Below, piece by piece: positions 1 through 64,000 of a stretch of DNA of 64,000 nucleotides. Numbering within the stretch: position 1 is the stretch's first letter; the number at the start of each line of letters is the position of its first letter. Made by a program: the position numbers and the translations under genes. The stretch is taken from positions 1-64,000 of IMG/VR virus record IMGVR_UViG_3300036846_000743. One strand, written 5' to 3'. The notes under the pieces were generated by a model. It worked only from the letters and a program-made list of their open reading frames with translations. It was not told the origin of the DNA and did no database searches.

Positions 1-363
1 ATCAGCCGCCAGTGCACATGGCAGACAGTCGTCGTCGAGCGTGATGACGACATCGGCCCCATGCTCGAGCACCGCGGCCAGAAAGCCCCAGGTCTTGATG
101 CCCGAGTCGCAGCGGGCCAACCAGCCCGGCAGATCGTGAGAGTCACACGACCGGCTGATCGTACCCCAGTCGTAGCAGGTCAACCCATCCCAGCTGCCTT
201 CGACCCGCGGATCGTCGGGCGTGAACTGCGGACCGCCGCCATCCTGGACCAAGATCGTGACGTCCCAGGGGAACCCCTTCTTGCCATACCAGGCGTCGAT
301 GAACTCGCGGAACTGTTCCTCGCGGTTAGACGCGACGACCACGCCGACCTTACGCTCTTCCAC
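1..363 (-). CDS. RGP/GT75-like (reversibly glycosylated polypeptide, UDP-sugar mutase-like) glycosyltransferase, 3' end outside window
   Basis: Not in the ORF track because it runs off the edge. Manual translation: GTG at 363 with AGGAG RBS, VEERKVGVVVASNREEQF...RCDSGIKTWGFLAAVLEHGADVVITLDDDCLP. The DS-x-x-x-x-GF...I/V-T-L-DDDC pattern resembles RGP-family proteins. Confidence 0.65.
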   Translation of the reverse strand, partial: MEERKVGVVVASNREEQFREFIDAWYGKKGFPWDVTILVQDGGGPQFTPDDPRVEGSWDGLTCYDWGTISRSCDSHDLPGWLARCDSGIKTWGFLAAVLEHGADVVITLDDDCLPCALAAD

Positions 364-373
364 GATGGTTCTC

Positions 374-1237
374 CTAGACGATGTCTTTGAACTCACGCGG
401 CATCGGAGCCAGATCAGCTGCCCTCGCTGGCGGGTTATCAATGTTGCGGTACCACCATTCCCTGAGCTGCTCCTCATCGTGGAACCGGTTCTGGGCGCCG
501 GCCGTGGGGTGATACCGGTCTGCCTCGTTCCAGTTCCGCGCAGAAGTCCGCTTCCACCTAGCCACAGCGATACGCCAGTCGACCTTGTGCAGGTGCAGGA
601 GCAACAGCTCAGGGTCCGCAGCCACATCGACAGGCATGAACTGGTCCGTGGTGCCCTCCACGCGGCTGAATGGCTGATGGAACCCGTTGTCCCAGTGCGG
701 CGGTATGCGCCAGATCAGAACCTTGGAGTAGAGCCATGACCAGTAATACCAGCCCCGACGCTCGAGAACATGACCGCCCAGCGGTAATACCTCGGCGGGA
801 TCGAGAGCAGGCTCGTGATCGATGCGGTGGACGACCTCGTAGCCGTTGCAGCGCGCGGCCGGCGCGCCTTTGAGGTACCAGTTATCGAGCCAGCGCATCA
901 GATCGCGTTTAGGAACCCTGCCAGGATGGAGCGTGACGATCTCGTCAACTTCGGTGAACATCACCGTGTCATAGGAACCGAGCAGGAACTCCGCAAACTG
1001 CTGAACTCGCTCACGCAGCCAGGTATGATCGAACGACGCATCATGGTAGACGCGGATCAGGTTGGTATCCTTGAAGACCGGGACCCGCAACCACTCGGGC
1101 CCGATGTCGCCCTCTTCGGGGAGCGGATGATAGAGCACATACATGTTGTTCGGTGAATAGTGGCCGCGGTAATACTTGTGCCAGAGCGGGAAGAAGAACG
1201 GCTCATCCTGAACGATCGTGAAAACAGCGTGTCTCAC
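374..1237 (-). CDS. GT-A fold glycosyltransferase (GT2-like)
   Basis: AVFTIVQDEPFFFPLWHKYY N-terminal strand and VMFTEVDEIV DxD-like motif. Probable GTG start at 1237 with AAGGGA RBS. Confidence 0.7.
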   Translation of the reverse strand: MRHAVFTIVQDEPFFFPLWHKYYRGHYSPNNMYVLYHPLPEEGDIGPEWLRVPVFKDTNLIRVYHDASFDHTWLRERVQQFAEFLLGSYDTVMFTEVDEIVTLHPGRVPKRDLMRWLDNWYLKGAPAARCNGYEVVHRIDHEPALDPAEVLPLGGHVLERRGWYYWSWLYSKVLIWRIPPHWDNGFHQPFSRVEGTTDQFMPVDVAADPELLLLHLHKVDWRIAVARWKRTSARNWNEADRYHPTAGAQNRFHDEEQLREWWYRNIDNPPARAADLAPMPREFKDIV

Positions 1238-1250
1238 AGAGGGCACTCCC

Positions 1251-1961
1251 TTGCTATGCGTCATCGTGCTGCCAATACCTCGCAGCGGCTCGAGCATGGT
1301 AGCCGGTATCCTGGAACAGCTTGGCATCGACATGGGGCCGTGCAAGCCTCCCGACCTTGCCAACCCGCTTGGCTACTTTGAGGACATCAGGTTCTGGTGG
1401 ATGCACCGGTCCTGGTCGCGTCGCTACGAGACCGACAGTGCGCGGCTCCGGCTGAGACTGCCGTCCTGGAATCCCGCGCTGAGTGCGGTCGACCTGCGAC
1501 GTTATGACCGGTTGATCCGCACCTGCGAACAGCGGCCATGCTGGGGCGTCAAAGACCCGGAACTCTGTTACTACGCCTCGACTTTCGCGGCCACGCTGCG
1601 CCAGCCTTTCCGGGTGATCGCGACGACGCGCAATCTGAACGACGTAATCCAGAGCCTGGACTATGTGCGCCGTTCCTCGTCGGCCAACAATACGATGATC
1701 GCGCATGACTACGTCCGCCGGCAGACCTCGGCGATCGAGGAGCTGGAAGCGCACGGCATCGCCCCGACGATGCGGATCGACTATGACGCAGCCCTCGACG
1801 ATCCTGATGCCATGGTGCAACGGATCGCCGAGCACGTAGGGCTGCCCGTGACGGAGGCCGCGGCGTCGTTCATCTCGCCTGAGCTTCGCCGTCACGGGCA
1901 GGAACAGCCTGGGAATACGCTGCGTAACGACGATCAAGGGGTCACCACCTCGACGACGTAG
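1251..1961 (+). CDS. Sulfotransferase family protein
   Basis: VIVLPIPRSGSSMVAGIL PAPS-binding loop, NPLGYFED, WGVKDP, IATTRN, and a C-terminal IDYDAALDDP motif. Start uncertain (TTG 1251 or GTG 1218). Confidence 0.8.
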   Translation: MLCVIVLPIPRSGSSMVAGILEQLGIDMGPCKPPDLANPLGYFEDIRFWWMHRSWSRRYETDSARLRLRLPSWNPALSAVDLRRYDRLIRTCEQRPCWGVKDPELCYYASTFAATLRQPFRVIATTRNLNDVIQSLDYVRRSSSANNTMIAHDYVRRQTSAIEELEAHGIAPTMRIDYDAALDDPDAMVQRIAEHVGLPVTEAAASFISPELRRHGQEQPGNTLRNDDQGVTTSTT

Positions 1962-2686
1962 TCCTTTTTGCGCACGCGAAAACAATGCTTCCCCAAGAAC
2001 CGGGTCGTAGGCTTCTGATCGTCCTCGAAGTTGTTCTCTGGCAGCTGCACGAACCGGTCCACGTAGGGCCGCTTCCCGTTCACGATCGCGATGACGATCC
2101 GGTCGGGGATCTTGGGGAACTCGATGGTGAAGTTGCGCAGCACATCACCATCGGCCTGATCCGGCGACGGATTGCCGGCCAGCCAGCTGGTGATCTCCTT
2201 GACCTCACGCTTCGGGACATGAATCTCATAGTAGTTGGCGGGATCGATCGGGAAGACGTGCTCCCGCTTGATGTTGGTCCAGGGCTCGCCGGCCACGTCG
2301 GTGAACGCGACGGTCCCGTTGGAGTCTCGCGTGATACCGTTCTCGTCAGTCAGGATGCTCTGTCCTGGAAACCGGTAAACGGCCTGCATGCCGACCATGT
2401 TGGCCGGGCGGGTCACAGGCTCGTCCGTAGCGACATCGCCGTTATCGCTGGGCTCCGCCGGGCCCTCTTCGGCTTCAGCCTCGGGCTCTGGCTCAGGGTC
2501 GCCAGCGCCGGTAGCAAAGTAGGCGTCGATGTACCCGCTCAGGGTCATCCCCTCGAGTTCATCCTTCAGGTCGGTGTATTCGCACAGGAGTGCGAGCTGC
2601 ACTTCGGCGTCGAGTCCTTTCGCGATGTGGTGACCCTGGATCGTATCCCAGGTCGTGACCTTCTGTGTGACCTTCTGCGTGGCCAT
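1934..2686 (-). CDS. Hypothetical protein
   Basis: ORF with GGAG RBS before MATQKV and an acidic Pro/Glu linker. Confidence 0.6.
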   Translation of the reverse strand: MATQKVTQKVTTWDTIQGHHIAKGLDAEVQLALLCEYTDLKDELEGMTLSGYIDAYFATGAGDPEPEPEAEAEEGPAEPSDNGDVATDEPVTRPANMVGMQAVYRFPGQSILTDENGITRDSNGTVAFTDVAGEPWTNIKREHVFPIDPANYYEIHVPKREVKEITSWLAGNPSPDQADGDVLRNFTIEFPKIPDRIVIAIVNGKRPYVDRFVQLPENNFEDDQKPTTRFLGKHCFRVRKKDYVVEVVTP

Positions 2687-2957
2687 GCATATTCTCCGTT
2701 TTCTCGTCAAGTGGAACGATCAGCAAGAGGCCATCCGAGCTATCGAAATAGCAAGCGACACCATCAGTAGTGACCCGATCGCTCGTGCTGGGCTTCTTCC
2801 TGGTGCGTCCAGTTCGCAGCTTAACGGCAACACTATCATTGCCGCTACTCAGCGTTTCCGTTCTCGACATTTTTGGCTCCTGATACGGGAGACGATCATA
2901 AAAGATCGACTCCAGGCCGGCGAGGGCGCACCTCGCCGGCGCAGGTTATAGGCGTGA

Positions 2958-3215
2958 TCACACCCTGAAGCCCTTGCCATGCTTGTCGGTGGCGAACAGC
3001 GCGCCCGGACCGTTGCCCTCGGAGTCGCGCGCCGCGTAGATCCTGGTGCCGTCGCTCAGCACCAGCACGGACGGCGCCCCGTGACGACCCTTCTCCCAGC
3101 TCTCGGCTTCCAGCTCGGTACGGCTCATCTTGCGAAGGCTCACAATCACGCGGCCCGTCACGCCGTCAGGATGGAGTTCCTCGGGTTTCGGACTTGGTTC
3201 GGTCTTCTCGGCCAT
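2958..3215 (-). CDS. Hypothetical protein
   Basis: GAGGAGG RBS before MAEKTE; tiles with neighbouring genes. Confidence 0.55.
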   Translation of the reverse strand: MAEKTEPSPKPEELHPDGVTGRVIVSLRKMSRTELEAESWEKGRHGAPSVLVLSDGTRIYAARDSEGNGPGALFATDKHGKGFRV

Positions 3216-3423
3216 CTGGTTCCTCCTCGGAGTCAATGTCAACATCCACAAGGCGATAAACATCATCCCATTCAAGGCCGCAGCCGCCACATGTGACAGA
3301 CTGCCAGGCGTAGCCGGCGTCAGCGTTGAACGAGGCGCCGTTGAGATCATCGCTGCCGCAGCGCGGACACTTCGTGCCCTGGTGATCGATGTAATGCCGC
3401 CAGTCGAGCTGGGGCTCGCTCAT
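3166..3423 (-). CDS. Small zinc-ribbon protein
   Basis: CPRC...CGGC pairs; GAGGAGG RBS. Confidence 0.6.
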   Translation of the reverse strand: MSEPQLDWRHYIDHQGTKCPRCGSDDLNGASFNADAGYAWQSVTCGGCGLEWDDVYRLVDVDIDSEEEPDGREDRTKSETRGTPS

Positions 3424-3438
3424 GTCCAAACATCCTCC

Positions 3439-3621
3439 TCATGTGATATCGCTGCTGTCCACGACCCGGAAGCTCTGACTAGCCGGGGCCTGGATCTCGA
3501 CCTTGATGATCCGCGGATCACTGCTCAGCCGATAGGAACGATAAACGGTGCAGATCTCGTTGGTCTCCTTGAGGATCACCTCATCGCCGTTGTGTAGCTT
3601 CAGCGCGTCACGTCTCCGCAT
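3439..3621 (-). CDS. Hypothetical protein
   Basis: GAGGAGG RBS before MRRRDALK. Confidence 0.5.
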   Translation of the reverse strand: MRRRDALKLHNGDEVILKETNEICTVYRSYRLSSDPRIIKVEIQAPASQSFRVVDSSDIT

Positions 3622-3892
3622 CAGCTTCCTCCTCGTCCTCATCCCAGCCACTTTGGAACGTCACGCGGTAAGGCTGGCCCGGCACAGCGCACAGCGACGT
3701 CAGCTTGGCGCCGTTACCCATGGCCGCGTCGAACTCCTCGAGCGTACGGCCCCCTCGCCTCCAGGCAAACTGAAGCGCCCCCAGGTGCTCCTGGGTAGCA
3801 ATGCCGAAGTCGGCGATCGCCGCCGGCCGTGGCCAGACATCAAGCGCCAGGCATTCGAGCAGGTGTACGGTCAGATCACGGATCGCTGACAT
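3608..3892 (-). CDS. Hypothetical protein
   Basis: AAGGAGG RBS before MSAIRD. Confidence 0.5.
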   Translation of the reverse strand: MSAIRDLTVHLLECLALDVWPRPAAIADFGIATQEHLGALQFAWRRGGRTLEEFDAAMGNGAKLTSLCAVPGQPYRVTFQSGWDEDEEEADAET

Positions 3893-4193
3893 GTTCGTCC
3901 TCCTTGGTTGGAGCCGGTACGGCGGCCGGCTCTCGCTTGTAGCCATAGATGCGAAGAGTCTTACCGTCGGCCATCTTGCATAGGATATCGTCGATGCCAG
4001 GTTCCATCGCCTCGTCGATCGAAGCGTACTGGGTTTGATCATCACGGACCAGCTGGCCCAGAACGGTCTCACCGTTATCGAGCCACTCGTTGATCCACTC
4101 GGCCCGCATCGCCATCTCGGTCTGCTGGAGGGTAAAATACATCCTCCCGGAAAACCGCCGGCGCTGCGGCCGAGCTTTGTTGGCCTCATTCAT
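3876..4193 (-). CDS. Hypothetical protein
   Basis: ORF tiling with overlapping start/stop and an RBS. Confidence 0.5.
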   Translation of the reverse strand: MNEANKARPQRRRFSGRMYFTLQQTEMAMRAEWINEWLDNGETVLGQLVRDDQTQYASIDEAMEPGIDDILCKMADGKTLRIYGYKREPAAVPAPTKEDEHVSDP

Positions 4194-4639
4194 GTGGCTT
4201 CCTCTTCCTTGTCGTCTTTCTCCGCGTCATGAGGCTTGGGCGCATCCACCCCCGGGAACTCGATCCCGAACGACTCGAGCAAGATGCCGACATCCTGCCA
4301 GCGATCGGCGTTCCATTCCTTCTCTTCGTCCCAGTGGTTCTCCCGGTAGTCGAACCAGAGGATATTCACGAGCTGCTGCTCGAAGGTCTGCGTCTCCATT
4401 GCAGCAAACGGGGTATGACGTTCGTTGATGCGAACTTCGCTGTAACCCTCGGGCACGGCATCGGCAAAGCCTTCGATCTTGTCTTCGGGCCTGGACCAGG
4501 TAAGTCCCAGGAACAGGCCCTTGAGCCGTTCCAGGGTACATATCGGCCCGAGCGCCCGTAGCTGGGTGGCACCAAATAGGCGCACCAGGATCCAGACCGG
4601 CCTGGGCAACAGGCCGGCCGTCTTCGGTTCTTGTGTCAT
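4190..4639 (-). CDS. Hypothetical protein
   Basis: ORF tiling with 4-bp overlap to the next gene. Confidence 0.5.
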   Translation of the reverse strand: MTQEPKTAGLLPRPVWILVRLFGATQLRALGPICTLERLKGLFLGLTWSRPEDKIEGFADAVPEGYSEVRINERHTPFAAMETQTFEQQLVNILWFDYRENHWDEEKEWNADRWQDVGILLESFGIEFPGVDAPKPHDAEKDDKEEEAT

Positions 4640-4753
4640 TGATAGTCTCACGCAGTCGGTTCAGGGATGTCGTAATGCGACGTGTCCAGCCGCTCGCATT
4701 TCGGGCATCCTACGCTGAGAGTCCGGCGCGGAACGCAGCATTTCGACATCAGT

Positions 4754-5107
4754 TCAGTCCCCTTCCAGGATCCGGATATTGTTCTCGCCCCACGGGCTGC
4801 TCTCATCATTGCCTTGTCGCTGCGCGCCCGTACGGTTGATGCCGCGCGGGATCACGCTGCCAGGGTTCAACTTGATGACTAGCTCATGCAGACACTTCTT
4901 GCAGAACCGGCCATCGCGAGTGATGGCCTCCGCACTCTCGCAGCTAATGCAGCGCCCGTCTGGACGAGGGTCAGGCAGATCCGGCGCGCTTGGCCAGTCT
5001 CCCCTGGCCGGCCTGGCCGGCTCACCAGCTGGTATCGGCTGCGGCTCAAGTATCCGACGTCTTCTCCCCACGTTACTTCTCCCACCAAGGCTTGACGACC
5101 GGATCAC
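4754..5107 (-). CDS. Hypothetical zinc-finger protein
   Basis: CISC...CKKC pairs; start uncertain. Confidence 0.45.
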   Translation of the reverse strand: MIRSSSLGGRSNVGRRRRILEPQPIPAGEPARPARGDWPSAPDLPDPRPDGRCISCESAEAITRDGRFCKKCLHELVIKLNPGSVIPRGINRTGAQRQGNDESSPWGENNIRILEGD

Positions 5108-5345
5108 GCGGACGGTCGTCAGCTTCCGGATCGACGTAATAATGACCCCGCCCGGTGCGGGAGTCAGTCTCTGAGCAGTTCTCCTTGAGCTGCATCAGGC
5201 AACGCATACGGCTTTTCGGACCGGTGCCGAACGCCTCTTCGGCCTCGCCACATTCCGGACAGGTTGCGCGCACCCCACGCTGGGACAGTCCAGACTTCTC
5301 ATCACGCAGGTTGACTTCCTCGAATTCCAGTTCGATCTTGGCCAT
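5073..5345 (-). CDS. Hypothetical zinc-ribbon protein
   Basis: CPECG motif followed by C...C. Confidence 0.55.
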   Translation of the reverse strand: MAKIELEFEEVNLRDEKSGLSQRGVRATCPECGEAEEAFGTGPKSRMRCLMQLKENCSETDSRTGRGHYYVDPEADDRPRDPVVKPWWEK

Positions 5346-5383
5346 GATTCGTCGCCTTTACTCGGTAAGCCATATCGTCCGGA

Positions 5384-5950
5384 TCACGGTTTGGCCCTCG
5401 CAGCGACGGGCTCGATAAATTCCCACCCGAGTATGTTGATGGTCGGGGCGAAGTCCGGCTGCTCCAGGTAGTAGATGTTCTGCTGGGTGTACATCGCTGC
5501 GATCCTGGCGTAGGCGTCCCGCGTCTGGGTCGGGTTCCCGATCGTCGTGCCCCAGTCCAGGGCCATCATGATCCCGTCGTAGGGCGGGCCGAAGCTCTTG
5601 ATCTTGGCGCCGTTATCGGCCTTGATGTCATCGCGAATGGCGTCCTTCTGGGCGCTGGAGAGCAACGCTATGTCCGCGTAGATGTCCCAGAGCCTCCGGA
5701 CGCGTTTGGGGGAGATGTCCAGGGTCATGACGGTCTGGTCGCCCTCGACGATCTGCTCCGGCGTGGCCTCGGGAAGATAGCTGATATCCACCACGAGCCC
5801 GTCGTCGCGAACAACGACATGCTTTTCGGGCGGGTATTCCTCCGCGGGATCCAGCGTGGCCACGCCGTTGATCGGTATGCCGTCATTGGTCAGCGCCATG
5901 TGGAACATCTGGACCGGCTCTTCGAGCGTCAAGTTGGGTACGTTTGTCAT
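5384..5950 (-). CDS. Hypothetical protein
   Basis: GGAGGG RBS; 188 aa ORF with typical protein composition. Confidence 0.6.
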   Translation of the reverse strand: MTNVPNLTLEEPVQMFHMALTNDGIPINGVATLDPAEEYPPEKHVVVRDDGLVVDISYLPEATPEQIVEGDQTVMTLDISPKRVRRLWDIYADIALLSSAQKDAIRDDIKADNGAKIKSFGPPYDGIMMALDWGTTIGNPTQTRDAYARIAAMYTQQNIYYLEQPDFAPTINILGWEFIEPVAARAKP

Positions 5951-6024
5951 CGGTCATCCCTCCGAAAGACTCGACTATGCTAGGTCTTGCGACCACAATC
6001 ATGGTTTCATCGGTTTGCCTTTTT

Positions 6025-6267
6025 TCACTCGGTGAGCCGGACCGTCCGGACGACTTTCCTGGCCCGATCTGCGATCTCTCTGGGACACTCGGAATGATCG
6101 ACATCCACGACGACCAGGAAGTACGGCCGGTTGTTCACGACTTTTTCCAGCCTGGGATAACGAACGTCCCAAGCTGCAATCTCTTCAGGAGTCGCGTCGC
6201 GGATGTATGGCGCGCTCTCCAGTTCCGAGCAGCCTTCGGCGCCCAGTAGAATCGTACAAGCCATCAC
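6025..6267 (-). CDS. Hypothetical protein
   Basis: GGAGG RBS and ORF tiling. Confidence 0.5.
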   Translation of the reverse strand: MMACTILLGAEGCSELESAPYIRDATPEEIAAWDVRYPRLEKVVNNRPYFLVVVDVDHSECPREIADRARKVVRTVRLTE

Positions 6268-6480
6268 ACCTCCCCATCGATCATGGCCTGCGCGTCCTTG
6301 CGCTCATCGGCGTTGTGAATCTCGGCCCGCGTCCGCCAGTGGGCCATACCCAGCCAGCGGCCATAGGTACCCCGTCTGCCCCAGCGGCCGCCGAGCCGAG
6401 CCCAGTTGTCCTCCGGCCAGCCGAAGAACTTAGTGTTGCGGGACTTGATCTTGCGGATCTTCAGCCTGGTTGTCTTCACG
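6264..6480 (-). CDS. Small basic hypothetical protein
   Basis: Probable GTG start at 6480 (VKTTRLKIRK) after a GGGAG RBS; 3' part of the listed ORF 6264..6722. Confidence 0.4.
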
Positions 6481-6912
6481 CGTTGTCTCCCTGGTTTGGC
6501 TAGACGATGCCGTAGCGGCGCCAGCTCGAGCCCATTCGATACGGTAGTTGCCGATTGCTGCCTCGGCTTCATCGGTTGTGCAATTGAGCGTGTCACAAGC
6601 CGCCCAAACAGCTTTCGCGAACTCCTCGGGCGTGCCGTGTCTTTCTCGTAGCTCCGCTTGACCCGGCGATAGCACAGGTTTCCATGAAGGCCAGAGTATC
6701 TTGAAGCCTTCCTCCATCTCATCGATCAGGGCCCGGACCATATCCGGCTTATCGATCGAGATGCTGCGCTCGCCAATGCCCACCACGAACCGGTTCTTGC
6801 GTCCGCAGCCACAATCGCAAGCGGTCATGGCGCGAATGCTCGTCATGCCCTGGCCTGGGCCTGGTTTCCCCAGCACGCATAGTATGCGCTGCTCTCCATG
6901 TTTTGGTATCAA
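6430..6912 (-). CDS. Hypothetical protein carrying an HGTPEEF domain
   Basis: GAGG RBS; shares a ~36 aa motif with the upstream ORF. Confidence 0.55.
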   Translation of the reverse strand: MIPKHGEQRILCVLGKPGPGQGMTSIRAMTACDCGCGRKNRFVVGIGERSISIDKPDMVRALIDEMEEGFKILWPSWKPVLSPGQAELRERHGTPEEFAKAVWAACDTLNCTTDEAEAAIGNYRIEWARAGAATASSSQTRETTREDNQAEDPQDQVPQH

Positions 6913-6924
6913 TCATGCCTCCTC

Positions 6925-7599
6925 TCAGCCGTTAAAACGCTTGATGTTGAGCCCAATGATCCTGGCCAGTAGCAAGCCCTGATCGAGTATCTTGTCGCTC
7001 ACCGCCCTGGCCGCTTCCAGGGTGGGAAACTTGAAGCTCGTCTGGCTGATATGCCTGCCACCGTCCACGTGAATGAGCACGGCAAACTTACCGTTCTCTT
7101 CGAGAATGCTGGCACAGATGACATCCGGAGCGGGTTCATCTGTCCGGTTCTCCTGGAGTGATCGATCGCCAGCGGCGACCCATTCCTTGCGATACCGGGT
7201 GATCGCTTCCATGGCCTCGCTGGCATCGATCATCTTGTCGTAGAACGCAGCCCACGTGGCCTTCTCGAACTCCTCGGGCGTGCCATGCGCGGCCTGGAGC
7301 TTGTCCTGGGTCGTCACCGTGCCTTCCTGTGGCGTCTGGCCCAGCCAGAACCGCGGATCACGTTGCGCCCTCTGGGTCCGATCCTTATGCTCATTGACGA
7401 CGTCCTGGGAATAGGCCATCTTCTTCTGGCCATCGTGGGAAACCTCCATGGGCCCGCCACAGTACAGGCAGCGAACCCGCGCCGCCCGGGTCATCTCGTG
7501 GCGTTTTGCAAAGCGGAACTTGCCGCAATCGCGACATTTCATCCTCAGTGCGTGTCGGGTGGCCCTCCCTATCCTGCGCATTTCTTCTTCGTTCATCAC
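6925..7599 (-). CDS. Hypothetical protein: N-terminal zinc finger plus HGTPEEF domain
   Basis: CRDC...CLYC pairs, then HGTPEEFEKATWAA...EAITRYRKEW. Confidence 0.55.
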   Translation of the reverse strand: MMNEEEMRRIGRATRHALRMKCRDCGKFRFAKRHEMTRAARVRCLYCGGPMEVSHDGQKKMAYSQDVVNEHKDRTQRAQRDPRFWLGQTPQEGTVTTQDKLQAAHGTPEEFEKATWAAFYDKMIDASEAMEAITRYRKEWVAAGDRSLQENRTDEPAPDVICASILEENGKFAVLIHVDGGRHISQTSFKFPTLEAARAVSDKILDQGLLLARIIGLNIKRFNG

Positions 7600-7605
7600 G
7601 CATCC

Positions 7606-9387
7606 TCAACCTTGTTTGATCTTGGGAACCGGGAATAGCAAAGTCGGGGTATCAGGCGGCAGGAATGTCCGCTTGAGCAGCACCCAACACGCCGGGTTGA
7701 ACATGAGCACCTTCACGTGCTCGCGTTCGAGTCGTTTCATGCGGAACACGGGGATATACAGGGGCGGCACCTCGATCCCTTTCTCCTCGGCCTCGAGCCG
7801 CGCGACTGTGTTCTTAACGACCTTGACGTTTTCCGCGCGGCAAAGCCGCTTCATCCATAAGGATGCCTTGCCGTAGTCTGGACAGTGATCGAGGCCGAAC
7901 GACTTATCGGTCAGCTTGGGTGCCCGCTTGAGGGCATCGGCCACGCCGTCCATCTCGACGTATTCCTTGGCCGTGGCGAACATCTGATGGCTCGGCAGGA
8001 TCAGCTGAATCGTCTGCCGGGACAGCTCCAGCTGCTCACGGTTGCTGACGGCAATGTCGGCCAGCCGGGCCACGGCCCCGGTCATGGTCGCAATCAGCTC
8101 GGCCAGCTCGCCGGGAGGAGCGCCATGGGCCTTGACGGCCTTCAGGACGATCGGTTCGAGCGTCGCCGGCAATTCCTCCAGGATGATCGCGCGGAACGCA
8201 GCACGCAGCTCCTCGTCCGTCAGGCCGGTCTTGGCACCAGGCGCTTTGTAATGGCCGTACTTGCGAATCGACGGCAAAACGTCGTGGTACACCCACCGTC
8301 TGAACCCCTCTGCATCCTTCTTGCGACTGGTCGAGATCAGTCTGTACAAGCCCGGTTCTTTGAGCGTGACGTGAGATTGGGGGCCGCCAGGGGTATCTAC
8401 TACGCGGAGCCCCTTTTCATCGGCAGGAACTCGCGACAGAGCCTGATGAGGTTGGGCGATACCGAGCGCATCGGTGACATAAAGCCCTACCCACTCAGGA
8501 TCTTCGTACGTCCCGAAGGTCGGACACGGATACTTGTCCATGAAGATATCCGGGACGCCTACCAGAGGCTGCTCGACCGGCAATTCGGGCTCGGGTGGTG
8601 GTGCTGAAGCCTCGACTGGCTTCTGGCCAGCCGCGATCGGTATGCCGTCGGCCAGCTGAAGCTCGCCGTCGGGGGCCATCATCGCCAGGCGCGGCAACAG
8701 TCGCGGCTCGGCTGGATGCCGACCCGCCCGCCACTCCGCCCGGTCCTGCGCCGTGGACAGCTGCGCGACGTGGAACGTCATCACGCGGGCTGCATCGTCG
8801 ACGGGGATGTCGAGGAGCGTAGGCTTGGCCCAGCTGGACAGCACCTTCGTGACGGCCGCCGTACCCAGGATCAGGACCGGCGTGACGTCACGCTCCAGCC
8901 TGGCGTCTCTCGCCTTGACCGCCGCCAGGAAGGTGGACTCGGGCATCCTTCTGCGCGTGGCGGTCCAGTGATCGATGGCCTCGTCCCAGGCCATGATCAG
9001 CTCGGCGTGATGCGCCGCGAAGGGGATGTATCTGGGCAGAACGTAGCGGATGAGATTGCGGCAGAACTCGATGTAGCCGCCGACGCGCATGTGGAACGCC
9101 TTCTGGATCAGTCCCTCCACAGCGAAAAGTGTTGTGCTCCGCATTCGCGTCTTGGTGTAGATCTTGTGCGGGTCCGGCACGCGCCGCACGTACTTCTCGG
9201 AGATCCCGCCGGCGATGTCGCTGGTGCTGTACTCGCCGGTAGCCCGGCGGCCGAAGCCGCTCAACCTCGCAACCTGCTGGGCCGGGGCCCAGAGAGTATG
9301 GTCCTGGCCGGGTTCGTGGAGAATGTCGACCTCCACGTCGCCATAGAACAAGATCGTCTGCGTCTCGTAGCCTTGGAGCGCTGGCAT
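7606..9387 (-). CDS. BRO-N domain protein (phage antirepressor-like)
   Basis: PEWVGLYVTDALG...EKGLRVVDTPGGPQSHVTLKEPGLYRLISTSRKKDAEGFRRWVYHDVLPSIRKYGHY is a canonical Bro-N motif; GGAGGAGG RBS. Confidence 0.85.
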   Translation of the reverse strand: MPALQGYETQTILFYGDVEVDILHEPGQDHTLWAPAQQVARLSGFGRRATGEYSTSDIAGGISEKYVRRVPDPHKIYTKTRMRSTTLFAVEGLIQKAFHMRVGGYIEFCRNLIRYVLPRYIPFAAHHAELIMAWDEAIDHWTATRRRMPESTFLAAVKARDARLERDVTPVLILGTAAVTKVLSSWAKPTLLDIPVDDAARVMTFHVAQLSTAQDRAEWRAGRHPAEPRLLPRLAMMAPDGELQLADGIPIAAGQKPVEASAPPPEPELPVEQPLVGVPDIFMDKYPCPTFGTYEDPEWVGLYVTDALGIAQPHQALSRVPADEKGLRVVDTPGGPQSHVTLKEPGLYRLISTSRKKDAEGFRRWVYHDVLPSIRKYGHYKAPGAKTGLTDEELRAAFRAIILEELPATLEPIVLKAVKAHGAPPGELAELIATMTGAVARLADIAVSNREQLELSRQTIQLILPSHQMFATAKEYVEMDGVADALKRAPKLTDKSFGLDHCPDYGKASLWMKRLCRAENVKVVKNTVARLEAEEKGIEVPPLYIPVFRMKRLEREHVKVLMFNPACWVLLKRTFLPPDTPTLLFPVPKIKQG

Positions 9388-9428
9388 AAGAAACCTCCTC
9401 CTGGATAGGATCTAGCCCGTTCCACTGA

Positions 9429-9457
9429 TATATGACAGGTTTTTTCCGTGTGGTAAG
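9429..9457 (-). promoter_or_regulatory. Candidate phage promoter, variant copy (CTTAC-N16-GTCATATA)
   Basis: Same -10-like box and spacing as three other copies; 42 nt upstream of the BRO start. Confidence 0.45.
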
Positions 9458-9606
9458 TTCCCGGAAAGTCAAGGTGAGTTCTCGGTGAAGTTCCAGAAGT
9501 TCTCCCCCGTAGATCTTTATGCTAGTGACTCTGTGAGAGAGAACTTATAGGAAAGTCCCGCTCTGACACGCTTTTCTGGCACAGTCTCATACCGTGACAT
9601 ATCGCG

Positions 9607-10311
9607 TCACGGTAGGTTAGCTGCCAGCGGCTGGCCCATGGCCGCGCGCCAGTAGTCGGTCGGGATCTTGGCCTTGTGACCGGCCTTGTGCAGCGCCGCG
9701 TAGATCGCGGGCGCATCGTCTCCCCACCATGCCAGCGGCAGGTTGGCCAACCAGAACAGCTGGTAGATGTTGAAGTCACGGTCCTGGCCGCCGGTTAGCT
9801 CTACCAGCCGCTCCAGGGCACCGCCGGTCACTTCGAGCTGGGTGAGCTGGCGTCTTTCCGCTCGCTGTGACTCGGTCAGGCGTGGCGAGTCCTGGGACTC
9901 GTCGTGCGGACCGGCTGGATAGGGGCCGCGCCGCTCGAATGAAGCTCGCTGGCCACCGACATCATAGTCTCGTCCAATGCCGAAATACAGATACGGCTCG
10001 CGCATCTGGAAGCACCAGCGCGTAGGGTCAATCACCTGCTTGTCCGGGGTCTCGATCCAGCCGTGTCGCTGGAACGGCCAGCCATGTCTGGGATGCTTCT
10101 TGGAGACCGGACCATAGTAATGCCCGTAGCGATCGACACCCACTACGAGCTTGGCCTTGAGCATCTTGCATGAGATCTCGTGGCATCGGTTCACCCAGCG
10201 ATTGGCCTTGAGTCCGATCGCTTTCTCGACTTCCGCGATCGACGGCAGATCGAGTGCTGTGGTGTTCGAAGCCCCGGCCTTGGGCATGACAACTCTACGG
10301 CGCTTCTTCAT
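9607..10311 (-). CDS. Hypothetical protein, possible transglutaminase/papain-like fold
   Basis: RCHEIS...HGWIE...VIDPT gives a plausible Cys-His-Asp triad spacing; AGGAG RBS. Confidence 0.4.
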   Translation of the reverse strand: MKKRRRVVMPKAGASNTTALDLPSIAEVEKAIGLKANRWVNRCHEISCKMLKAKLVVGVDRYGHYYGPVSKKHPRHGWPFQRHGWIETPDKQVIDPTRWCFQMREPYLYFGIGRDYDVGGQRASFERRGPYPAGPHDESQDSPRLTESQRAERRQLTQLEVTGGALERLVELTGGQDRDFNIYQLFWLANLPLAWWGDDAPAIYAALHKAGHKAKIPTDYWRAAMGQPLAANLP

Positions 10312-10699
10312 GCTTCAACTCCTGCTTGGTGAAATAACCGGATTGCACGCGGCAGCCGCGACGCCTGAGCCAGGCCATCTGCGCCGCGCGTGATGCCATG
10401 GGGTCGTACCTGGCCCACATCGCGATGTGCTGCCGGAGCTGAGGCGTCAGCCTGGTGCCGTGCTTCTCGTAGATGACGCGGAACCGCTCGCTGTTGACGT
10501 AAGTATCGTCGGCCCATCGCAGCACGCGATCCCAGCACCGACTACGGCTGTTCGACAGGGTCCTCGGCGCGTAGACCAGCGAAGCATTATTGCCCATGAC
10601 CATCGGCACGATAGCCATGAACATGCTGGGCGGCTGCGGCGGTGGGGGTGGTGGAGGTGGTGGCGGGGGCGGAGCCCAGCGCGCGGCAAGTGCGACCAT
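10295..10699 (-). CDS. Hypothetical protein with an N-terminal polyproline tract
   Basis: Run of 12 Pro after MVALAARWA; the tract uses mixed Pro codons. Confidence 0.45.
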   Translation of the reverse strand: MVALAARWAPPPPPPPPPPPPQPPSMFMAIVPMVMGNNASLVYAPRTLSNSRSRCWDRVLRWADDTYVNSERFRVIYEKHGTRLTPQLRQHIAMWARYDPMASRAAQMAWLRRRGCRVQSGYFTKQELKHEEAP

Positions 10700-10714
10700 C
10701 AGAGGGATCCTCCT

Positions 10715-11818
10715 TCAGGTTCGTTTATCGCGGAAACAGCCGTAGCGGGCAACAAGCCGCCGGCCTTCGCGGATACTCAAATAGGCGAGAGCATCCTCGA
10801 CCGGCACCCGCGGGTTGATGAGCCCATCGGGATAACGCAGCGCCCTGGCCACGGCAGACACCACCACGCGACGTTTGGGCCTGGGTATGACGACATGGAG
10901 CAAGGGCTTATTGCTCCGTGCCAGCTCGTGCACCTTCTTGGGCACGTTGGCACCGTCGACGGCCAAGATCACCTGATGGACCTGGACCTCCCAGGGATAA
11001 GCATGATCATCGACGCAGCGGAAGTGAATCACTTCGAGCATGCCGCCGCCTGGCCCGGCAGCCTTCAAGAGCGCCTTGGACTCGCTCAGCCGATGAAGCC
11101 GGGCATCGGGCGCGCCACGGACGCGGCTATCCAGGAACGTGCTCAGGCCACAGCGCTGGATCGTGCCGCTGATCAACTGCCCGCTCTTGTCTCCCGTGAT
11201 CCGGACATTCCTCACAGGCTTTGGCACAGATCGCGGCAACCGGAAGGTGAAGATCCGCCGGACCAGGTCGTAAGGACTCTTGCTGCCGACTTCGACGTCC
11301 TTTATACTCCGTATAAAGGACGCCGACTTCTCAGGTTTCGGGCCAGTATCGACCGGCCGGACCCGCCGTTTTACCCCTGGTGGTGACGGAAAGAAGCGCG
11401 AGTCGATCTTCAACCAGTATTGCCTGACGTCGCGCGCCCAGCAGAACGGACAGATCTGCCTGAGCTTGCAAGGTCTACGACCTTCCTTCTTGTCGAAGGT
11501 CATGACAAAAGCCACCGGACAGGACATGGCGTTGGGCAATCGCGACTTCTTGCCAGGCAGGTTGAATGGCTTCCAGCCCGCCTCAGCCAGCTGGACGACC
11601 CTGCGACGCCACAGATGCAGTATCCAGGCCGTGGCATCTGAGATATCAGCGTCGCTCCTGAGCCGGCCGAAGGTGGGCCGCAGAACCGCGGAGAGCTGAA
11701 CCTGGTCTTGGTACCGCAACGGTACCGCCGAGACCCTGTAACCGGGATTGGGCGGCCTCTTGCGAAACCTGGAACCGTCCGATGGAGACGCCTCGACGTC
11801 TAGGAGCTTGTCTGACAT
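10715..11818 (-). CDS. Rep_1-like (pC194/pUB110-type HUH) protein with degenerate motifs
   Basis: In order: MSC-x16-CKLRQICPFCWAR Cys cluster; IFTFR (motif I-like); GMLEV...WEVQVHQVIL (motif II, QVH for HUH); ALRYP (motif III Tyr); RRLVARYGCFR C-terminal box. GGAGG RBS before MSDKLL. Confidence 0.5.
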   Translation of the reverse strand: MSDKLLDVEASPSDGSRFRKRPPNPGYRVSAVPLRYQDQVQLSAVLRPTFGRLRSDADISDATAWILHLWRRRVVQLAEAGWKPFNLPGKKSRLPNAMSCPVAFVMTFDKKEGRRPCKLRQICPFCWARDVRQYWLKIDSRFFPSPPGVKRRVRPVDTGPKPEKSASFIRSIKDVEVGSKSPYDLVRRIFTFRLPRSVPKPVRNVRITGDKSGQLISGTIQRCGLSTFLDSRVRGAPDARLHRLSESKALLKAAGPGGGMLEVIHFRCVDDHAYPWEVQVHQVILAVDGANVPKKVHELARSNKPLLHVVIPRPKRRVVVSAVARALRYPDGLINPRVPVEDALAYLSIREGRRLVARYGCFRDKRT

Positions 11819-12251
11819 GGGACCTCCGTGGGGCCATTTGGGGCAGTTTGCGACAGTTTTCGCCAGATGCATTTGACCACGGAATGAGTGACATACGCTT
11901 GTCGCAATCATTCCAGGCTGCGCAAGTCTTGAAGGGTTCGAGACTTCTGGAGAATTAAACAAGTTGCACCAAGTGTTGCAACTATTGAAGCCTCGGACGC
12001 AAGTACTTGCTGGTATTGGTTTTAGTTAGCCTAAATATGGGAAGAAGACTTGTCAAGTCACTAGCCTATTGTTTTTTGCTAGTGACTACTACGTAGATAA
12101 CTTTTTGTGAGAGGTCGCCGCTTCGCGACCTCCCTCTCACAAAAACGGAAAACTTTTTTGTTCGCTTTTTCGATCCGGTACCCAAGTCCTAGCGCCACCA
12201 TCTCGCGCGCCGATCCGGCGAAGCCCTTGAGTCGCCGTCACGGCACCGAGA

Positions 12252-12290
12252 TGCTACTTCCGAGGTAGCATTGCTACTTCCGAAGTAGCA
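12252..12290. repeat. Tandem pair of 19-bp palindromic units TGCTACTTCCGA(G/A)GTAGCA
   Basis: Two copies at 12252-12270 and 12272-12290, differing at one position. Confidence 0.9.
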
Positions 12291-12968
12291 AACCTGCGGG
12301 ATCTAGCGCTATGTTAAGTCCCACAGGTTTTCGTCCTGAATTCCCGGGAAGGGGGAAATTCTTTCATCCGGCTTTCCCTATAGGGCCCTGTTTTTGGTTT
12401 TTTGAGACCCTACTCTCTTGTTTAGTGTTCACAGTGAACGCTCGCGTTCACTGACGTGAACGTTCACGTTCATACCAGCCAGCTAACTGTTCGAGGAACA
12501 GTGCGCACATGCCTAAGAGGATCCCCAACTGCTGATCGAGGCTGGTCTTTCATTTGCACCCGTCAGTCTTCCACTTCAGGGCTCGAGCTTTTCACAAAGA
12601 CCGGTTTTTCCCTCGAACTTTTTCATTTCGAAGTCAAAGTCTTTCGTGCGGCTTTCCCAGGAGGTCTGTTATCTAGCTCTAATGTTTAGATCCCCAGCCA
12701 GCCAGCGCTGGTTGGCCGCCAACCAGCGACAACCAGCGACAGCCAGAGCTGGCAGGCCCCTGAAGCGCGCAATCCATTGCCGCGCCAACAGCTTGGCGCG
12801 GCTCCAGTTGCGCCGCCAGCATTGGCGTCTGGCTTCGCTGATCACTTGGAGTAGTGAATGTTGGTTTTTCACTACCTTGACTTTCCGAAAGGGACTTTCC
12901 GTTCAGCAAAGTTCCGCTGGTTCATGAACCGGCGATGAACCAGCGAACCAAGAAACTTCGCTGAACTC

Positions 12969-13011
12969 GAGGGTTGGTTTTCCAACCCTGGGAGGGTTGG
13001 TTTTCCAACCC
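12969..13011. repeat. Tandem pair of 20-bp hairpin units GAGGGTTGGTTTTCCAACCC
   Basis: Identical copies at 12969-12988 and 12992-13011; each folds as GGGTTGG-TTTT-CCAACCC. Confidence 0.9.
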
Positions 13012-13174
13012 ATCTGGCGCAAGTCCGATGCAGATCCTATTTTCGCTCCGATGAAGATCCGATGATCGAGCGGTTGCTAGCCTTAATATTTAGGCACTAC
13101 TAGGCATGTGCGCACCGAAGCGTCCCGATGCGACTGGAGACGTCGCCAGCCGCTCAAATGTAACCAGAATGTGG

Positions 13175-13513
13175 CTATTCCTGGACTCTGCTGGACTTTG
13201 CTGGACCGACAACAGGGCCTTTGCTCATCAGTTCGAGAATGGTGGCCGAGACCTTGGTCTCGTCGAGATAGTCGGCGGGATCACTCCCGGAGAGAGCGCG
13301 CCGGACCTTGGTCTCGATGTCTACCACATCGAGCACGCCGATCGCCACCTCGGCGTGGTACATATCGAGCGCCAGCTCGGCAGCGTCGCTGCGAGAGCCG
13401 GCCTTGACCTTGTAGGTATGAGTGCCCAGGCCGGCCTCCGAGTCCATCTCAGCATCATCGATTGTGCAGCCTTCAGCCAGGGTCACAGTCACTTTCACGT
13501 CATAGGCAGTCAT
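13175..13513 (-). CDS. Hypothetical protein
   Basis: AGGAGG RBS; acidic 112 aa ORF. Confidence 0.6.
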   Translation of the reverse strand: MTAYDVKVTVTLAEGCTIDDAEMDSEAGLGTHTYKVKAGSRSDAAELALDMYHAEVAIGVLDVVDIETKVRRALSGSDPADYLDETKVSATILELMSKGPVVGPAKSSRVQE

Positions 13514-13543
13514 CAGGACCTCCTTGAATACGCAGCGTAACGG

Positions 13544-13744
13544 TTAAAGAACAGGATCGTTGGGGTCGATGTCATCGAGCACGTCTTGGCCGGTCTCCAG
13601 GTCGACCAGGGTCTCGACCGACGTCTCTCCATGGATGTTCAGTGCCACCTCGACGAAGGCATCCGCCGGGCTCTCAGCCTCGACCTCGATGTCGAACGGG
13701 CCCTTGCCGCCAGTTCCGGTAGCTCGATATTTGCGCACAGCCAT
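13544..13744 (-). CDS. Hypothetical protein
   Basis: AAGGAG RBS; 66 aa. Confidence 0.55.
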   Translation of the reverse strand: MAVRKYRATGTGGKGPFDIEVEAESPADAFVEVALNIHGETSVETLVDLETGQDVLDDIDPNDPVL

Positions 13745-13907
13745 TTCGGGTTACTCCCTTCGTTGTTGATGTAGTGGGTTAGACCCCTTGAGTGAGTAAA
13801 AAGAATGGGCCGGCCCAAAGGCAGCGTCCTGCCCTTCGACCGGCCCTCCGGGATCAGCGAGGCCGAAGCCCCGAATCACGGGCTGCCAGACCCGGCGCCG
13901 GGCCCAG

Positions 13908-14339
13908 CTAGTGCACAGGTGTGTCAGTAGGTGCGGGCGCTGGCGGATCAACCAGCTCGGCGATGGGCTCAGCGCCCGGCTTCGGCTTGATATTGAGCCG
14001 CAGCGCCACATTGATGCCGGACTCATCCCAGCCGATATCGAAAAAACCCCCAGCCTGGCTGAAATGGAAGTAGGTCAGGTCTATCTCCTCGAGCAGGTCC
14101 AAGAAGTCGAACTCGGCCAGCTCGTAGATCTCGTTGCCCTTCTGGCCGTTGCCTTCAGACTTCTCTTCTTCAACGACGATGTTGGGCCAGGCTTCCAGGG
14201 TATAGCACTCCAGGTTCCCGTCGTAGTAGCACTCGGTCTGTGCCCCGGCTATGAACCAGCAGCCCATAGCCTCGTCGAAGATCATTTGCAGGGCCTGTTC
14301 GAGCCGCTGGTAGATCCGAGCTTCTTCTTCCTCGGTCAT
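13908..14339 (-). CDS. Hypothetical acidic protein
   Basis: AGGAGG RBS; 143 aa. Confidence 0.6.
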   Translation of the reverse strand: MTEEEEARIYQRLEQALQMIFDEAMGCWFIAGAQTECYYDGNLECYTLEAWPNIVVEEEKSEGNGQKGNEIYELAEFDFLDLLEEIDLTYFHFSQAGGFFDIGWDESGINVALRLNIKPKPGAEPIAELVDPPAPAPTDTPVH

Positions 14340-14492
14340 CGGATCCTCCTACTATGCGTTGAGCTGACCAATACGAAACAGGGTAGGGATCACTTGCGTG
14401 GAACGGACCCCTTGGGAGTACCCTAAACAAAGCCAGGGAGTTCACCCAGCCCTCGCATTATCCGTTCTTTTTGATCCCAGTAACGTGCGACC

Positions 14493-15080
14493 TTACCGTA
14501 GATTCAAGGTCCAATAGGCGCCGAGGCCGGCGATACCCATCCAGCGCGCTGTTGGGTCTAACAGCGCTGCTCGATGACCAGCTGAGTTTAGCCACATCGA
14601 GCCGATGTTCGCGAACGAACCATAGGCCGCGTTCTGACGGCGAGCTGGGCCCATCACGAAGTGGCCCATGCCCCGGGCTGCCTGGTGGTTGTTGTTCTCG
14701 GCAGCCCAACTCGAGAGATTCGGGTCGTGACCGACCGCCGACAGGCCATAAGCAGCCCGGGTGGCGTTCAGCCAGCTCAAGAACCCGTAGGGATCAGTCG
14801 ATACCTCCGTGACCGGCTGTGTCGTGGCGACAGGCATGGTCGTGGTGGTAGCAACGGTCGTTGCGGCAAGAACGGCTTGCCCAGCGGCTGGATCAATTGC
14901 CGGCGGCACTTCAACAGTGCGATTGTCGATCCGCCGGAACTTCGTAGTGATCACCCAGCCATTCCCGTTGAGCTTACCGTAGCCTTCCCAGCCAGGTTGG
15001 TTAGTCAGCCGGAACCACTGAGGTTGATCTGACTGCGAACCTTGACCGAGAGCGACCAGAAGAAACAGCGTTGCTAGCAT
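14493..15080 (-). CDS. Secreted CAP (SCP) domain protein
   Basis: Signal peptide MLATLFLLVALGQG, Thr-rich linker, then LSWLNATRAAYGL...WLNSAGHRAALL...GIA CAP signature. Confidence 0.8.
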   Translation of the reverse strand: MLATLFLLVALGQGSQSDQPQWFRLTNQPGWEGYGKLNGNGWVITTKFRRIDNRTVEVPPAIDPAAGQAVLAATTVATTTTMPVATTQPVTEVSTDPYGFLSWLNATRAAYGLSAVGHDPNLSSWAAENNNHQAARGMGHFVMGPARRQNAAYGSFANIGSMWLNSAGHRAALLDPTARWMGIAGLGAYWTLNLR

Positions 15081-15115
15081 CTCATTCTCCGTACAAAAGT
15101 GTCGAAAGTCCTCAG

Positions 15116-15151
15116 AAAACGACGGACGGCCGACTATAGCGGCCGCCCGCT
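15116..15151 (-). terminator. Terminator-like hairpin
   Basis: Minus strand GCGGGCGGCCG-CTATAGT-CGGCCGTCCGT followed by CGTTTT, just after the stop of 15196. Confidence 0.5.
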
Positions 15152-15195
15152 GCGATGGGGAGTCCAATCTGCCCATCAGCATCCACGCATGGTGG

Positions 15196-15720
15196 TCACT
15201 CGAAGTCGCACGCGACATCGCTGGGGAACGCGCAGTCCTTGTCGCAATGCCTGCACCCCAGTCGTTCGTTGTGGCTGCCCTCATCGGCGACGTCATAGCG
15301 GCTCCTGATCATCAACGTGTCCTCCTTCAGGCTGATCAGGTCGCGCATGCTCGAGACATCCTCCACGTAGAAGAAGTTGTCGAGCCCGGTCGTGTGACAG
15401 TACGGACATTCCAGGTCATCTTCCTCGCCGGCTGCACCAGCCAGCGTGATAACCTCAAGCATCTTGTTCTGGCTTTGTTTGGGCTCTAGCCGCAGCAATG
15501 TGTAGTCCAGATCGAACAGCTCCCCGTCGAACTCGAGGGTGTATCGCGGCTTGCCGTGAGCGATATAGACCTGGACGATCTCGCCGGTCTTGCCCTGGCA
15601 TAACTTGAGACAAGCCCTGGGCACAGGTTCCAGGATCATTTCGAGATCCTTGCCGGCGTAGAGTTGCACCTTTCGGCCCAGCAACCTGGTATGCAGCTGG
15701 GCTCCTGTATCACTCGCCAT
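15196..15720 (-). CDS. Hypothetical protein with a C-terminal zinc ribbon
   Basis: CPYC...CRHC pairs; GGAGG RBS. Confidence 0.55.
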   Translation of the reverse strand: MASDTGAQLHTRLLGRKVQLYAGKDLEMILEPVPRACLKLCQGKTGEIVQVYIAHGKPRYTLEFDGELFDLDYTLLRLEPKQSQNKMLEVITLAGAAGEEDDLECPYCHTTGLDNFFYVEDVSSMRDLISLKEDTLMIRSRYDVADEGSHNERLGCRHCDKDCAFPSDVACDFE

Positions 15721-16060
15721 GTGGTACCTCCGTAATTCCATCGGGACCTAGCCCGATCGACTCGAGAATGGCAGGCAGACAAGCTGCCGCCTTTTCATGG
15801 ATAACTTTGGACCCTCGTTCGGCAAACTGGACCTGATCGGGGTCGATCAGGTCCAGCGTGTAGTCGGGCGGATCGAATGAATGGTTGATACTGTAGTTGT
15901 CATGGTCAGTGATGTCCCGCCCAGTTCGTTCCCGGTAGATCGTGGCCGCTTTGGGGTGGGCCAGGATCGCGCAGGAGCTGCCGCTCCTGGTCTGGGCGTT
16001 GATCTTACTCAGGATTCTTTGCAGGGCCTTCCAGTCGGTCCTCGTCAGAACAATGACCAT
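15710..16060 (-). CDS. Hypothetical protein
   Basis: ORF tiling with GGAG RBS. Confidence 0.5.
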   Translation of the reverse strand: MVIVLTRTDWKALQRILSKINAQTRSGSSCAILAHPKAATIYRERTGRDITDHDNYSINHSFDPPDYTLDLIDPDQVQFAERGSKVIHEKAAACLPAILESIGLGPDGITEVPHGE

Positions 16061-16283
16061 CGTCTTCTCCGATCTTGATCAGGTATAGCTCGGTCAGGAT
16101 CTCGTGATCCAGCACGATCCGCGGCCTGTCGCCGCTACGCGTGGCCCAAAAGGTCAGGATCCTGACGACTTCTTCCGGGCCATCCTGGAGCCACTCGGCG
16201 ACCGCCAGCTCGAAGTAGGCTCGTACGGCGGCCTCGTAGTCCTGCGTGAGCAGAGCGCGGAAGTCTCGTTCATGGTGCGTCAT
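16005..16283 (-). CDS. Hypothetical protein
   Basis: AGGAGG RBS. Confidence 0.55.
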   Translation of the reverse strand: MTHHERDFRALLTQDYEAAVRAYFELAVAEWLQDGPEEVVRILTFWATRSGDRPRIVLDHEILTELYLIKIGEDDGHCSDEDRLEGPAKNPE

Positions 16284-16309
16284 CGGGATCCTCCTGGTTC
16301 ACCGGGGCT

Positions 16310-16819
16310 TCAGTTGTGGGCCGCCAGGCCGTCCGGATCCATCGGGGGGATGAGTTCAGCATCGACCAGAGACCGGAGCGTGGTGTGGCCAAGGTTGCGG
16401 GCCCCGAAGAAGAGGTCATCGTAGGTCACACCGGCCAGATCGCCGACCAGGAGGACCCGGCCCGGCGCCCGCGATTCGTCGGGCTTGAGGTACGCGAGGA
16501 TCGAGTCCAGCCGGGTTGCCATCCCATACATGCGAATGCCGCGCGCCCGGAGCACATCGGCGACGGGGGTCTGTGAGGTAGCGATCACACCGGCGAACGC
16601 CCACGCCTTGCCGGTGTGATCGCAGTCGCCGCAGCGCATCATCGAATTGTCGTCCCATTCCTGGTCCGACGTGTCGATATCGGTCTCGATGTTCGTAGGG
16701 TCATGCTGGTCGAGCCGGGCCCAGCACAGGACGGTCACGGCCAGCTGGTCCGTGCCACGGCAGCGCGGGCAGCAGTAGCGGGCATTGATGTCAGGCTTGC
16801 GTTTTGACTTAGTGGGCAC
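16310..16819 (-). CDS. Hypothetical zinc-ribbon protein
   Basis: CPRC...CGDC pairs; GGAGG RBS. Confidence 0.6.
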   Translation of the reverse strand: MPTKSKRKPDINARYCCPRCRGTDQLAVTVLCWARLDQHDPTNIETDIDTSDQEWDDNSMMRCGDCDHTGKAWAFAGVIATSQTPVADVLRARGIRMYGMATRLDSILAYLKPDESRAPGRVLLVGDLAGVTYDDLFFGARNLGHTTLRSLVDAELIPPMDPDGLAAHN

Positions 16820-16839
16820 TGGATCCTCCCCGTGCGAGT

Positions 16840-17184
16840 TCAGATCAGCATGTAGCCCGGCGGCTCGCCGGGCCTGGTACTGGGACCGTGGTCGTCGTCA
16901 TCAGCAGGATCAGCATCGCCCCGGCCATGATCAGCATCATCGTCGTCCTTGAATTCGGGATGGGGATTGCCCAGGTAGCGGCCACGAACGTATCCGCACC
17001 TGGGGCACTTCTGGAGCTGGACTGGCGTGCCGGTATCAATAGCCTCGTCGATCTCGGGAGTCGTGGGGGGACCAAAGTCCTTCCACACACATGTCTCGTC
17101 AGAACATTGCACCGGTGGCTTACCGATCCCGACGGCCATCGGGGTCGTGACCCAGGTGCCGTCTGGCAGCTTTATGTCTTGCAT
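16840..17184 (-). CDS. Hypothetical zinc-ribbon protein
   Basis: C-x4-C and CPRC; AGGAG RBS. Confidence 0.55.
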   Translation of the reverse strand: MQDIKLPDGTWVTTPMAVGIGKPPVQCSDETCVWKDFGPPTTPEIDEAIDTGTPVQLQKCPRCGYVRGRYLGNPHPEFKDDDDADHGRGDADPADDDDHGPSTRPGEPPGYMLI

Positions 17185-17304
17185 GGGTTCTCCTAGTCTT
17201 CGGTCTTACGTTTGTTGGGACAGCCATGCTCATGGCAGGCTACACCGTTGATGACGAGTGCCTCGCACTGCGAACACCCGACGCGATAGTGCCCGGTCTC
17301 ACGG

Positions 17305-17838
17305 TCATAGCTGGTCCGGTCGAAGCCCTGCTTGCGCAGACGATCGCCGGCCCGGTAATTCTTGTTGGACATCAGTCCCCTCGTCTTGGTGAAAGTCCTC
17401 GAAAGGGCATCTGCCTGACGGCGCAGGGGTCATCGATGTGATGTTCGAGTCATCCCAGCTCAACCCACAGACACCGCACGTACTTTTGGCTTCGGCTATC
17501 GCACCTGGTCCCAGCGGCTGGACCGGCCAATCAGCCGGAATTCTGTCCACGATGGTATCCTCACCGGCTTCGGCAGTGACCAATGCGTCATGATCCAGCT
17601 CAGACTCGAAGCCGGCCTGGTCGTGAGCACAGAGCTGCTCGTTCTCGGTCCAGAAGATCAGCGCCGAGACTTCGATATCCGGTTTGTCGGCATTCTCGTC
17701 GAAAGTCGCTCGAACTTCGTCGATAGTCATCTCGTCGCTGCCATGGCCGTCCATGCCTGCGAACGTGTAAGTTCGATTGGCCCAGTCGATCACCAGCGTG
17801 CCCAAGCAAGCCGTGTAGCTGTACAGGTCGATCGCCAT
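17305..17838 (-). CDS. Hypothetical protein
   Basis: 177 aa acidic ORF with C-terminal CGVC...CPF. Confidence 0.55.
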   Translation of the reverse strand: MAIDLYSYTACLGTLVIDWANRTYTFAGMDGHGSDEMTIDEVRATFDENADKPDIEVSALIFWTENEQLCAHDQAGFESELDHDALVTAEAGEDTIVDRIPADWPVQPLGPGAIAEAKSTCGVCGLSWDDSNITSMTPAPSGRCPFEDFHQDEGTDVQQELPGRRSSAQAGLRPDQL

Positions 17839-17839
17839 T

Positions 17840-18316
17840 TCAGTCGTTCTCCCGTTCGGCCGCCTCGTCGTCCCGCCGCATCTGCTCGAGATAGGCTGGG
17901 TTGGCCGGCCCGATCACGAACTCGACGGTGCCCACGTAATAGCAGTTGTCGCTGCCCTCGAAGACGATCTCACCGCAGATGTCCCAGGTACAGCCCCGAT
18001 CCAGGTTGGCCGCGGCTTGTTCCGTGACCTCGTCGAAGGTCAGGCCCGGCACTAGCTCCAGCTCGCCGGTCGAGATCACTGTCTTGACGGTCGTCGGCGG
18101 CCGGTCCATCTCCAGCTCGTCGCGGAGAAAGCTGATCGCGGTCTTGACGTTGATCAGGCTGGACGGGACCCGCGTGTCGATGTAGCTCGCGTCCGTGCTG
18201 CGGTCGATGCCGCCGAAGATGTTCCAGGCCATGTCGTAGATGATCTCGGCCTTGATATGATCAGGCAGATCGGCGATCCGCTGCTTCAGCTCTTCAGGTG
18301 TCCAGCGCATCGTCAT
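17840..18316 (-). CDS. Hypothetical protein
   Basis: GAGG RBS before MTMRWTPEE. Confidence 0.55.
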   Translation of the reverse strand: MTMRWTPEELKQRIADLPDHIKAEIIYDMAWNIFGGIDRSTDASYIDTRVPSSLINVKTAISFLRDELEMDRPPTTVKTVISTGELELVPGLTFDEVTEQAAANLDRGCTWDICGEIVFEGSDNCYYVGTVEFVIGPANPAYLEQMRRDDEAAEREND

Positions 18317-18617
18317 CCTCTTCTGCCATCTTTTTAGCAAGTCTGGCACGATAGTCGGCTGCCACGTCGGAACGCAGCGCGTACAGGTATGGCCTTGCAG
18401 TTTTATCGACGCAGAACAGCGAGTCCGGCCGCTGTACGTCTTTGTGCAGCAGGGACCCAATGGTCGCGGCCGGATCGGGTTCGAGCCGGACCGTCCCGTA
18501 CGGTTGTTTCAACCCAAGTTCATTGACGACCATGTACGCGAGTTCTTTCGTCGTACACCAGCCGCCAACTATGCTGAGGGCGTATGCTATTGCCGTCTTG
18601 TATGTGTATCTATGCAT
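18294..18617 (-). CDS. HARE-HTH-like winged-helix protein
   Basis: YKTAIAYALSIVGGWCTTKELAYMVV...PAATIGSLLHKDVQRPDSLF matches the HB1/ASXL/REase HTH pattern. Confidence 0.55.
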   Translation of the reverse strand: MHRYTYKTAIAYALSIVGGWCTTKELAYMVVNELGLKQPYGTVRLEPDPAATIGSLLHKDVQRPDSLFCVDKTARPYLYALRSDVAADYRARLAKKMAEEDDDALDT

Positions 18618-18652
18618 GATGCTCCTGGCATAGAAAAATGGGACCATCTCAT

Positions 18653-19108
18653 CTAAATGTCCACCGCATCGCTGTCACTCTCTTCGATGATGAATTCCAC
18701 AGGCCCACCTGGCGGATAGATGCGCAGGCTCATCTCCAGAGGCTCGATCCGGATCTTGTAGACTTCCGCGGCCCAGCCGGGACGACTGGCCTTGACCCGC
18801 AAGATGGCCAGTTCGCCGGCGGCGTCGACCATGGTGGTCTGGGCTTCGTGCAAACCTCGCAGGAGCGTCGCGACGATCTTGCGACGGCCATGCTCGACAC
18901 GGATGATCCGGTAGAGAATGCCGATGTAGTCAGCAGGTAGCGGATCGTCGTCAATCGTAGGGGTCTCCCGTATGCTCCGCGCCGAGAACCGACTTGATCG
19001 GCTGAGCCGGCGGCTCCCCAGAAGGCGGATCCGCCGGTGCAGGTCCTGGCTCAAAGTTTTGCGGATTGCGCCCGTACCACTGCTCGCGATGCCGGACGGT
19101 CTTGTCAA
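18653..19108 (-). CDS. Hypothetical protein (true start probably near 18960)
   Basis: The 3' half has typical protein composition; the 5' half overlaps the upstream gene. Confidence 0.4.
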   Translation of the reverse strand: MTRPSGIASSGTGAIRKTLSQDLHRRIRLLGSRRLSRSSRFSARSIRETPTIDDDPLPADYIGILYRIIRVEHGRRKIVATLLRGLHEAQTTMVDAAGELAILRVKASRPGWAAEVYKIRIEPLEMSLRIYPPGGPVEFIIEESDSDAVDI

Positions 19109-19460
19109 ACACGCCCAGACAGTCGTCGAGATACTGCGCCAGGATGAAGTCGGGCGTGTTCGACCCGTTCTCCTTGCTGTGCCGGTTGATCAGGCTTTCC
19201 AGCTCCTTGCGGAAGCTATCTGTGCTCTCGCCTCCCATGTACGTTCCTCCCATGCTCTCGATGAGCAGACATATCGTGGCAGAGATTGATGGTTTGTGGT
19301 TGCCGTTGAGCAGCGCGGAGCTGACTGCCGCGAACCAGCCGGTCTTGGCCGCTTCGCCGATCTTACCAGCCTGATCCAGGAACCTGCTGGCCATGTCGAG
19401 CTGGGCCATGATCCCTGTCTGCACGGCGACGAGCCCCCTGATGATCTCACGGGTGGTCAT
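18951..19460 (-). CDS. Hypothetical phage protein
   Basis: Contains FRKELESLINRHSKENGSNTPDFILAQYL, a motif I recall from small uncharacterised phage proteins. Confidence 0.55.
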   Translation of the reverse strand: MTTREIIRGLVAVQTGIMAQLDMASRFLDQAGKIGEAAKTGWFAAVSSALLNGNHKPSISATICLLIESMGGTYMGGESTDSFRKELESLINRHSKENGSNTPDFILAQYLDDCLGVFDKTVRHREQWYGRNPQNFEPGPAPADPPSGEPPAQPIKSVLGAEHTGDPYD

Positions 19461-19987
19461 TCTGGCTCCTGTAAAGAGTCCTGGAGTTCCGCGGCTCCCG
19501 CTTCGTTTTCATCGGCGTAGAGAAATTCCATGGCGTCATCCTTAACCTCGATATCAAACGGACCGGGATGAGTCAGCCGATCGTACAGGTTTTCGGCCAG
19601 ATCGTCCGTAGGGTAGCTCCGATCGCGGAGATTGTCGACATAGTCGGGCCCCCGTCGCAGCAGCTGCTCAGTGACGTCAAACCGGACCGGCTGCCCGTCA
19701 GCTATCACAGCGTCGTTCTTCCATCGCTGAGGAATGAACAAGGCCGTGATAGCGAACCGTGCCTCGACCAGCCGGATCAGGCAGCCCATGGCCACTTCCC
19801 TCATGCTCTCGGGCAGGCGCCAGATCTCTTTCCAGACCTTGCACAGATCTCCCCTGGTCGTAGCGGGATCGGCCAGATGATCCCAGTTGAACAGAACGAC
19901 CTTGACCTCGCTGACCTCATCGTCTTGATCGACTTCGTAGTTGGTCACGCCTTCCTGGGTATGGATCAGCACAGTCGGTGTTTTCAT
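19457..19987 (-). CDS. Hypothetical protein
   Basis: GGGAG RBS; 4-bp overlap tiling. Confidence 0.55.
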   Translation of the reverse strand: MKTPTVLIHTQEGVTNYEVDQDDEVSEVKVVLFNWDHLADPATTRGDLCKVWKEIWRLPESMREVAMGCLIRLVEARFAITALFIPQRWKNDAVIADGQPVRFDVTEQLLRRGPDYVDNLRDRSYPTDDLAENLYDRLTHPGPFDIEVKDDAMEFLYADENEAGAAELQDSLQEPE

Positions 19988-20149
19988 GTCATCTCCCTAC
20001 GCGGTTCAAGTAAGTTGCGATGCAGTACCAGTACCAGGCCCCTTGCTCTTCTGCGCGGGGCAGGCACCACCAGCAAAACCAGAAGCCGCAGATCTGCTGC
20101 TCGAGGTTATCGCGGCGTTCGCAGTAGTAGCATTCGTCGGTTCTCATGG

Positions 20150-21019
20150 TCATGGCTCGAAATACTTGGCCAGTTTGTGCAGGTCACGGGCAAGCCGATA
20201 GAAGCCGTAACGCTCGAAGTCACGGGCCCGCTGGCCACTACGACCGAGCACCTCACCAATCTGGTGAAAGGTCATCGGCGGATCGTCGCCCAGACCGTAG
20301 CGCAGCACAAGAGTCGCCGCCCACAGCGGCTTGAGATATTCCAGCGTGTTGTACAGCTTGTTCCCCAGCCACCTGCGCTCGGCGTAGTCCTCGACGGGAG
20401 GAAGATCGGCGACCAGGTTATCGAGCGCGTCCTGGTTCTCATCAGGATCACGCGCGCGTACCTGGAACGCCCGGCGCCCATGTTCCAGGATCTTGATCTG
20501 CCGTTTCTTGAGCCTGAGCGCCGCCGCCACTGTCGTCCAGTGCGGGATATCGCCGAGCGTGATCATGAGCAGCTGCTCAGCTTTATCCCACCTTTTCAGG
20601 GCTTTGCGAACGGCATCAGGCACGGAGACCAGCTGATCATCGAGATGGATGGCCTTGATGACCCGGTTCACGATGTGATAGCGAGCGTAGGTGATAAAGC
20701 GGGCATTGCCGCCGACTATATAGTCAGGTATGGCTTCGAGAAGGCCGAGGTTACCAGCCTGGATCAGGTCCATGACGCGAACCCGGGAATGTCTGCCTTC
20801 CTCACGGCAGCCGCGCGTGTAAGCCCGGTGGAACCAACCGGCGCACCAGATGACATAGCGGAGATGCCGATGAATCAACTCCTGTCTTGCCTCTTCGCAT
20901 CCTTGCTTGGTCCGTATGATCAGTTCCAGTTCTTGGGCAGGTGTCGGCGGATCTAGCCCCAGTTCTCTGATCTGGCGTAGGTAGGTGGAGCGGCCGCGAC
21001 CCGGTATGCGGGCCTTCAT
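20150..21019 (-). CDS. Phage-encoded sigma70-family RNA polymerase sigma factor (regions 1.2, 2, 3, 4; no region 1.1)
   Basis: TYLRQI (1.2), ARQELIHRHLRYV (2.1), DLIQAGNLGLLEAI (2.2), RFITYA (2.3), VLVL-like TLVLRYGL...MTFHQIGEVLG (4). Confidence 0.9.
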   Translation of the reverse strand: MKARIPGRGRSTYLRQIRELGLDPPTPAQELELIIRTKQGCEEARQELIHRHLRYVIWCAGWFHRAYTRGCREEGRHSRVRVMDLIQAGNLGLLEAIPDYIVGGNARFITYARYHIVNRVIKAIHLDDQLVSVPDAVRKALKRWDKAEQLLMITLGDIPHWTTVAAALRLKKRQIKILEHGRRAFQVRARDPDENQDALDNLVADLPPVEDYAERRWLGNKLYNTLEYLKPLWAATLVLRYGLGDDPPMTFHQIGEVLGRSGQRARDFERYGFYRLARDLHKLAKYFEP

Positions 21020-21055
21020 GTTCTCCCCTTCACGGCGGCCAGGCGCGCGGTCGAA

Positions 21056-23908
21056 CTAACCGCACGGCCCTGGATTGCCGCAGTTGTCGCAACGATAGCA
21101 GCGGGCCCCGTTGGGGACCATGACCGTGCCGCAGATGCGGCATGGCGGTCCCGTGAGCCGGGCCGTGGCCAGCCGTGAAGCCGTCATGGTAGCAACGCCA
21201 TTGCTTATGCTGTTGCCAGCGACGATAGTCGTCGATACAGGCTTCACATCGAAGTGATCTTCCGAGTGCCGCACGGGCACATTCTGCTCACGGTAGCCGG
21301 GGATGAACCGCATGCCCATCCATCTGAAGATGTAGTCAACGACACTCCGGGCAATAGGGATGTCCGGGTTCTTGGTGAATCCTGATGGATCGAACCGGGT
21401 GTACGTGAATTTGTCGACGTAGACACCGATGGGCACGCCGTATTGGAGGCCCATCGAGATCAGGGTGCCGATGGTGTCCATCAGCCCGCCGACGGTTGAT
21501 CCCTCCTTGGCCATCGTGATGAATAGCTCGCCAGGAGTGCCGTCGTCGTAGAGGCCGACGATCAGGTAGCCTTCGCAGTTACCGTCGATCGTAAACTTAT
21601 GGGTTACCGACCCGCGGGTATCTGGTAACCGGCGTCGGTAGGGCGCCGTCTGGATGGCCGCGGCCACCGTCGCCGCCATTGTTTCGATCTCCTGCTTCAT
21701 GACCACCGGCTGGCTCCCCTTGGAGCCATCCCGGAATATGGCCAGAGCTTTCAGGCCCAGCTTCCAGCCCAGCAGGTAGGCATCCCTGATCTGGTCGACC
21801 GTCGCGTCGGCCGGCAGGTTACAGGTCTTTGAGATCGCCCCCGAGACGAATGGCTGGGCCGCCCCCATCATCTTGACGTGGCCCGCGAACGGTATCGATC
21901 GCTCACCACTGGCCGGCACGAAAGCACAGTCGAAGACCGGCAGATCATGAGTCTTCATGTAAGGCGCGCCCTCGATCGTGCCGGTCTCCTCCATGTGGGC
22001 CAGGATCGCGGTGATGTGCTCAGGCTTGTAGCGCAGAGCTTCGAGCGCAATCGGCACCGTGTGATTGACGATCTTGAGCTGTCCGCCGCCGGCCAGGTTC
22101 TTGTACTTCACCAGGCCGATCTCGGGCTCGATGCCGGTGGTATCAGCTCCCATCATGAAAGCGATCGTGCCGGTGGGCGCGATCACCGAGATCTGACTGT
22201 TGCGATAGCCATGGGCCTGGCCGGCGCTGATGACCTCGTTCCATACCTTCCAGGCAATATCCGTCAGCTCATGATCGACCGACCCGGGATCGATCGCGAG
22301 CAGCGCACTACGATGCAGCTCCATGACCTTGAGCATCGGCTCACGGTTCTCGGCAAAGCCCTCGAACGGCCCTGCGACGCTGGCCAGCTCGGCTGAAGTC
22401 AGGTATCCCTGACCAGTCAGGATAGCTGTCAGGGCAGCGCAGGTAGCACGGCCCTCGGGGCTGTCGTAGGGCTTGCCCATGGCCATGATCAGGGCGCCCA
22501 GGTTGCAGTAGCCCAGGCCCAGCGGCCGGAAGCGATGACTGTTCTCGGCGATCTTGGGCGTCGGATAGCTGCCGTGATCGACCAGGATCTCCTGGGCCGT
22601 GATCATGATCCGGCAGGCTGCGCGGTAACGGTTCACATCGAATGAACCGTCTTCTCGCCGGAACTTCATCAAGTTGAGCGAGGCCAGATTGCAGGACGTA
22701 TCGTCCAGGAACATGAACTCACTGCACGGATTCGATGCGTTAATAGGACCGGTGTTGGGACACGTATGCCACTGCTGGATCGTGTCTTCGTACTGGAGCC
22801 CGGGGTCGCCGCAGGCCCAGGTACCCGTAGCGATCTTGTCCATGAGATCGACCGCGCTATAGACCGGCATCTCGCCGACGGGCGTGCCGGGCACGACCGG
22901 TACTGTCTGCCACTGAGCCCCATTATCAGCGGCCCGGAGGAATTCGCCGGTAGCCCGGACGCTCATGTTGCAGTTCTGGTAACGAACCGAAGCATAAGCC
23001 TCGCCATTGAAGTCGGGATCGTAGCCGGCGGCAATCAGGGCCTGGGCCTTGCGTTCTTCTTTGGCCTTGGCCTCGATGAACTCCAGGATATCTGGATGAG
23101 TGCACTTGAGTGACTGCATCTTGGCCGCGCGCCGGGTCTTGCCGCCGCTCTTGACCGTCGAGGCCACGCCGTCGTAGATCTGCATGAAGGACACTGGACC
23201 TGACGCCATGCCACCGCCTGAAACTTTCTCGCGGCTCGACCGGAGCGTCGACAGGTCGGTACCCGTGCCTGAGCCATACTTGAAGAGCATGGCCTCAGAG
23301 GTCGCCAGAGTCATGATGCCTTCCATGTCGTCGGTGACCGACTGGATGAAGCAGGCCGAGCCCTGGGGGTGCTTGTAGGCGTCCCCGGGCTGGACCTTGA
23401 CCGTGCTCTCCGTCTTCCGGTCCCAGTGCCACGACCGGCTGGTGCCCTGGATGCCGTACTGGTGATACAGCCCCACGTTGAACCAGACAGGCGAGTTGAA
23501 GGCCGCATACTGCTGGAGCAGCAGCACCACCAGTTCGTCGAAGAAGATGTCGGCGCTGGCCTGGTCGCAGAAGATCCCGTAGCTGATGCCCTGCTGGGTG
23601 ATCGTGCGCGCCACCCGGTGCACCAGCTGGCGGACGCTGCTCTCGCGCTCGGGCCGGCCATCTTCCAGCTGTCTTTGCGAATCACCGTAGAAGTACTTGG
23701 ATACCACCACGTTGGTGGAAACATCAGTGTAGCTGGCCGGAACTTCGGCATCGTCCTGCCGGAATATCTCCTGGCCCTTGTCATCGCGGATGACAGCCAT
23801 CCGTTTGGTCCAGCGAACCGACTCGAATGGATCTTGGCCCTCTTTGCTGAAGATGCGCTCGAAACCCAGCCCCGCACTGGGGGCTGCCGTGACCGCTACG
23901 GTATTCAT
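21056..23908 (-). CDS. nrdJ: Class II (adenosylcobalamin-dependent) ribonucleotide reductase with C-terminal TSCPD and zinc-ribbon domains
   Basis: FNSPVWFN, SACFI, NASNPCSEFMFLDDTSCNLASLNL, IAPTGTI, GAISKTCN, RRRLPDTRGSVTHKF, CRICG...CDNCG; AAGGA RBS before MNTV. Confidence 0.95.
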   Translation of the reverse strand: MNTVAVTAAPSAGLGFERIFSKEGQDPFESVRWTKRMAVIRDDKGQEIFRQDDAEVPASYTDVSTNVVVSKYFYGDSQRQLEDGRPERESSVRQLVHRVARTITQQGISYGIFCDQASADIFFDELVVLLLQQYAAFNSPVWFNVGLYHQYGIQGTSRSWHWDRKTESTVKVQPGDAYKHPQGSACFIQSVTDDMEGIMTLATSEAMLFKYGSGTGTDLSTLRSSREKVSGGGMASGPVSFMQIYDGVASTVKSGGKTRRAAKMQSLKCTHPDILEFIEAKAKEERKAQALIAAGYDPDFNGEAYASVRYQNCNMSVRATGEFLRAADNGAQWQTVPVVPGTPVGEMPVYSAVDLMDKIATGTWACGDPGLQYEDTIQQWHTCPNTGPINASNPCSEFMFLDDTSCNLASLNLMKFRREDGSFDVNRYRAACRIMITAQEILVDHGSYPTPKIAENSHRFRPLGLGYCNLGALIMAMGKPYDSPEGRATCAALTAILTGQGYLTSAELASVAGPFEGFAENREPMLKVMELHRSALLAIDPGSVDHELTDIAWKVWNEVISAGQAHGYRNSQISVIAPTGTIAFMMGADTTGIEPEIGLVKYKNLAGGGQLKIVNHTVPIALEALRYKPEHITAILAHMEETGTIEGAPYMKTHDLPVFDCAFVPASGERSIPFAGHVKMMGAAQPFVSGAISKTCNLPADATVDQIRDAYLLGWKLGLKALAIFRDGSKGSQPVVMKQEIETMAATVAAAIQTAPYRRRLPDTRGSVTHKFTIDGNCEGYLIVGLYDDGTPGELFITMAKEGSTVGGLMDTIGTLISMGLQYGVPIGVYVDKFTYTRFDPSGFTKNPDIPIARSVVDYIFRWMGMRFIPGYREQNVPVRHSEDHFDVKPVSTTIVAGNSISNGVATMTASRLATARLTGPPCRICGTVMVPNGARCYRCDNCGNPGPCG

Positions 23909-24222
23909 GTCTGGTTCCTTGGGATCAGCAGGGAATACGGAGTCTCCTCGGGGCCGGCCTCGCGGTGAGGCGGCTGATGAAGTGCATCGCTCAGGCGGCT
24001 CTTGCCAGTCCCGAAGGACCGTTGGCATGCGAGGGCCGCCTGATCATATCGCACCTCCGTGTAAAGCCCGGTGCTCCATCAGTGAACAACAGTCGGCGTG
24101 GCCCGCTGGGTGTCATGCCCTGCCGCCGACCGTCTACCGGGGGTTTATCCTACACGGCGCAGGCCACCTGGCCAACCCAGGCCCTGTCGCGATCTAGCAG
24201 TTATGCCGCAACTGTAGGTATA

Positions 24223-24906
24223 TTACGTGTTTGCGTTGATATTATAGATCTCGGCGTCGAGAACACGCGCGCCATTGCCCTTGGGTTTCAGCCGGACCGC
24301 AGCAATCGCGTCGCGCGCGACGCCCGCTACCTCGTCGGCGAGCTTGTTGAGTCCGACCGTGCAGCGCGCGATCCAGTGAAAGTGGAAGATGTAGCCAGCT
24401 CGTTCGAGTTGAAGCAGAACGTTCCAGAGCGGCCGCTTCTTGCGGAGCTTGATCGCGGGCTGACCGCCCTGGGCCAAGAGGTTCCAGTGCTTGACAGTCG
24501 TATCATTATCCGTGAGCACGTGCACGTTGAGTATAGGTCGACCCGTCCGGATCGTAGCCGTGTGCCTGTGGAACTCGTCATACCACAGGATCGCGTGCAC
24601 GGCCGGCATCAGCTCGGCGATGGTGATCGAGCCCGTCGACATGCCGCCGTAGAAAGCACGTCTGCGGGCCAGATGCCGGTCAATCAGCGTGCAGCCCCAG
24701 CCGCACGGCTTGTCCCACCAGCAGCCAGCACCGTCGCCAATGATCAGGATGTCCCATGTATCGGGAATGCCGGCTTCCGTGATGATCTTATCGAGGCTCT
24801 TCTGAGCATACTCCGGTACCAGCGGAGCTGATGTCCTGTTTTGTTTCAACCCCTGGCGGAGATGGTACCCGTTGCGGTTGTGCTGCTTCTGCCTCTGCTT
24901 TGGCAT
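24223..24906 (-). CDS. RNase HI-like nuclease
   Basis: IIGDGAG (D), TIAELMP (E), VLTDN (D), FHWI...NKLADEVA (N..AD): the RNase H catalytic constellation. Confidence 0.8.
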   Translation of the reverse strand: MPKQRQKQHNRNGYHLRQGLKQNRTSAPLVPEYAQKSLDKIITEAGIPDTWDILIIGDGAGCWWDKPCGWGCTLIDRHLARRRAFYGGMSTGSITIAELMPAVHAILWYDEFHRHTATIRTGRPILNVHVLTDNDTTVKHWNLLAQGGQPAIKLRKKRPLWNVLLQLERAGYIFHFHWIARCTVGLNKLADEVAGVARDAIAAVRLKPKGNGARVLDAEIYNINANT

Positions 24907-25246
24907 CAGTGAGTTTCCTCGCATACCGGCCAAGCATCTGATCGAGGATCTGGACATCACGCTGACTATTGGTTATCAGCTGCGTGCCGACCCGCACCCA
25001 GACATCAAACAGTCGCACGTTCTGATCAGGGCGGAGCTGTGGCCCCTCCGCGCCGATGATCATTGCCGACATGACACCCATCAGCTGTTTGGAGAGGAAC
25101 ATGACCCCGATAGCCTCGACCTCGGGGTGGTCAGCCATGATTGACCGACATTCTCTCTCGAGCCGCTCGCGGATATCCACGTCAAGCGTTTTCTTCACGG
25201 TTCTGACTCCCGCGATCGTAGCCATGTTCGTGGCCGAGCCACGCAT
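24788..25246 (-). CDS. Hypothetical protein
   Basis: 152 aa ORF with a coiled-coil-like C-terminus. Confidence 0.55.
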   Translation of the reverse strand: MRGSATNMATIAGVRTVKKTLDVDIRERLERECRSIMADHPEVEAIGVMFLSKQLMGVMSAMIIGAEGPQLRPDQNVRLFDVWVRVGTQLITNSQRDVQILDQMLGRYARKLTDAKAEAEAAQPQRVPSPPGVETKQDISSAGTGVCSEEPR

Positions 25247-25538
25247 TCAGGAGCCACGCCATTCGGCCCACGGCCAGCGCAACGAGCAAGATACGTAGAA
25301 TGAGCCCGGCCCACCTGGGAACGCCCATGGGTAAGGCCCAGAGCCCCAGGGTGAGCCAGATCGGAACTTGATAGTTCAGACACAGGCTGCACCCCATCAG
25401 CTCGGAGAACGTGTTCTCCCAGGTCTCGATCCGGGCGCGCCAGCCGGCGAAGATCGAGCCGTTGAGCCAGACGTCCACGACCGCTCCTGTCGCCAGGGCT
25501 AGCAGGATGACATCGATCAGAAGGTCGAATCCGTTCAT
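25182..25538 (-). CDS. DUF1360-like membrane protein
   Basis: Hydrophobic helices flanking IFAGWR...SELMGCSLCLNY (CxxC). Confidence 0.55.
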   Translation of the reverse strand: MNGFDLLIDVILLALATGAVVDVWLNGSIFAGWRARIETWENTFSELMGCSLCLNYQVPIWLTLGLWALPMGVPRWAGLILRILLVALAVGRMAWLLNAWLGHEHGYDRGSQNREENA

Positions 25539-25771
25539 GCTGGTAATTCGCCGGCTTCTCCCCATGGCCAGATATCGCTCTGGCCTCGATCAGGCGGCGG
25601 ACACCCGTTTTCATACCCGATCAAGCACGGATCAGGATGGGGTGGCACGAGCGGGTAGACGTGTACGGGATTGTTGCTTGGCGCGACCGACGGCAGGGGA
25701 TGACGCTGGGTGGGAAATATCCCTACGCGCTCCAGAAAATAGGCCGCCGATCGCGTCGTAGGATAGGACAT
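25535..25771 (-). CDS. Hypothetical protein
   Basis: ORF tiling with overlapping start/stop. Confidence 0.4.
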   Translation of the reverse strand: MSYPTTRSAAYFLERVGIFPTQRHPLPSVAPSNNPVHVYPLVPPHPDPCLIGYENGCPPPDRGQSDIWPWGEAGELPA

Positions 25772-26106
25772 CAGTCTGCTCCGTGACTATCGTGTTCTGG
25801 CGTCATTGTGGGATCGTCATGCCGGTGAGTCAACGGCTTCTCCAGATCCCGTTTCAGAACCTCCAGGAGCGATAGGACCCGTTCCGGCGGCGGATGGTAG
25901 CGGCGCCGGCCCCAGGCGTAGTGGACCGACCAGTGCAGGCAGAGCAGGCTCACGTCGACGACGATGACGTGTTCCCGCCGCCCCGAGCCGTCGGTCAGTC
26001 GGGGCCGAACATAGACACGCATCGGCAGCGCCCACTCCCAGGTGGCGATCTCGATGGACCACCACAAGGGATAGGCATACCGGCGATGCAGCCTCCAGAT
26101 CATGAT
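25771..26106 (-). CDS. Hypothetical Trp-rich protein
   Basis: Probable start MIMIWRLH; tiles with neighbours. Confidence 0.4.
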   Translation of the reverse strand: MMIWRLHRRYAYPLWWSIEIATWEWALPMRVYVRPRLTDGSGRREHVIVVDVSLLCLHWSVHYAWGRRRYHPPPERVLSLLEVLKRDLEKPLTHRHDDPTMTPEHDSHGAD

Positions 26107-26483
26107 CAATCCCTGCCCACGAGCCCACGCCCGTGAATGTAGTCGGTCATGAACGCCGCGCGGACTTCCTTGGCGTTGGTACAGACCGCGTAAGCCATGA
26201 TCTCGCACGTGGCACCGTCGAAGACAGCGACGATCCGGCCAGCATCGAGATCACGCCGGAGTTCGGCGGTATCCTCACGGTCGAGCAGACGAATGCCGGG
26301 TTCGTCCGCTTCGGCCTTGATGATCGTCATGTCCAGGTCAGGGTTCCTGGGCTGATCAGCGTCGACGACCGCTTCGAAGGCGCGGGCGGCAACGGCCGAC
26401 CAGTTGACGGGCGGATCTTGGACGTCCATCCACGCTTTGAGCTGCGCTGGAATGCTGATTGTCATCCGTACATTCTTGGGCAT
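26106..26483 (-). CDS. Hypothetical protein with an N-terminal ribbon-helix-helix-like segment
   Basis: MPKNVRMTISIPAQLKAWMD...VNWSAVAARAF resembles an RHH DNA-binding pattern. Confidence 0.5.
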   Translation of the reverse strand: MPKNVRMTISIPAQLKAWMDVQDPPVNWSAVAARAFEAVVDADQPRNPDLDMTIIKAEADEPGIRLLDREDTAELRRDLDAGRIVAVFDGATCEIMAYAVCTNAKEVRAAFMTDYIHGRGLVGRD

Positions 26484-26490
26484 AGTGTCC

Positions 26491-26700
26491 TCACAAGCAA
26501 AGGTTCAGTGTTGATCGGTTGCTGGAAATGATCTCGGCCTTCCAGCCTTCGATCCGTGCGTCGGACAGGGCCTCGATCGCCTGGTGCTTGGCATCGGCCG
26601 GATTGGCAGCGACGCCTTCCCAGGTGCCATGGGGGTGCCAGATGCCGTCATCATCCCGCCAGTAAACGGCGACCTTGTAAGCCCTCGGTGATCTATTCAT
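26491..26700 (-). CDS. Hypothetical protein
   Basis: AGGAG RBS; 69 aa. Confidence 0.5.
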   Translation of the reverse strand: MNRSPRAYKVAVYWRDDDGIWHPHGTWEGVAANPADAKHQAIEALSDARIEGWKAEIISSNRSTLNLCL

Positions 26701-27457
26701 TGCGATATCCGTCTCCTTGAAAAAACGCGGCTAATTCCTCGGGGTCGGGGCCCCAGTCAAACCGTGGGTAACGGCAACGACGAGGATCATAGGGTGGCAA
26801 CGATCCGCAATACTTGGCCCCGTAGACGCCGACGAAGAGCCCATTCCACCACCACTTGTCGGCTTCATAGTAGACCTCGACGTCGCTTCTGAGATTCGCG
26901 GTGAACAGCTTCCAGTGTGCCAGGGGATGCCATGAGCGAGCGGGCCGTGCAATCCGCATGCCTTCGCGGACCTGGAACGTATTCCAGTCGTCAACGACCA
27001 CGATACACGTGTCGGCCAGAGCGGGGGCAAGATATTCGATGGCGCGCTGTGTACCGGCCGTGCTGTGATCGGCGTCATAGAAAAGCACGTCGATCGGTGG
27101 CAGCCGATCGAGTTGAACTTCCCAGAGCGTGCTAGCGATCAGTTCGACCGGTGCCATTTCTCGATGTGCCGCCAGGTTAGCCTCGCAAATATCCTGCCCG
27201 CCGAACAGCTGGAAGTTATCGATCGTGATGAACCGGCCGTGATTGCCGTAGCTGGCTGAGAGCGCGGTGGCTCCATAGAATGTGCCTACTTCAAGGAAGT
27301 GGCAGTCATCGAAGCTGCACAGGTTATTCAGGAGCCGGCGATTCATCGCCGAGCTGAGCCCGTGGATGGCCAGCACGGACTCCGGGACCTTGGATACCCC
27401 GCGATAGGCATCAGCGATGGCACAGGTCGCATGCATGACGAGATCGACTGGCTCCAT
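26693..27457 (-). CDS. Class I SAM-dependent methyltransferase (Methyltransf_24-like)
   Basis: FLEVGTFYGATA, ITIDNF, IDVLFYDADHS, CIVVVDDWN. Confidence 0.85.
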   Translation of the reverse strand: MEPVDLVMHATCAIADAYRGVSKVPESVLAIHGLSSAMNRRLLNNLCSFDDCHFLEVGTFYGATALSASYGNHGRFITIDNFQLFGGQDICEANLAAHREMAPVELIASTLWEVQLDRLPPIDVLFYDADHSTAGTQRAIEYLAPALADTCIVVVDDWNTFQVREGMRIARPARSWHPLAHWKLFTANLRSDVEVYYEADKWWWNGLFVGVYGAKYCGSLPPYDPRRCRYPRFDWGPDPEELAAFFQGDGYRNE

Positions 27458-27518
27458 TGTGCGGGGCTCCTCTCGCGTTGTAGCATCGGGCGGGGCCTGA
27501 AGTTCAAGGGAAGATAGC

Positions 27519-29459
27519 ATGTCGGTTGGGATCAAGACACCAGGCAAAGATGAACGAGTTGCGGAGCGACGTCTCAGAGAGACAGCCGCGGCACTGGCCG
27601 ATCTCAAGAAAGTCGAGCAAGACGGCCGCGCAATCAGCGACGTCGATCGGATCATCGCGATCCGGAAGCTGTGCGAAGCTGGCTCGATCCACACTCTGGA
27701 ACCGCTTCTGCCGCTCCTGTTCAACCTGAACGGCCGGCCATACAGTCTCTACGACTACTTCCCGTTCAGCCCGGTCTTCCGGACCCGGATGCCAACCAAC
27801 CTGGTCTTGATGACCGGCCGGCAGGTCTCAAAGTCCACATCGATGGCCAGCCATGGCGTGGCCCTGTCCAATTCGATCCCTCACTTCTCGACCCTGTTCG
27901 TCACGCCCCGCTACGAGCAGATTCGCCGGTTCTCGACCGAATATGTCGGCGCCTTCATCAAGCAGTCGCCGGTACGGGACCTGTGGGTCTCGACCGAGAC
28001 CACCGGCAACGTGCTCTTGCGCACGTTTAACAACGGCTCCCGGATGTTCTTCTCGTTCGCGCTGCTCGATGTCGACCGGGTCCGCGGCATCCCCGCCCAG
28101 AAGGTCGGCATCGACGAGGCCCAGGACATGGACCCCGATCACGTCCCCATCATCCGGGAGACCATGTCGGCATCCAAAGAATATGGGATCACCCAGGTTA
28201 CGGGCACGCCCAAGACGCTCGACAACCTCATGCACGGCGAGTGGATGCGGTCGAGTCAGGCTGAATGGTTCACGCCCTGCTTTCGCTGCGGCGCCTGGAA
28301 CATCGCCAGCCTCGAATATCATCTCGAAGCGATGCTGGGCCCGTTTCACGACGATATCTCCGAGGCCAACCCAGGAACGATCTGTCACAAGTGCCGGCGG
28401 CCTATCAACCCACGCTATGGCCGGTGGGTACATCGGCACCCTGATCGCCGCTGGAGCCGGTTAGGGCTGCATGTGCCCCAGCCGATCATGCCCCTGCACT
28501 ATGCGATCCCCAAGAAATGGTCCGAGCTACTCCAGAAACGGGAAGGGGCTGCGAATACGGCCCCACACGTCTTCATCAATGAGTCACTGGGCGAGTCGTC
28601 GGCCACGGGCAATCAGCTGGTCACCTTGCCTGACCTCCAGGAGGCGGCCGAGCTGGACTGGGAGAACAATCCCCTGGAACCGCACCCGGACGTGATCGCA
28701 CGGCTGTCTCGCTACCGGATGATCGTCATGGGGGTCGACTGGGGCGGTGGCGGCGAAGACGGGGTGTCCTTCACCGTCCTGGCCCTGCTCGGGTTTCGCC
28801 ATGACGGCAATATCGACGTGATCTGGGGCCGGCGGCTCCTGAACCCTCACGAGCACATCAAGGAAGCCGAAGAGATCTACAAGTACTACCAGCTGTTCAA
28901 ACCGACTTACATCGCGCATGACTACACCGGGGCCGGAATTCTCCGGGAGACCTTCCTGATCCAGGCTGGAATTCACATCGACCGGATCTTACCGATCCAG
29001 TACGTCCGGTCGGCAACGCACTCGCTCATGACATTTCACCAGGCCACGCCCCAGCACCAGCGATCACGGTATTCGCTGGACAAGACCCGCAGCCTGATCT
29101 ACGTGACCTCGGCGATCAAGCTCAAGATGATCCGGTTCTTCAAGTACGACTACAAGTCCGACGATATACCGGGATTGCTCCACGACTTCCTGGCCCTGAT
29201 CGACGAGAAACGGCCGGGAACCCACGCAGGCGACATTTACCTGATCAAGCGAGCCACCGGCTTCACCGATGACTTTGCCCAGGCAGTTAATATCGGCTGT
29301 GCCACGCTCTGGCATGCCAACGATGCCTGGCCCAACTTCGCCGCCGGCGCCAATTACCGGCTTACTCCGGATCAGGTGCGCCAGGCCGGGAATGTCGATG
29401 TTGGCTGGACTGACGACGATGTCCGTGCTGATGCCGGCGGATATTTCGCGAATCCATGA
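27519..29459 (+). CDS. terL: Terminase large subunit (GpA-like ATPase, zinc finger, RNase H-like nuclease)
   Basis: Walker A GRQVSKST, Walker B VGIDEAQD, coupling motif TGTPKT, CFRC...CHKC, nuclease MGVDWGGG and C-terminal DDFAQA. Confidence 0.85.
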   Translation: MSVGIKTPGKDERVAERRLRETAAALADLKKVEQDGRAISDVDRIIAIRKLCEAGSIHTLEPLLPLLFNLNGRPYSLYDYFPFSPVFRTRMPTNLVLMTGRQVSKSTSMASHGVALSNSIPHFSTLFVTPRYEQIRRFSTEYVGAFIKQSPVRDLWVSTETTGNVLLRTFNNGSRMFFSFALLDVDRVRGIPAQKVGIDEAQDMDPDHVPIIRETMSASKEYGITQVTGTPKTLDNLMHGEWMRSSQAEWFTPCFRCGAWNIASLEYHLEAMLGPFHDDISEANPGTICHKCRRPINPRYGRWVHRHPDRRWSRLGLHVPQPIMPLHYAIPKKWSELLQKREGAANTAPHVFINESLGESSATGNQLVTLPDLQEAAELDWENNPLEPHPDVIARLSRYRMIVMGVDWGGGGEDGVSFTVLALLGFRHDGNIDVIWGRRLLNPHEHIKEAEEIYKYYQLFKPTYIAHDYTGAGILRETFLIQAGIHIDRILPIQYVRSATHSLMTFHQATPQHQRSRYSLDKTRSLIYVTSAIKLKMIRFFKYDYKSDDIPGLLHDFLALIDEKRPGTHAGDIYLIKRATGFTDDFAQAVNIGCATLWHANDAWPNFAAGANYRLTPDQVRQAGNVDVGWTDDDVRADAGGYFANP

Positions 29460-29770
29460 CCTGGCCGCGCCAACAGCGAGCGCGCGGAATAGACGAAGGG
29501 GGCACCCGGGGCAGGCTACGACCTGTAGACCGCACCCGGGTAACCCACCACACCAGAGCCACGAGCAATGTCGCGGAGGTACTGACGAGCAAAGCCGTGA
29601 CCATGGATCCTTCCCTCCGTGGTTATAAGTTACGTTATCCGGGACGACCTGTGATCAGCAGGCCGGGGCCCGGATAACTACCATGCCGCAAGGTCCGGTG
29701 CCAAGGTGCTCAACACCGGGGGTCGGCAGCGACATGGGTCTGCCTCTAATTCGGTTACGCCGCGTAAGAC

Positions 29771-30115
29771 TCAAACGACTTCTTCCAGCGCGTCCTCCAG
29801 ATCGGCGTCTTCCTCATCGTCGTCATCATCCTCCTCGTCGAAGTCGTCCTCATCATCGTCATCGTCGAGACTATCGAGTTCGTCGTCGAGGTCCTCGTCG
29901 TCATCCTCCTCGAACTCTTCCGGGCTCATGTCGGCATCCTCGTCGATGTGCTCGACCTCTTCGCTTTCATCGACGATGCCGACGTCATCGTCATCATCGT
30001 CGCCTGCAAGGTAGCGCGCTTCACTGGCACTGACGTCATCACCTGCGAGATAGCCCGCTTCGCTGTCAGCGATATCCTCGGCCACATCACACTGATCATC
30101 CGGGGAAAAAGCCAT
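29771..30115 (-). CDS. Hyper-acidic protein
   Basis: MAFSPDD...; dominated by D/E, with no Lys and one Arg; AATAGGAG RBS. Confidence 0.7.
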   Translation of the reverse strand: MAFSPDDQCDVAEDIADSEAGYLAGDDVSASEARYLAGDDDDDDVGIVDESEEVEHIDEDADMSPEEFEEDDDEDLDDELDSLDDDDDEDDFDEEDDDDDEEDADLEDALEEVV

Positions 30116-30125
30116 GTTGAAACTC

Positions 30126-32864
30126 CTATTTGGCGACACTGAGATCGAACCTGTCGTCATGCCGGCGATCGTCCATGTGCTGGCGCAACCAGCTTTCCGG
30201 TACGACCCACCCAGCAACGTAGTCCTGGTCCCGCTCCTCGAGCAGGACACCTGATGAGCGTAGACTCAGGGAGATCGCATCGACATCCAGCGCGATCGCC
30301 AGCCGTTTTGCGAGACTCTCGTTGACTCCCCATTTCGGTATATGAACCAGGTCTCCACCGAGTACAATGATGGCGCGCTGCGCATTGGCGCCTGGCGGCG
30401 ACAGTCGCAGCTCACCACTGTCAATCAATCGACACACTAGCCGGCCGAACCTGGCACTGCGCGCAGTGGGATCGTCGGCGTAGATGTATTGCCTGGCCCG
30501 GTCGACCACCCGCGACGAGGCAACCCGCCCGTACCAGGCGGCCAGGTCCCGATGAACCGCGTCGAGCAGACTTCCCCCGACATCCAGATCGAGCCTGCGT
30601 TCGCAGAGATCCTTGAGGTAGTTCACGAGCACCGTGGCGCCATGCTCCCGGACCCGATCTGTAGTCACACTGTTTGAACACATAAGCACGTGCCAGCCAC
30701 CTGTCACGGAGAGCACCTCGGCGGGCCATGAGCCCGCCGCGGCAACAACTCCAGGCTGGATCGTGCCCAGGGTTTCGGCATGGACGACGCCAGCAGGATC
30801 ATCGCTGAGTCCATTGTGCCGGATCATGAGCAATGGCCAGCGGTGACCCTGGTCCAGCAATCGCTGCGCCGCTACAGCCAACCCGCGCTTGTGGTAGCCG
30901 CCCGATGCATAGGCTTCGAGACAGCCAAAAGCCCGCGCCACCGCCTGGCCCGCGCCAACAGCTCCCGCGCCGACCAAAGCGGTCGAGCTTCTCGGCATGC
31001 CCAGGGCCGGCGACAGGATATCGGTCAGCAGACAGACGGTTGCCGCCCAGAACAGCTCGTTGGCCTCGTCGCTCCAGGCCAGAGCGACCCTGGCTCCGGG
31101 TGTCATACCATCGGGCATAGTCAGCCCGGAGCCAGGCATGATCGTCTCGGCAGGCACCACATAGTCAGGGGCCACGACCTCGCCGTTGCCACGCAGGATG
31201 AACTGGGGCAAAGCAAAAGCATTACGATCATCGTCCCAGCCGACCATGTCGAGGCCGTGAATTGATTGTGGCGGCTCGAGCTGCTGGGCGATGTTCAGTA
31301 TGAACCGTGACCAGTACGTACCGCCGATAATAACTTCACCCAGACCAGCCTGGCCCACCTTGGTCTTGAGCCAGCGCAGTGTATTCTTCTCGATCTCAGA
31401 GTCGGGCGCCCAGAATGGCAGCGACTGGCCCTTGTACTCGATGCGGCCCCGATAGGAGACGGCCCCACCGGCCGACCGGATCACCTGGTCGATCCGCAGG
31501 ATGGCGTCGCAGACCAGCTCACCGGTCGAAGAGACCCGCCAGGCCCCGCAGGACTCGATGACCGTCTTGCCGGAGATGGTTACACCTCTGGGCTTGCCCA
31601 CGTCCGTGAACAGGGCGGCCAGGCGTGCCCTGGTGTCGTCGGCACAGGCCCGCAGAAAGCCAGCGGTCTCGTCGGGCTTGAGCTTCAGCCCCAGGACCAG
31701 CTCTTCAGCCTTGGCAGGCGCCAGCTGGCTCAGGAGGGCCTCCAGGGCTGCATCCCAGGGCCTGGCGGCTGCCACCATGCCCTGAACAGCCAGGATCGGC
31801 CGTGATCGCTCCAGGTGCCCGGCAACGGCCTGCCCGGCAGGCGCCAGGGCGACCTGTCCGTCCGCCAGCCTGGCTCTGGTAAGCAATTGTCCATTAGGTT
31901 CGGGTGACCAATGAACCAGGTTCCGCCGCGGCAGTATCGGCCAGATGGACTTGAACTCCCGCCGGCCCCAGGCCCCGACCACGGGCAGGAACGTGTCGGT
32001 ATTGACCAGATGCCGGAGCTGGATCCGCAATGCCATCACCGGATCTTCGACCACCACGACTGTGGAACCGAACTCGCGGTGCATGGTAAGCGCAGCGTCC
32101 AGCATGCTCACGCCAATAGCATAGGGCACCCCGGCCTTGAAGGTGAGAATGGGGGCGAAGACAAAGTCCTCCGGCCAGTGCGCCTCGCGGCCGATGAACA
32201 TGAGGCCCGAGATGCGGCCCGGGACGTCGCGATAGGCGACGACCAGGAGATCACGCCAGCCGCGGCCCGGGAACAAAGGCGCCCATCCCACGCCGCCCAC
32301 TCCTGTCATGCCGTGCTTGAGCCGGTAGGCCAGAACGCCGGGCCGCAGGAGCTTCTCGGCCTCGATGACGGGACAATGGCCCACGAACCGACCGCCACGC
32401 CGTGGCCATTCGGGAGCATGCATCATGCCGGGAGCGATACCCAGCTTGCGCTGCGCCGGGCCGGTGCCGCCGATATCGCTGGTCGATGCACGGGCGGTAT
32501 CCCAGAACGCCAGCACCTGCTTACGGAAAGCGGCTTTCTTCTCTTGCAGATCGAGCTTCTCAGGCTCCAACAAGTTGGGTGGAATGGGCAATCCCCGGGC
32601 AACCAGCTTGAGGATGGCGCTGCCGACCGAGATCTGGCCGGCGGCCGCCGTCAGGTCGACGGGATCACCCGCGAAGCCGCATCCGGTACAATGATACCAG
32701 TGGCCTGGCTTCGCCGGCTCCTTGTAGACTGTGAGCGACTGTCGCTGGCACAATGGGCAGCGAACCAGGGCCGGTAATACCGAGCCCTGCACCGACACGC
32801 CGAGCACCGGCAGTACACTCGTCCAGGGCAAGTACGCGTTGAGGGAGGGACCCCGTGATGCCAC
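30126..32864 (-). CDS. Primase/helicase-architecture protein with degenerate catalytic motifs
   Basis: N-terminal CPLC...WYHCTGCGFAGD (CHC2-like zinc finger), TOPRIM-like VVVVED lacking DxD, DUF927-like VGW segment. Confidence 0.55.
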   Translation of the reverse strand: MASRGPSLNAYLPWTSVLPVLGVSVQGSVLPALVRCPLCQRQSLTVYKEPAKPGHWYHCTGCGFAGDPVDLTAAAGQISVGSAILKLVARGLPIPPNLLEPEKLDLQEKKAAFRKQVLAFWDTARASTSDIGGTGPAQRKLGIAPGMMHAPEWPRRGGRFVGHCPVIEAEKLLRPGVLAYRLKHGMTGVGGVGWAPLFPGRGWRDLLVVAYRDVPGRISGLMFIGREAHWPEDFVFAPILTFKAGVPYAIGVSMLDAALTMHREFGSTVVVVEDPVMALRIQLRHLVNTDTFLPVVGAWGRREFKSIWPILPRRNLVHWSPEPNGQLLTRARLADGQVALAPAGQAVAGHLERSRPILAVQGMVAAARPWDAALEALLSQLAPAKAEELVLGLKLKPDETAGFLRACADDTRARLAALFTDVGKPRGVTISGKTVIESCGAWRVSSTGELVCDAILRIDQVIRSAGGAVSYRGRIEYKGQSLPFWAPDSEIEKNTLRWLKTKVGQAGLGEVIIGGTYWSRFILNIAQQLEPPQSIHGLDMVGWDDDRNAFALPQFILRGNGEVVAPDYVVPAETIMPGSGLTMPDGMTPGARVALAWSDEANELFWAATVCLLTDILSPALGMPRSSTALVGAGAVGAGQAVARAFGCLEAYASGGYHKRGLAVAAQRLLDQGHRWPLLMIRHNGLSDDPAGVVHAETLGTIQPGVVAAAGSWPAEVLSVTGGWHVLMCSNSVTTDRVREHGATVLVNYLKDLCERRLDLDVGGSLLDAVHRDLAAWYGRVASSRVVDRARQYIYADDPTARSARFGRLVCRLIDSGELRLSPPGANAQRAIIVLGGDLVHIPKWGVNESLAKRLAIALDVDAISLSLRSSGVLLEERDQDYVAGWVVPESWLRQHMDDRRHDDRFDLSVAK

Positions 32865-34024
32865 AGCAGATCCTCGACCAGACGACCGATCTCAACGGTC
32901 AGGAACAATTCCGCCTGTGCCAGCTCTATGAGGCACCGGACTTCGTCAAGCAAGCCAGCGTCGAGCAACTGTGCGGAATGGAGACCACACCGCCGCACCT
33001 GTTCGCTGACCAATTGCACCGACGCTACCCAATGGGCACCAAAGCTGCAACCTGGTTGTCATCAGTCTTCTTCGTCGAGAAACGAGCCGAGCTGGCTCCC
33101 CGCGAAGCCGCAATGATCGACGCCAGGCTGATGGAGGCGGCCGACTACTGGGGGCTCGCGAACCAATTCGCTGCGCTCAAGGAGAAAGCCGCCGAGATGG
33201 CCCAGGACGACCTATCCAGGCTACCCAACGAAGACTTCGCATGGGTAGCCGGAACCGAGCGGCAGCTGCCGCTGCGCAATGCCCTGGAGGTCAAGGCCGC
33301 TGCGGAGTACCTGCACAAGTGGCGAGACGAGTTCGCCTTCCCCGATCGCCAGAAGATGGCTCGAGCAATTCTTCAGAAGGCTGCGCGCTACGGGGCTGGT
33401 CTCAGCGATCACGATGAGTTCCTCGAACGGGTGGCTGGCTTTGGCGGTTGCAGCGCGACCGAGGCCGCGCAGCTGGTCTACGATCGGGCCAAGCTGGCCC
33501 GCGCCAAGGATCAGGAAGTCGCGACCGAGCTGGAGAAGATGGCCCAGATGATCCTGGCCAATCCAGTCAAGTCACGCTCGCCCCACCGGCTGGCCAAGGT
33601 CGCCGAGACCATCGATCAGCTCGACAGGTTCCTGCATCTGCGTGACTATTCGGAGGCGATACCGAGGGCCGAAGACGTGCTCTTCAGGATCACCAAGAAG
33701 ACAGCCTCCGCTTTCGCCGAGCAGCACCTGGCGACCCAGAGCGGCAGCGTTTATGATCGCGACGACCTGGCCCGGCTGCGGACCAAGGACGTGCGGCGTT
33801 TCCTGGGCGACGAGCTGGCTGACGCCACCACCGGCGACGGTATTCATGTCGACGGTACCAAACTAGCTGAGATCGTACCCACGCTACCGCTGGGTGACGC
33901 CCGGATCTTCGATCAATTGTGCAGTGATGTTGGTGTTCGCCGGTTCGCCAAGGAGGCCGCAGCCAGGCAGGGACTCACCAGGCAGGACCTGCTTGGAATG
34001 GCGGCTGCTCATCGTCCCAAGTGA
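32855..34024 (+). CDS. Hypothetical protein (possibly virion-associated)
   Basis: 389 aa Ala-rich helical ORF; GAGGGAGG RBS. Confidence 0.7.
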   Translation: MMPQQILDQTTDLNGQEQFRLCQLYEAPDFVKQASVEQLCGMETTPPHLFADQLHRRYPMGTKAATWLSSVFFVEKRAELAPREAAMIDARLMEAADYWGLANQFAALKEKAAEMAQDDLSRLPNEDFAWVAGTERQLPLRNALEVKAAAEYLHKWRDEFAFPDRQKMARAILQKAARYGAGLSDHDEFLERVAGFGGCSATEAAQLVYDRAKLARAKDQEVATELEKMAQMILANPVKSRSPHRLAKVAETIDQLDRFLHLRDYSEAIPRAEDVLFRITKKTASAFAEQHLATQSGSVYDRDDLARLRTKDVRRFLGDELADATTGDGIHVDGTKLAEIVPTLPLGDARIFDQLCSDVGVRRFAKEAAARQGLTRQDLLGMAAAHRPK

Positions 34025-34042
34025 CAATCACGGAGGTCTTCA

Positions 34043-34318
34043 ATGAACATGCTGTACTCGGCGATCACGATCCTGATCGCCGTCACTTCGCTGCCGATCG
34101 TGTTCGCGGACGTCAGCTTGCTGACCGTCGTCATAGTTGTAGCCGCATTCCTGATCGCCGGTGCCCTGATTGCCCTGCTCGACAAGTTTCTGGGCGAGAA
34201 GATCGGTTACCCACGATGGTTTGTGCACATGGCTTACGGACTGCTGGCCCTGATCGTGGTCCTGTACTTGTGCAAGGAATTCGGGGTCTTCCAGTTGCTC
34301 AATTCAGTGCGAGTATAA
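34043..34318 (+). CDS. Small multi-pass membrane protein
   Basis: Three hydrophobic stretches; GGAGG RBS. Confidence 0.65.
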   Translation: MNMLYSAITILIAVTSLPIVFADVSLLTVVIVVAAFLIAGALIALLDKFLGEKIGYPRWFVHMAYGLLALIVVLYLCKEFGVFQLLNSVRV

Positions 34319-34980
34319 TGGATCAAATGCTACTGGAATATTTATTCGAGGGTGATCCTTACGCCGGCTTTCCGGCGGACGACTATCCCCTGAATTATGA
34401 CAGCCCTGGCTTCAGCTTGCCCTGGAGATTGCTCAGCCATGTCGCAGAGATCAAGCCCAGCCGGATCATCGAGGTCGGTACCTGGAAAGGCAACTCGGCC
34501 TTCTTCATGGCCGACAAGATGACCGAGGCCGGCGCGCCATTCGAGATGGTCTGCGTGGACACCTGGCTGGGCTCGCGCGAGATGTGGGTAGCCGGGGAGC
34601 GCAAAGGGCGATGGGAGACGCTCAAGCTCAAGCACGGATACCCAACGCTCTTCTACCAGTTCCTGAGCAACGTTATTCACAAGGGATACCAGAAGTCGAT
34701 CATCCCGTTCCCGAACACGAGCTACGTCGCCTACGAGGTGCTCAAGCAACTGAACTATACGGCACAGTTCATTTACATCGACGCCAACCATGACTACGCG
34801 GACGTGTACAACGATATCACACACTACTGGGACCTGGTCGAGCCCGGCGGTATGCTGTGCGGAGACGACTACGGCTGGACCGGCGTGCACAGGGCGGTCA
34901 CCCAGTTCGCGGCCGAGAAAGGCTGCGACGTGAAGGTCGACACCAGCGAACAGTCCTGGCGGGGACTCAAGTGCAAGTAA
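34318..34980 (+). CDS. Class I SAM-dependent methyltransferase (Methyltransf_24-like)
   Basis: IIEVGTWKGNSA, VCVDTWLGS, FIYIDANHDY, GGMLCGDDY. Confidence 0.9.
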   Translation: MDQMLLEYLFEGDPYAGFPADDYPLNYDSPGFSLPWRLLSHVAEIKPSRIIEVGTWKGNSAFFMADKMTEAGAPFEMVCVDTWLGSREMWVAGERKGRWETLKLKHGYPTLFYQFLSNVIHKGYQKSIIPFPNTSYVAYEVLKQLNYTAQFIYIDANHDYADVYNDITHYWDLVEPGGMLCGDDYGWTGVHRAVTQFAAEKGCDVKVDTSEQSWRGLKCK

Positions 34981-35819
34981 GAACAGTCACGCCAGCTGGT
35001 CGCGCCCGCTACGTGGCGATCCTGCATCAGTACCTGCTGCGTAACCGGCACATCATCGATAAGCACATCTGGTGGCGGAATACCGACCACGAGCCCGACG
35101 TTCGCTACCTGCGACAGCTGGTGGACGAGTTCCCTGACTTCTACGAGATCCAGGAGCAAAAAGAGCCCTGGTACAAGGACACGTTCAATATTCACCGGTT
35201 CTATCCAGACTGCGCTTGCGATCCGGACACGGTCTACATCAGGTTCGATGACGACATCTGCTGGATGGCCGACGACGCGATCGAGAAGCTCGTCGCCTGC
35301 CGGCTTGCCCACCCCAAGCCGTTCCTTGTCTTCGGGAACATCGTCAACAATGCAATCTGTAATTGCATTCATCAACAGATCGGAGCAATCCCGGCGGATC
35401 TGCCCCTGACCTGGAAAGCCACGTGCCCCTTCTCGTGGGAAAATGGCTGGGCCGGCTTTCTTTTCCATGAATTCTTCTTCAAGCACTGCATGGACAAGAC
35501 GCTGGATAGATACAAGTTCGGCATTCCCAACACACTCATTAGTTACGAACGGTTCTCGATCAGCGTCGCCTCCTGGCTGGGGAAAGACTTCGCCAAGTTC
35601 GGCGGCGAAGTGGGAGGCGATGAAGAATGGTGGCTCAGCGAGGTCAAGCCCGCCGAACTGAAACGGCCCTGCATGATCTGCGGCGATGCCCTTTTCGTTC
35701 ATTTTGCGTTTCATACCCAACGACCGTACCTGGAGCAGCGCTCGACCTGTCTGGCTGCATACGAGGTCCTTGCGAGATCGCACGACATCCAGGAAATACC
35801 CAGCTTGCTATGTGAATAA
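34971..35819 (+). CDS. GT-A fold glycosyltransferase-like protein
   Basis: VTPAGRARY N-terminus and TVYIRFDDDICW DxD-like motif. Confidence 0.65.
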   Translation: MQVRTVTPAGRARYVAILHQYLLRNRHIIDKHIWWRNTDHEPDVRYLRQLVDEFPDFYEIQEQKEPWYKDTFNIHRFYPDCACDPDTVYIRFDDDICWMADDAIEKLVACRLAHPKPFLVFGNIVNNAICNCIHQQIGAIPADLPLTWKATCPFSWENGWAGFLFHEFFFKHCMDKTLDRYKFGIPNTLISYERFSISVASWLGKDFAKFGGEVGGDEEWWLSEVKPAELKRPCMICGDALFVHFAFHTQRPYLEQRSTCLAAYEVLARSHDIQEIPSLLCE

Positions 35820-35843
35820 GGGCGTGGCCTGAAGGCCACGCCC
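35820..35843. terminator. Hairpin between convergent genes
   Basis: GGGCGTGGCC-TGAA-GGCCACGCCC, a perfect 10-bp stem. Confidence 0.6.
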
Positions 35844-35901
35844 TCTCTCAGCTGGGCTCGCAGTCGCGCATAGCCCACGCCTGATCGCCGCCCCCGTCAT
35901 A

Positions 35902-36282
35902 TCAGGAAAGCGACGTTCGCCAGCAGTAGCCTTTGAGCCACTCTTTGATTGGATGGATAGACCCCGTAGGCACTTTCCGGATTGCCGTGATCGCTGCGTC
36001 GGCAGCATCGTTCAGCGCCTGGGCTGCGGGCTCGCTCTTGGGATCGCTGCTGTAGAGTTCCCAGCCGGCAGCATCTCCGGGTAGATCCGGCTTGCGACCG
36101 AGAACGGCATCGCGCAGCAAGCCCTGCCAGATCCCGTCCGGCTCCGTGTCGTACGCGCCCTGCTTCCGCCACTTCTTCTGCACTTCCTCGAAAGCATGGA
36201 CCGCGTCCCTAACTTGATCCAGGTGGCTCTTGGTTGGCTGCTTGGTCTGGCTCATGACTTTCCTTTGCTGGAAATGAGACAT
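35902..36282 (-). CDS. Hypothetical protein
   Basis: 126 aa ORF; start 36282 or 36255. Confidence 0.55.
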   Translation of the reverse strand: MSHFQQRKVMSQTKQPTKSHLDQVRDAVHAFEEVQKKWRKQGAYDTEPDGIWQGLLRDAVLGRKPDLPGDAAGWELYSSDPKSEPAAQALNDAADAAITAIRKVPTGSIHPIKEWLKGYCWRTSLS

Positions 36283-36946
36283 AAACGGTCAGCGCCCCGT
36301 CCGTTGACTGCTTCGACTTGTTAGCGGCAGCCTTCCGGACCAAGGTGAGCAGACTTACATGATTGATCTCGAGCTGTGCCTGGACTGGCACATACTTGTA
36401 GCCGTCGCCATCCTTGATGCGAACCTGTGCATTGACGATCGTAAACGCCGTTGCCTCGCCGTCATTAGGACCGACGCCGATGGACTGGGCGCTCTGTCGC
36501 TTCATTGGTTCCTCCTTCTGTTCCTCCTGTGGTGCTTCGATAAAGCCAGCGTACGCAGTCATCGCCCACTGCACGGCACGTTCGCCAGATACTGTCATGA
36601 TCTCCTTGAGTGGCACGTGCTGGCCCTCCAGTGACTCCCAGAAGTACTCTGCGCACTGGAGCGCCAGCGCGTCGGCAACCTTGGCGACGGTATCATCGTG
36701 GCGAAGCATATCCTGAATGGCCCGAGCCCATTCTCCGATCTTTTCCTCCCGGGATACCGGCCTGATCTCGGGCCCATGACGTTCCGTGGGCCTGGTCAAG
36801 ATATTCCTCCCAGGGCCCTGAGCAGCGACCGTAAAAGCAGAAAGAGCCCGACCACGCTGGCGATCCCTAATACGACCGCGACGATACAGCCAATCAGGCA
36901 GCCATAGTCGGCAATCTTGTCCACAGTCTTGGCGTGAAACGTCCAC
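36209..36946 (-). CDS. Hypothetical protein(s); the listed ORF may merge two genes
   Basis: Internal GAAGGAGG RBS before MKRQSA. Confidence 0.4.
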   Translation of the reverse strand: MDVSRQDCGQDCRLWLPDWLYRRGRIRDRQRGRALSAFTVAAQGPGRNILTRPTERHGPEIRPVSREEKIGEWARAIQDMLRHDDTVAKVADALALQCAEYFWESLEGQHVPLKEIMTVSGERAVQWAMTAYAGFIEAPQEEQKEEPMKRQSAQSIGVGPNDGEATAFTIVNAQVRIKDGDGYKYVPVQAQLEINHVSLLTLVRKAAANKSKQSTDGALTVYVSFPAKESHEPDQAANQEPPGSS

Positions 36947-36982
36947 GTATTATCGGCCCGATCGTCAATTGGCCACGGGCTA

Positions 36983-38197
36983 TCATGCGCACTCGGTGTC
37001 GGTGGCAGGGACATCGAACTTGACCTCCCAGCAGTCGGAACAGAGCTTGGCTCCGGCAGCATACTTGTTCCCACCATCAGACGGAGGAGCATAGAGATCA
37101 TGCAAGCTCTGCATGACCGTGCCGCAGGAGGCGCAGGTCAAGGACTGCTTCTTCTTGGCTTCAGCTTCCGCCGCGGCGGCGAGCATCGTCGCGGTAGGCT
37201 TGAGCTTCCTGAGCCGGCATTCCGCTTCGAGCCACTGCTTGACGTCCTGGTAATTGCCCCAGTCATTGTCGCCGAGATCCTTGGGACGATCACGGACCAG
37301 CTGGAGATACTCCTGCCAGTCATCGTTGTAACGATAAGCATGCTTGCCCAGGAAGGCCGCATGAATTGGCAGCAGGGCGCGGATGTACTGCACGATCTGG
37401 GTGGTCGACGAGTCACGATCGTCGCCGTTGGAATGGCGACTGCCGTATGTGCGGTTGGCATCGGCCTTGACCAGGACCTGGTCCAGCCCGAACTTGACCA
37501 GCTCGGCGCGCAAGACGGTATAGGCATCGGACGCGGCCACCCGCAGCTTGCGGGCGTACTCGACCAGATTGCTGGCGTGCTGCTCCTTCTTGGTGATGGT
37601 GGTCTTGGTCTTGCGGCGGGCCGCCGCCTTGGCGGGACGGTACTTGACGATCGAGTACCAGGTATCACGCTTGCCGATCACCAGGTCGGAGCCCCAGAAG
37701 TCAGCGTCTTCGCGCAGCCGCTCCTCGACCTCGGTGCTGATCAGCATATCCTCGCCGCCCAGGCAGAACTTCGTGAGCGTCGCGACCGGGTCCGGCAGCC
37801 AGTGCTTGATATACTTTTCGCCCCAGCTGTATTGGGGATGGTTCTTCGTGACCCGATAAAGCACCGAGTCCGCGAAGGGCATCGTGTGCAGCTTCAGGTC
37901 GCCCTCCTCGCAGATCTCGACCATGCTCACGCCGGGAACCGGCGAGATGCTTCGCTCCTCGAGCGCTTCCTTGATCTCCCGGCGCGAACCGCCAGCGATG
38001 AACTGGTCGTCGGGGAACAGTAGACAGTCGAGATTGTCGGTGAGCCGCCACCGCTCCGAGGGATGGCCGAGCGCGATGATGCCTTCCTCGTGATAAGGCA
38101 CACCAAGCCGCACGGCCCCGACGACTTCGCCCTTGAGCGGCTCTCTCTTGGGTAGCTCAGGATCATTACGGCCCCAGTGTCGTCTCCTTCTCCGCAT
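36983..38197 (-). CDS. Hypothetical protein with a C-terminal zinc finger
   Basis: 404 aa; CASC...CSDC. Confidence 0.6.
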   Translation of the reverse strand: MRRRRRHWGRNDPELPKREPLKGEVVGAVRLGVPYHEEGIIALGHPSERWRLTDNLDCLLFPDDQFIAGGSRREIKEALEERSISPVPGVSMVEICEEGDLKLHTMPFADSVLYRVTKNHPQYSWGEKYIKHWLPDPVATLTKFCLGGEDMLISTEVEERLREDADFWGSDLVIGKRDTWYSIVKYRPAKAAARRKTKTTITKKEQHASNLVEYARKLRVAASDAYTVLRAELVKFGLDQVLVKADANRTYGSRHSNGDDRDSSTTQIVQYIRALLPIHAAFLGKHAYRYNDDWQEYLQLVRDRPKDLGDNDWGNYQDVKQWLEAECRLRKLKPTATMLAAAAEAEAKKKQSLTCASCGTVMQSLHDLYAPPSDGGNKYAAGAKLCSDCWEVKFDVPATDTECA

Positions 38198-38987
38198 GCG
38201 CTACCTCCTTCTCGTTGGATGTTCCCAGTGCCGCCTTCCGGTAGTGGGCAAGCACAGTCTGGCCCTGCGGGCTTAGCAGCCACTGCTTGAAAGACTCGGC
38301 GACGTCACGCCAGTCACCGTGCACCTCGTACCGCATGTGGTGTTCGAGGAACCGGACGCAGGCGGCCGGGTCCCGGAACCACTCGTCGTAGAAACCGCCC
38401 ATGTTGTAGTGGGCGATGTGCCCCAGATGCAGGTGCAGCCCCTCGTAGATCCGCCGGGTGAACCGGTCCCGGTCACAATGATTGCAGAGGAAGAAGATCA
38501 AGGCCCTGCGGAACAGGACCTTGTCTTCGGCCGAGTTGAACTTGGTCGGCGCGAAGTCGGCAGCCTGGTAGTTCAGCTTGGGCCGGATGATCGGCTGGGG
38601 CTTGGCCACCAGGACTTTGCACTGTGCACCGGCATGATTGTTGATAAACGTCCTGAACTGGGTCGAGTTCATGACGCAGATCCTCGCATACTCATGTTGC
38701 TGGCTCTCGCCGGCCTGTGCACGCGGATGATCACGATAATGATCCATGAGGACGACCTTGCCCTTGTTCTCCCAGCACACGGCGATGCCGTTGTACTCAG
38801 TGCCAATCAGGCCGTTCACGTTCAAGGCCCCGTAGAGGATGACGAAGAACGAGTCATCTCCGAAGACCAGACGGTGAATGCTCTGGACCCGGTCCAGTGA
38901 TGTGCTGCTGGTCAATGGGAACCTGGTACCACCATCCAGATCGACTGGTCCGGCCTTACGCTGCGTAACGACATTCTTGGCGGGCAA
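38166..38987 (-). CDS. Hypothetical protein
   Basis: 273 aa; AGGAGG RBS. Confidence 0.6.
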   Translation of the reverse strand: MPAKNVVTQRKAGPVDLDGGTRFPLTSSTSLDRVQSIHRLVFGDDSFFVILYGALNVNGLIGTEYNGIAVCWENKGKVVLMDHYRDHPRAQAGESQQHEYARICVMNSTQFRTFINNHAGAQCKVLVAKPQPIIRPKLNYQAADFAPTKFNSAEDKVLFRRALIFFLCNHCDRDRFTRRIYEGLHLHLGHIAHYNMGGFYDEWFRDPAACVRFLEHHMRYEVHGDWRDVAESFKQWLLSPQGQTVLAHYRKAALGTSNEKEVAHAEKETTLGP

Positions 38988-39166
38988 GATAGCCTCCTGT
39001 TCGGGTCAGTTGGAATTGATCAGACAACATCCTTGAGCTGCTGTTCCTTATCCTGCGGCTTGGGAGCCAGCCGGCGGTTCGTCTTGTTCAACCGGCCTTC
39101 CGAATAACACGCAGAAACTGGGTCCGGCCAACACGGTGTTGGCCGGACCTTCCGAACCACTAATAC

Positions 39167-39892
39167 TCAGTCCATGCCGATCTGACGCAGGGTCGTACCA
39201 TCGACGGCCTTGTCGATGTAGGTAAGCCACGCGTCGAGCGTCTGCTTGCCCTCCTCGGTCCCGCGCATGGCATTCTCGGCGATACCAGCCCGCATGAGCT
39301 TCTCGAGTCGATGCGGGTTGAGCCGGTCCTTGGTGATGCGGGCCTCCCTGGCCTGAGTGGCTTGCTGTTCGCGCAGCTCAGCGATCTCATCACGCAGGTC
39401 TTCAGCATGCGCATCGGCGAGATTGTAGGTCTTGACCAGCCGGAGATCACCCTGGAACTGGAAGCCGACTTCGTACTTCAGGGTATCCGGATTCATGACC
39501 CCCTTGGTGGGCGTGAACGTGAGCCGGAAGCCCAGATCCGCTGCCAGTTCGACCAGGGCCTGGCATCGCTTCACGAAGTCGGGATCAGGAAGCTCTGCCT
39601 TGTAGATCTCTTCCAGCTCATGGAGCTTGACCATGATCTCGGCGGCCAGTCGCTGGGCCTCGCCGACCTGACGCTCCAGCCGCTCGGTCAGCCGGCTCTC
39701 GGCGTGGACCACGCCGACGGCGACCAGATTGTCGATACCGAGATCGAGTGCGATCTTGGTATTGGGGGGCCCCGCCGAGGCGGCGAGCACGATATCCGTG
39801 CCGTTAGGTTCGGCGCGCCTGGCCTCCACGACGGGCGCGGCGTGAGCCGGGCGCTTGGCAGTGCTTCTTTTCTTTGTCGTCGACTTGGACAT
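39167..39892 (-). CDS. Hypothetical coiled-coil protein
   Basis: GGAGAGGA RBS before MSKSTTKK. Confidence 0.6.
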   Translation of the reverse strand: MSKSTTKKRSTAKRPAHAAPVVEARRAEPNGTDIVLAASAGPPNTKIALDLGIDNLVAVGVVHAESRLTERLERQVGEAQRLAAEIMVKLHELEEIYKAELPDPDFVKRCQALVELAADLGFRLTFTPTKGVMNPDTLKYEVGFQFQGDLRLVKTYNLADAHAEDLRDEIAELREQQATQAREARITKDRLNPHRLEKLMRAGIAENAMRGTEEGKQTLDAWLTYIDKAVDGTTLRQIGMD

Positions 39893-40595
39893 GACGTTTC
39901 CTCTCCGGGGTCCAACAGATCCTACAGTTTGAGCACGTGATCTTAACCTGCCGTTTGATACCCTGCTCGTACGGACAGACAAGCACTCCGTTGGCTCGCT
40001 TGAGCGGCTGATGCTCGTTGTCGCGAAAGACCAGGTGCTGGTAGCCAGGGACCCGCGCGGGGTCTTCGCCACGATCCAGCAAGTAGGCAATCCGCACTCC
40101 GGGAATGACCGGGGCGCGCGGCATCTCGTGGTCCGTCGAGAACCAGAGATACATGTTCTTCATGGTTGCCAGCTCCGCCAAGACAGGCATGATATCATCC
40201 TGTGTCCAGCTCCGCGTGTAGCAGAGAAACGTGGTACGGTGGCACTGGCGCACGATCGACACCCACTTCCAGCCGTAGGCGGCTGAGTAGAAGTCACCGG
40301 CCACATGTATGCGGGCGACGGTGATACAGCGAGACTTGATCTCGGACACGGCATCATCGACGAAGCTGCGCTCACGAGTACGCTTCAGGTTCTCGATGTG
40401 CTTGCGCCGGACGTTCTCCATCATGAAGAAGCCCGTGTCGGCGTAGCAGATCGAGGCACAGAAGCGGCTCTTGCCAGGGCATGTCCGCTTGGCCGGGATC
40501 GAGAACGGGTAGATCAGCGGTCCCAGCTTGGCGATGTGCGGCTCACCGAAGAGCCTCGGCCTCCGTCTGCATGCAGCCATCATCGTGGCAGCCAT
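39804..40595 (-). CDS. Gp88-like protein (radical-SAM-like Cys cluster)
   Basis: KLG...FSIPAKRTCPGKSRFCASICYA...RIHVAGDFYS...CYTRSW. Confidence 0.7.
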   Translation of the reverse strand: MAATMMAACRRRPRLFGEPHIAKLGPLIYPFSIPAKRTCPGKSRFCASICYADTGFFMMENVRRKHIENLKRTRERSFVDDAVSEIKSRCITVARIHVAGDFYSAAYGWKWVSIVRQCHRTTFLCYTRSWTQDDIMPVLAELATMKNMYLWFSTDHEMPRAPVIPGVRIAYLLDRGEDPARVPGYQHLVFRDNEHQPLKRANGVLVCPYEQGIKRQVKITCSNCRICWTPERKRHVQVDDKEKKHCQAPGSRRARRGGQARRT

Positions 40596-40810
40596 ATCCA
40601 GCTGCCCCCAGAAGGGAATGGCCACGGGAGAGGGCCGCAGCCTCCTCCATGTTGACGTCGGCCGTGCCAAGGTCCACGAGGATCTCCACCTCGGTGTGCT
40701 TCATCGTGACGTGATCTTCAGCTTCGGACAGCGCATCCTCGAACTCGGTCCTGCCCTCGCAGAGAATGAGCTTGCCGAAGAAGTCGCGGTACTTAACGTG
40801 AAACATCTCA
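40543..40810 (-). CDS. Hypothetical protein
   Basis: Probable start MFHVKY within the listed ORF 40543..40968; boundaries approximate. Confidence 0.35.
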
Positions 40811-41134
40811 GGTATCCACGATCCGGGAGCGCTGCTTGGGCTTGCTGATCCCCAGCCGGGGCTCTTCCACAGCAGCAGATGTAGATCGGACCGGTTGCGT
40901 ACCGGTCTCATCGACGTCAGCAGTGAGATGCACAGCCCGCTTGACATGCTTGCAGGTGCGCACACCATCTTTCTCGAAACGCCACGCCGGGCAGTCGCAT
41001 GAAGTGTCGCCGTCGGCCCACAGGATCGTGGTATAGATGGTGCGTCCGTTGCTGCTACGGGAAGTGAGGTAGTGCTTGGGCTGAATCACCTTGCCGCCAG
41101 TGATCTTTTTGCCTTCATGAAAATGGGACTTCAC
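40808..41134 (-). CDS. SWIM zinc-finger protein
   Basis: SCDCPAW...TCKHV (CxC-xn-CxH). Confidence 0.75.
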   Translation of the reverse strand: MKSHFHEGKKITGGKVIQPKHYLTSRSSNGRTIYTTILWADGDTSCDCPAWRFEKDGVRTCKHVKRAVHLTADVDETGTQPVRSTSAAVEEPRLGISKPKQRSRIVDT

Positions 41135-41155
41135 ACTGGACTCTCCTTTTGCCGC

Positions 41156-41803
41156 TCATGTATCGACAATCCGGGAGCGCCGTGAGACTGTGCGTGCTCC
41201 CGGCGCGCTGGCCGGCCTGGGTTTTGCCTGTGCGCCGGTCTCATCGAGGTTGTCGGTGAGTTCCAGAACCCGCCTGGAATGCGCGCACGAACGTGTTCCA
41301 TCGCGCTGCTTCGGGCCCCACCTGGGACAGTTGCATGAACTGGTCCCATCCTCCCACAAGGTTGCGGTATGGACAGTGAATCCATCGTCGCCGTGAAACG
41401 TGTAGCGATACCTGGCCTCGATCACCTTGCCGCCCATGAACTTTTTGCCAGATCGATAACTGGGCTCCATGTTCTCTTTCTCCCCGGACGCCGAGGCACT
41501 GTCTTCCCTGTACTGGACGACGGTCACCGGCAGTTCGACGATGGGCCGGCCTTTCTGGTCGGCGCGGTAGACACGAACGATGTAGACCTTGCCCAGTTCG
41601 ACATCGTCGAACTGGGCGTGCATAGCGTGACCATTGGGGTGATTGACTAGCGGCCTCGTGATTGCATACGCCGGGATCTTCTCGCGCGGTCTGAATGTAT
41701 TCAACACGAAGTCGAAGAATTCACCATCTGCGCGCCTCTCGATCGAATAGATCAAGGGGGTACCGGCCGCAGCCGGCTCCAGATAGCGGATCGTGATGCC
41801 CAC
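41156..41803 (-). CDS. SWIM zinc-finger protein with N-terminal extension
   Basis: SCNCPRW...SCAHS; C-terminus paralogous to 40808..41134. Confidence 0.7.
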   Translation of the reverse strand: MGITIRYLEPAAAGTPLIYSIERRADGEFFDFVLNTFRPREKIPAYAITRPLVNHPNGHAMHAQFDDVELGKVYIVRVYRADQKGRPIVELPVTVVQYREDSASASGEKENMEPSYRSGKKFMGGKVIEARYRYTFHGDDGFTVHTATLWEDGTSSCNCPRWGPKQRDGTRSCAHSRRVLELTDNLDETGAQAKPRPASAPGARTVSRRSRIVDT

Positions 41804-41823
41804 GAATGGGCTCCATCATCACC

Positions 41824-42855
41824 TCACACGTCGACCAGGCGGACCCGTTCGTTCAGGCGTCGACGGACCTGCTCCACCGCGGCGGAGTCCTTGGCGGCCT
41901 CGGCCACCGGTGCGATGGCCGCAGTCAGGTCGCCCTTGTGGGCCGAGAGCAGATCGGACCAGGTCATGGACCAGGTCTTGTTGGCCTCGGCGTCGACCAG
42001 CGCCAGGTCAATCGCTTTCTCCAGCGCCTGGGACGTAGCCAGGAGCTTGGTGTCGGTGATGGTACCCGCGAAGGCGCGGTTGAGCGCGATTGCGTCCAGG
42101 ACCGCGTTGAACGACTTCGGCTGGAGGATCTTGCCTTCCTGGAGCTGATGGATCAGAGCATCCAGTGCTTCGGCCAGGACCTTGCGGGGACCGGCCACCA
42201 GCTCGTCCATGGCCGCTTCGTAGTCATCGCGCTTGTTTGCCCTGACCTCGGCGAGTAGCTCCTTGTCGAGCCTGATAAACTCCTTGTACTCCTCGCTGGG
42301 AGCTTCGAGCCGCCGGATGTTGCGCACGCTGTAGCGAAACCGTTCGCCGACATTATCGACAGCTGGGATCAGCTTGCCGATGACCACGCCGTAGTCATCG
42401 CCCAGTGTCGGGCCCCACTCTGCCTGGTTATAGTCGATGACCTCGGCCTGGTAGCGGCCGACGAATTCCTCGACGCATTCGGCCAGAAAGGCCCTGGCCT
42501 GCTTCAGCTCGGCGAAGAACTGGTTCCTGGACGGCCCGGCAACAGCGCGGGCGCCGGAGAAGTTGATGGTAAACCGGTCAAGCACGTGATCCACCCGCGA
42601 GTAGCCGGGTGTCAGGACGCCATTCAACGTCTTGGGGATCAGACAGGCGATCGACTTCTTGACCAGTTTGTCCTTGACTTCCTGACCCTTGACCTCGACC
42701 TTGGCCTTGGCCTTGGGATCAAGGACGTGCTCGCCAGACCAGCGGTGCTTGACGATGTCCACCAGGTAGATATCTGCTTCCAGCTTGACGTCCTCGACGG
42801 CAACGCCATCGGTCAAGGCCGTATCATTCTGGGGTTCCATGGTCGCCGTGCTCAT
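41824..42855 (-). CDS. DUF3150-like protein
   Basis: WSG...LIPK...VDHVLDRFTINFSGARAV...FFAEL...FVGRY...RFRY pattern recalled for DUF3150. Confidence 0.55.
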   Translation of the reverse strand: MSTATMEPQNDTALTDGVAVEDVKLEADIYLVDIVKHRWSGEHVLDPKAKAKVEVKGQEVKDKLVKKSIACLIPKTLNGVLTPGYSRVDHVLDRFTINFSGARAVAGPSRNQFFAELKQARAFLAECVEEFVGRYQAEVIDYNQAEWGPTLGDDYGVVIGKLIPAVDNVGERFRYSVRNIRRLEAPSEEYKEFIRLDKELLAEVRANKRDDYEAAMDELVAGPRKVLAEALDALIHQLQEGKILQPKSFNAVLDAIALNRAFAGTITDTKLLATSQALEKAIDLALVDAEANKTWSMTWSDLLSAHKGDLTAAIAPVAEAAKDSAAVEQVRRRLNERVRLVDV

Positions 42856-43196
42856 GTTGAATCTCGCGGTGAAAGATCGTCCGGCCTGCCGGCCGGCGCC
42901 GCGGCGTAGTCAATATCACGGCACTGCTCACACAGCAGCGCCGGCATGTGTTCGATGAGCCAGGTATGCTCACGCGCGAGGGCTTCATCCCTCGTGTCAA
43001 ACGGCCCGAGAACAACGGGCGAACCGAGCGGAGACATATCGGCTAACCAGCCGCCCCGCTCATTGTCGTACTCGACATGACTGGCCCGATTGATGACGGG
43101 GCGACCAAGGCCCGCCGCCAGGCGGATTGCTTCGTCGCTGTGGATGTAGCGCACAACCCCGTCCGGACCGATATCAAAGACCACTTCTTGCGCCAT
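42852..43196 (-). CDS. Conserved small protein of the planctomycete AAA/DUF2997 gene neighbourhood
   Basis: DGVVRYIHSD...INRASHVE...WLADMSP...LGPFDTRDEALAREHTWL. Confidence 0.6.
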   Translation of the reverse strand: MAQEVVFDIGPDGVVRYIHSDEAIRLAAGLGRPVINRASHVEYDNERGGWLADMSPLGSPVVLGPFDTRDEALAREHTWLIEHMPALLCEQCRDIDYAAAPAGRPDDLSPRDST

Positions 43197-43202
43197 GGTC
43201 TT

Positions 43203-43397
43203 TCACCCCTGCGACTGCTGAACGTGCGTAGCAGCCTTGACGTCCATCTCCTTGGTAGGCGTGTCGGACGCCGGGGTGCCGAAGAGCTTCTCGTAGGGGG
43301 CCGTGGCGGCCTTGCATGCAGGGCCCTTGTAGCCCTTGGCCTCGATCATGACAGCCCCGGTGTCTTTATCGATCGTGAAGATGATCTCTTTGGCCAT
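43203..43397 (-). CDS. DUF2997 family protein
   Basis: IIFTIDKDTGAVMIEAKGYKGPACKAATAPYEKLFG. Confidence 0.75.
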   Translation of the reverse strand: MAKEIIFTIDKDTGAVMIEAKGYKGPACKAATAPYEKLFGTPASDTPTKEMDVKAATHVQQSQG

Positions 43398-43398
43398 G

Positions 43399-45108
43399 TC
43401 AGTCTCCGGTGTTGACCTGTCGTGCTCGCTTCAAGGCCGCAACTGCGGGGGCCTTTTGGATGTAGACCGGCCGGGCCGACGTCTTGCAGTATTCGCGGAC
43501 CTGCTCGATGTCGTTGCGGTGTGTCTTGAACACGATATTCTGCGCCCGGTTGACGATCGTCTCGTCGATCTCCTCGAAGATCGGGATCGTCGTGCTGCGG
43601 CGGTAGGCTGCCAGCGCCCGGGACTGGGTAACCACGTCCTCCAGCTCGGAGCCTATGAAGTTATCGGTTCCGAGGATCAGGGTGTCCCAGTCTGCCGGTG
43701 TGAGCTTCACGCCGTTCTTGCCGGTGAGCTTGTCGATGTCAACGCCGCGCCGCTTGAAGTGACTGGCGATGATCTCCTTGCGGACATCGGAAGTCGGCAG
43801 GTCGGTCGCGAAGACGGCGTCGAACCGGCGAAAGAACTCCGGCTGGATGCCCTGGATCGTATTCAGGGTGCCGATGATGTAGCCCTTGTCGAGCGGGTTC
43901 TGGACCCGCTCCGACAGCCATGCCAGGATCTGGCCGACGGCCCGGAGCGATACCCCGGAGTCACCGTTGTAGCCGCCCGTCGCGAGCATCTTCTCCAGCT
44001 CGTCGATCACGAGCAGGTAGTGCCCCTGGGCCGACAGGGTCTCGGTGACCCAGCGCACATTGCTCTCGGTCTGGCCCACGATGCCGCCGAACAGGGCGGG
44101 CACGTTCAGGAGATAGACCGGGAACCGCTTGCCAGTCTGGTTGTAGAAGATCCGGGCTGCCAGCTTGCCCATCATGCTCTTGCCGGTGCCGGCCACGCCC
44201 ATCAGGAGCATGCCCTTGGGCCTATCAAGGCCCTTATCTTCTTGCTTGTAGCACTGGGCTTGCATGCCCAGGAACTCATGCACCTCGTCGAACCCGCGGA
44301 TATCGCCGTCCTGGGGCAGCCTGTTGAAGGGGATGTAGGTGAGGAAGCCCTGCTGCGAGATCAGCTCGGCCTTCTTCTGCTCGACCGTGTCAAGCACCTC
44401 CAGATCGAAGCCCTTGTGCGCATTGGCGGCCTCAGCCACGGCGTTCTCGAACTGGATCCAGGTCAGGCCGACGCCGATGGCGGCGAGGGCCTGGCGGATC
44501 TCATCGGTGCACTTCTTGCCGTCGGTGCCGGTCTCGACGCTGATCACGGTATCGACGTGCTCCTGCTCGGTAGGACGGGGATACTCGAGCGGCACGACGT
44601 ACTCATGCAGCTCGCGGTGGATCGGCTGCGGAGACACGAAGATGATCTGCCGCCGGTGCCCGGGGACCCCGTTCTTCTTGTCCTCGGCCTTGCAGAGGAC
44701 CAGGTCGTTGATCATCGTCTTGACGATCCGCCGGCAGGCCGGGCCGTCGGTCGGGTCCTCGAAGACGTCGTGGGGATCCAGGAAGACGAACACGCCCCGC
44801 TTCAGCCGTAGCGACTCCAGGGTGGAGATCATCTCCATGGCCGCGAGCATGTTGGTATAGTCGCTCCCCTTCTTGCTGGGAAAAGGGAACTCCTTGGAAA
44901 GGCCGGTCCGGTCGTCGATGCGGTTCCAGGTAAAACCGCGGACACGATCCCAGACGATGAATGCGCAATCGGGGTCAATCTCGTGCATGATCGCTTCGAT
45001 GTCCCGGAGGAACCGGCCATCCTCAGCAGTCCGCACGGATACGGTACCCTGGCTCGAACCCCAGAGGTTCTGAACCTTTCGCTTGACGTTCGGGTTGGTC
45101 ATCGGCAT
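43399..45108 (-). CDS. Ycf46-like AAA+ ATPase
   Basis: Degenerate N-terminal AAA-like domain; C-terminal Walker A GVAGTGKS, Walker B LLVIDELEK, TLN...PEFFRRFD...DLP. Confidence 0.85.
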   Translation of the reverse strand: MPMTNPNVKRKVQNLWGSSQGTVSVRTAEDGRFLRDIEAIMHEIDPDCAFIVWDRVRGFTWNRIDDRTGLSKEFPFPSKKGSDYTNMLAAMEMISTLESLRLKRGVFVFLDPHDVFEDPTDGPACRRIVKTMINDLVLCKAEDKKNGVPGHRRQIIFVSPQPIHRELHEYVVPLEYPRPTEQEHVDTVISVETGTDGKKCTDEIRQALAAIGVGLTWIQFENAVAEAANAHKGFDLEVLDTVEQKKAELISQQGFLTYIPFNRLPQDGDIRGFDEVHEFLGMQAQCYKQEDKGLDRPKGMLLMGVAGTGKSMMGKLAARIFYNQTGKRFPVYLLNVPALFGGIVGQTESNVRWVTETLSAQGHYLLVIDELEKMLATGGYNGDSGVSLRAVGQILAWLSERVQNPLDKGYIIGTLNTIQGIQPEFFRRFDAVFATDLPTSDVRKEIIASHFKRRGVDIDKLTGKNGVKLTPADWDTLILGTDNFIGSELEDVVTQSRALAAYRRSTTIPIFEEIDETIVNRAQNIVFKTHRNDIEQVREYCKTSARPVYIQKAPAVAALKRARQVNTGD

Positions 45109-45151
45109 TGGTTAGTCCTCGCTTGATCTATCAGAATAGCTGCGCAAGGAA

Positions 45152-45169
45152 ACGCCCGCTACGGGGCGT
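45152..45169 (-). terminator. Short hairpin after the stop of 45203
   Basis: ACGCCC-N6-GGGCGT followed by TTCC on the minus strand. Confidence 0.35.
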
Positions 45170-45202
45170 GCCGCGCAACGGGCGTAGGACTGAACATTGA
45201 AT

Positions 45203-45568
45203 TCACCGGCCAGCCTTGGGCGCAACGGGCTTGGGTTGCGGCTTGCCCTTGGGCTTGATCGCCGGCTTGGTCGTGGCACCTGTAGCAGAAACAAGACCAT
45301 CAGCAGCTCGCCTTGGTTTGGCCGGAGCACCAGCTACCTTGGCCGGATCGGTCGTGGCAAAACCGGGGGTCTTGACCACTTCCTGACCAGTATAAGGCTT
45401 GATGACTCCACCACGAAGCCCGCGGTGGTTATCGATGTCGTACTGGGCCGCTCGCATGGTGTTGAATACCTTGGGCCTGCCGCCGAACGTATGGTTCACG
45501 TTGGCATACAGATCTCCCTTTGCGACGACCCATCTCTTCTTCTGCTTGACGGTGGTAGGCATCGTCAA
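45203..45568 (-). CDS. Basic Lys/Pro/Ala-rich protein (histone-tail-like)
   Basis: C-terminus TTKPAIKPKGKPQPKPVAPKAGR; AAGGAG RBS. Confidence 0.6.
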   Translation of the reverse strand: MTMPTTVKQKKRWVVAKGDLYANVNHTFGGRPKVFNTMRAAQYDIDNHRGLRGGVIKPYTGQEVVKTPGFATTDPAKVAGAPAKPRRAADGLVSATGATTKPAIKPKGKPQPKPVAPKAGR

Positions 45569-46327
45569 TCACTCCTTGCCCAGAGCCTGGGCGAGTCTGC
45601 TTGCCAGCGCCCTGACGTCACCGTGCGCCAGGTGGAGCGCTTCAAGCTGTCCGATCAGCATTCGCAGGTTCGATCTGACGTGGTCATTGATCTCCTTGAC
45701 CTTGGCGGCCTCCGTCTGGGTGATGGCCGCGTGGGTCGCAGGATCGTCGAACTGCGAGTGGACCCGGGCAGCCTGGTTATGCCCACCGTTCCGGATCGCG
45801 ATCCGGAGCACGTCGGGCGGGTCGAGTATACCTTCCTGGTCCAGTGCCGCGCCGATATAGGCACGGACCTCCCTGGAAAACGGCTCCTCATCATCGTCGT
45901 CGGGGGGCGCCAGGAGCATCGCCTCGGTGATCCCCCAGGCGCATTCCGCTGCGTCGGCCGGGTCCCAGGTGGCCGGATCATAGAGCCCACCAGACAGGAC
46001 GTTGCAGATCTCGATGAAGCTGGGCGTGCTCTTGAAGAAGGCGTCCGAGGTGATGACGTGGATGCCAGCCATGAGCCGGTCGAAGTTGGCCCGAGGCAGC
46101 TCGACGCCGAAGTCATCCTGGATCTCGAGCAGGATCGTGCCCGGATGCCAGGCGTAACAGTTTTCGCCAGCCGCGTCCTTGGCGTCGTAGTATTCGTCAT
46201 GGAACAAGGTCACCAGCGTTGTCGCGAAAGACTTGGGATCCGTCCAGGTCACTGCTTGTTGCTGATGTCTCGCCGTGTGGGGCTTGAGCAGCGGCATCCT
46301 TTCGCTCCCAGAGAGACACCCGCTCAC
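45569..46327 (-). CDS. Hypothetical protein
   Basis: 252 aa acidic ORF; start probably at MPLLKP. Confidence 0.65.
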   Translation of the reverse strand: MSGCLSGSERMPLLKPHTARHQQQAVTWTDPKSFATTLVTLFHDEYYDAKDAAGENCYAWHPGTILLEIQDDFGVELPRANFDRLMAGIHVITSDAFFKSTPSFIEICNVLSGGLYDPATWDPADAAECAWGITEAMLLAPPDDDDEEPFSREVRAYIGAALDQEGILDPPDVLRIAIRNGGHNQAARVHSQFDDPATHAAITQTEAAKVKEINDHVRSNLRMLIGQLEALHLAHGDVRALASRLAQALGKE

Positions 46328-46757
46328 CGCGGGTTATTGCTGTCAGTCGTTCGAGCAGCTCGTAGAGATTGTACGCGATGTATTCCGCCACGCAGGATAG
46401 CGCTTTGTCCCGGGAAATATCCTCACCCGTATTCATGTCCACCATGGCTTCGCCGGCCGAACTATGCCAGCCGACATAGCGGCGATCGACCACATGGAAC
46501 GTCATTCCGTGCGTTTCGTCGTCAGCTTCGAGCCAGCCCCAGAGTCGGGCCATGACCATCAACACTGATGGCTGATCGAAGCCGTGGCTCTTGAGAGTGC
46601 CGGCTGCCAGAATGAGAACGCCTTCCGTCGTGGCGATGATCTCGTTCATGGCCGGTACCGGTCGCTTGACAACAAGCTGGAAGAGTGCCTGTAGCTCAGT
46701 CTGGGTGAGTCCGGCCGCTTTGCCGGTACCGATGATTGGTGGCTGCTGTTCCGTCAC
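46197..46757 (-). CDS. Hypothetical protein
   Basis: AGGAGG RBS; 186 aa. Confidence 0.6.
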   Translation of the reverse strand: MTEQQPPIIGTGKAAGLTQTELQALFQLVVKRPVPAMNEIIATTEGVLILAAGTLKSHGFDQPSVLMVMARLWGWLEADDETHGMTFHVVDRRYVGWHSSAGEAMVDMNTGEDISRDKALSCVAEYIAYNLYELLERLTAITRGERVSLWERKDAAAQAPHGETSATSSDLDGSQVFRDNAGDLVP

Positions 46758-47035
46758 ATGCCCTCCTGGAACGTGAAGTCCTGCCGGAAACGAGAACCGT
46801 CGGGCAGGGGCTGCAAGGCCGCAAGCGGAGTGCCATCCGGATCCACCGGATAATGCCCGCTCTGGCTCGAGAAGCCGGGCTTGCTGATGAACTGGCGCGC
46901 CATACTCAGCGCGGTGTTCCTGGCTTCCAGTGAATTCACGTCGAGCGGCGTGGCCCCTTCGACGGTCACAGTGGCCTTCGGCCCGTTGACGCTAACCTTG
47001 CCGCCTTCTGGCTGATCAACGATCGTAACGCCCAT
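46754..47035 (-). CDS. Hypothetical protein
   Basis: AGGGAG RBS; 93 aa. Confidence 0.6.
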   Translation of the reverse strand: MGVTIVDQPEGGKVSVNGPKATVTVEGATPLDVNSLEARNTALSMARQFISKPGFSSQSGHYPVDPDGTPLAALQPLPDGSRFRQDFTFQEGM

Positions 47036-47164
47036 GTTTGTCTCCCTGCTGGGTCCCGAGTCTTCAATCCTGGGCTATCCTACAGGGCGACTGCGTGCTG
47101 ATCAACCACGCGCGGTGACTTGCAATAGTTAAAACGAAAGCCAGAAGACCTAGCCGGCACGAGC

Positions 47165-47242
47165 GGGAAAGGCCCTCAAGGGTACGTCGAGGTGGGTGCT
47201 TGGGAAGCACACCCTTCGATCGTAACCCTTGAGGGATTCCCC
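47165..47242. other. Long imperfect intergenic stem-loop
   Basis: CCCTCAAGGGT...ACCCTTGAGGG outer arms (47173-47235) enclose TCGA/TCGA and GTGCTT/AAGCAC inner stems. Confidence 0.6.
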
Positions 47243-47268
47243 CTGAATTCAACCTCGACGCATCGAGG

Positions 47269-48315
47269 CTATGGTCGCGGATCAAGCTGCGACAGTAGTA
47301 AAGCCAACTCGGGATCATCGTTGACACGAAAACGGTTGGTCAAGAATGCCCCGGGAGCATGGGGCGTTGGAACCGAATGCAATGACTCGGGTTCCTTGGC
47401 GCCCCTGCGGACGGGCTCGCACGTGGTGCCGCAGCCACCGCCGAATGCCGTCCAGTTGCCTAGCTGGGCCTCGGCGAGTGGCATATTCACCCGTTGTTCG
47501 TAGGGGATCTCCAGGTGAATGTCGACGGTGCGATCCGGCCCCTGCTCAGACCACATGTTGAGACCGCTATCGATCTTGGGAAGTCTGAGACGAAGTACGG
47601 TGAGAGCCCTGCTCATTCGCGTGAGGTTCCCGCCGCCAACCCGGTAGACGATCTCGTAGGTCCGGTTGTCACGCCAGTAATTTGGCTCTTCGTTGTCCGC
47701 TTGCAGCTGGGGAACCGGATCGGGTATCCGCGCGACCGGCCTCTCGACTTCCTGAGCTGCCGGTATCGGCGGCTCAAGCGTTTCGAGACTGGGCATGCGG
47801 GTGATCACGTTGGCCACTGCGGGCGGACTGGTTACCGGAGGTGCCTCGCGGCTGACCGTGCTGGTCGCGGGCGGGCTGGCTATCACAGGTGTCTCGCTGC
47901 GGGCTGTGTCGACCGCAGCAGGTGGGCTGGTTGCCGCAGGCGCCACGCTGCCAGCCGGGCTGGCCGCAGCAGGCGCACTGGCGATACTCCTCGGGTACAT
48001 CCAGTTCGTGGCGAGCACCACAACAGCGGCACCTGTCAGGATGCCAACGCCATAGGTCCGCAAGACACTGGCGAATGTCGCCCGACGTGGTGCCGGCTGG
48101 ATCACGATCGCAGGGGCAGGATCCAGGATGACCGGATCCGGAACTCCAACAGCCCTGGTATCTTGACCGGATGCAGCTGGCACGTGCTTCTGAAGTCTGC
48201 GCGGCCTTGCCGGCTGCGCAGCTTGCTGTTCGACTGACGCGGCGATCTCTTCGACCGCCCGTGTGAACGAGTCTGAGTCCGGTCCTCCGACCGGTCCTGT
48301 GTTCGAGGCTTTCAT
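47269..48315 (-). CDS. Membrane-anchored Pro/Ala/Thr-rich protein
   Basis: Single TM (YGVGILTGAAVVVLATNW), long low-complexity linker, C-terminal globular region. Confidence 0.6.
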   Translation of the reverse strand: MKASNTGPVGGPDSDSFTRAVEEIAASVEQQAAQPARPRRLQKHVPAASGQDTRAVGVPDPVILDPAPAIVIQPAPRRATFASVLRTYGVGILTGAAVVVLATNWMYPRSIASAPAAASPAGSVAPAATSPPAAVDTARSETPVIASPPATSTVSREAPPVTSPPAVANVITRMPSLETLEPPIPAAQEVERPVARIPDPVPQLQADNEEPNYWRDNRTYEIVYRVGGGNLTRMSRALTVLRLRLPKIDSGLNMWSEQGPDRTVDIHLEIPYEQRVNMPLAEAQLGNWTAFGGGCGTTCEPVRRGAKEPESLHSVPTPHAPGAFLTNRFRVNDDPELALLLSQLDPRP

Positions 48316-48451
48316 GCTTATCTTTCTGTTGGGGTGGGAGACTTGGGTATTGGCAATCTCGTTGTTGGGGATTGGCTTGGTGGCGAACTCAGCGCCGGGT
48401 ATTTCTGCTAAGCGAGTTCTGCGACGTGGAACTTCCAGTAAACAACCGTAT

Positions 48452-48667
48452 TTACTGGTCAACCTTTTCCAGCAGAACCGCGAGCCAACCAGCGGTGACT
48501 TCAATCGACCTCGAATGGGAGTTAGTAGAATGAGCAACACCAGTGGATCCAACGGATGTCATGGACCTAACGATCCAACCTTGTTTGAGTAACTCGGTGA
48601 GATGTTCCTTAACATCTAGCTCGTTGGGTTTCTGCGTAGTAAGCCCGATCGTGATCAGTTTCTGCAC
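48452..48667 (-). CDS. DUF4177-like small protein
   Basis: LTELLKQGWIV...WLAVLLEK; GGAG RBS. Confidence 0.5.
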   Translation of the reverse strand: MQKLITIGLTTQKPNELDVKEHLTELLKQGWIVRSMTSVGSTGVAHSTNSHSRSIEVTAGWLAVLLEKVDQ

Positions 48668-48763
48668 TTCAACATTTCTCCAATGGCCGAACGATAAAGC
48701 TCACTTGTTCGGCCGGCACAAGTGAGCTGTCTAGGACATAGGGTGAGATATAAGAAAAAGGGT

Positions 48764-48795
48764 AAAGACGGCGGCCGTAGTACGCGGCCGCCGTC
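48764..48795 (-). terminator. Hairpin of the AAAGACGGCG family (copy 1)
   Basis: Minus strand GACGGCGGCCGC-GTACTA-CGGCCGCCGTC-TTT. Confidence 0.6.
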
Positions 48796-48811
48796 GTGCA
48801 AACAAGTTAGA

Positions 48812-49141
48812 TCACTTCTTAACGGGTGGTGCCGGAGCAGTCTTGGTTGTCGCTTCAGCCGGAGCCGGAGTGGCAGCCGGAGCAGCGGGCGGAGCAGGAG
48901 CAGCCGGAGCGGCAGTCAACGCAGGAGCGGCCACCTCGTCCACGATGGCGCGGACGATCACAGGCTTGTCATTGGTCGTGATCCTCACGACCTTCCTGCT
49001 GGTATTGGCCGGCACCTTGACCTCCGTCACTGTCGTATTTGTGCCTTCCGGAAAAAGATCCGGATCTCCGGTGCAGCCAACGGCGCCGAGGGTGGCAAAG
49101 ATCAGGGAAACGCACGCAAACCGACTCATGAACTTACGCAT
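48812..49141 (-). CDS. Putative lipoprotein with an Ala/Pro-rich tail
   Basis: MRKFMSRFACVSLIFATLGAVG-C lipobox; AGGAG RBS. Confidence 0.7.
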   Translation of the reverse strand: MRKFMSRFACVSLIFATLGAVGCTGDPDLFPEGTNTTVTEVKVPANTSRKVVRITTNDKPVIVRAIVDEVAAPALTAAPAAPAPPAAPAATPAPAEATTKTAPAPPVKK

Positions 49142-49257
49142 CGAAACTCCTAACGTAGTTGTGGTGGTGAAGCTGCTAACAAGCAGAAGAACCGAAGTTG
49201 GGGAAGTAGGAACGGCGGCTGCAACATGCAGTCGCCAACACTGAGATACACGACGGG

Positions 49258-49587
49258 TCAGCCTCCGGAGTCCGGCGCTGCTTTGTACGCGAGTGCAACT
49301 ATCACCAGGATGATCAACCAACCGAGCCCGTACAGGGCACCGATGAGGATCAGCCCGGAAACCATCAACAGGATGGTGTTTATCAACTTGCTGCGGAGTA
49401 CCCACCGGACCAGTACCATGACTGTCCTGCGCCAGAGCCATGTGGCGCACAGCCAGCGGAAAAAGATCCAGATACTCGCGATGGACGGTGAGAGGGTTAC
49501 GCTTTTACCCCCGACGACGACCACAGGATTGGCTAGAACAGCTGAGACATGAGCGTTGAAGCTGTTTACCTTCCTGTCTTCTTCCAT
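49258..49587 (-). CDS. Membrane protein
   Basis: Probable start MEEDRK; C-terminal hydrophobic helices. Confidence 0.55.
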   Translation of the reverse strand: MEEDRKVNSFNAHVSAVLANPVVVVGGKSVTLSPSIASIWIFFRWLCATWLWRRTVMVLVRWVLRSKLINTILLMVSGLILIGALYGLGWLIILVIVALAYKAAPDSGG

Positions 49588-49610
49588 GGCTTCTTTCGTA
49601 TCGCTGGAAA

Positions 49611-49644
49611 TGAAAGACGGCGACCACAACGAGCGATCGCCGAC
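49611..49644 (-). terminator. Hairpin of the AAAGACGGCG family (copy 2)
   Basis: TGAAAGACGGCGACCACAACGAGCGATCGCCGAC, near-identical to 50227-50260. Confidence 0.6.
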
Positions 49645-49675
49645 ATGATGGTTAGCTGAAGTCCGCACGGTCGGA

Positions 49676-50194
49676 TCAACTCGACCGTGATACGGTAACT
49701 CCATTGATCGTCGCCTCACTGGCAGTCAGCTTCGTGATCGGCGCATTATCGAACACGGTCACGGAATGGGACTTCCAGCAGACAATTGCCCAGACACGCG
49801 TTACATGGGCTGTCAGCTTACCGTCACGGACGCTCCACACGCCCTTGGCGTTACGCGTCGTGAACGTGCCGTCGCGTTTGAGGTCGACGTCGACCATCTT
49901 CCCGTTGACGCACAAGGCGTAGTGACCGGCGCAGTTTTCACTCGTGACCGGCAGCGGGCTGCTCGGAACAACCGTGACTGACAGCTGGCCGCCCGGAACA
50001 ACTTGCATGTTCGCGGAGGAATACGTGCCGCCGATGCGCACGTTGCCGCCTCCAGACGGGAGAGGCCAAGGTTGTTTGATCTCTCCCCCGGCACCGCTAT
50101 CAATCGTGAATTTGCAGCCTGTGGTGGTAGTGAGACCGGCAATCACGCAAGCCAACAAGACGAAGCGCATGAACCGGCCAGTGATCTTTCTCAT
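49676..50194 (-). CDS. Putative lipoprotein, beta-rich
   Basis: MRKITGRFMRFVLLACVIAGLTTTTG-C lipobox. Confidence 0.7.
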   Translation of the reverse strand: MRKITGRFMRFVLLACVIAGLTTTTGCKFTIDSGAGGEIKQPWPLPSGGGNVRIGGTYSSANMQVVPGGQLSVTVVPSSPLPVTSENCAGHYALCVNGKMVDVDLKRDGTFTTRNAKGVWSVRDGKLTAHVTRVWAIVCWKSHSVTVFDNAPITKLTASEATINGVTVSRSS

Positions 50195-50226
50195 CGAAAC
50201 TTTTTCCTTCTACTACGTGTACGAGC

Positions 50227-50260
50227 TGAAAGACGGCGACCGCAACGAGCGATCACCGTC
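50227..50260 (-). terminator. Hairpin of the AAAGACGGCG family (copy 3)
   Basis: TGAAAGACGGCGACCGCAACGAGCGATCACCGTC. Confidence 0.6.
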
Positions 50261-50275
50261 ACTGGAACTTAGTGA

Positions 50276-51190
50276 TCACCAGCTGCGCAGTCCGGGCATG
50301 GCATAGGTCCAGACCAGCCCGCACATGCAGAAGGTGAGGACGGTCAGCCCGAGCAGCCAGCCGACAGATGCCAGCTGCCGCTTCCATGTGACCGTCCTGA
50401 AGTGGCAGGCATTGGTGATGACGTCCATGATGCTGGCGACCAGCAGGGTGACGACCACCAAGGCGACGGCACACACGACCAGGCTCAAAGCATGGGTATA
50501 TACCCACCAGAAAGCAGCTATGACCGCTCGCCAGTAGAGCATGCCGGCACAAACGACGACGGCAGCCGCCACAAAGGCGGCAGCACCGAGCATGAATTGC
50601 TTAAACCATGAAGGGACCTTGCCCAACCCCAACCATACCTTGAAACCATCGATCTTGGTCCAGAACTTGCCGGCCAAGTTCGGCAGATACAATGGCGGTG
50701 GTGGACCCGGTGGACCCGGTGGAGCCGGTGGAGTCGGTGGAGCCGGTGGGATTGGCGGACCCGGCGACGGACTCGGCGATAGGCCCGGGAAAGCCGCCAC
50801 GGCTGCCGCCATGGCTGCCGCCATAGGATCGACAGCTGGCGGACCCGGAGGGGCTGGAGACGGAGCTGAAGCCGGAGCTGGCGGAGCCGCAGCAGCCGCC
50901 AACGCTAACATAGCCGTCTGGACAATCGCCTTGAGATCGCTGACTTCCTTGGCGAGTGCCTCGATGTCCTCGATCTTGACGGTCCTTTGGTTTGAAGCCG
51001 TCGGCGTTGAGTTCGCTGTCTTAGCTCCTCCTGCCTTCGCCGACGGCTTTGCTCCCGACCCTGCCACAGGTACCTGAACTGGTGCCTGCGCTGGTGCCTG
51101 AGCTGGTATCGGAGCCGGTATTGGAGCAGAATTAGCAGGTTGCCCATTAACGGGCACTGGGGGTGAAGCGGTCTGGGCCGCTGTACTCAT
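50276..51190 (-). CDS. Pro/Ala-rich membrane protein with three C-terminal TM helices
   Basis: Low-complexity Pro tracts, a short coiled coil and a hydrophobic C-terminus; AGGAGG RBS. Confidence 0.7.
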   Translation of the reverse strand: MSTAAQTASPPVPVNGQPANSAPIPAPIPAQAPAQAPVQVPVAGSGAKPSAKAGGAKTANSTPTASNQRTVKIEDIEALAKEVSDLKAIVQTAMLALAAAAAPPAPASAPSPAPPGPPAVDPMAAAMAAAVAAFPGLSPSPSPGPPIPPAPPTPPAPPGPPGPPPPLYLPNLAGKFWTKIDGFKVWLGLGKVPSWFKQFMLGAAAFVAAAVVVCAGMLYWRAVIAAFWWVYTHALSLVVCAVALVVVTLLVASIMDVITNACHFRTVTWKRQLASVGWLLGLTVLTFCMCGLVWTYAMPGLRSW

Positions 51191-51210
51191 GGAAAGAACC
51201 TCCTGATATT

Positions 51211-51240
51211 TGTTGGGGATCTGTTGGGGTTTTGTTGGGG
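51211..51240. repeat. Triple tandem TGTTGGGG (CCCCAACA on minus), period 11
   Basis: TGTTGGGGATC-TGTTGGGGTTT-TGTTGGGG, directly upstream of the RBS of 51190. Confidence 0.8.
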
Positions 51241-51388
51241 ATCAAACAAGGCAATGCACAAGGCCGCCGCCTACTTCAACTCATTCCTCCGCTCCCCCCA
51301 ACAACAAGAGTAGAGAAGGAGGAGCCGGCGGCGGCCCCTGTACGGGGCGTATGTGGGTGGTGATCGGGTTGACTCGAACCGGAGCAGG

Positions 51389-51754
51389 TTACTTCGCTAT
51401 GCCGCCGCCAGGACCTTTCGGTTCCTGCGTATTGACATGAGCGAGCCTGTCCCGCATGTCCTCGAACAGACCTGCGAGCTTATCCACCTGGGAGGTGACA
51501 GCTTCCTTCGAGGTGTGGATGATCTCCGCAGACTTGCGAGCGTCTCCAGCGTTGTCAGCAGCCCGGCTCGCTTCATCCTGGGCTTCCTGAACCAACTTCA
51601 CGATCTTCTCCATGGCCTTCTCGGCCGCATGAGCCTGGCTCTGGGCCGCCCTCGCGGCATCCCAGGCTTCCTGGTTGTAATGCCACTGAACACAGCTGAT
51701 GACCACCATGAGAACGATCATGGCGGCGACGGAATGCTTCTTGACGAAATTCAT
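51389..51754 (-). CDS. Membrane-anchored coiled-coil protein
   Basis: N-terminal TM/signal, then an Ala/Glu-rich helix; AGGAG RBS. Confidence 0.65.
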   Translation of the reverse strand: MNFVKKHSVAAMIVLMVVISCVQWHYNQEAWDAARAAQSQAHAAEKAMEKIVKLVQEAQDEASRAADNAGDARKSAEIIHTSKEAVTSQVDKLAGLFEDMRDRLAHVNTQEPKGPGGGIAK

Positions 51755-51904
51755 CTGCGCATACTCCTAGCTTGGTAGTTGGGGAACGAACACTGACTGG
51801 GGACGTGGACCGACCGAGCGATTGACATTCCCTCCGTCATGCGACGGAAGAAAGGGAACCGGCCGGCCCACGCTTACGGTTGGGGAACTAACAATCGAAC
51901 CTGG

Positions 51905-52207
51905 TCAGGAGCGATACTCTACCAGCCGATGAGCAGGAAGCTGCTCGAGAATATCGGACGGTAGGTATTCGCATTCGGGCAACAGCCCATCCCCGACATC
52001 CGGCGTAGCATCGAGGTCTTGTCCAGTGACCTCGCCGGCACACAGAGAGCAGAGCCACACGGTGAACTCCTCACCCGCGACTACCAGCAACACGACATGA
52101 GTCGCGTCGAGGTCTCCGCACTGCGTACAGGAACAACAGGAACACTCTGGCACACAGTCAACGATCCAGGCGTCGCTGTCGACATCTGGTTGAAGACGTC
52201 CTTTCAT
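51905..52207 (-). CDS. Cys-rich hypothetical protein
   Basis: CSCCSCTQC...CSLC...CEY. Confidence 0.5.
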   Translation of the reverse strand: MKGRLQPDVDSDAWIVDCVPECSCCSCTQCGDLDATHVVLLVVAGEEFTVWLCSLCAGEVTGQDLDATPDVGDGLLPECEYLPSDILEQLPAHRLVEYRS

Positions 52208-52282
52208 TTGCTGGACTCCCTGCTACGATCACCATGCTTCCGGGCACGATGCCAGCGATCCACAACCTATGTAGATCAACGC

Positions 52283-52311
52283 TATATGACAGGAATCTGG
52301 GCGAAATTTAG
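52283..52311 (-). promoter_or_regulatory. Candidate phage promoter CTAAA-N16-GTCATATA
   Basis: Minus strand GCTAAATTTCGCCCAGATTCCTGTCATATA, intergenic, upstream of 52207. Confidence 0.6.
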
Positions 52312-52323
52312 CGCCCAGAAACG

Positions 52324-52367
52324 AAACGGCCCGGCTTGGAGGCAAACCTCCGGGCCGGGCCATTTTC
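52324..52367. terminator. Terminator-like hairpin after the PEP-CTERM gene
   Basis: GGCCCGGC-TTGGAGG-CAAA-CCTCC-G-GGCCGGGCC flanked by A and T runs. Confidence 0.6.
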
Positions 52368-52393
52368 AGCAGGATAACGTGGTAGCGCGTTGC

Positions 52394-53092
52394 TTACGCC
52401 TTGCGGACGGACCTGCGGAAGTACCGTCTGTAGGCGAGCACACCAGTGAGCCCGATGCCCATCAGGGACATCGAGGCAGGCTCAGGCACGGCCTGCTGCG
52501 AGAAACTACCGTTAGCGACGATCGTCGAACCTGGCGTCGCGAACAACCCGGCAAAGCTATTGATCCCCCCACCGAAGGTAGTTCCGGTAAAGGTGAAGTT
52601 GATATCGCCGCCCTTGGCAAACAGCGAGTAGTCAAACCGTGGGTTGTCGTTCTCGATCAGACTGACGATCTTGCCGCTCATATTGAAAAAGTTGGGCAAA
52701 ACGGTCGGGGCAACACCAGTCGTGGCGGTGAACGTCAGCATCGCTTCAGCGCCCGGCACGTCGCCAACGGTCTTGGTATAGGTTGATGGCGACAGCGCCA
52801 ACGAGTAGGTCTCCGAGCCAGTAGGCGTCACCAACAAGGTGATCGGCCCGTTGACCGAGATCGGCTCAGGTGTCAGCAGTGACACGCCGTTGACCGTGTT
52901 CACCTGACTGAACAGATTGGGTATCCGCGCGATCTCGATCGTCGCGGTACCTCCCGAGATCCCCATGTTCGTCAGCTCGACACCGCCGATCGAACCGGAG
53001 TCGCTGAACACCACGGTACCGGCTTGCGCCGATCCCAGGCCGGCGATCGCAGCGACCAAAGCCATGGCAAAACAGAGAGAACGCATCTTCAT
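52394..53092 (-). CDS. PEP-CTERM (exosortase-targeted) cell-surface protein
   Basis: Signal peptide MKMRSLCFAMALVAAIAGLGSAQA; Thr/Ser/Gly-rich body; C-terminal VPEPASMSLMGIGLTGVLAY-RRYFRRSVRKA. Confidence 0.9.
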   Translation of the reverse strand: MKMRSLCFAMALVAAIAGLGSAQAGTVVFSDSGSIGGVELTNMGISGGTATIEIARIPNLFSQVNTVNGVSLLTPEPISVNGPITLLVTPTGSETYSLALSPSTYTKTVGDVPGAEAMLTFTATTGVAPTVLPNFFNMSGKIVSLIENDNPRFDYSLFAKGGDINFTFTGTTFGGGINSFAGLFATPGSTIVANGSFSQQAVPEPASMSLMGIGLTGVLAYRRYFRRSVRKA

Positions 53093-53180
53093 ACTTCCGA
53101 TACTCCATACTAGAGACACGAACAGCGCTGTTCCGTACTCCACGCACGGAACCTGAAGCCCGGGCTATAGGGCTCCATAG

Positions 53181-53209
53181 TATATGACAGGCAGACGGCC
53201 GAAGTTTAG
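53181..53209 (-). promoter_or_regulatory. Candidate phage promoter CTAAA-N16-GTCATATA
   Basis: Minus strand GCTAAACTTCGGCCGTCTGCCTGTCATATA, upstream of the PEP-CTERM gene. Confidence 0.6.
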
Positions 53210-53275
53210 CCCCTTGTCCGCCTATCTGGACGGCCGGCCAGGCTGTTGCTTCTTTCCGACACGTGTGACCGCCGC

Positions 53276-53590
53276 CTAGAAAGTCCGGTCAGTAACTTTG
53301 TTGGCTGCGTTGACGTGCACAACGCGGACCTGCCTGGCCCGCAGGAATTGCTTGAAGCGGATCTTGTCCTGGGGCTGAAGCGCCGCCAGCTCGTTCTTGA
53401 ACGTCCGATATTCGGCCAGAACAGTCCGTTGTTTCTTGGGGCAGCGACCGCAGCCCCGGCCCTGCTTGACCTGAACCAGCCGGGCCAGATGGGGAAACTC
53501 ACTGCGAAAGTCTTCCCGCGCCACCAGCGAGTCGATCAGGCTGTTCTCGATCACGACAACGCCGCGCATGGTCTCTGTACCGGTCGACAT
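53276..53590 (-). CDS. Hypothetical basic protein
   Basis: GGAG RBS before MSTGTE; CGRC motif. Confidence 0.55.
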   Translation of the reverse strand: MSTGTETMRGVVVIENSLIDSLVAREDFRSEFPHLARLVQVKQGRGCGRCPKKQRTVLAEYRTFKNELAALQPQDKIRFKQFLRARQVRVVHVNAANKVTDRTF

Positions 53591-53592
53591 GT

Positions 53593-54081
53593 TCAGCTCT
53601 CCGAGCCAATGGTGATCGGGGGTGCCGTGTTCTGCTGATCCATCACGTTGAGGGTCTCGACCAGCTGATTCACCTCGTACAGGATCGCATTGTACGCATC
53701 GTTGGCGATTGACCGGCTGCGCACGATCAGGTCGACGTAGTCGAGCCGGTACCAGGGCGGGCGCGCGTTCTGGACCGGCCAGTCCTCGGGAAAGTCCTCG
53801 AGATCGGCCGGACTGCAAACACCATCGAACGCCCCCATGTACTCGATGGCTACCGGCGGCTGATCAACGGTACCGGCCTGTACCCTGGTGGGCACAAGCC
53901 GGTAGCGAAAGATCTTGGTCGGCATCTGGACCGCCCCCGTGACGACAAGGGTGAACCGAAAGCCGTCGATCACGTTGGGCACGTACCCTTGCTGGAACGT
54001 GGGAACCAGCGTGATCTGCCGGATCCCGGTGCCGACAATCAGGGTATCCGCGGACTGATCGAGCGACTGCGTGGTGGCCAT
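53593..54081 (-). CDS. Hypothetical protein (possibly virion structural)
   Basis: GGAGG RBS; 162 aa, beta-rich. Confidence 0.65.
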   Translation of the reverse strand: MATTQSLDQSADTLIVGTGIRQITLVPTFQQGYVPNVIDGFRFTLVVTGAVQMPTKIFRYRLVPTRVQAGTVDQPPVAIEYMGAFDGVCSPADLEDFPEDWPVQNARPPWYRLDYVDLIVRSRSIANDAYNAILYEVNQLVETLNVMDQQNTAPPITIGSES

Positions 54082-54126
54082 TTCACATCCTCCCTGCGTG
54101 ACACGTCGGCTGTCAGTCCGGCGAAC

Positions 54127-54582
54127 CTATCTCGGGGTGCGGTTGAAGTCCATGCTATCCGTTGCCCCGCACTCAGGACAGGTATTGTCCGGAAAGCCAA
54201 CCCTGGCCCTGTACGAGCAGTTGCGGCAGCGGATACGAAATTCCCGCGCGTCACCCTCCTCCTTCTGAAACGGCTCGATGTAAGTGACGCCCTGGCGGAC
54301 GAGCTTGTTCAGATAAACCAGCTCATCCAGGCAAACCTCGATGCGATCCATGAGGTCAGGCCCCGCGTGCTTAGGATCGTCCTTGAGCACAGCGTGGATG
54401 TCAACGGCAGACGCCGCGTACAGCTTGTGTACCTGGCGGCGCACGGCAGAACGAAAACTTATATACTCCTGTGTATGCTTTGCATTCTGGGTTGGCATCT
54501 GTACGGCCCTCGTAGTATGGCGATGCCGGGCGCAAAGAGAACGTATGTACTCCTGCATGCCCTCTGTGATCTTCTTTGGCAT
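54127..54582 (-). CDS. Hypothetical protein with a C-terminal zinc ribbon
   Basis: CRNC...CPECG. Confidence 0.55.
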   Translation of the reverse strand: MPKKITEGMQEYIRSLCARHRHTTRAVQMPTQNAKHTQEYISFRSAVRRQVHKLYAASAVDIHAVLKDDPKHAGPDLMDRIEVCLDELVYLNKLVRQGVTYIEPFQKEEGDAREFRIRCRNCSYRARVGFPDNTCPECGATDSMDFNRTPR

Positions 54583-54616
54583 TCGTACCCCCTTCGTAGA
54601 AACGAACGAGCCTGGT

Positions 54617-55030
54617 TCAGTGTTTCAGCTCGAAAGACTCTTCTTCCTCGACGGTCACCGCACGCTTGGTGATCACCTCGTCGTTGCGAATGATGTAGAT
54701 GACAAACTCGTCGCCCTTCTTGCCGGCGATAAAAGCGTCGGGCACCAGGAAGCCCTTCGCCCAGACCAACTTCTTGGTGGCGGATTCCGTCGGAATGTCT
54801 GTGAGCGGTCGGAACGCACCCATCGCGAAGTCAAAGAACATGACGGGCCTGCATCCCTCGTCGGCATCATCCGCCTGGTCGTTCCTCTTTTTCTTCTTCT
54901 TGGGTTTCAGTTCGACTGCGTAAGCATAGATAGCTTTCCTGTCGCTCTTCGGCGCCAGGTAGCTGATCGTGAGCGGTTTGATCACAGCACTCTTCACCCA
55001 TCGCATGCCGACTGCCTCCCGGCTGACCAC
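54617..55030 (-). CDS. Hypothetical protein
   Basis: 137 aa basic ORF. Confidence 0.5.
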   Translation of the reverse strand: MVSREAVGMRWVKSAVIKPLTISYLAPKSDRKAIYAYAVELKPKKKKKRNDQADDADEGCRPVMFFDFAMGAFRPLTDIPTESATKKLVWAKGFLVPDAFIAGKKGDEFVIYIIRNDEVITKRAVTVEEEESFELKH

Positions 55031-55272
55031 GCCATGAAGTAACGGTTGCCACCGTGACCGCCACGGCGATCTGCCAGCTTTTCCTGCTCGAACCGATCCA
55101 GCATCAGCTGGACCTGTTCGAGAACTTGCCTGTGAGGATATGCACGGTATGTCGGACGATCGTGCAGCAAACCGGTAGCTTCTTCAGCGCTCAGCCCGCC
55201 GGCTATGGTCTCGACCAGCAACTCTAACAGGTCAACCTTGAGCAGCTTGAGATCGATCGAAGATGGTTCCAT
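54994..55272 (-). CDS. Hypothetical protein
   Basis: GGAGG RBS before MEPSSIDLK (3' part of the listed ORF 54994..55722). Confidence 0.5.
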   Translation of the reverse strand: MEPSSIDLKLLKVDLLELLVETIAGGLSAEEATGLLHDRPTYRAYPHRQVLEQVQLMLDRFEQEKLADRRGGHGGNRYFMAWSAGRQSACDG

Positions 55273-55289
55273 TCGTACCTCCGATAGTG

Positions 55290-55318
55290 AAAAAAATAGG
55301 CCGCCCCGAGGGGCGGCC
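55290..55318 (-). terminator. Rho-independent terminator
   Basis: Minus strand GGCCGCCCC-TCG-GGGCGGCC-TATTTTTTT. Confidence 0.7.
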
Positions 55319-55352
55319 GGTTGCCGGTGCTGGTGGTGGTGAGTCGGTCCGG

Positions 55353-55895
55353 TCACTTCAGCGGCAGCTTCGAGCCCCTGAGCATCTCCGACACGAAGCG
55401 CAGCGAGTTCTGCCGGAACTTCTCCTGGGCTTCCTCGCCGCGAATGTCGGCGCGATCCATCAACGCCACGAGGCGACGCTGGGAATCCCGCTTGACCTCG
55501 ACGCTGGGCCAGCGATCGAGCGTGTCCGCGCTGTAGATTGCCGTGAGCACGGTCATCAGCTGCAACTTGTCGACGTCCGGCTTGGCTTCCAGCGCGGCAA
55601 GCTGCCGCAAGGCCACGTCGACCACGCTCGGCTTGGGCTTGGGCGTCGACCGGTACTGCGTGCGATCCATCAGCACCCCGAGCCGCTCCATGCAGGTCAT
55701 GCCAACATCCTTGTCGGGCCAATGGTTGCCGTGGTGCACGGTGAGGCCCAGCCCGGCAACCACGTCCAGGTCGAGCATGAACGTGGCGTCGAGGGGCCGC
55801 TGCTGTGCCCGTCGCTCCAGGTCTTCAAGGCCATCCATCAGCAGCTTGAACAGATCCGGTTCAGGACCGGCTGTCGCCAGCGAATCCGGTGACAT
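55353..55895 (-). CDS. Hypothetical protein
   Basis: Helical ~180 aa ORF; AAAGG RBS. Confidence 0.6.
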   Translation of the reverse strand: MSPDSLATAGPEPDLFKLLMDGLEDLERRAQQRPLDATFMLDLDVVAGLGLTVHHGNHWPDKDVGMTCMERLGVLMDRTQYRSTPKPKPSVVDVALRQLAALEAKPDVDKLQLMTVLTAIYSADTLDRWPSVEVKRDSQRRLVALMDRADIRGEEAQEKFRQNSLRFVSEMLRGSKLPLK

Positions 55896-55961
55896 TGGTG
55901 ATCTACCTTTCGTAGAAAAAGTTGGGTAGGACCACTCCACAACTAGGAAGTGGCCTTACTG

Positions 55962-55990
55962 TTTATGACATTTTTCCGGCTGATCTTTAG
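55962..55990 (-). promoter_or_regulatory. Candidate phage promoter CTAAA-N16-GTCATAAA
   Basis: Minus strand CTAAAGATCAGCCGGAAAAATGTCATAAA, just after the collagen gene stop. Confidence 0.55.
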
Positions 55991-56003
55991 ATCAGTCAGC
56001 GCA

Positions 56004-56924
56004 TCAGGCTTCGTAAGCCTTCGACCAGAATTCCCGGTTCTTCCTGGCGACGTCGGCGGTGAACATCGGGAACCGGGTATCCTGTTTGCCCTCGCGGATG
56101 CCCGAGATGGTCACGACAAAGCGCGTGGGAATGCCGTGCGAAGTGTCGCCAACGTCCAGGAAGATTCGGCCGTTGTCGATCATGACGCCGACGGCACAGG
56201 GCAGATTGGGCGCCACGGCGATTGGCAGAAGTGAGCCCGACACGCAGACATCGAGGAACCGCTGGTCCAGCTGGACCATTACACGTTTCAGCTTCTTGCT
56301 GTTGGGAATATCATAGACATCGAAGAACCTGGCCTCGGGCATCTCGGCACAGAACAGGCCAACGTAGTCATCGTCGGCGTTATTGAGCGGCATGATGGCA
56401 TACTTGTCACCCTGTGCGCCGGTTTTCCCTTGGGTTCCCTGCGGGCCTTGCGCGCCATCAGAACCGTCCTTGCCGTCTGTACCGGCTTTTCCGGGGTATC
56501 CCTGCGGGCCAGGGTAGCCAATCCCGTCGTCGCCTGGAGGGCCTTGAGTGCCTGTGCCAGCGGGACCAGGATCGCCTTTGGGCCCCGCCGGGCCCGGCAC
56601 CGTACTGGCCGGGCCAATCGGGCCAGTCGGGCCGGGGGGACCATGCGGACCGATCGGACCTGGAACACCGACACCACCGATACCTTGGAGACCTTGGGGA
56701 CCCTGGGGACCTTGGGGACCCTGGGGGCCTTGGATACCCTGGATGCCCTGAATTCCGGACGGACCAGTGACCGGGATCGAAAGCCAGGCGTCGCAGTTCA
56801 TGATCGCCTGGGGCGCGTCGGGCACCGTGCAGTCGTTGATGAACGGCTCAATACCGATCGGGTGCAGATCCGGAGGGACCGGGCACTTCGTTGCATCGAA
56901 AATGGGGTCTGGAAAGTTAGGCAT
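56004..56924 (-). CDS. Collagen-like (Gly-X-Y) tail fibre/spike protein
   Basis: About 40 Gly-X-Y triplets with short interruptions (GIQ, GPQ, GPP); C-terminal [16 protein letters not shown] domain. Confidence 0.8.
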
Positions 56925-57927
56925 CGCCCAGGTCCTCGACAATCACTTCGACTGCATCGCCCAGGTCCTCGATGATCGTGCTGGCAGCTGCACAGACGGT
57001 CATGTCGTGCCGATCGAAGTCAACGATCAGGCTCGTGTTGTCGTCGGACGATGTGATCGTGGTGCCCACATCGGCAACCAGCAGAATGACGCTGGCCGTC
57101 AGCCCGTTAATGCCGTAGATGACCTCATCGCAGGCCGGCCCGCCGCTGAGCAGGCTGCTCCCGGGCGGAGGTTGCTCATCGGGCGTGAGTGGCAGCTCGC
57201 CGAGGGGCGCGTCCTCACCGCAAACCACGCCGGCGCCGCCGGCCAGCACCGCCATGAAGGTGATGGAATTGGTTCTGGTATTCTGGCGGATCGAAACGTT
57301 GAAGCCCTCCTTGAACCGCAGATCCCCCACCAGATTGCGTGCATTGATGATGTATTCGAGCGGCGAAGCAGGCAAGCTGCCGCCAGGACAATCATCCGGT
57401 GGTGTTACATGGGTGCGATCTTGATTGGCCAGATTGATCGTCCGGACATAGCTCCGGCTCAGGTTCTGGATCCGTGCCGGCTCGATCTGTGGGCCTGTGG
57501 TGGCCGCCAGCGTACCGTCTGCGGGCATCAAGGCGGCAAGGTTGTCCATTGGGCCGGTGACCAGGAAGCCCTCCCAGAGCGGCGGCTGGGGCGGCGGAGA
57601 GCTTCCCAGAGCCACAGCCGCAACGTAGTTGGTCGCGAACTCAGCATCAGTCAGATCACGACTGAACTTCAGTGCATATCCAACCAGGCCAGGTGCGCTC
57701 GAACGAAAGTCAAACGTGAACGTATTGCCTGCACGCGTGACCTGATGCAGGTATATAACGTCCTTGGTGTCGTCGAATTCGGAGTCGAGCCCCACCAGGC
57801 AGCCGAAGTCGAGCAGCGTATCCAGGGGCAGGCGGAATTCGGCTGGCTTGTCCGATAGCGCGTTCGAGAACGGGATCAGCGGATAGGCCCGTCCTTCGTT
57901 GTCGTTGCAGAATCCCGGCCGCGCCAT
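56917..57927 (-). CDS. Putative tail/baseplate protein, paralog family member
   Basis: N-terminal [10 protein letters not shown]; CGE...C...YGING motif. Confidence 0.6.
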
Positions 57928-57930
57928 GCG

Positions 57931-58701
57931 TCACCTCAGCTGTACCCCGTGAACTGTGCTGCCCACCAGACCGATGATCAGTGTATCCGGCGGCTTGGGA
58001 ACGATACGCAGGACCGTGTCGGGAGCGGAAGCATTCGCCACGGCGATCTGGAAGTTGCCCTCGGAGTCGGGTGCGATGCCATTGATCGTCTTGACGAACC
58101 GCGGGGGCGAGTATGACTGTGCCGGATAACAGAGCCGGCGCGCAAAGAGCGGGTCACCCACCACGTCGACCCGGATTGAGCCGTCGTCGTCCAGGCTGAC
58201 CTGAATGCCGTTCTCGCCAATGATCCAGGTATCGCCGGTGAGCAGGATGCCCTGCGACGCGAGCAGGCCGCGCACGCCTTCCTCGGGCGTGGAGATCGTG
58301 CAGCTGGCGGCGAACTCGGTGGCCCCGATGTCGAAGACATGCGCGCCCGTCGGCCATGACTGGGCCGACGCCAGTAAGATGGGATCGGCCACGAACAGCC
58401 CGGCAGGCCGGCCGTAGCCATCGGCCAGAGCAATCAAGTTCGGCGGCGCCAGCGGATCGAACGAGCCTGACGCGAGCTGGGGCCTGGTGGCGTCACCGAT
58501 CCAGATCGTGACGACGCGGTTCGAGACTTCGAGTGATGAGATGTAGACCCGCGGGCCGGCGCCGATCGGATAGACGACCGCATCGATGAGCATATCGGGG
58601 GTCAGACTGATCTTGTCCCGCGACAGGAGCGTAGCCGTGTCGGCGAACGGATAGAGCGAGTCCAGGTTCTCGTTGCGAAATTCCGGGTGAACAATTCTCA
58701 C
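57931..58701 (-). CDS. Putative tail/baseplate protein, paralog family member
   Basis: GTG start; EFRNENLDSLYPFADTAT and KTINGIAPDSEGNFQI. Confidence 0.6.
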   Translation of the reverse strand: MRIVHPEFRNENLDSLYPFADTATLLSRDKISLTPDMLIDAVVYPIGAGPRVYISSLEVSNRVVTIWIGDATRPQLASGSFDPLAPPNLIALADGYGRPAGLFVADPILLASAQSWPTGAHVFDIGATEFAASCTISTPEEGVRGLLASQGILLTGDTWIIGENGIQVSLDDDGSIRVDVVGDPLFARRLCYPAQSYSPPRFVKTINGIAPDSEGNFQIAVANASAPDTVLRIVPKPPDTLIIGLVGSTVHGVQLR

Positions 58702-58703
58702 GG

Positions 58704-60434
58704 CTAGCCCCCGAACGGATTGTCTGAATCCCAGAACGAGATGAAGCTGAACCGGCAGTGCGCGTTGTTGGCCCCGAACCCGATCTTGCCGCCGTGGATC
58801 AGGTTGATCCCCCAGGGCTGCATCACCTCGATCAATGTGAAGCTCGGGTCCTCGAGCGGCTTGAGCACGATGGTGAAGTTCCACAGGTCCTTGTTAGGGC
58901 CAGGATTGGGACTGATCGCGCTGTTGACGCTCAGCTCGTACCAGAGCCCGGGCTTGGGCCTGTTGGTGCCGAACGGGAACCCGACAGCCATGGTGAGCCC
59001 GCCGCGAAAGACATTGAACTCCAGGTAATTGGTGACCAGGTTGGGCCCGATGGAGAAAAAGGTCGGCATCCCGCCCATCGTGGGGTCCTGGGCAATGTAA
59101 TTGAGCACGATGGCGCCGTTCATCTGGGGCCCGGGCATGATCTTGATGTCGGTGCCAACGTTCAGATTCATGTTCAGGAAGTCATAGTCGCAGTCCCAGA
59201 TCGACACGCTCATCTTGGATGGGTTGGTGCAGGCGTAGCTCTGATTGATACTGGTGATCGTCGGGGCGGTTGTCCGGGTGGCCCGGTGCAGAGGTGGAAA
59301 GCCCGTGAACCCCAGAGTACGCCCGGGCGCAGGACCGGGCCCCGGGCCAGTTGCACCAGCAGGCTCCTGCGGCGAGTCGTCCGCTTCGATGGCCCAGTCG
59401 CCCTTCATCGGGACCCACGCCGACGATATGCCGAAGTCAAAGCTGTCGTAATAGGGCATCGGAACACAGCCTGCCGGCAATGGTCCCGGCGGTGTCGGCG
59501 TCGGCCCCGGCTCGGGTGTCGGCGGCAGTGGCGGCGGGCACTCATCCGGATACGTGCCGGGTAGGTTCCCTGCGCTGTCGGGCAGCGTATCTTGACCCAG
59601 ACAGACATCGGCCATGCCCAGCGACAGGTCCAGGGCAAAGCCGCCGCCACCCTCGAACGGCAGGTACTTCAGGATGTCGTAAGCCTTGCTGAAGTCGATG
59701 GTCAGATTGCCGTCACAGTCGGGCTGGACGGTGTTGATCATCTCGAGCACCGGCCTGCCACAGGTGTTGCTTTCAGGCCGACCTCCGCAAGGGCCCGTGT
59801 AGTAGCTGTAAACGTTGCGGTTCAGACTATCGATCAGGCCAATCACGATGGCGTCGACGTCGCCGCTATCGATGTTGCGTATCTCCTGCGTCACCGCGAT
59901 GTCGGTGCTGCCCAGAAGCTGGATCACGCCGGTCAGGGCCTGACTCAGGCCGAGCTTGCCCAGGGAACGGACCGGCAGGGGATCGTAGGCCAGGGCCACG
60001 CGGGGCAAGAGTAGCGACTGGCCCGGCGAGCTGAACCGGCCCGAGTAGGGCTCTTCGATGCCGCGGCCGAAGACCAGCCAGCCTCCGACGCCGCCGGCCA
60101 TGGGCTGGATTGGGTAGTGCCGGTTGGGTGTAACCGGCTTGGGCAGCGAGACCGACCCCAGGGGCTGCATGGCCACACCGTTCCGCAGCACACCACCCGG
60201 CGGCAGGACTGCGGTAGGAGTCGCCATGATCACGGCCGTGACGATACTTGGTCCGACAGTCACGCCGCTGAGGTAGGCGAACTGACCGATGGTCGTGGGG
60301 AACCGGATCCGGCAGTCGACCAGGATCTGGGGCGGTAGCTCCCGCCCGCCGTCGTCGCGCGCCGTCGCCGCGTCATCGAGCGGGTAGGCTCGGGTCGCAT
60401 TGGCTGCATACCAGTCCGGGTTCCTGATGCCCAT
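58704..60434 (-). CDS. Putative tail/baseplate protein with Pro linker and C-terminal beta domain
   Basis: IRNPDWYAANATRAYPLDDAAT; INTVQPDCDGNLTI; PPPLPPTPEP linker. Confidence 0.6.
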   Translation of the reverse strand: MGIRNPDWYAANATRAYPLDDAATARDDGGRELPPQILVDCRIRFPTTIGQFAYLSGVTVGPSIVTAVIMATPTAVLPPGGVLRNGVAMQPLGSVSLPKPVTPNRHYPIQPMAGGVGGWLVFGRGIEEPYSGRFSSPGQSLLLPRVALAYDPLPVRSLGKLGLSQALTGVIQLLGSTDIAVTQEIRNIDSGDVDAIVIGLIDSLNRNVYSYYTGPCGGRPESNTCGRPVLEMINTVQPDCDGNLTIDFSKAYDILKYLPFEGGGGFALDLSLGMADVCLGQDTLPDSAGNLPGTYPDECPPPLPPTPEPGPTPTPPGPLPAGCVPMPYYDSFDFGISSAWVPMKGDWAIEADDSPQEPAGATGPGPGPAPGRTLGFTGFPPLHRATRTTAPTITSINQSYACTNPSKMSVSIWDCDYDFLNMNLNVGTDIKIMPGPQMNGAIVLNYIAQDPTMGGMPTFFSIGPNLVTNYLEFNVFRGGLTMAVGFPFGTNRPKPGLWYELSVNSAISPNPGPNKDLWNFTIVLKPLEDPSFTLIEVMQPWGINLIHGGKIGFGANNAHCRFSFISFWDSDNPFGG

Positions 60435-60463
60435 CAGTTCTTCCTAGCTGAAGGTTGACACGA

Positions 60464-61828
60464 TCAATAGAACCATGGCCCTGTCCACGTGCCTTGCGGG
60501 CTGTAATGGGGAACGTTTTCCTTGGTGATGGTGACGACCTCCCCGGTGATCGTTATCGTCGCTCCCCAGGGCGGCGAGAGCAGCATCTCGAACGTGCCGC
60601 GCCATCCCTGGACCCGCATGGCCGCTACCCCACCGACGTGAGCAGTATAGGAGCCATTGGGATTCTGCTCTGGCTTGTAGGGGGCCATTTGCTTCTTGCC
60701 GAACTGCGTAATGTAAGTCGAACCGGGCACGATCTGCCAGGGAATTGGCGGGTCGCTCACGAGGTTGGCGGTCAGCTGCCCGTCGTAGAGGCAGTCACCC
60801 GTCATGTTGCAAACCCCGAAGCTGAAGTCGATGAACCTGGGGGGCCGGATTCTGGCGTCAATCTGCACCACGATGTTCTCGCGGCATTCCTTCTGCGCGT
60901 TCCATCGTTCCTTGGCCACGATGAATTCGTCGCGGGTGGCCTCGGCCTTGGCGGACGTGGCCCGCAGCTTGGCTTCGAGATCCAGGATGGCGCGCTGGAC
61001 GTTGACGAAGTCATCGCAGTCGCAGCACGGTCCGCAGTTATTGCCCAGCGCGAGGGCGCCCGGGGTCGGCACGGCCGTGTTGCCGGCCCCGATGGAGATC
61101 AGCTGCCGGACGAAGTAGCACTTGTCAGCCGCGAGGGCGAAGTTGCCCTGGTCATCGGGCCCGACGCCGCCAATCCTGCGTATGACAAGATCAGGATCCA
61201 CGCAGCCCGGATAGCGGCCTATGCCATTGCCGGGGTTAGCGTTGTAGGTCAGCGCGGTCGTGTTGCTGAGCGGCTCGGCGTAAGGCTTGGGGATGATGTC
61301 CATGTTGTAGCCGCAGCGGAATACGATCTCATCCGTGACGAGTATGGCTGGGTTGTTCTTCTCGCTCAGATACAGCAAGCGCTCCGGTATCAGGTAAGAA
61401 GTTCGCTCATCGAGCACGCCGTTCACAGGAATGATCTCATCGGGCCAGTCAGGACGATCCTCGGGGACGGCTGTGTGCTGCACGACCCGGCAGACAGCGC
61501 CCTGGGGAAAGAGCCACTCATGGACGCGCAGCCGCGGGCCGAAGGGCTTCCAGTAATAGTGCGCGTCGGGCGAGTCGAACACGGTCGCGCCATTGGCATC
61601 GACGATCGTGATCTGGGCGCTGGAAGATACGTCGTCGAATGCCTCCTGAAAGCCCGACAGGAAAGAAACGCTGAACGGCAGCACGGCATCGTGGTTCTCG
61701 TGCGCCAGCCAGAGATCGGCGAGCAGCCCGACAATGTCATCACTGGGCTGCACGAACGGGAAATTGGATCCCTGAGCTTCGACGCCAGTGCCTTTGCCGC
61801 CAGTCGGTAGAATCAACACTGGATACAT
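60464..61828 (-). CDS. Putative tail/baseplate protein, paralog family member
   Basis: RRIGGVGPDDQGNFAL; CGPCCDC followed by a coiled coil. Confidence 0.6.
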   Translation of the reverse strand: MYPVLILPTGGKGTGVEAQGSNFPFVQPSDDIVGLLADLWLAHENHDAVLPFSVSFLSGFQEAFDDVSSSAQITIVDANGATVFDSPDAHYYWKPFGPRLRVHEWLFPQGAVCRVVQHTAVPEDRPDWPDEIIPVNGVLDERTSYLIPERLLYLSEKNNPAILVTDEIVFRCGYNMDIIPKPYAEPLSNTTALTYNANPGNGIGRYPGCVDPDLVIRRIGGVGPDDQGNFALAADKCYFVRQLISIGAGNTAVPTPGALALGNNCGPCCDCDDFVNVQRAILDLEAKLRATSAKAEATRDEFIVAKERWNAQKECRENIVVQIDARIRPPRFIDFSFGVCNMTGDCLYDGQLTANLVSDPPIPWQIVPGSTYITQFGKKQMAPYKPEQNPNGSYTAHVGGVAAMRVQGWRGTFEMLLSPPWGATITITGEVVTITKENVPHYSPQGTWTGPWFY

Positions 61829-62778
61829 CCTTGATCGTTCAAACGTGAACCTAAGATGATCTGGCTGAAGGTATTGAGCTGGAGCGCGAGCTGATCAACG
61901 AAGCTCTGAAGAGTCGCCTCACCCGTACCCAGGATCTGGAGTTCCTGGGTGACGTATTCCAGTTCCGCGCACCCGCAGCACGGCGACGAGCAGCTGTCGT
62001 TGAGTTGAAGACCGTTGCTGAGCGGATTGATCGTCAGGCAGCTATCACCGGTCAGGGAGAAGTCGCCATTGGGCAAGGGCGATACGCCGTTGATCCTGCG
62101 GATCGGTGGACCGATAGTTCCCTCGCAGGCGCATTGCTCAGTCAAGCCAGCACCATCGATGGCATCAAAACGAACCTCGGCCGGGACAGCCGGCGAGGTG
62201 TCAGTGGCCTGGGAGCCCGGGGTCACCGAGATCTGCATGTTGCTCCCTGACGACAGGATCACGTGCCCGGTCAGCCTGTCACTCAGTTCGCCGTTATTCA
62301 GGACCCGGAGCGACTGGATGCCGCGGATCATCGGCCGGATGCAATCACTGTCGAGCCCGCCGCCATTGATGTCGAAGGAGAACTGCCCGGTCGGCTGAAG
62401 ATCGATCGAACCGAGCTGGCCGATGACGAGCTTGCCCACCGAGTCATCGAACGGGTAAACCCCTGGCAGGGAATAGGTCGTGTTCGGTACATGCGTGACC
62501 TTGCTGATGATGGCCGAGGCAACAATGGCCACGCCGTCGCTGCTGTTGTACCCGATCGAGATGTTGTAGCCGGTCGCGAAGATCGAGATCGAGGCGAGAA
62601 AGAATTGATCAACGTCAACGTTGACCCCGGCATGCGCGGGGAAATAAAGCTCCAGGATAAAGTCATCGGGCAGCTTGAACGTGCCGGTGAGATCGGTCTT
62701 GGTGGCATCATCGGACAGCGGATAGGACCGCTGCGAGTTATGATTGAGCCACTCCAGGTTCCAGATACCTACTGGCAT
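61813..62778 (-). CDS. Putative tail/baseplate protein, paralog family member
   Basis: WLNHNSQRSYPLSDDAT; RRINGVSPLPNGDFSL; CSSPCCGC followed by a coiled coil. Confidence 0.6.
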   Translation of the reverse strand: MPVGIWNLEWLNHNSQRSYPLSDDATKTDLTGTFKLPDDFILELYFPAHAGVNVDVDQFFLASISIFATGYNISIGYNSSDGVAIVASAIISKVTHVPNTTYSLPGVYPFDDSVGKLVIGQLGSIDLQPTGQFSFDINGGGLDSDCIRPMIRGIQSLRVLNNGELSDRLTGHVILSSGSNMQISVTPGSQATDTSPAVPAEVRFDAIDGAGLTEQCACEGTIGPPIRRINGVSPLPNGDFSLTGDSCLTINPLSNGLQLNDSCSSPCCGCAELEYVTQELQILGTGEATLQSFVDQLALQLNTFSQIILGSRLNDQGCIQC

Positions 62779-62808
62779 TTATTGGTCTCCTTACCAATAG
62801 GTATCCGG

Positions 62809-64000
62809 TCATGGTCCAGTGACGAGCGGGACGGCCGTCAGGATGCCGGCGGGCCGCATGAGCCCTACCTCGCCGGGATAGCCGTCATTGCTGGTGCGCA
62901 CCAGGTTGACGAGGATCGTATCACCGGCCGTCACAGGGATCGGCACGCTCTCGACCTGGACGTACTGGTCGGAATTGATCAACACGTGAGTGTTGATGGT
63001 CAGCACCTGCTCGTTGACCACCCCCGGCAGATTGATCGGTGTCGTCACCGGCGGTGCCGGCGGCGCTGGCTGCGTTGGCGCCAGCGGTGGCTGGTTCAAG
63101 ATGCGATAGGTCGCCGTCATGATCGGCAGTGTGCCGTTGACCCCGCGGCCGATGAGCTGCATCCGTAGCGCCACCTGCGGGGTGTCCGGTATGCCTTTGG
63201 CCGGGACATTGAACCGCATCCGGATGCTGGTATCGCGGCCGGAGTCGAAGCCGATGTAGGGGATCTCCATGTAGAACCGTTCTTCGGTCTGGGCCAGCCG
63301 GATCAATTCAGCTGGTAGCTCACGCTCGCCGGACACGGTGTCGATTGAGATCTTGACCGTCCCCTGGTGCAGGATGCTGCCGTCGAGCTGTGGCGTCGGA
63401 TTGGTCGAAAGCAGCTCACATCCACTGTTGGCATCGGCTTGCAGGCCCTCGACCACGAGTCCCTGCCGGAAGGTGATCCCATCCAGGCGCTTGAAAGCGA
63501 TGGGGCCGGTGACCAGGTTCTCCGTGTCGACCAAGAACTCCAGGTCGAGATGTGCATACAGATCGCCGGTCGTCGCGTCAGCGTCATTGCAGTCGGTGAA
63601 CCGCAGCTCCGGGCTGTCCGCCGCCGGCTGCAAGCTGGTCACCGTCGTGCGCTCGGTAGTGAAGACCATCATGGTGTAGGACAGGATGATCTGGAAGTTC
63701 TCGGTGCGCGGGCACTCAGGCCCGGTAGCAGGATTGCCGGTCTCGTCTTCGACGGGAGCAGTCCAGTCGCTGGGCCATGGTTGATCGCCGTCGCAATCGC
63801 TCATCCACCAGATGCCGAAGCGATCAACCGAGCACAGGCCGCCAGGGCCCGCTGGTATCAGCGTCCCGCCCAGATAGTTCTCGCCGCGATCGAGAAAGAT
63901 AGCAGCTCCCGAAGGCGGGATCGGCGGGAAGATCTGGGCCAGCTCGGGATGCATGGCCAGGTTATAGCCAAAGGCCGCGCCGGTCGGTATCGGAACGCTA
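62809..64000 (-). CDS. Putative virion structural protein, 5' end outside window
   Basis: The frame stays open from 63954 to the window edge (SVPIPTGAAFGYNLA-MHPEL). Confidence 0.6.
   Translation of the reverse strand, partial: SVPIPTGAAFGYNLAMHPELAQIFPPIPPSGAAIFLDRGENYLGGTLIPAGPGGLCSVDRFGIWWMSDCDGDQPWPSDWTAPVEDETGNPATGPECPRTENFQIILSYTMMVFTTERTTVTSLQPAADSPELRFTDCNDADATTGDLYAHLDLEFLVDTENLVTGPIAFKRLDGITFRQGLVVEGLQADANSGCELLSTNPTPQLDGSILHQGTVKISIDTVSGERELPAELIRLAQTEERFYMEIPYIGFDSGRDTSIRMRFNVPAKGIPDTPQVALRMQLIGRGVNGTLPIMTATYRILNQPPLAPTQPAPPAPPVTTPINLPGVVNEQVLTINTHVLINSDQYVQVESVPIPVTAGDTILVNLVRTSNDGYPGEVGLMRPAGILTAVPLVTGP

What the first reader, a model, noticed from the sequence alone, without database searches (positions are those of the whole stretch)
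20150..21019. Sigma factor with rewired promoter-recognition residues
Seen: region 2.3-2.4 reads TYARYHIVNRV against RpoD-type TYATWWIRQAI, so the WW dyad, Arg and Gln are replaced. Region 4.2 reads GRSGQRARDFE against TRERIRQIE. Known: these positions contact the -10 and -35 elements and drive melting. Inference: non-canonical specificity, consistent with the CTAAA/GTCATATA motif.
Basis: partly seen in the sequence, partly recalled or inferred. Interest (0 to 1): 0.6.

Follow-up and report, generated by a model that had tools for sequence, protein, structure and literature searches.

The report
Accessory sigma factor in RNAP-encoding phage

Summary
ORF 20150-21019(-) encodes a 289-aa sigma-70-family protein spanning regions 1.2 to 4.2. 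A gapless alignment to SigA confirms the replaced -10 and -35 contact residues. These replacements are rare even among its 65 nearest relatives.

The link to the CTAAA/GTCATATA motif does not hold. The motif is a genuine promoter-like class (3 hits in the window against 0.02 expected). It is just as frequent in relatives G001 and G002, where no copy of this sigma was found. In G001 one copy sits exactly where the sigma gene lies here.

The window is part of a complete 226-kb phage that encodes:
- a multisubunit RNA polymerase (beta fused to the beta' N-terminal part, plus a separate beta' C-terminal part);
- a second, more divergent sigma, found in every near-complete relative. Its homologue in Salmonella phage Arash (gp10) is packaged in virions.

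The sigma under study is an accessory gene. It always lies just downstream of the class II ribonucleotide reductase gene nrdJ. It evolves much faster than its neighbours (33-37% identity against 73-77% for the reductase).

Best reading: an accessory alternative sigma with non-canonical promoter specificity. Neither its polymerase partner (host or phage) nor its target promoters could be determined. I rate it a new variant of a known kind, of moderate interest.

The parts
20150..21019 (-). Accessory sigma-70-family gene (P0001, 289 aa)
   Evidence: Pfam Sigma70_r2 scores 25.8 bits (cut-off 24). TIGR02937 scores 45.4 (cut-off 42.9). phrog_351 'RNA polymerase sigma factor' gives E 2e-16. The AF2 model has pLDDT 87, and the top Foldseek hits are SigA and RpoS chains at probability 1.0.
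20900..20986 (-). Region 1.2 (aa 12-40)
   Evidence: Aligned to SigA region 1.2 in the phmmer alignment. Helices H9-20 and H27-38 in the model.
20732..20770 (-). Region 2.2 core-binding motif DLIQAGNLGLLEA (aa 84-96)
   Evidence: Near-canonical. D84, G89, G92, L93 and A96 are conserved in 90% or more of relatives. E407 is replaced by A, which is rare (4 of 65).
20648..20698 (-). Region 2.3-2.4 with replaced -10 contact and melting residues (FITYARYHIVNRVIKAI, aa 108-124)
   Evidence: Gapless alignment to FSTYATWWIRQAITRAI. Residue frequencies among 65 relatives are.
20450..20617 (-). Region 3.0-3.1 (aa 135-190); the extended -10 contacts H455 and E458 are replaced by A and K
20396..20449 (-). 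Region 3.2 acidic linker or 'sigma finger' (aa 191-208), predicted disordered
   Evidence: pLDDT below 50 at aa 192-207. Aligned to SigA region 3.2.
20159..20395 (-). Region 4 (aa 209-287). The recognition helix GRSGQRARDFE lies at nt 20213-20245.
   Evidence: Pfam Sigma70_r4 scores 22.9 bits, just under its 24.1 cut-off. Alignments, frequencies.
21056..24028 (-). Class II (B12-dependent) ribonucleotide reductase gene nrdJ, ending 36 nt upstream of the sigma start; probably co-transcribed with it
   Evidence: Pfam Ribonuc_red_lgC E 7e-128, plus Ribonuc_red_2_N and TSCPD. No promoter-like or terminator-like site lies between the two genes. The same nrdJ-to-sigma order is seen on the P0016 and P0017 contigs.
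19989..20153 (-). 54-aa Cys-rich ORF (CxxC...C...CxxC) whose ATG overlaps the sigma stop codon (ATGA)
   Evidence: No Pfam match. Absent at this place in L016. Function unknown.
19457..19987 (-). Conserved downstream gene (176 aa, unknown function) that marks the right edge of the sigma locus
   Evidence: 45% identical to the gene downstream of sigma in L016. 48% identical to the gene that directly follows nrdJ in G001.
53183..53209 (-). Promoter-like bipartite motif CTAAA-N15-TGTCATA, ending about 40 nt upstream of the predicted start of gene 52394-53143; not dependent on this sigma
52285..52311 (-). Second copy of the same motif
55964..55990 (-). Third copy of the motif (TGTCATAAAC variant), about 20 nt upstream of gene 55353-55940
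9428..9457 (-). Variant copy (CTTAC-N15-TGTCATATAT), about 40 nt upstream of the Ant/KilAC-domain gene 7606-9387

Best explanation
P0001 is an intact, folded sigma-70-family protein (regions 1.2, 2, 3 and 4, with no region 1.1). It is carried as an accessory gene by one sub-lineage of large phages.

Shown:
- It lies 36 nt downstream of nrdJ with no promoter-like or terminator-like site between them. It is therefore probably expressed with nucleotide-metabolism genes, typically an early or middle class.
- The scaffold and the core-binding region 2.2 are conserved.
- The positions that read the -10 and -35 elements in primary sigmas are replaced, and they vary among its few relatives.
- The gene is absent from the syntenic site of a close relative and was not detected in three near-complete, more distant relatives.

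Inferred:
- It binds an RNA polymerase core in the canonical way.
- It directs that core to a small, still unidentified set of promoters unlike TTGACA/TATAAT.

The CTAAA-N15-TGTCATA promoter class is not its target. That class is shared with relatives in which this sigma was not found. A shared factor is a better candidate, most plausibly the lineage's core sigma working with the phage polymerase.

On balance I favour the host core polymerase as P0001's partner:
- its region 2.2 is bacterial-like;
- its nearest relatives are bacterial RpoD/SigA-family proteins;
- the gene is dispensable in the lineage.
The phage's own polymerase would then use the conserved second sigma. The choice of partner is the weakest step.
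For: Family and fold.

Replaced contact residues and their rarity.

Variation within the subfamily: positions 433/434 read YH, YH, WH, HY across the four members. Positions 436/437 read VN, AK, MN, RR. Positions 584-589 read GQRARD, WERVRQ, RERIRS, GERVRT.

Fixed locus and fast evolution:
- nrdJ is 73-77% identical between genomes, the downstream gene 45-48%, and the sigma only 33-37%.
- The P0017 contig shows the same terminase, nrdJ, sigma order.

Accessory status:
- G001 has no room for the gene between nrdJ and the next gene.
- A general sigma profile finds only the second sigma in G001, G008 and G023.

Motif independence.

The phage has its own polymerase and a lineage-core sigma.

The Arash homologue of the second sigma is in virions together with beta and beta' (PMC10585845).

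Bacterial-like nearest relatives: TIGR02997 scores 83.6 bits and Tautonia rosea RpoD/SigA is among the top hits.
Against: - No binding or transcription data exist.
- Target promoters could not be found.
- Several basic and aromatic residues used by primary sigmas to hold the opened -10 strand are lost (K414E, K418D, R423G, Y425A, R436V, R451S). Promoter opening could therefore be weak or absent.
- All four members of the subfamily sit in the RNAP-encoding phage lineage. Arash independently carries a second canonical-type sigma, gp196. That is equally what a sigma for the phage polymerase would look like.
- G001 and G002 are incomplete contigs (68% and 50%), so a copy elsewhere in those genomes cannot be fully excluded.
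Confidence: 0.45

Rival explanations
1. P0001 is a second sigma for the phage's own multisubunit RNA polymerase. The virion-type second sigma would start early transcription. P0001, made with nrdJ, would then switch the same viral polymerase to another promoter class, giving a sigma cascade that runs entirely on a viral enzyme.
For: - The phage encodes beta, beta' and a conserved sigma.
- Every known member of the P0001 subfamily whose context could be read lies in this phage lineage.
- Arash, a distant cultured relative, also has two sigmas: gp10 in virions and gp196 absent from its virion table.
- The strong CTAAA/GTCATA sites on the coding strand all lie outside the structural and RNAP half of the genome (56-178 kb). 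That half therefore needs another promoter class.
Against: - G001, G008 and G023 show only the second sigma, yet have homologous late regions. P0001 cannot be the lineage's essential late sigma.
- The lineage-core sigma has lost the canonical region 2.2 signature that P0001 keeps. This suggests the viral beta' interface differs from the bacterial one.
- No recurrent second promoter motif was found.
Confidence: 0.3
2. One reading: P0001 recognises the CTAAA / GTCATATA bipartite motif.
For: - The motif is real, has sigma-type two-block geometry, and sits 20-50 nt upstream of gene starts.
- P0001's contact residues are non-canonical.
Against: - The motif is equally frequent in G001 (6 copies) and G002 (7 copies), where no homologue of P0001 was found.
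- In G001 a copy occupies the very spacer where P0001 lies in this genome.
Confidence: 0.07
3. P0001 no longer works as a promoter-specificity factor. It is either a core-binding competitor that pulls host polymerase away from host sigmas, or a gene drifting towards loss, as has already happened in G001.
For: - It has lost many residues that primary sigmas use to bind and open the -10 element, while keeping region 2.2.
- DNA-contact positions vary within the subfamily.
- The gene is absent from close relatives.
- Identity to its relatives is low compared with its neighbours.
Against: - The ORF is intact in four phages at the same locus.
- 42 columns are invariant across the subfamily.
- The AF2 model is confident in all domains including region 4. 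This argues for selection on the whole protein, not only its core-binding part.
Confidence: 0.12

Closest known systems
Bacterial group 1 to group 3 sigma-70-family factors (RpoD/SigA, RpoS, SigB); nearest named relative is a Tautonia rosea (Planctomycetota) RpoD/SigA-family protein, WP_169977193.1
   Same: Same domain order (1.2, 2, 3, 4), same fold, and a near-canonical region 2.2. Full-length alignments to SigA and RpoS structures.
   Different: About 30% identity. It scores far below every equivalog or subfamily cut-off (83.6 against 384.5 bits for the best). The -10 and -35 contact residues are replaced. It has no region 1.1 and carries a 9-residue insertion between regions 1.2 and 2.1.
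Phage-encoded sigma-70-like factors thought to redirect host RNA polymerase (SPO1 gp28 and gp33/34 and T4 gp55 from my own knowledge; cyanophage S-CBS1 rpsD4 and Microcystis phage MaAM05 rpoD; 'group 2' jumbo phages in PMC7824862)
   Same: A phage gene of the sigma-70 family with diverged promoter-contact residues.
   Different: According to the reviews, those phages lack an RNA polymerase of their own. This phage has beta and beta' genes plus another sigma. Identity to phage sigmas is at most 28%.
Salmonella phage Arash (OQ632216): gp206 and gp216 (beta/beta') and gp10 (sigma found in virions), plus gp196 (second sigma, annotated RpoS)
   Same: - The polymerase layout matches: beta fused to the beta' N-terminal part, plus a separate beta' C-terminal part. 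The fusion protein is 33% identical.
- gp10 is the homologue of this phage's second sigma.
- Arash also carries two sigma genes.
   Different: - P0001 and gp196 share only 35% identity over 83 aa and are not syntenic.
- gp196 keeps the WW dyad.
- P0001 shows no BLASTP similarity to gp10.
phiKZ gp68 and AR9 gp226, the promoter-specificity subunits of jumbo-phage multisubunit polymerases
   Same: They are viral specificity factors for viral multisubunit polymerases. That is the role proposed in the rival explanation, and for the second sigma.
   Different: According to the reviews they have no recognisable sequence similarity to sigma. P0001 and the second sigma are plain sigma-70-family members by sequence.
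Sigma-28 (FliA) class promoters, TAAA-N15-GCCGATAA (from memory; a lead only)
   Same: The motif here has a similar layout: TAAA, 15 nt, then an 8-mer. Arash gp10's best NCBIfam match is FliA/WhiG.
   Different: The downstream block (TGTCATATA) differs from GCCGATAA. No experiment links any sigma to the motif.

Membership tests
Sigma-70 family (Pfam Sigma70_r2 and r4; NCBIfam TIGR02937) | Region 2 domain | tested here: met
   PF04542 scores 25.8 bits against a 24 cut-off. TIGR02937 scores 45.4 against 42.9.
Sigma-70 family (Pfam Sigma70_r2 and r4; NCBIfam TIGR02937) | Region 4 helix-turn-helix domain | tested here: inconclusive
   PF04545 scores 22.9 bits, just under its 24.1 cut-off. Region 4 nevertheless aligns over its full length to SigA chains and is modelled at pLDDT above 90.
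Sigma-70 family (Pfam Sigma70_r2 and r4; NCBIfam TIGR02937) | Overall sigma fold (sigma2, sigma3, sigma4 helical domains) | tested here: met
   AF2 pLDDT 87. The top Foldseek hits are SigA and RpoS chains at probability 1.0 over about 280 columns.
Sigma-70 family (Pfam Sigma70_r2 and r4; NCBIfam TIGR02937) | Binds RNA polymerase core and confers promoter-specific initiation | not testable with these tools
   The one complex prediction gave no verdict. Biochemistry is needed.
Primary (group 1) sigma, RpoD/SigA | Score above the RpoD equivalog or subfamily cut-offs; region 1.1 present | tested here: not met
   Best scores are TIGR02997 at 83.6 against 384.5 and TIGR02393 at 65.7 against 354. The protein starts at region 1.2.
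Primary (group 1) sigma, RpoD/SigA | Canonical -10 and -35 contact residues (W433, W434, R436, Q437, R584, E585, Q589) | tested here: not met
   All are replaced.
Group 3 sigma-28 (FliA/WhiG) | Score above the family cut-off | tested here: not met
   TIGR02479 scores 37 against 189.6.
Group 4 (ECF) sigma | Two-domain architecture without region 1.2 or region 3 | tested here: not met
   Regions 1.2 and 3.0-3.2 are present and aligned to SigA.
Lineage-core virion-type sigma (Arash gp10 family) | Sequence similarity to gp10 and its homologues; presence in all relatives | tested here: not met
   No BLASTP similarity to gp10. The gp10 homologue is a different gene, at genome coordinates 70212-71003(-).

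The most novel reading that the evidence does not exclude
This phage lineage carries a self-contained, sigma-dependent transcription system. It consists of a beta-beta' polymerase plus a conserved sigma whose Arash homologue is packaged in virions. P0001, and independently gp196 in Arash, would be a second sigma that re-targets the viral polymerase. That would be a sigma switch running on a viral multisubunit RNA polymerase, with specificity residues that diversify quickly between related phages. It would break the reviewed rule that RNAP-encoding jumbo phages lack sigma homologues and that sigma-encoding ones lack polymerases.
Probability: 0.3. Interest if true: 0.8.

Novelty: new variant of a known kind. 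Interest (0 to 1): 0.55.

Why it matters
Two recent reviews (PMC13282480, PMC7824862) describe jumbo-phage transcription as a choice between two strategies. A phage either brings its own sigma-less multisubunit polymerase or brings sigma factors that capture the host enzyme.

This genome and its relatives, including the cultured Salmonella phage Arash, combine a bacterial-type beta/beta' polymerase with sequence-recognisable sigma-70-family proteins. Some members carry two sigmas.

The gene under study is the variable one. It sits at a fixed locus, can be lost, and evolves fast at its DNA-reading positions. That makes it a natural system for asking two questions:
- how sigma specificity and promoters co-evolve;
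- whether a canonical sigma can serve a viral polymerase.

Because Arash can be grown in the laboratory, the question is testable now.

Tried and rejected
- Complex prediction: P0001 aa 1-185 against the phage beta' N-terminal part (P0159 aa 240-612). Score 0.00, verdict 'no answer'. This is not evidence either way.
- The search for related loci with P0001 alone in IMG/VR: no relative. With the subfamily alignment: only sigmas of 32% identity or less.
- Word-index protein search: only distant RpoD-like hits at 28%.
- The P0010 contig is too short to give context.
- Search for P0001's own promoters: k-mer enrichment in intergenic DNA, exact bipartite 5+5-mer enumeration and blastn footprinting against G001 and G002. 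None gave a second recurrent promoter class. Many of my 'gaps' turned out to be genes my caller had missed.
- Canonical TTGACA/TATAAT scan around nrdJ and sigma: 0 sites.
- A weak motif-like site upstream of nrdJ (about 24218-24247) scores within shuffle noise.
- Motif in more distant relatives: 0-3 exact hits, so it is confined to the close clade.
- Rfam: 0 hits. tRNA scan: 0 hits in the window.
No expression or environment data were obtained and read laying was not used.
- The G003 237-aa protein with a sigma region 4 is specific to G003, not a P0001 counterpart.
- I considered a co-variation argument: sigma E407A paired with a changed beta' clamp-helix residue. I dropped it because the contact pairing rests on memory and the Arash alignment was uninformative.

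Full report
**1. The observation**

ORF 20150-21019 on the minus strand is intact and encodes 289 aa. A codon-usage model trained on this genome scores it as coding.

Family assignments:
- Pfam Sigma70_r2 scores above its gathering cut-off (25.8 against 24).
- Pfam Sigma70_r4 scores just below its cut-off (22.9 against 24.1).
- The NCBIfam superfamily model TIGR02937 scores above its cut-off (45.4 against 42.9). Full-length but far sub-threshold alignments are found to RpoD, SigA, RpoS and SigB models.
- PHROG 351, 'RNA polymerase sigma factor', matches at E 2e-16.

phmmer against all PDB chains finds only sigma factors. It aligns residues 13-276 to SigA from region 1.2 to region 4.2. FITYARYHIVNRVIKAI pairs with FSTYATWWIRQAITRAI, and GRSGQRARDFE with GVTRERIRQIE, both without gaps.

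An AlphaFold2 model built on 66 relatives is confident (pLDDT 87) and all-helical. The only disordered stretch is the acidic region 3.2 linker. Its Foldseek hits are SigA and RpoS chains at probability 1.0.

**2. Is the substitution pattern unusual?**

I aligned P0001 with its 65 best relatives from an exhaustive HMMER search of 1.8 billion cluster representatives. I then counted residues at the classical contact positions. The E. coli numbering is from my own knowledge.

| Position | Usual residue (of 65) | P0001 residue (of 65) |
|---|---|---|
| 434 | W in 59 | H in 3 |
| 436 | R or K in 56 | V in 0 |
| 437 | Q in 53 | N in 1 |
| 451 | R in 59 | S in 1 |
| 584 | R or K in 54 | G in 3 |
| 585 | E in 60 | Q in 2 |
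| 589 | Q in 53 | D in 0 |

Y at position 433 is ordinary (22 of 65). Region 2.2, the main core-binding element, remains near-canonical (DLIQAGNLGLLEA).

The 'rewired' description is therefore correct and is not just generic divergence. Replaced WW and Q residues are nevertheless normal for alternative sigmas as a class (established knowledge).

**3. What the window is**

The window is the first 64 kb of a 226,073-bp IMG/VR virus record, rated 100% complete. A 129-bp terminal overlap indicates a circular assembly. The genome is 61% G+C, and almost every gene lies on the minus strand.

The gene directly upstream of the sigma is a class II ribonucleotide reductase, nrdJ (21056-24028). A gpA-type large terminase lies nearby.

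Only 36 nt with a ribosome-binding site separate the nrdJ stop from the sigma start. No sigma70-type promoter and no minus-strand terminator-like site lies between them. Co-transcription of the two genes is therefore likely.

**4. The phage has its own RNA polymerase**

Searches of the whole genome with Pfam RNAP models found a single set of beta and beta' genes, outside the window:

| Genome coordinates | Product |
|---|---|
| 121859-125458(-) | N-terminal two-thirds of beta |
| 119827-121815(-) | C-terminal part of beta fused to the N-terminal part of beta', including the ADFDGD catalytic motif |
| 116389-118392(-) | C-terminal part of beta' |

No T7-type polymerase was detected. That search rang nowhere, not even in the control genomes, so it says nothing.

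The fusion protein has 23 relatives among IMG/VR contigs, at 85% identity down to 40%. Among cultured phages it has distant relatives:
- Salmonella phage Arash (33% identity);
- Vibrio phages D181, D148 and D69;
- a group of Rhizobium phages.

**5. A second sigma**

The Arash paper reports that purified virions contain the beta protein gp206, the beta' protein gp216 and a sigma factor, gp10 (PMC10585845). P0001 shows no BLASTP similarity to gp10.

The present genome does encode a gp10 homologue, at 70212-71003(-), inside the structural module. A profile of this protein and nine orthologues hits SigA structures at E 2e-12 from late region 2.2 to region 4.2. It is therefore a true, strongly diverged sigma-70-family member.

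It was found in 13 of 23 related contigs. These include all those estimated at least 88% complete; the misses are contigs estimated 14-37% complete.

This second sigma is thus the lineage's core sigma. By analogy with Arash it may be packaged with the polymerase. That last step is an inference.

**6. P0001 is an accessory, fast-evolving gene at a fixed locus**

Only three proteins in the exhaustive search share P0001's signature: P0010, P0016 and P0017. The signature is EA(I/V)PxY, then YA(R/K)(Y/W/H)(H/Y), plus an insertion between regions 1.2 and 2.1. They are 33-37% identical to P0001.

Context of the three:
- P0017 lies directly downstream of a class II reductase on a 38.5-kb contig that also carries the terminase.
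- The P0016 contig reads: nrdJ C-terminus (73% identical to ours), then the sigma 40 nt later with the same MKA start, then a 45%-identical homologue of gene 19457-19987.
- The P0010 contig is too short to read.

In contrast, contig G001 is collinear with genome positions 13.9-151 kb and has a 77%-identical nrdJ. Only about 130 nt separate its nrdJ from the homologue of 19457-19987. tblastn and profile searches find no P0001-like gene in G001 or G002. A general sigma profile finds two sigmas here and in Arash, but only the core one in G001, G008 and G023.

So the gene is old enough at this locus to have diverged to 33-37% identity while its neighbours stayed at 45-77%, and it can be lost.

Within the subfamily the DNA-contact positions differ from member to member, while 42 scaffold columns are invariant.

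**7. The motif**

CTAAA-N14-17-GTCATA occurs three times in the window against 0.02 expected. It occurs four times in the genome against zero for the reversed control.

A two-block weight matrix finds eight strong sites:
- on the minus (coding) strand: 9438, 52292, 53190, 55971, 178565, 197517 and 205712;
- on the plus strand: 119576.

Those I checked against the gene calls end 20-50 nt upstream of predicted gene starts. Two of the downstream genes encode an Ant/KilAC-domain protein and a MazG-like protein. All seven coding-strand sites lie outside the structural and RNAP half of the genome (56-178 kb).

With blocks GCTAAA and GTCATA the spacer is 16-17 nt, which is sigma-type geometry. The layout TAAA, 15 nt, 8-mer recalls sigma-28 promoters. 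That comparison is from memory and is only a lead.

The decisive point is that the same motif occurs six times in G001 and seven times in G002, mostly co-oriented with genes. One G001 copy lies in the nrdJ-downstream spacer, exactly where P0001 sits here.

The motif therefore does not depend on P0001. A factor shared by all three genomes is the better candidate, either the core sigma with the phage polymerase or a host sigma.

**8. Mechanism**

Shown:
- sigma fold;
- conserved core-binding element;
- replaced and variable promoter-contact residues;
- close coupling to nrdJ;
- accessory distribution;
- independence of the motif.

Inferred:
- it binds a polymerase core;
- it confers a non-canonical specificity on a small regulon.

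Which core it uses is open.

In favour of the host core:
- P0001 looks bacterial. Its best models are RpoD/SigA, and a Tautonia rosea protein is among the nearest named relatives.
- It keeps the canonical region 2.2 that the lineage-core sigma has lost.
- It is dispensable in relatives whose late regions are homologous.

In favour of the phage polymerase:
- Every readable member of the subfamily is in this RNAP-encoding lineage.
- Arash independently carries a second canonical-type sigma, gp196, which is absent from its virion table.

A third possibility is a core-binding competitor or a decaying gene. This is suggested by the loss of several basic and aromatic residues that hold the opened -10 strand.

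I could not identify P0001's promoters. The single complex prediction returned no verdict.

**9. Comparison with what is known**

Reviews state that RNAP-encoding jumbo phages lack sigma homologues, and that sigma-encoding ones lack polymerases and use the host enzyme (PMC13282480, PMC7824862). This lineage does both.

The raw fact is already visible in the Arash annotation and virion proteome. I found no paper that analyses it.

P0001 itself is a member of the sigma-70 family. It is not a member of group 1, FliA, ECF or the gp10 family (see the membership table).

**10. Verdict**

- Observation: confirmed.
- Interpretation: partly supported. It is a sigma with altered specificity determinants, but the motif link fails.
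- Novelty: new variant of a known kind.
- Interest: moderate. It is raised by the context (own polymerase, two sigmas, rapid diversification at a fixed locus) and by the availability of a cultured relative for tests.

Noticed in passing
genome G000:C1 116389-125458 (outside the window; loci L005, L006, L012-L015): The phage encodes a bacterial-type multisubunit RNA polymerase. It consists of a beta N-terminal part, a fusion of the beta C-terminal part with the beta' N-terminal part (ADFDGD motif intact), and a separate beta' C-terminal part. The same layout is seen in Salmonella phage Arash gp206 and gp216.
   Followed up: yes
genome G000:C1 70212-71003(-) (locus L123:1417-2208): A second, strongly diverged sigma-70-family gene lies in the structural module. 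It is the homologue of the Arash virion protein gp10 and is present in all near-complete relatives.
   Followed up: yes
genome G000:C1 about 121815-122900(-) (locus L006/L012): The beta gene carries an intein-like insert of about 340 aa with a LAGLIDADG domain. It sits inside the conserved GDKM|SGRYGDKG motif and is absent from G001. Five codons after the insert, a 7-nt interruption with a TGA stop shifts the frame, so beta is read as two ORFs. It is unclear whether this is a real split, recoding or an assembly error.
   Followed up: partly
window 19989-20153(-): A 54-aa Cys-rich ORF (CxxC...C...CxxC) has a start codon that overlaps the sigma stop codon (ATGA). It has no Pfam match and is absent at this spot in the P0016 contig. 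It could be a zinc-ribbon partner or regulator of the sigma.
   Followed up: partly
window 11963-13174: A 1.2-kb stretch without a credible ORF is packed with short hairpins, several with TTCG loops or GGTTGG...CCAACC stems. It holds four to five copies of a unit like CTAAAyA...GCTAGAT. It also holds a canonical-looking TTGACA-N17-TAGGCT site (12056-12028, minus strand) upstream of gene 10715-11962. It may be an origin, a promoter cluster or a small-RNA region. There is no Rfam match.
   Followed up: partly
G001:C1 32651-35157 (loci L138): The relative G001 has a 2.5-kb insert between the homologues of genes 118402-118656 and 116389-118392. The insert carries three tandem, co-oriented copies of the CTAAA-N15-TGTCATA motif. 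The present genome has no such insert.
   Followed up: no
genome G000:C1 119557-119585(+): The only strong copy of the motif on the non-coding strand lies just downstream of the beta/beta' fusion gene and points back into it. It could drive an antisense transcript.
   Followed up: no
Salmonella phage Arash OQ632216 120656-121693 (locus L151:4657-5694): Arash has a second, canonical-type sigma, gp196 (annotated RpoS, WW dyad kept). It is not listed in the published virion proteome and is not discussed in the paper.
   Followed up: partly
genome G000:C1 144022-144339 and G001:C1 6905-7127: Three non-coding blocks of 31-77 nt are 92-97% identical between the two phages, far above the identity of the flanking genes. 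They may be a structured RNA or a regulatory region.
   Followed up: no
window 21056-21150(-): The class II ribonucleotide reductase ends in a CxxC...CxxC...C zinc-ribbon-like tail that is conserved in G001 and L016. The homologue on the P0017 contig carries an intein.
   Followed up: no
window 1-129 and genome 225945-226073: A 129-bp exact terminal overlap indicates a circularly closed assembly, although the record is labelled linear. Nearly all of the roughly 227 predicted genes are on one strand.
   Followed up: partly

What the first reader, a model, noticed from the sequence alone, without database searches (positions are those of the whole stretch)
39804..45108. Co-oriented module: Ycf46-like AAA, DUF2997, small conserved protein, DUF3150, SWIM x2, Gp88
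Seen: tightly tiled minus-strand genes. Known (from recall): Ycf46-type AAA with DUF2997 and usually DUF1257 forms an uncharacterised neighbourhood in cyanobacteria and planctomycetes, and AAA plus SWIM recurs in protein-remodelling systems. No DUF1257-like ORF is visible here, while DUF3150, two SWIM fingers and a radical-SAM-like Gp88 are attached. Inference: an undescribed phage ATP-driven remodelling, anti-defence or metal-cofactor system.
Basis: partly seen in the sequence, partly recalled or inferred. Interest (0 to 1): 0.6.

Follow-up and report, generated by a model that had tools for sequence, protein, structure and literature searches.

The report
Phage AAA+ cassette with shared tails
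This jumbo-phage region holds a viral copy of a widespread but unstudied five-gene AAA+ ATPase cassette also found in Planctomycetota, Nitrospirota and cyanobacteria, and its proteins, two SWIM-finger proteins and even the phage portal end in the same short C-terminal peptide, which looks like a shared docking tag.

Summary
The tiled minus-strand genes are real. The window is the first 64 kb of a 226-kb phage genome.

The core is not phage-specific. In 26 of 40 well-flanked bacterial loci all four partners lie next to the AAA. Phage loci show the same set in shuffled orders.

This window lacks DUF1257, but the genome has one at about 196 kb.

The two SWIM-like proteins are lineage-specific add-ons that do seem linked. 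GP88 and the upstream 252-aa and 93-aa genes are probably only neighbours. GP88 has no radical-SAM motif.

New observation: the AAA, DUF3150 and both SWIM proteins end in R-x-R-h-V-D/N-T/V. Only 10 ORFs in the genome do, one of them the portal. Across phages this tail co-varies between the AAA, its partner and, where tailed, the portal. AAA relatives with no cassette partners nearby lack it.

Best reading: an unfoldase-type machine whose partners and clients dock through a shared C-terminal tag. The receptor and the biological role are not known.

The parts
43399..45108 (-). Ycf46/SpoVK/Vps4-type AAA+ ATPase, 569 aa. It has an N-terminal family-specific domain of about 270 aa, one AAA module and a C-terminal tail ending RARQVNTGD.
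   Evidence: Pfam AAA 5.8e-15 and phrog_8638 3.5e-60 over the full length. Walker A, Walker B and the arginine residues are invariant in A1. The nearest solved proteins are Cdc48/VAT/p97. Sources name relatives 'SpoVK/Ycf46/Vps4 family'.
43203..43397 (-). DUF2997 protein, 64 aa. Its start overlaps the AAA stop codon.
   Evidence: PF11211 34.7 bits, over the cut-off. A profile built here finds it next to AAA relatives in 18 viral and 51 cellular loci.
42852..43196 (-). Unnamed conserved family ('p114'). The conserved core is about 80 aa, with the motif RASHVEP..G.W.ADLSPV.GP.LGPF..RS.AL.AE..WL. It is the fourth partner of the cassette, not DUF1257.
   Evidence: No Pfam, PHROG, NCBIfam or PADLOC hit. 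Found in 16 viral and 40 cellular AAA loci. The profile finds 4307 cluster representatives at E<=1e-3. The AF2 model has pLDDT 79.8 and no fold match.
41824..42855 (-). DUF3150-family protein, 343 aa. It has a small beta-sheet, a long helical hairpin and a helical bundle, and its C-terminal tail is RVRLVDV.
   Evidence: Pfam 21.7 bits, below the cut-off. Profile-linked relatives pass Pfam. hhalign to the planctomycete gene next to the AAA gives 99.8%. The AF2 model has pLDDT 79.5 and pTM 0.73; only generic helical-bundle matches were found.
41156..41803 (-). SWIM-like zinc-finger protein, 215 aa. It has an N-terminal beta-rich domain, a C-terminal CxCxnCxH finger and the tail RSRIVDT.
   Evidence: Paralogue of the next gene (E 1.6e-25). 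The signature is visible in alignment A5. The family sits in or beside the cassette in L005, L016, L031 and L037.
40808..41134 (-). SWIM-like zinc-finger protein, 108 aa, with the tail RSRIVDT.
   Evidence: PF04434 16.8 bits, below the cut-off of 19.6. The CxCxnCxH signature is kept.
43402..43428 (-). Codons of the AAA C-terminal tail (RARQVNTGD).
   Evidence: AAA relatives without cassette partners have no such extension.
41827..41847 (-). Codons of the DUF3150 C-terminal tail (RVRLVDV).
41159..41179 (-). Codons of the tail of the 215-aa SWIM protein (RSRIVDT).
40811..40831 (-). Codons of the tail of the 108-aa SWIM protein (RSRIVDT).
39804..40583 (-). GP88-family protein. It is a neighbour and probably not a functional member of the cassette.
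   Evidence: PF17338 118.5 bits. The conserved cysteines are Cx6Cx3C and C..Cx2Cx2C. It lies near the cassette only in L005, L031, L037 and L039. In isolated phages it occurs in genomes that lack this AAA. It has no shared tail.

Best explanation
Window 40808-45108 is the phage copy of a conserved multi-protein AAA+ system.

Shown:
1. A Ycf46/Cdc48-like AAA+ ATPase is co-inherited with DUF2997, a DUF3150-family helical protein, an unnamed 80-aa family and normally DUF1257. This holds in bacteria and in several phage lineages, with the gene order shuffled but the set retained.
2. In this genome DUF1257 has moved about 150 kb away in the record (about 73 kb if the genome is circular).
3. The AAA, DUF3150 and the two SWIM-like proteins end in one peptide, R-x-R-h-V-D/N-T/V. 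The conservation is at the protein level, the peptide is nearly unique in the genome, and it co-varies between these proteins from phage to phage.

Inferred:
- The ATPase is a hexameric substrate-threading or remodelling motor.
- The tail is a docking tag read by one co-evolving receptor. Most likely this is one of the small beta-rich cassette proteins (DUF1257, DUF2997 or the 80-aa protein) or the N-domain of the AAA.
- DUF3150, which is replaced by other families with a similar tail in other phages, and the SWIM proteins would be tail-docked co-factors or clients.
- In this phage lineage the tag has spread to six more proteins, including the portal. That would place them under the same machine, for example for assembly or remodelling.

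The receptor, the substrates and the pay-off for the phage are not established.
For: Cassette:
- 54 viral and 80 cellular loci with AAA relatives were fetched.
- Of 40 cellular loci with at least 3 kb of flank, 26 carry DUF1257 + DUF2997 + DUF3150 + the 80-aa protein.
- Of 32 viral loci, 16 carry DUF1257 + DUF2997 + the 80-aa protein and 9 carry DUF3150.
- The order differs between lineages (Planctomycetota DUF1257-DUF2997-AAA-DUF3150-p114; Nitrospirota AAA-DUF1257-DUF2997-DUF3150-p114; window AAA-DUF2997-p114-DUF3150; L006 and L016 differ again).
- Loci whose AAA matches only in the ATPase core (L040-L059) have none of the partners.
- AAA clades in the tree match the neighbourhood types.
- The AAA occurs in 8 of 9 near-complete genomes of the related ~200-kb phages. 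It is a target of an intein and of an HNH insertion.

Motor:
- The Walker motifs and arginine residues are intact.
- The nearest solved relatives are the unfoldases Cdc48/VAT/p97.

Tail:
- The strict motif hits 10 of 1981 ORFs in the genome, against about 0.1 expected by my rough estimate. All ten are on the minus strand.
- Synonymous codons differ between copies, so the conservation is in the protein.
- AAA tail against partner tail, own locus versus permuted loci: 11 of 10000 for 32 viral pairs, 9 of 10000 for DUF3150, 57 of 10000 for X212.
- DUF3150 and SWIM tails match each other within each phage: window, L005, L016 and L031.
- In five lineages with a tailed portal, the portal tail resembles that genome's AAA or DUF3150 tail.
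- AAA relatives with no partner in the locus end without the basic tail: 0 of 14, against 37 of 60.
- In plasmid pALVIN02 the DUF3150 protein, a small neighbour and a lambda-type exonuclease all end in SF[YF]F.
Against: - No physical interaction was shown. The one complex prediction (DUF3150 with the 80-aa protein) gave no verdict.
- The predicted folds of DUF3150 and the 80-aa protein match nothing informative, so function rests on context.
- Tail covariation is not significant within the Corndog-type set or within the cellular set, where tails are uniform. The portal test rests on five lineages (3 of 120 permutations). The motif was defined after it was seen.
- Two phages with the cassette have untailed portals (G002 and G003). 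The portal link is therefore lineage-specific.
- The loci are related, which inflates the counts.
Confidence: 0.55

Rival explanations
1. The shared tail is a capsid-targeting (cargo-loading) peptide, like those of encapsulin cargo or the HK97 maturation protease. Under this reading the AAA, DUF3150, the SWIM proteins and the other tailed proteins are packed into the prohead together with the portal and injected with the DNA.
For: - The portal carries the tail, and the tail is conserved in close relatives while the neighbouring low-complexity stretch drifts.
- Three small tailed proteins lie 6-10 kb from the portal.
- The tag is C-terminal and specific to each genome.
- The analogy to known C-terminal capsid-targeting signals is from general knowledge.
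Against: - Chromosomal cassettes in Planctomycetota also share an Arg-rich tail between the AAA and DUF3150.
- Tail sharing between the AAA and its partner is also seen in small siphoviruses.
- Cassette-bearing phages G002 and G003, and six others, have untailed portals.
- The AAA tail tracks the presence of cassette partners rather than the portal tail: AAA relatives without partners lack it, and cassette genomes with untailed portals still keep a basic tail shared by the AAA and DUF3150.
Confidence: 0.15
2. The cassette works with DNA replication or recombination. The tail would be a hub-binding motif, of the sliding-clamp or SSB-binding kind, shared by replisome-associated proteins.
For: - In RHph_I4- and RcTiptonus-type phages the cassette directly precedes an HTH protein, DnaB and PolA.
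- In this genome DUF1257 lies among the exonuclease, MazG and ThyA genes.
- In plasmids DUF3150 lies beside RecT and an exonuclease, and shares its tail with the exonuclease.
- SWIM fingers often bind DNA (general knowledge).
Against: - Classical-clade AAA modules act on proteins, not as clamp loaders or helicase loaders (general knowledge).
- The portal carries the tail.
- No tailed protein could be identified as a replisome part.
- The tail varies strongly between phages, unlike known clamp motifs.
Confidence: 0.12
3. It is an anti-defence or defence module, related to the IetAS type of ATPase system.
For: PADLOC IetA 4e-12 and NCBIfam IteA 6e-8, both over the ATPase core only.
Against: - No IetS-like protease and no PADLOC hit for any partner.
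- The gene set is a core feature of a whole phage family and of bacterial chromosomes.
- The match covers only the generic AAA module.
Confidence: 0.08
4. One reading: the AAA to GP88 is one ATP-driven metal-cofactor or radical-SAM system.
For: GP88 has seven conserved cysteines and lies downstream in four related phages.
Against: - There is no CxxxCxxC motif and no radical-SAM or PDB hit.
- GP88 relatives in isolated phages sit in genomes without this AAA, and the reverse also holds.
- It has no shared tail.
- There is a gap of about 140-220 bp before it.
Confidence: 0.05

Closest known systems
Cyanobacterial and plastid Ycf46 (AAA+) with Ycf35 (DUF1257) and DUF2997
   Same: - The same AAA family over its full length. 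Nostoc and Crocosphaera proteins align from the N-domain to the C-terminus.
- DUF1257 and DUF2997 are the same families. A DUF2997-ycf35-fed7 cluster is reported in cyanobacteria (PMC4284462).
   Different: - In this window the cassette is viral, carries DUF3150 and the 80-aa protein, and has SWIM additions.
- In Nostoc the partners lie 2-3 kb away, and no DUF3150 or 80-aa gene was found in the locus.
- The function of Ycf46 is itself unknown. It is stress-induced and KaiC-interacting according to PMC13683863.
Cdc48/VAT/Mpa-type unfoldases that dock on a partner through C-terminal tails (HbYX), and Vps4 reading C-terminal MIM tails of ESCRT-III
   Same: - A classical-clade AAA module with best PDB matches to Cdc48/VAT.
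- A short C-terminal peptide shared by the ATPase and by other proteins that use the same partner. The comparison itself is from general knowledge.
   Different: - No proteasome, MIT domain or ESCRT-III homologue was detected.
- There is a single AAA module with an unrelated N-domain.
- The tail sequence is different and its receptor is unknown.
- This is an analogy, not membership.
Plasmid/ICE trio of a small AAA ATPase, DUF3150 and a VWA protein
   Same: A DUF3150-family protein lies next to an AAA+ ATPase. The DUF3150 C-terminal tail is shared with neighbouring proteins.
   Different: - The ATPase there is about 320 aa and of another type.
- A VWA protein is present there, but none is found in this phage genome.
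- DUF2997 and DUF1257 are not annotated there. The 80-aa family has no database name, and those loci were not scanned for it.
Mycobacteriophage Corndog gp96-gp95-gp93 (cluster O) and Rhizobium phage RHph_I4 gp084-088
   Same: Homologous AAA over the full length (26-27% identity). RHph_I4 has AAA, a 212-aa protein, DUF1257, DUF2997 and the 80-aa family. AAA and partner tails match in these lineages.
   Different: The second-position protein belongs to another family (X212 or Cd95 instead of DUF3150). No relation was detected by hhalign. Corndog-type loci have no detectable DUF1257, DUF2997 or 80-aa protein.

Membership tests
Classical-clade AAA+ (SpoVK/Ycf46/Vps4, COG0464-like) | One AAA module with Walker A GxxGxGK[ST], Walker B hhhhDE, a sensor residue and arginine finger(s) | tested here: met
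   PF00004 56 bits. G304, G307, G309, K310, D369, E370, N416, R427 and R428 are invariant in A1. Best PDB hits are Cdc48/VAT.
Ycf46-type subfamily | Homology extends through the N-terminal domain to cyanobacterial Ycf46-like proteins | tested here: met
   The A1 profile covers positions 12-527 of the Nostoc protein and 62-525 of the Crocosphaera protein. Sources name relatives 'SpoVK/Ycf46/Vps4 family'. No curated Ycf46-specific model was available.
DUF2997 (PF11211) | Score over Pfam's gathering cut-off | tested here: met
   34.7 bits against 24.1.
DUF1257 / Ycf35 (PF06868) | A member encoded in the module | tested here: not met
   None in the window. AAA and DUF2997 abut directly.
DUF1257 / Ycf35 (PF06868) | A member encoded elsewhere in the genome | tested here: inconclusive
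   G000 196221-196685(-). Pfam gives 20.3-21.1 bits against a cut-off of 22.2. A profile of cassette DUF1257 proteins gives E 9e-33. The invariant N-terminal M-S-H is present after a TTG start with a GGAGG site upstream.
DUF3150 (PF11348) | Score over Pfam's gathering cut-off | tested here: not met
   21.7 bits against 24.9.
DUF3150 (PF11348) | Profile-level homology to proteins that pass the cut-off | tested here: met
   An iterated profile joins it to L007 (75 bits), L016 (44) and L006 (41). hhalign to the planctomycete set gives 99.8%.
SWIM zinc finger (PF04434) | Score over Pfam's gathering cut-off | tested here: not met
   16.8 bits against 19.6 for the 108-aa protein. No hit for the 215-aa protein.
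SWIM zinc finger (PF04434) | CxCxnCxH metal-binding signature | tested here: met
   Present in both window proteins and in 6 of 7 aligned relatives.
GP88 (PF17338) | Score over Pfam's gathering cut-off | tested here: met
   118.5 bits. The nearest Atlas clusters are all GP88.
Radical SAM enzymes | CxxxCxxC cluster motif, or a match to a radical-SAM model or structure | tested here: not met
   The conserved cysteines are Cx6Cx3C and C..Cx2Cx2C. There is no radical-SAM Pfam hit and no PDB profile hit. The fold was not predicted.
IetAS defence system | An IetA ATPase together with an IetS protease | tested here: not met
   Only the AAA core matches IetA (4e-12). No partner matches any PADLOC model.
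Plasmid AAA-DUF3150-VWA trio | A VWA-domain partner | tested here: not met
   No VWA or VWA_2 match in the whole phage genome at E<=0.1.

The most novel reading that the evidence does not exclude
The Ycf46-type cassette is a tag-addressed protein-remodelling system. A short, fast-evolving C-terminal peptide would act as an address that recruits any protein carrying it to the AAA+ motor, through DUF1257, DUF2997 or the 80-aa protein. Large phages would have spread this address to structural proteins such as the portal, placing virion assembly (or delivery of proteins into the capsid) under its control. If true, it would also give the first mechanistic handle on the plastid and cyanobacterial genes ycf46 and ycf35.
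Probability: 0.3. Interest if true: 0.85.

Novelty: new variant of a known kind. Interest (0 to 1): 0.66.

Why it matters
ycf46 and ycf35 are conserved genes of cyanobacteria and algal plastids whose molecular function is still unknown. Full-text searches found no mechanistic work on DUF2997, DUF1257 or DUF3150.

This analysis contributes three things:
- It defines the full gene set: five families, one of them large and unnamed with about 4300 cluster representatives.
- It shows that the set is shared by bacteria and by several phage lineages.
- It points to a concrete, testable feature, a co-varying C-terminal tag shared by the ATPase, its partners and, in some phages, the portal.

That turns 'unknown neighbourhood' into peptide-binding and tail-deletion experiments. 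These can be run in cultured systems such as Corndog, RHph_I4, RcTiptonus, Synechocystis and Planctopirus or Gimesia.

Tried and rejected
- **Complex prediction**, DUF3150 with the 80-aa protein: no verdict (score 0.00). This is not evidence either way.
- **Fold searches.** The DUF3150 model gave nothing in Foldseek PDB and only generic helical bundles in the VIA wide search. The 80-aa protein model matched nothing.
- **PDB profile searches** of the 80-aa family, DUF3150, GP88 and DUF1257: nothing significant.
- **Is the 114-aa protein a divergent DUF1257?** Rejected. Both families occur side by side in many loci.
- **Are X212, Cd95 and DUF3150 one family?** No support from hhalign; Cd95 reached 18% at best.
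- **A DUF3150 + 80-aa fusion protein (P0110) as a Rosetta stone.** Rejected. Its contig has fragmented gene calls around it and looks frameshifted.
- **The 252-aa and 93-aa upstream genes as cassette members or as the tail receptor.** Rejected for p252. It is a core gene of all ten near-complete related genomes, lies about 16 kb from the AAA where portals are untailed, and sits beside the portal in G002. For p93 this was not tested.
- **The tail as a DNA-level signal.** Rejected, because synonymous codons differ between copies.
- **Promoter and terminator scan.** Nothing above chance inside the module.
- **Blastn of the region against isolated phages.** No match.
- **Annotation of the other tailed proteins.** No Pfam or PHROG hit except the portal, which was found by tblastn.
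- **Records behind L182 and L183** are not held, so they could not be searched.

Full report
**Setting**

The window is the first 64 kb of a 226,073-bp IMG/VR virus record. It has about 60% G+C. It encodes a gpA-type large terminase, a class II ribonucleotide reductase and a Bro-N protein. Most of its proteins have no family match.

**Check of the observation**

The minus strand from 45108 down to 39804 carries seven tiled ORFs. The overlaps suggest translational coupling: AAA/DUF2997 overlap by start and stop, and the 114-aa gene overlaps DUF3150 by 4 bp.

- AAA, DUF2997 and GP88 pass Pfam's cut-offs.
- DUF3150 (21.7 against 24.9 bits) and SWIM (16.8 against 19.6 bits) do not.
- The 114-aa and 215-aa proteins match nothing.
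- No promoter or terminator signal above chance interrupts the run.

**What the core is**

Tblastn against isolated phages found the AAA, at 26-32% identity, in Rhizobium, Rhodobacter, Pseudomonas and cluster O mycobacteriophages. In Rhizobium phage RHph_I4 the annotated neighbours are a 212-aa protein, DUF1257, DUF2997 and a hypothetical protein.

I fetched 54 IMG/VR loci and 80 loci from bacterial genomes that encode AAA relatives. I then built iterated profiles for every neighbour family. Four results follow.

1. **The 114-aa protein is not a divergent DUF1257.** It is a separate family with a conserved core of about 80 aa (alignment A2). It occurs beside DUF1257 and DUF2997 in 16 viral and 40 cellular loci. 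A profile search of 1.84 billion representatives gave 4307 hits at E<=1e-3. No Pfam family covers it, and its nearest Atlas clusters are unnamed and come from Planctomycetota and viruses.

2. **The protein of about 330 aa next to the AAA in Planctomycetota is the same family as the window's DUF3150-like protein.** Hhalign gives 99.8%. Intermediate members pass Pfam DUF3150.

3. **The partner set is retained.** Of 40 cellular loci with at least 3 kb of flank, 26 carry all four partners. The gene order differs between Planctomycetota, Nitrospirota and the phage lineages, but the set persists.

4. **The control behaves as expected.** Loci whose AAA matches only in the ATPase core (L040-L059) carry none of these families.

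The AAA tree resolves well-supported clades that coincide with the neighbourhood types. The window groups with L005, L006 and L031 and is not nested inside the bacterial clade.

In other phage lineages a different family occupies the second position. RHph_I4-type phages have a 212-aa family ("X212") there. Corndog-type phages have a 266-aa family plus a 113-aa family ("Cd95" and "Cd93"). No homology to DUF3150 was detected.

**DUF1257**

The window and its close relative L005 have no DUF1257 between the AAA and DUF2997. The genome does encode one, at 196221-196685(-). The cassette-derived profile gives E 9e-33, while Pfam falls just under its cut-off.

Its true start is a TTG five bases after a GGAGGTG site. 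That start gives the N-terminal M-S-H that is nearly invariant in the family. The gene lies among exonuclease, MazG and thymidylate-synthase-like genes.

**The motor**

The Walker A and B motifs, the sensor and the arginine residues are intact. The nearest solved proteins are Cdc48, VAT and p97.

Related ~200-kb phages nearly all carry the gene: 13 of 18 records and 8 of 9 near-complete ones. One homologue holds a LAGLIDADG intein. Another is split at Walker B by an HNH-endonuclease ORF. Such insertions typically target conserved, important phage genes (general knowledge).

**Accessory genes**

- **SWIM-like proteins.** They keep the CxCxnCxH signature. They occur only in the window-like lineage, but in L016 one sits inside the cassette, between DUF1257 and DUF2997.
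- **GP88.** It lies downstream in four related phages. In isolated phages it is found in cluster A mycobacteriophages and Streptomyces phages, which do not appear among the AAA-bearing records. Its conserved cysteines are not a radical-SAM motif.
- **The 252-aa upstream gene.** It is a core gene of the whole phage family and often lies far from the AAA. Its adjacency here is not evidence of linkage.

**A shared C-terminal tail**

The AAA, DUF3150 and both SWIM proteins end in R-x-R-h-V-D/N-T/V.

- Among 1981 six-frame ORFs of the genome, a strict pattern for this tail hits ten, all on the minus strand. They are the four above, the portal at 171952-173946 (identified by tblastn to the annotated portal of Salmonella phage Arash, 2e-54), and five unannotated proteins.
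- From residue frequencies I estimate about 0.1 chance hits.
- Synonymous codons differ between the copies, so the constraint is on the peptide.

Elsewhere, the AAA tail resembles the tail of its own second-position partner more than the tails of partners from other loci:

| Set | Permutations reaching the observed score |
|---|---|
| 32 viral pairs | 11 of 10000 |
| DUF3150 pairs | 9 of 10000 |
| X212 pairs | 57 of 10000 |
| Corndog-type set (uniform tails) | not significant |
| Planctomycete set (uniform tails) | not significant |

DUF3150 and SWIM tails match each other within each phage.

About a third of 120 portal homologues carry a tail of this kind; the rest end in a Gln/Gly/Pro-rich stretch. 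In five lineages with tailed portals, the portal tail resembles that genome's AAA or DUF3150 tail. The permutation test gives 3 of 120.

AAA relatives with no cassette partner nearby (Methylomirabilota and others) stop right after the last conserved helix and lack the basic tail: 0 of 14, against 37 of 60.

In plasmid pALVIN02, DUF3150 sits between a small AAA ATPase and a VWA protein. There the DUF3150 protein, a small neighbour and a lambda-type exonuclease all end in SF[YF]F.

**Interpretation**

The shown facts fit an unfoldase-type AAA+ machine with obligate small partners, plus a short C-terminal tag that several proteins use to reach one co-evolving receptor.

The receptor is probably encoded by the cassette, because the tail on the AAA tracks the presence of the partners. 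The small beta-rich proteins and the AAA N-domain are the candidates.

The N-terminal hairpins of DUF2997 and the 80-aa protein resemble each other (hhalign 74% over 17 residues). This is a weak hint only.

Two well-known systems offer analogies, not memberships. The first is C-terminal tails of proteasomal ATPases and alternative activators docking on the same ring. The second is Vps4 reading the C-terminal motifs of many ESCRT-III proteins.

In this phage lineage the tag has spread to the portal and five other proteins. That suggests a role in assembly, or the alternative that the tag directs proteins into the prohead.

**Limits**

- No interaction is shown. The only complex prediction returned no verdict.
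- The predicted folds of DUF3150 and the 80-aa protein (pLDDT about 80) match nothing informative.
- The tail motif was defined after it was seen.
- The loci are related to one another.
- The portal test is small.
- Two cassette-bearing phages have untailed portals.
- Expression could not be examined.

Noticed in passing
G000 (own genome, outside the window): 163603-164256, 164268-164759, 165423-165767, 171952-173946, 194316-194819, 208948-209700, all minus strand: Six further proteins end in the same R-x-R-h-h-D-T/V tail as the module proteins. The 664-aa one is the portal. The other five have no family match. The 167-aa one lies two genes from the DUF1257 gene.
   Followed up: partly
L037:8732-9618: The AAA gene of a related phage is split exactly at Walker B by an insert of about 900 bp that encodes an HNH endonuclease. 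Another homologue (P0185, 883 aa) carries a LAGLIDADG intein.
   Followed up: partly
L004:1459-1920 (G000 196221-196685, minus strand); alignment A6: DUF1257/Ycf35 proteins have a nearly invariant N-terminal Met-Ser-His, plus a conserved Asp and Tyr. An N-terminal Ser-His hints at an N-terminal catalytic or metal-binding role.
   Followed up: no
L060 (plasmid pALVIN02) 5506-8933: The lambda-type exonuclease, a 107-aa protein and the DUF3150 protein all end in SF[YF]F. This is a second, different shared C-terminal tail that involves a DUF3150 protein.
   Followed up: no
L002 and 15 other loci (Corndog gp93 family): The 113-aa protein that follows the AAA partner in Corndog-type phages has a conserved C-terminal HSHDGGxTW motif, which resembles a BNR/Asp-box.
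   Followed up: no
L145:3475 (G003 portal gene): The genome search reported one in-frame TAG inside the portal match in the L031 genome. The open frame ends at ...GGGMM, and the downstream frame does not look like a tail. The cause is not resolved.
   Followed up: partly
L181:7935-12872: Beside a planctomycete-type cassette, in a frameshift-ridden long-read contig, lies a bacterial ubiquitin-like set on the other strand: ThiF E1, a JAB peptidase, an FHA protein, Prok-RING and an E2. It is probably unrelated.
   Followed up: no
window 45569-46327 and 46754-47035, minus strand: A 252-aa and a 93-aa protein upstream of the AAA are conserved in the window-like phages. The 252-aa protein is a core gene of all ten near-complete related genomes and sits next to the portal in G002, so it may be a morphogenesis gene.
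   Followed up: partly
window 21056-24028 (-), 27519-29459 (+), 7606-9387 (-): A class II (B12-dependent) ribonucleotide reductase with a TSCPD domain, a gpA-type large terminase and a Bro-N-domain protein. These are the only confidently named genes found in the rest of the window.
   Followed up: no
window 39167-39892 (-): A coiled-coil-rich ORF whose 5' part overlaps the 3' end of GP88 in another frame. The same arrangement occurs in L005. Its true start is uncertain.
   Followed up: no

What the first reader, a model, noticed from the sequence alone, without database searches (positions are those of the whole stretch)
47269..53092. Cluster of phage-encoded envelope proteins: candidate host-surface remodelling island
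Seen: within ~6 kb, two lipoproteins with lipoboxes, four TM-anchored proteins (two with long Pro/Ala linkers) and a PEP-CTERM protein. None resembles lysis enzymes. Inference: a system that decorates or alters the infected cell surface (superinfection exclusion, receptor masking, adhesion), possibly glycosylated by the phage GT/MT/sulfotransferase set.
Basis: partly seen in the sequence, partly recalled or inferred. Interest (0 to 1): 0.6.

Follow-up and report, generated by a model that had tools for sequence, protein, structure and literature searches.

The report
Variable envelope-protein island of a jumbo phage
A 226-kb soil phage carries a real, tightly packed set of membrane, lipoprotein and surface-sorted proteins, but it is a patchwork that changes between related phages, part of it looks like cell-bursting (spanin) equipment rather than surface decoration, and one gene is a host-type surface protein that needs the host's own sorting enzyme.

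Summary
On the minus strand, 47269-53092 encodes eight genes. Seven carry envelope-targeting signals: one signal peptide plus PEP-CTERM (H), two lipoproteins (B, D) and four TM proteins (A, C, E, F). G is a cytoplasmic Cys-rich Zn-ribbon protein.

The genome is a complete 226-kb soil phage; one bacterial homologue context suggests a Planctomycetota host.

The genes are not conserved as a block. They fill a hypervariable slot between conserved core genes, and five related lineages carry different subsets.
- F (N-terminal TM plus a Pro-free helical rod; weak Rz-like spanin hits) and B (small Pro-rich lipoprotein) are adjacent in relatives. They are best read as an i-/o-spanin pair, split here by an insertion carrying E, D and C.
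- H is a confident beta-barrel with PEP-CTERM. The family also occurs in bacterial chromosomes, other mobile elements and small phages. The phage has no exosortase.
- A belongs to a new bitopic family with a Pro-rich linker and a ferredoxin-like C-domain.
- D, E and C had no detectable homologues in the searches run.
- A, B, E and F share a 5'-UTR word complementary to the apex of a conserved hairpin. The word differs, with its complement, in five lineages.

No endolysin was found, and expression could not be tested. The surface-remodelling reading is partly supported: for H, perhaps D.

The parts
52394..53092 (-). H: secreted beta-barrel protein with a C-terminal PEP-CTERM sorting signal (232 aa)
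   Evidence: PF07589 above the gathering score. 79 homologues. AlphaFold model with pLDDT 90.5, all-beta barrel plus a C-terminal helix. Best fold matches are soluble 8-10-strand barrels, Z 9.1 or less. Present at the same slot in L001, L002/L006 and L005; absent in L008.
53181..53213 (-). Promoter-like element about 90-120 nt upstream of H (CTAAA..GTCATATA type)
   Evidence: 33-nt repeat shared with the G upstream region. Only three full copies in the 226-kb genome. The GTCATA(T/C)A core is also seen upstream of the first island gene in L001, L002, L005 and L008.
52283..52315 (-). Second copy of the same promoter-like element, upstream of G
51905..52207 (-). G: 100-aa Cys-rich (CxxC..CxxC) Zn-ribbon-like protein, probably cytoplasmic
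   Evidence: Sequence. Weak zinc-finger hit. Homologues at 30-38% identity in L001, L005 and L008.
51389..51754 (-). F: candidate i-spanin (N-terminal TM segment, about 85-residue Pro-free Ala/Glu/Lys/Gln-rich helical region, conserved GPxGG end)
   Evidence: TM segment. No Pro in residues 25-110. phrog_312 Rz-like spanin at E 1.9e-4 plus three more spanin PHROGs. The two homologues also top-hit spanin PHROGs. Alignment A8.
51259..51340 (-). Conserved long hairpin in the F-E spacer. Its left arm is CU-rich (anti-SD-like). Its apex carries a G-rich word complementary to words downstream.
   Evidence: MFE folds. RNAalifold basal stem of 15 pairs, 4 of them compensatory. Apex-to-downstream-word complementarity of 9-11 nt in five lineages with five different words. 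No Rfam family.
51212..51248 (-). Three tandem copies of the C-rich word (CCCCAAC[A]) just 5' of E's Shine-Dalgarno. Single copies lie upstream of F (51785), B (49204) and A (48371, 48334), and one lies after G (51886).
   Evidence: 8 of 17 minus-strand CCCCAAC in the whole genome fall in this 3.6 kb, all intergenic. The copies elsewhere were inspected and none lies in a comparable position just 5' of a ribosome-binding site.
50276..51190 (-). E: 304-aa protein with a Pro/Ala-rich N-terminal 190 aa and 3-4 C-terminal TM segments
   Evidence: No Pfam/PHROG hit, no tblastn match in related loci, no Atlas hit.
49676..50194 (-). D: 172-aa lipoprotein with no homologues found; its C-terminal half is lipocalin-like
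   Evidence: Lipobox pattern at Cys27. No homologue among 5.8 billion proteins. Atlas model TM 0.4-0.6 to lipocalin-like clusters and 'putative lipoprotein' features at 0.86.
49258..49587 (-). C: about 109-aa multi-TM protein (start uncertain), of holin-like size
   Evidence: Hydropathy maximum 2.74. No family hit. Relatives carry different small 2-3-TM proteins in the island.
48812..49141 (-). B: candidate o-spanin (lipoprotein, Cys23; mature 86 aa with 15 Pro and 19 Ala)
   Evidence: Lipobox. Homologous to the small lipoprotein immediately downstream of the F homologue in L002/L006 (tblastn E 6e-7; alignment A9).
47269..48315 (-). A: 348-aa bitopic protein (N-terminal region, one TM segment, Pro/Ala linker, about 100-aa ferredoxin-like C-domain)
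   Evidence: Profile search found 20 relatives, most with the same architecture. Model core pLDDT 85-90, beta-alpha-beta-beta-alpha-beta. Only generic ferredoxin-fold matches. A-like genes are in L001, L005 and L008.
48762..50261 (-). Four related terminator-like hairpins, one after each of E (50227-50261), D (49611-49645), C (49206-49240) and B (48762-48796)
   Evidence: the repeat finder family D2; the copies after E and D are 91% alike. One was called as a terminator-like site.
47036..47268 (-). Conserved non-coding boundary of the island: hairpins, then a sigma-70-like promoter for the downstream core operon
   Evidence: Read by eye from the spacer sequences of the window, L002, L005 and L008. 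My regex for the exact promoter form found no match. Not tested further.

Best explanation
The stretch is the variable 'envelope island' of a complete ~226-kb soil jumbo phage whose host is probably a member of Planctomycetota. It is a mosaic of independently transcribed small cassettes in a fixed slot between conserved core genes. It is not one machine.

(1) H is a host-type secreted beta-barrel with a PEP-CTERM signal. After Sec export the host's exosortase would cleave it and pass it to the cell surface or exopolysaccharide layer. The phage has no exosortase of its own. H has its own promoter-like element and behaves as a moron exchanged among bacteria, small phages and this lineage. Its likely effect is to change what the infected cell shows on its surface.

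(2) F plus B are a two-component spanin. F is anchored in the inner membrane and extends a helical rod. B is an outer-membrane lipoprotein with a Pro-rich mature part. Joined end to end, they would bridge the periplasm and fuse the two membranes as the last step of lysis. In relatives the two genes are adjacent. Here a 2.2-kb insertion (E, D, C) separates them.

(3) A, E, C and D are envelope proteins of unknown role:
- A: bitopic, Pro-rich linker, ferredoxin-like domain.
- E: Pro/Ala-rich, multi-TM.
- C: small multi-TM, holin-sized.
- D: lipocalin-like lipoprotein.

A, B, E and F share a 5'-UTR word complementary to a hairpin apex. I therefore take them to be co-regulated, most likely as a late envelope-disruption or lysis-control set.

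Shown: the targeting signals, the mosaic distribution, F-B homology and adjacency in relatives, the spread of the H family, and the motif sharing.

Inferred: spanin function, exosortase processing, timing, and any role for A, C, D and E.
For: Phage identity:
- TerL, RNR and an Ant-like protein.
- Single 226,073-bp record, CheckV 100% complete.

Host:
- The H homologue P0071 lies on a 1.76-Mb contig among PSCyt1/PSCyt2/PSD1/DUF1501 genes.

Mosaic slot. Flanking genes are 59-79% identical in the related contigs, while the content differs:
- window: H, G, F, E, D, C, B, A
- L001: H, G, A-like, two TM ORFs
- L002/L006: H, 2-TM ORF, 94-aa ORF, F, B
- L005: H, G, A-like
- L008: G, A-like, 2-TM ORF

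Spanin reading:
- F has a TM segment and a Pro-free helical region.
- The top PHROG hits of F and of both its homologues are Rz-like spanins (E 1.9e-4, 9e-4, 8e-3).
- B is a Pro-rich lipoprotein homologous to the lipoprotein 28 bp downstream of the F homologue in L002.
- The combined periplasmic length, about 180 residues, lies inside the published 62-300 range (PMC6139136).

H:
-.
- Bacterial contexts.
- Other mobile or viral contexts.
- No exosortase in the phage.

Separate cassettes: large spacers, each with a related terminator-like hairpin.

Shared word.
Against: - Spanin homology is weak. All E-values are above 1e-4, and such hits are typical of coiled-coil composition.
- B has no family hit.
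- F and B are 2.2 kb apart in this genome, and even in L002 a terminator-like hairpin lies between them.
- Neither has the conserved periplasmic Cys common in spanins.
- The complex test gave no verdict.
- No endolysin was found in 12 Pfam families, so there is no lysis-cassette context.
- C lacks the charged C-terminal tail typical of holins.
- Three lineages lack F and B at this slot. The two whose whole records could be searched (68% and 78% complete) also lack F elsewhere.
- The host assignment rests on one bacterial contig.
- No RNA data exist.
Confidence: 0.5

Rival explanations
1. One reading: the genes together form one system that remodels the surface of the infected cell (superinfection exclusion, receptor masking or adhesion). 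Lipoproteins and TM proteins would block or mask receptors, and H would be displayed outside.
For: - Seven of eight products are envelope-targeted.
- H is a host-type surface protein.
- Phage lipoproteins such as T5 Llp and Cor are known exclusion factors (my knowledge).
- H and G carry a promoter-like element of a rare class, with only three full copies in the genome.
- No lytic enzyme lies nearby.
Against: - Not conserved as a block: D, E and C had no detectable homologues, and relatives carry other subsets.
- F and B have spanin anatomy and are adjacent in relatives.
- No hit to any exclusion family in PHROGs.
- Each gene has its own terminator-like hairpin.
Confidence: 0.2
2. Apart from H and G, the whole island is the phage's lysis cassette. 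C and/or E's TM part would be the holin, F and B the spanin, A a peptidoglycan-binding or lysis-control protein, and D an accessory lipoprotein. The endolysin would be of an unrecognised type or encoded elsewhere.
For: - Small 2-3-TM proteins with charged tails sit in the same slot in L001, L002 and L008.
- L002 has the order 2-TM, N-anchored 94-aa, F, B, which resembles holin / antiholin / i-spanin / o-spanin.
- A, B, E and F share a regulatory word.
- A has the TM / Pro-rich linker / small alpha-beta domain layout of FtsN-type SPOR proteins (the comparison is from my knowledge).
Against: - No endolysin here or anywhere in the genome in 12 families.
- No holin family hit.
- A's domain matches only the generic ferredoxin fold, and SPOR is not detected.
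- C lacks a charged tail.
- L005 has only H, G and A-like at this slot.
Confidence: 0.2
3. The proteins are virion or injection components, for example membrane-interacting ejection proteins or parts of an internal lipid layer.
For: The window contains the large terminase subunit at 27519-29459. Jumbo phages carry many unknown structural proteins (my knowledge).
Against: - Lipobox and PEP-CTERM signals direct proteins to the host envelope through host machinery, not to capsids.
- The content varies between close relatives whose flanks are about 75% identical.
- No structural PHROG hit beyond weak coiled-coil noise.
- The neighbours are an AAA ATPase, DUF2997 and DUF3150, not structural genes.
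Confidence: 0.05
4. Several of the ORFs (C, E, and perhaps the N-terminal part of A) are not real genes but chance frames in a GC-rich variable spacer.
For: GC3 of A, B, E and G is 0.54-0.67, against 0.75-0.87 in the flanking genes. D, E and C have no homologues anywhere.
Against: - AGGAG-type ribosome-binding sites stand before B, D, E, F and G.
- Ordered signal, TM and lipobox features sit at the N-termini.
- Each ORF is bracketed by the shared word upstream and a hairpin downstream.
- A, B, F, G and H have homologues.
Confidence: 0.07

Closest known systems
Two-component spanins (lambda Rz/Rz1; 'separated' architecture as in T4 PseT.3/PseT.2; Kongari et al. 2018, PMC6139136)
   Same: - F is a type-II inner-membrane protein with a helical periplasmic domain.
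- B is a small Pro-rich lipoprotein.
- In relatives the two genes are adjacent in the order i then o.
- The combined periplasmic length is within the published range.
- F and its homologues top-hit Rz-like PHROGs.
   Different: - Homology is only weak.
- The genes are separated by three inserted genes here.
- No periplasmic Cys.
- No neighbouring holin or endolysin.
- The host envelope (Planctomycetota) is unusual.
- Binding was not demonstrated (no verdict).
PEP-CTERM/exosortase substrates (Pfam PF07589; Haft et al. 2006, cited from memory)
   Same: H has an N-terminal signal peptide. At its C-terminus it has the VPEP motif, a hydrophobic helix and a basic tail. It scores above the Pfam cut-off.
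   Different: - It is encoded by a phage that lacks an exosortase.
- The passenger is a compact beta-barrel with no known family.
- In the papers searched I found only one mention of a PEP-CTERM protein on a virus-like element (bioRxiv 10.64898/2026.09.15.751708).
Phage morons and superinfection-exclusion lipoproteins (T5 Llp, phi80/N15 Cor; from my knowledge)
   Same: Small, independently transcribed envelope-targeted genes, each with its own terminator, in a variable slot. B and D are lipoproteins.
   Different: No sequence or family match. No receptor is known. B has a conserved partner, F.
FtsN-type bitopic SPOR-domain proteins, and TonB (architecture only; from my knowledge)
   Same: A has a cytoplasmic N-terminus, one TM segment, a long Pro-rich periplasmic linker and a small alpha-beta C-terminal domain with beta-alpha-beta-beta-alpha-beta order.
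   Different: No SPOR or TonB_C Pfam hit. The fold search returns only generic ferredoxin-like folds at Z 8.6 or less. In L001 the Pro-rich part lies before the TM segment.

Membership tests
i-spanin (two-component spanin, inner-membrane subunit) | N-terminal transmembrane domain, N-in/C-out | tested here: met
   F residues about 6-27 are hydrophobic, preceded by KK. Conserved in the homologues.
i-spanin (two-component spanin, inner-membrane subunit) | Periplasmic domain dominated by alpha-helix or coiled coil | tested here: inconclusive
   No Pro and 2 Gly in residues 25-110, rich in Ala/Glu/Lys/Gln. Weak hits to coiled-coil families. No structure model was made.
i-spanin (two-component spanin, inner-membrane subunit) | Sequence membership in a known spanin family | tested here: inconclusive
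   phrog_312 at E 1.9e-4, phrog_89 at 9e-4, phrog_214 at 8e-3. All weak. No GenBank phage match.
o-spanin (outer-membrane lipoprotein subunit) | Lipoprotein signal with a lipobox and no inner-membrane retention residue | tested here: met
   B has AVGC at Cys23 with Thr at +2. L002 has TIGC with Asn at +2. The retention rule for this host is unknown.
o-spanin (outer-membrane lipoprotein subunit) | Gene embedded in, overlapping, or directly downstream of the i-spanin gene | tested here: not met
   In the window, B starts 2.2 kb downstream of F with E, D and C between them. The feature is met in L002/L006, where the spacer is 28 bp.
Two-component spanin complex | The subunits bind through their C-terminal ends | tested here: inconclusive
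   The complex prediction gave no verdict.
Two-component spanin complex | Periplasmic cysteines for intermolecular disulfides (common, not universal) | tested here: not met
   Neither F's periplasmic part nor mature B has a Cys.
Two-component spanin complex | Needed for outer-membrane disruption at lysis | not testable with these tools
   Needs a lysis or complementation assay.
PEP-CTERM/exosortase substrate | C-terminal PEP motif, TM helix and basic cluster | tested here: met
   PF07589 at 26.7 bits, cut-off 20.7. 31.2 bits in the six-frame search. Conserved across the family.
PEP-CTERM/exosortase substrate | N-terminal Sec signal peptide | tested here: met
   A basic n-region (Lys/Arg), then a hydrophobic core and a conserved AQA|G site, in 33 aligned homologues. 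Helix 3-17 in the model.
PEP-CTERM/exosortase substrate | An exosortase (EpsH) in the same cell | tested here: inconclusive
   None in the phage genome. No host genome is in hand, so the host enzyme could not be checked.
Holin | Small protein with at least one TM domain and a charged cytoplasmic C-terminus, next to an endolysin | tested here: not met
   C has TM segments but ends in KAAPDSGG. No holin family hit. No endolysin found.
SPOR-domain division proteins (for A) | SPOR domain detectable by sequence or fold | tested here: not met
   No Pfam hit. Only generic ferredoxin-fold matches.

The most novel reading that the evidence does not exclude
The island is run by a phage-private riboregulator. 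The apex of a conserved hairpin would base-pair with short words placed just 5' of the ribosome-binding sites of several envelope genes (A, B, E and F here). Word and apex have changed together in five lineages. This would form a small post-transcriptional regulon that times envelope remodelling and lysis. The same island delivers a substrate (H) for the host's exosortase, so the phage would re-dress the surface of a Planctomycete cell through a host sorting pathway.
Probability: 0.25. Interest if true: 0.75.

Novelty: new variant of a known kind. Interest (0 to 1): 0.5.

Why it matters
- No Planctomycete phage has an experimentally described lysis system, as far as I know, and these bacteria have an unusual envelope. 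A spanin pair in such a phage would show that the two-membrane fusion step also applies there.
- A phage-borne PEP-CTERM protein that depends on host exosortase would be a new route by which phages alter the host surface.
- The H family moves between bacterial chromosomes, small phages and jumbo phages, which suggests it is under conflict-driven exchange.
- The A-type family and the covarying hairpin/word pair are both undescribed, and both can be tested.
- The result also cautions against reading a dense cluster of membrane proteins as one system.

Tried and rejected
- Complex prediction of F (residues 28-121) with B (23-109): no verdict, so no evidence either way.
- Homologues of H in GTDB representative genomes: two scans found nothing, so no named host.
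- GenBank phages: no DNA match and no protein match for H or F.
- Endolysin search in 12 Pfam families: nothing except a sub-threshold M23 hit at 117 kb. The families were Phage_lysozyme, SLT, Amidase_2, PG_binding_1, M15_4, GH19, Lysozyme_like, GH108, M15_3, M23, NlpC/P60 and GH25. For GH19 and GH108 the control genomes did not ring either.
- Rfam: no family in the region.
- RNA runs: only the source soil DNA run holds the sequence.
- E as the N-terminal half of A-like proteins: only compositional similarity. Rejected as unsupported.
- HYR-repeat protein P0088 among the A-domain hits: treated as a partial or spurious match.
- Ends of the record flagged 'provirus' (G002): no host genes seen.
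- ESM Atlas fold library: not available.
- Cluster look-up: gave no names.
- D: no homologues.
- E's TM part: no Atlas hit.

Full report
WHAT THE WINDOW IS. The window is the first 64 kb of a single 226,073-bp virus record, rated 100% complete by CheckV. It has about 60% G+C and nearly all genes lie on the minus strand. It encodes a large terminase subunit, a ribonucleotide reductase and an Ant-like protein. It has no near relative among 50,697 GenBank phage records. The only public run that holds the stretch is a soil metagenome DNA run, probably its source. No RNA run holds it.

THE OBSERVATION. Eight minus-strand genes fill 47269-53092.

- H (52394-53092) has a signal peptide and a PEP-CTERM tail that scores above Pfam's cut-off.
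- G (51905-52207) is a Cys-rich Zn-ribbon-like protein with no convincing membrane segment.
- F (51389-51754) has an N-terminal TM segment, then about 85 residues without proline.
- E (50276-51190) is 15% Pro and 20% Ala, with 3-4 TM segments at its C-terminal end.
- D (49676-50194) and B (48812-49141) match the PROSITE lipoprotein pattern at Cys27 and Cys23.
- C (49258-49587) is a small multi-TM protein.
- A (47269-48315) has one TM segment, a Pro/Ala linker and a C-terminal domain.

B, D, E, F and G have AGGAG-type ribosome-binding sites. In a crude screen about 12% of genes genome-wide have a hydrophobic window. Seven of eight in a row is therefore far beyond chance.

NOT A CONSERVED BLOCK. 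Five related lineages were recovered:

- L001/L009 (141-kb contig)
- L002 (231-kb contig) and the very similar L006 (212-kb contig)
- L005 (246-kb contig)
- L008 (161-kb contig)

The flanking genes are syntenic. The AAA ATPase and the 252-aa and 162-aa proteins are 63-79% identical; the 93-aa protein is 59-64% identical.

Between the 105-aa upstream core gene and the 93-aa downstream core gene, the content differs:

| Lineage | Content of the slot |
|---|---|
| window | H, G, F, E, D, C, B, A |
| L001 | H, G, an A-like 445-aa ORF, a 100-aa multi-TM ORF, a 145-aa TM ORF |
| L002/L006 | H, an 84-aa 2-TM ORF, a 94-aa N-anchored ORF, F, B |
| L005 | H, G, A-like |
| L008 | G, A-like, a 117-aa 2-TM ORF (no H) |

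D has no homologue among 5.8 billion proteins. E and C have no homologue in any relative. The island has lower G+C than its flanks, large spacers, and a related terminator-like hairpin after each of E, D, C and B. This is the anatomy of a hypervariable slot filled with separate cassettes.

F AND B. F has only one homologue cluster in the large protein collection, and that homologue lies in the L002/L006 type. There the next gene, 28 bp downstream, encodes a small lipoprotein. Its mature part has 44 residues, 8 of them Pro, and it is homologous to B (tblastn E 6e-7; alignments).

F and its two homologues each give an Rz-like spanin PHROG as their top hit, though weakly (E 1.9e-4, 9e-4, 8e-3). 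The following features match the published description of two-component spanins of the 'separated' class (PMC6139136):

- a TM anchor plus a helical rod in one protein
- a lipobox plus a Pro-rich mature part in the other
- the gene order, i-spanin then o-spanin
- a combined periplasmic length of about 180 residues

Against this reading:

- The hits are weak.
- The two genes are 2.2 kb apart here.
- Neither protein has a periplasmic cysteine.
- A hairpin lies between the genes even in L002.
- The complex test gave no verdict.
- No endolysin was found in 12 families.
- F is absent from the two relatives whose whole records could be searched, which are 68% and 78% complete.

I put the spanin reading at roughly 0.55-0.6.

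H. The family has 79 members at E below 1e-3 and aligns end to end. The model is confident (pLDDT 90.5): an all-beta barrel between the signal peptide and the PEP-CTERM helix. Foldseek found nothing useful. The wide structural search gave soluble 8-10-strand barrels at Z 9.1 or less, which is close to background: an uncharacterised Shewanella protein, pyocyanin demethylase, Diels-Alderases and dirigent proteins.

The gene contexts of H homologues are mixed:

- A 1.76-Mb bacterial contig with PSCyt1/PSCyt2/PSD1/DUF1501 genes. As far as I know these families are greatly expanded in Planctomycetota.
- Three tandem copies on what looks like a bacterial contig, and a chromosomal site near adenylate kinase and MreB.
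- A transposon-rich region with glycosyltransferases.
- A different phage-like or mobile element.
- Three unrelated IMG/VR contigs, one of them a 37-kb virus rated 98% complete.

In a maximum-likelihood tree the four jumbo-phage copies fall into two well-supported clades that also contain other sequences. The gene at this slot has therefore been replaced, or acquired more than once.

The phage has no exosortase, so H must rely on the host's. A second PEP-CTERM ORF lies at 128695-129189 of the genome.

A. A profile of the C-terminal domains of the four A-like proteins found 20 relatives among 1.84 billion representatives. Most have the same layout: a charged N-terminus, a TM segment, a Pro-rich stretch and the domain. 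None of those scanned has a Pfam family, apart from a HYR-repeat protein that I take to be a partial match. The model core is confident and has beta-alpha-beta-beta-alpha-beta order. The only matches are generic ferredoxin-like folds. The architecture recalls FtsN-type SPOR proteins or TonB, but membership of either is not supported.

D, E, C. The Atlas model of D places a lipocalin-like barrel in its C-terminal half, at low TM-scores. E and C have no family hit. Relatives carry other small 2-3-TM proteins with charged tails in the slot. These are holin-like in form only.

SHARED REGULATORY FEATURES. The word CCCCAAC occurs 17 times on the minus strand of the genome. Eight of these lie in 48.3-51.9 kb, all intergenic: three upstream of E, one each upstream of F and B, two upstream of A, and one just after G. 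I inspected the copies elsewhere. None lies in a comparable position just 5' of a ribosome-binding site.

In the F-E spacer a long hairpin (51259-51340) carries the reverse complement of that word at its apex. Every relative has the same layout before its first island gene after the hairpin, but with a different word and a matching complement. The complementarity is 9-11 nt and perfect in all five lineages. Shuffled downstream sequences reached the observed length in 0-3% of trials in each lineage. In L001, however, the automated split picked a stem word, so that pair was read by eye.

RNAalifold supports the basal stem with 15 pairs, 4 of them compensatory. Rfam has no such family. Either RNA-RNA pairing or one DNA site used in both orientations could explain this. 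The words sit directly 5' of the ribosome-binding sites, which favours RNA. Either way, A, B, E and F appear to be co-regulated.

H and G instead carry a promoter-like element with only three full copies in the genome. The third stands before a 32-aa hydrophobic ORF at 119649.

VERDICT. The cluster is real and unusual, but it is a mosaic:

- a probable spanin pair, split by an insertion
- a host-type exosortase substrate
- a new bitopic family
- three genes with no detectable homologues

The surface-remodelling idea is supported for H, and perhaps for D. It is not supported for the cluster as one system. Glycosyltransferases and sulfotransferases exist in the genome but lie far away. Expression, lipidation, binding and host identity remain untested.

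Noticed in passing
window 51259-51340 (hairpin) and 51212-51248, 51785, 49204, 48371, 48334 (words); L001 5251-5378, L002 10853-10979, L005 11251-11396, L008 6949-7093: A conserved hairpin has an apex complementary (9-11 nt) to words placed just 5' of the ribosome-binding sites of island genes. Word and apex differ together in five lineages. No Rfam family. Either RNA pairing or a DNA site used in both orientations could explain it.
   Followed up: partly
window 50227-50261, 49611-49645, 49206-49240, 48762-48796: A family of related GC-rich terminator-like hairpins, one after each of E, D, C and B. The copies after E and D are 91% alike, which suggests cassette-wise gain of these genes.
   Followed up: partly
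window 53181-53213 and 52283-52315; genome (G000) 119557-119747 (+), outside the window: A promoter-like element (CTAAA..GTCATATA) has only three full copies in the 226-kb genome: before H, before G, and before a 32-aa hydrophobic ORF followed by a hairpin.
   Followed up: partly
genome (G000) 128695-129189 (-) and 131269-132345 (-), outside the window: A second PEP-CTERM ORF (30.2 bits) with no obvious signal peptide from its first start. About 2 kb away lies an N-anchored protein with a Lys/Pro/Glu-rich TonB-like linker.
   Followed up: no
window 47036-47268; L002 12323-12693; L005 12540-12990; L008 8990-9283: The non-coding boundary between the island and the downstream core operon is conserved. 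It has a short hairpin, a longer hairpin, then a sigma-70-like TTGATC / TGTAGGAT promoter. This may be a structured RNA or a recombination boundary.
   Followed up: no
H family tree (alignment A2): The jumbo-phage copies of H at the same slot fall into two well-supported clades that also contain sequences of unknown or other mobile-element context. The gene has been swapped or acquired more than once.
   Followed up: yes
window 49119-49148 and 50172-50201: B and D share their ribosome-binding region and first codons (77% over 30 nt; MRK..RF), although their mature parts are unrelated. This suggests a reused signal-peptide cassette.
   Followed up: no
window 48316-48811 (ORF 48452-48667): The 496-bp B-A spacer holds a 71-aa ORF with a possible ribosome-binding site, low GC3 (0.54) and no homologue in the related loci. 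Coding status unknown.
   Followed up: no
whole genome G000 and relatives G001, G002: No endolysin was detected with 12 common Pfam families. There is only a sub-threshold M23 match in a 670-aa frame at 117112-117273. The muralytic enzyme of this lineage is unidentified.
   Followed up: partly
   Followed up: partly
L004 9086-9397 and the context of P0032: In two bacterial contexts the H homologue is preceded by a divergently transcribed 103-aa gene. This may be a conserved partner in bacteria that the phage lacks.
   Followed up: no
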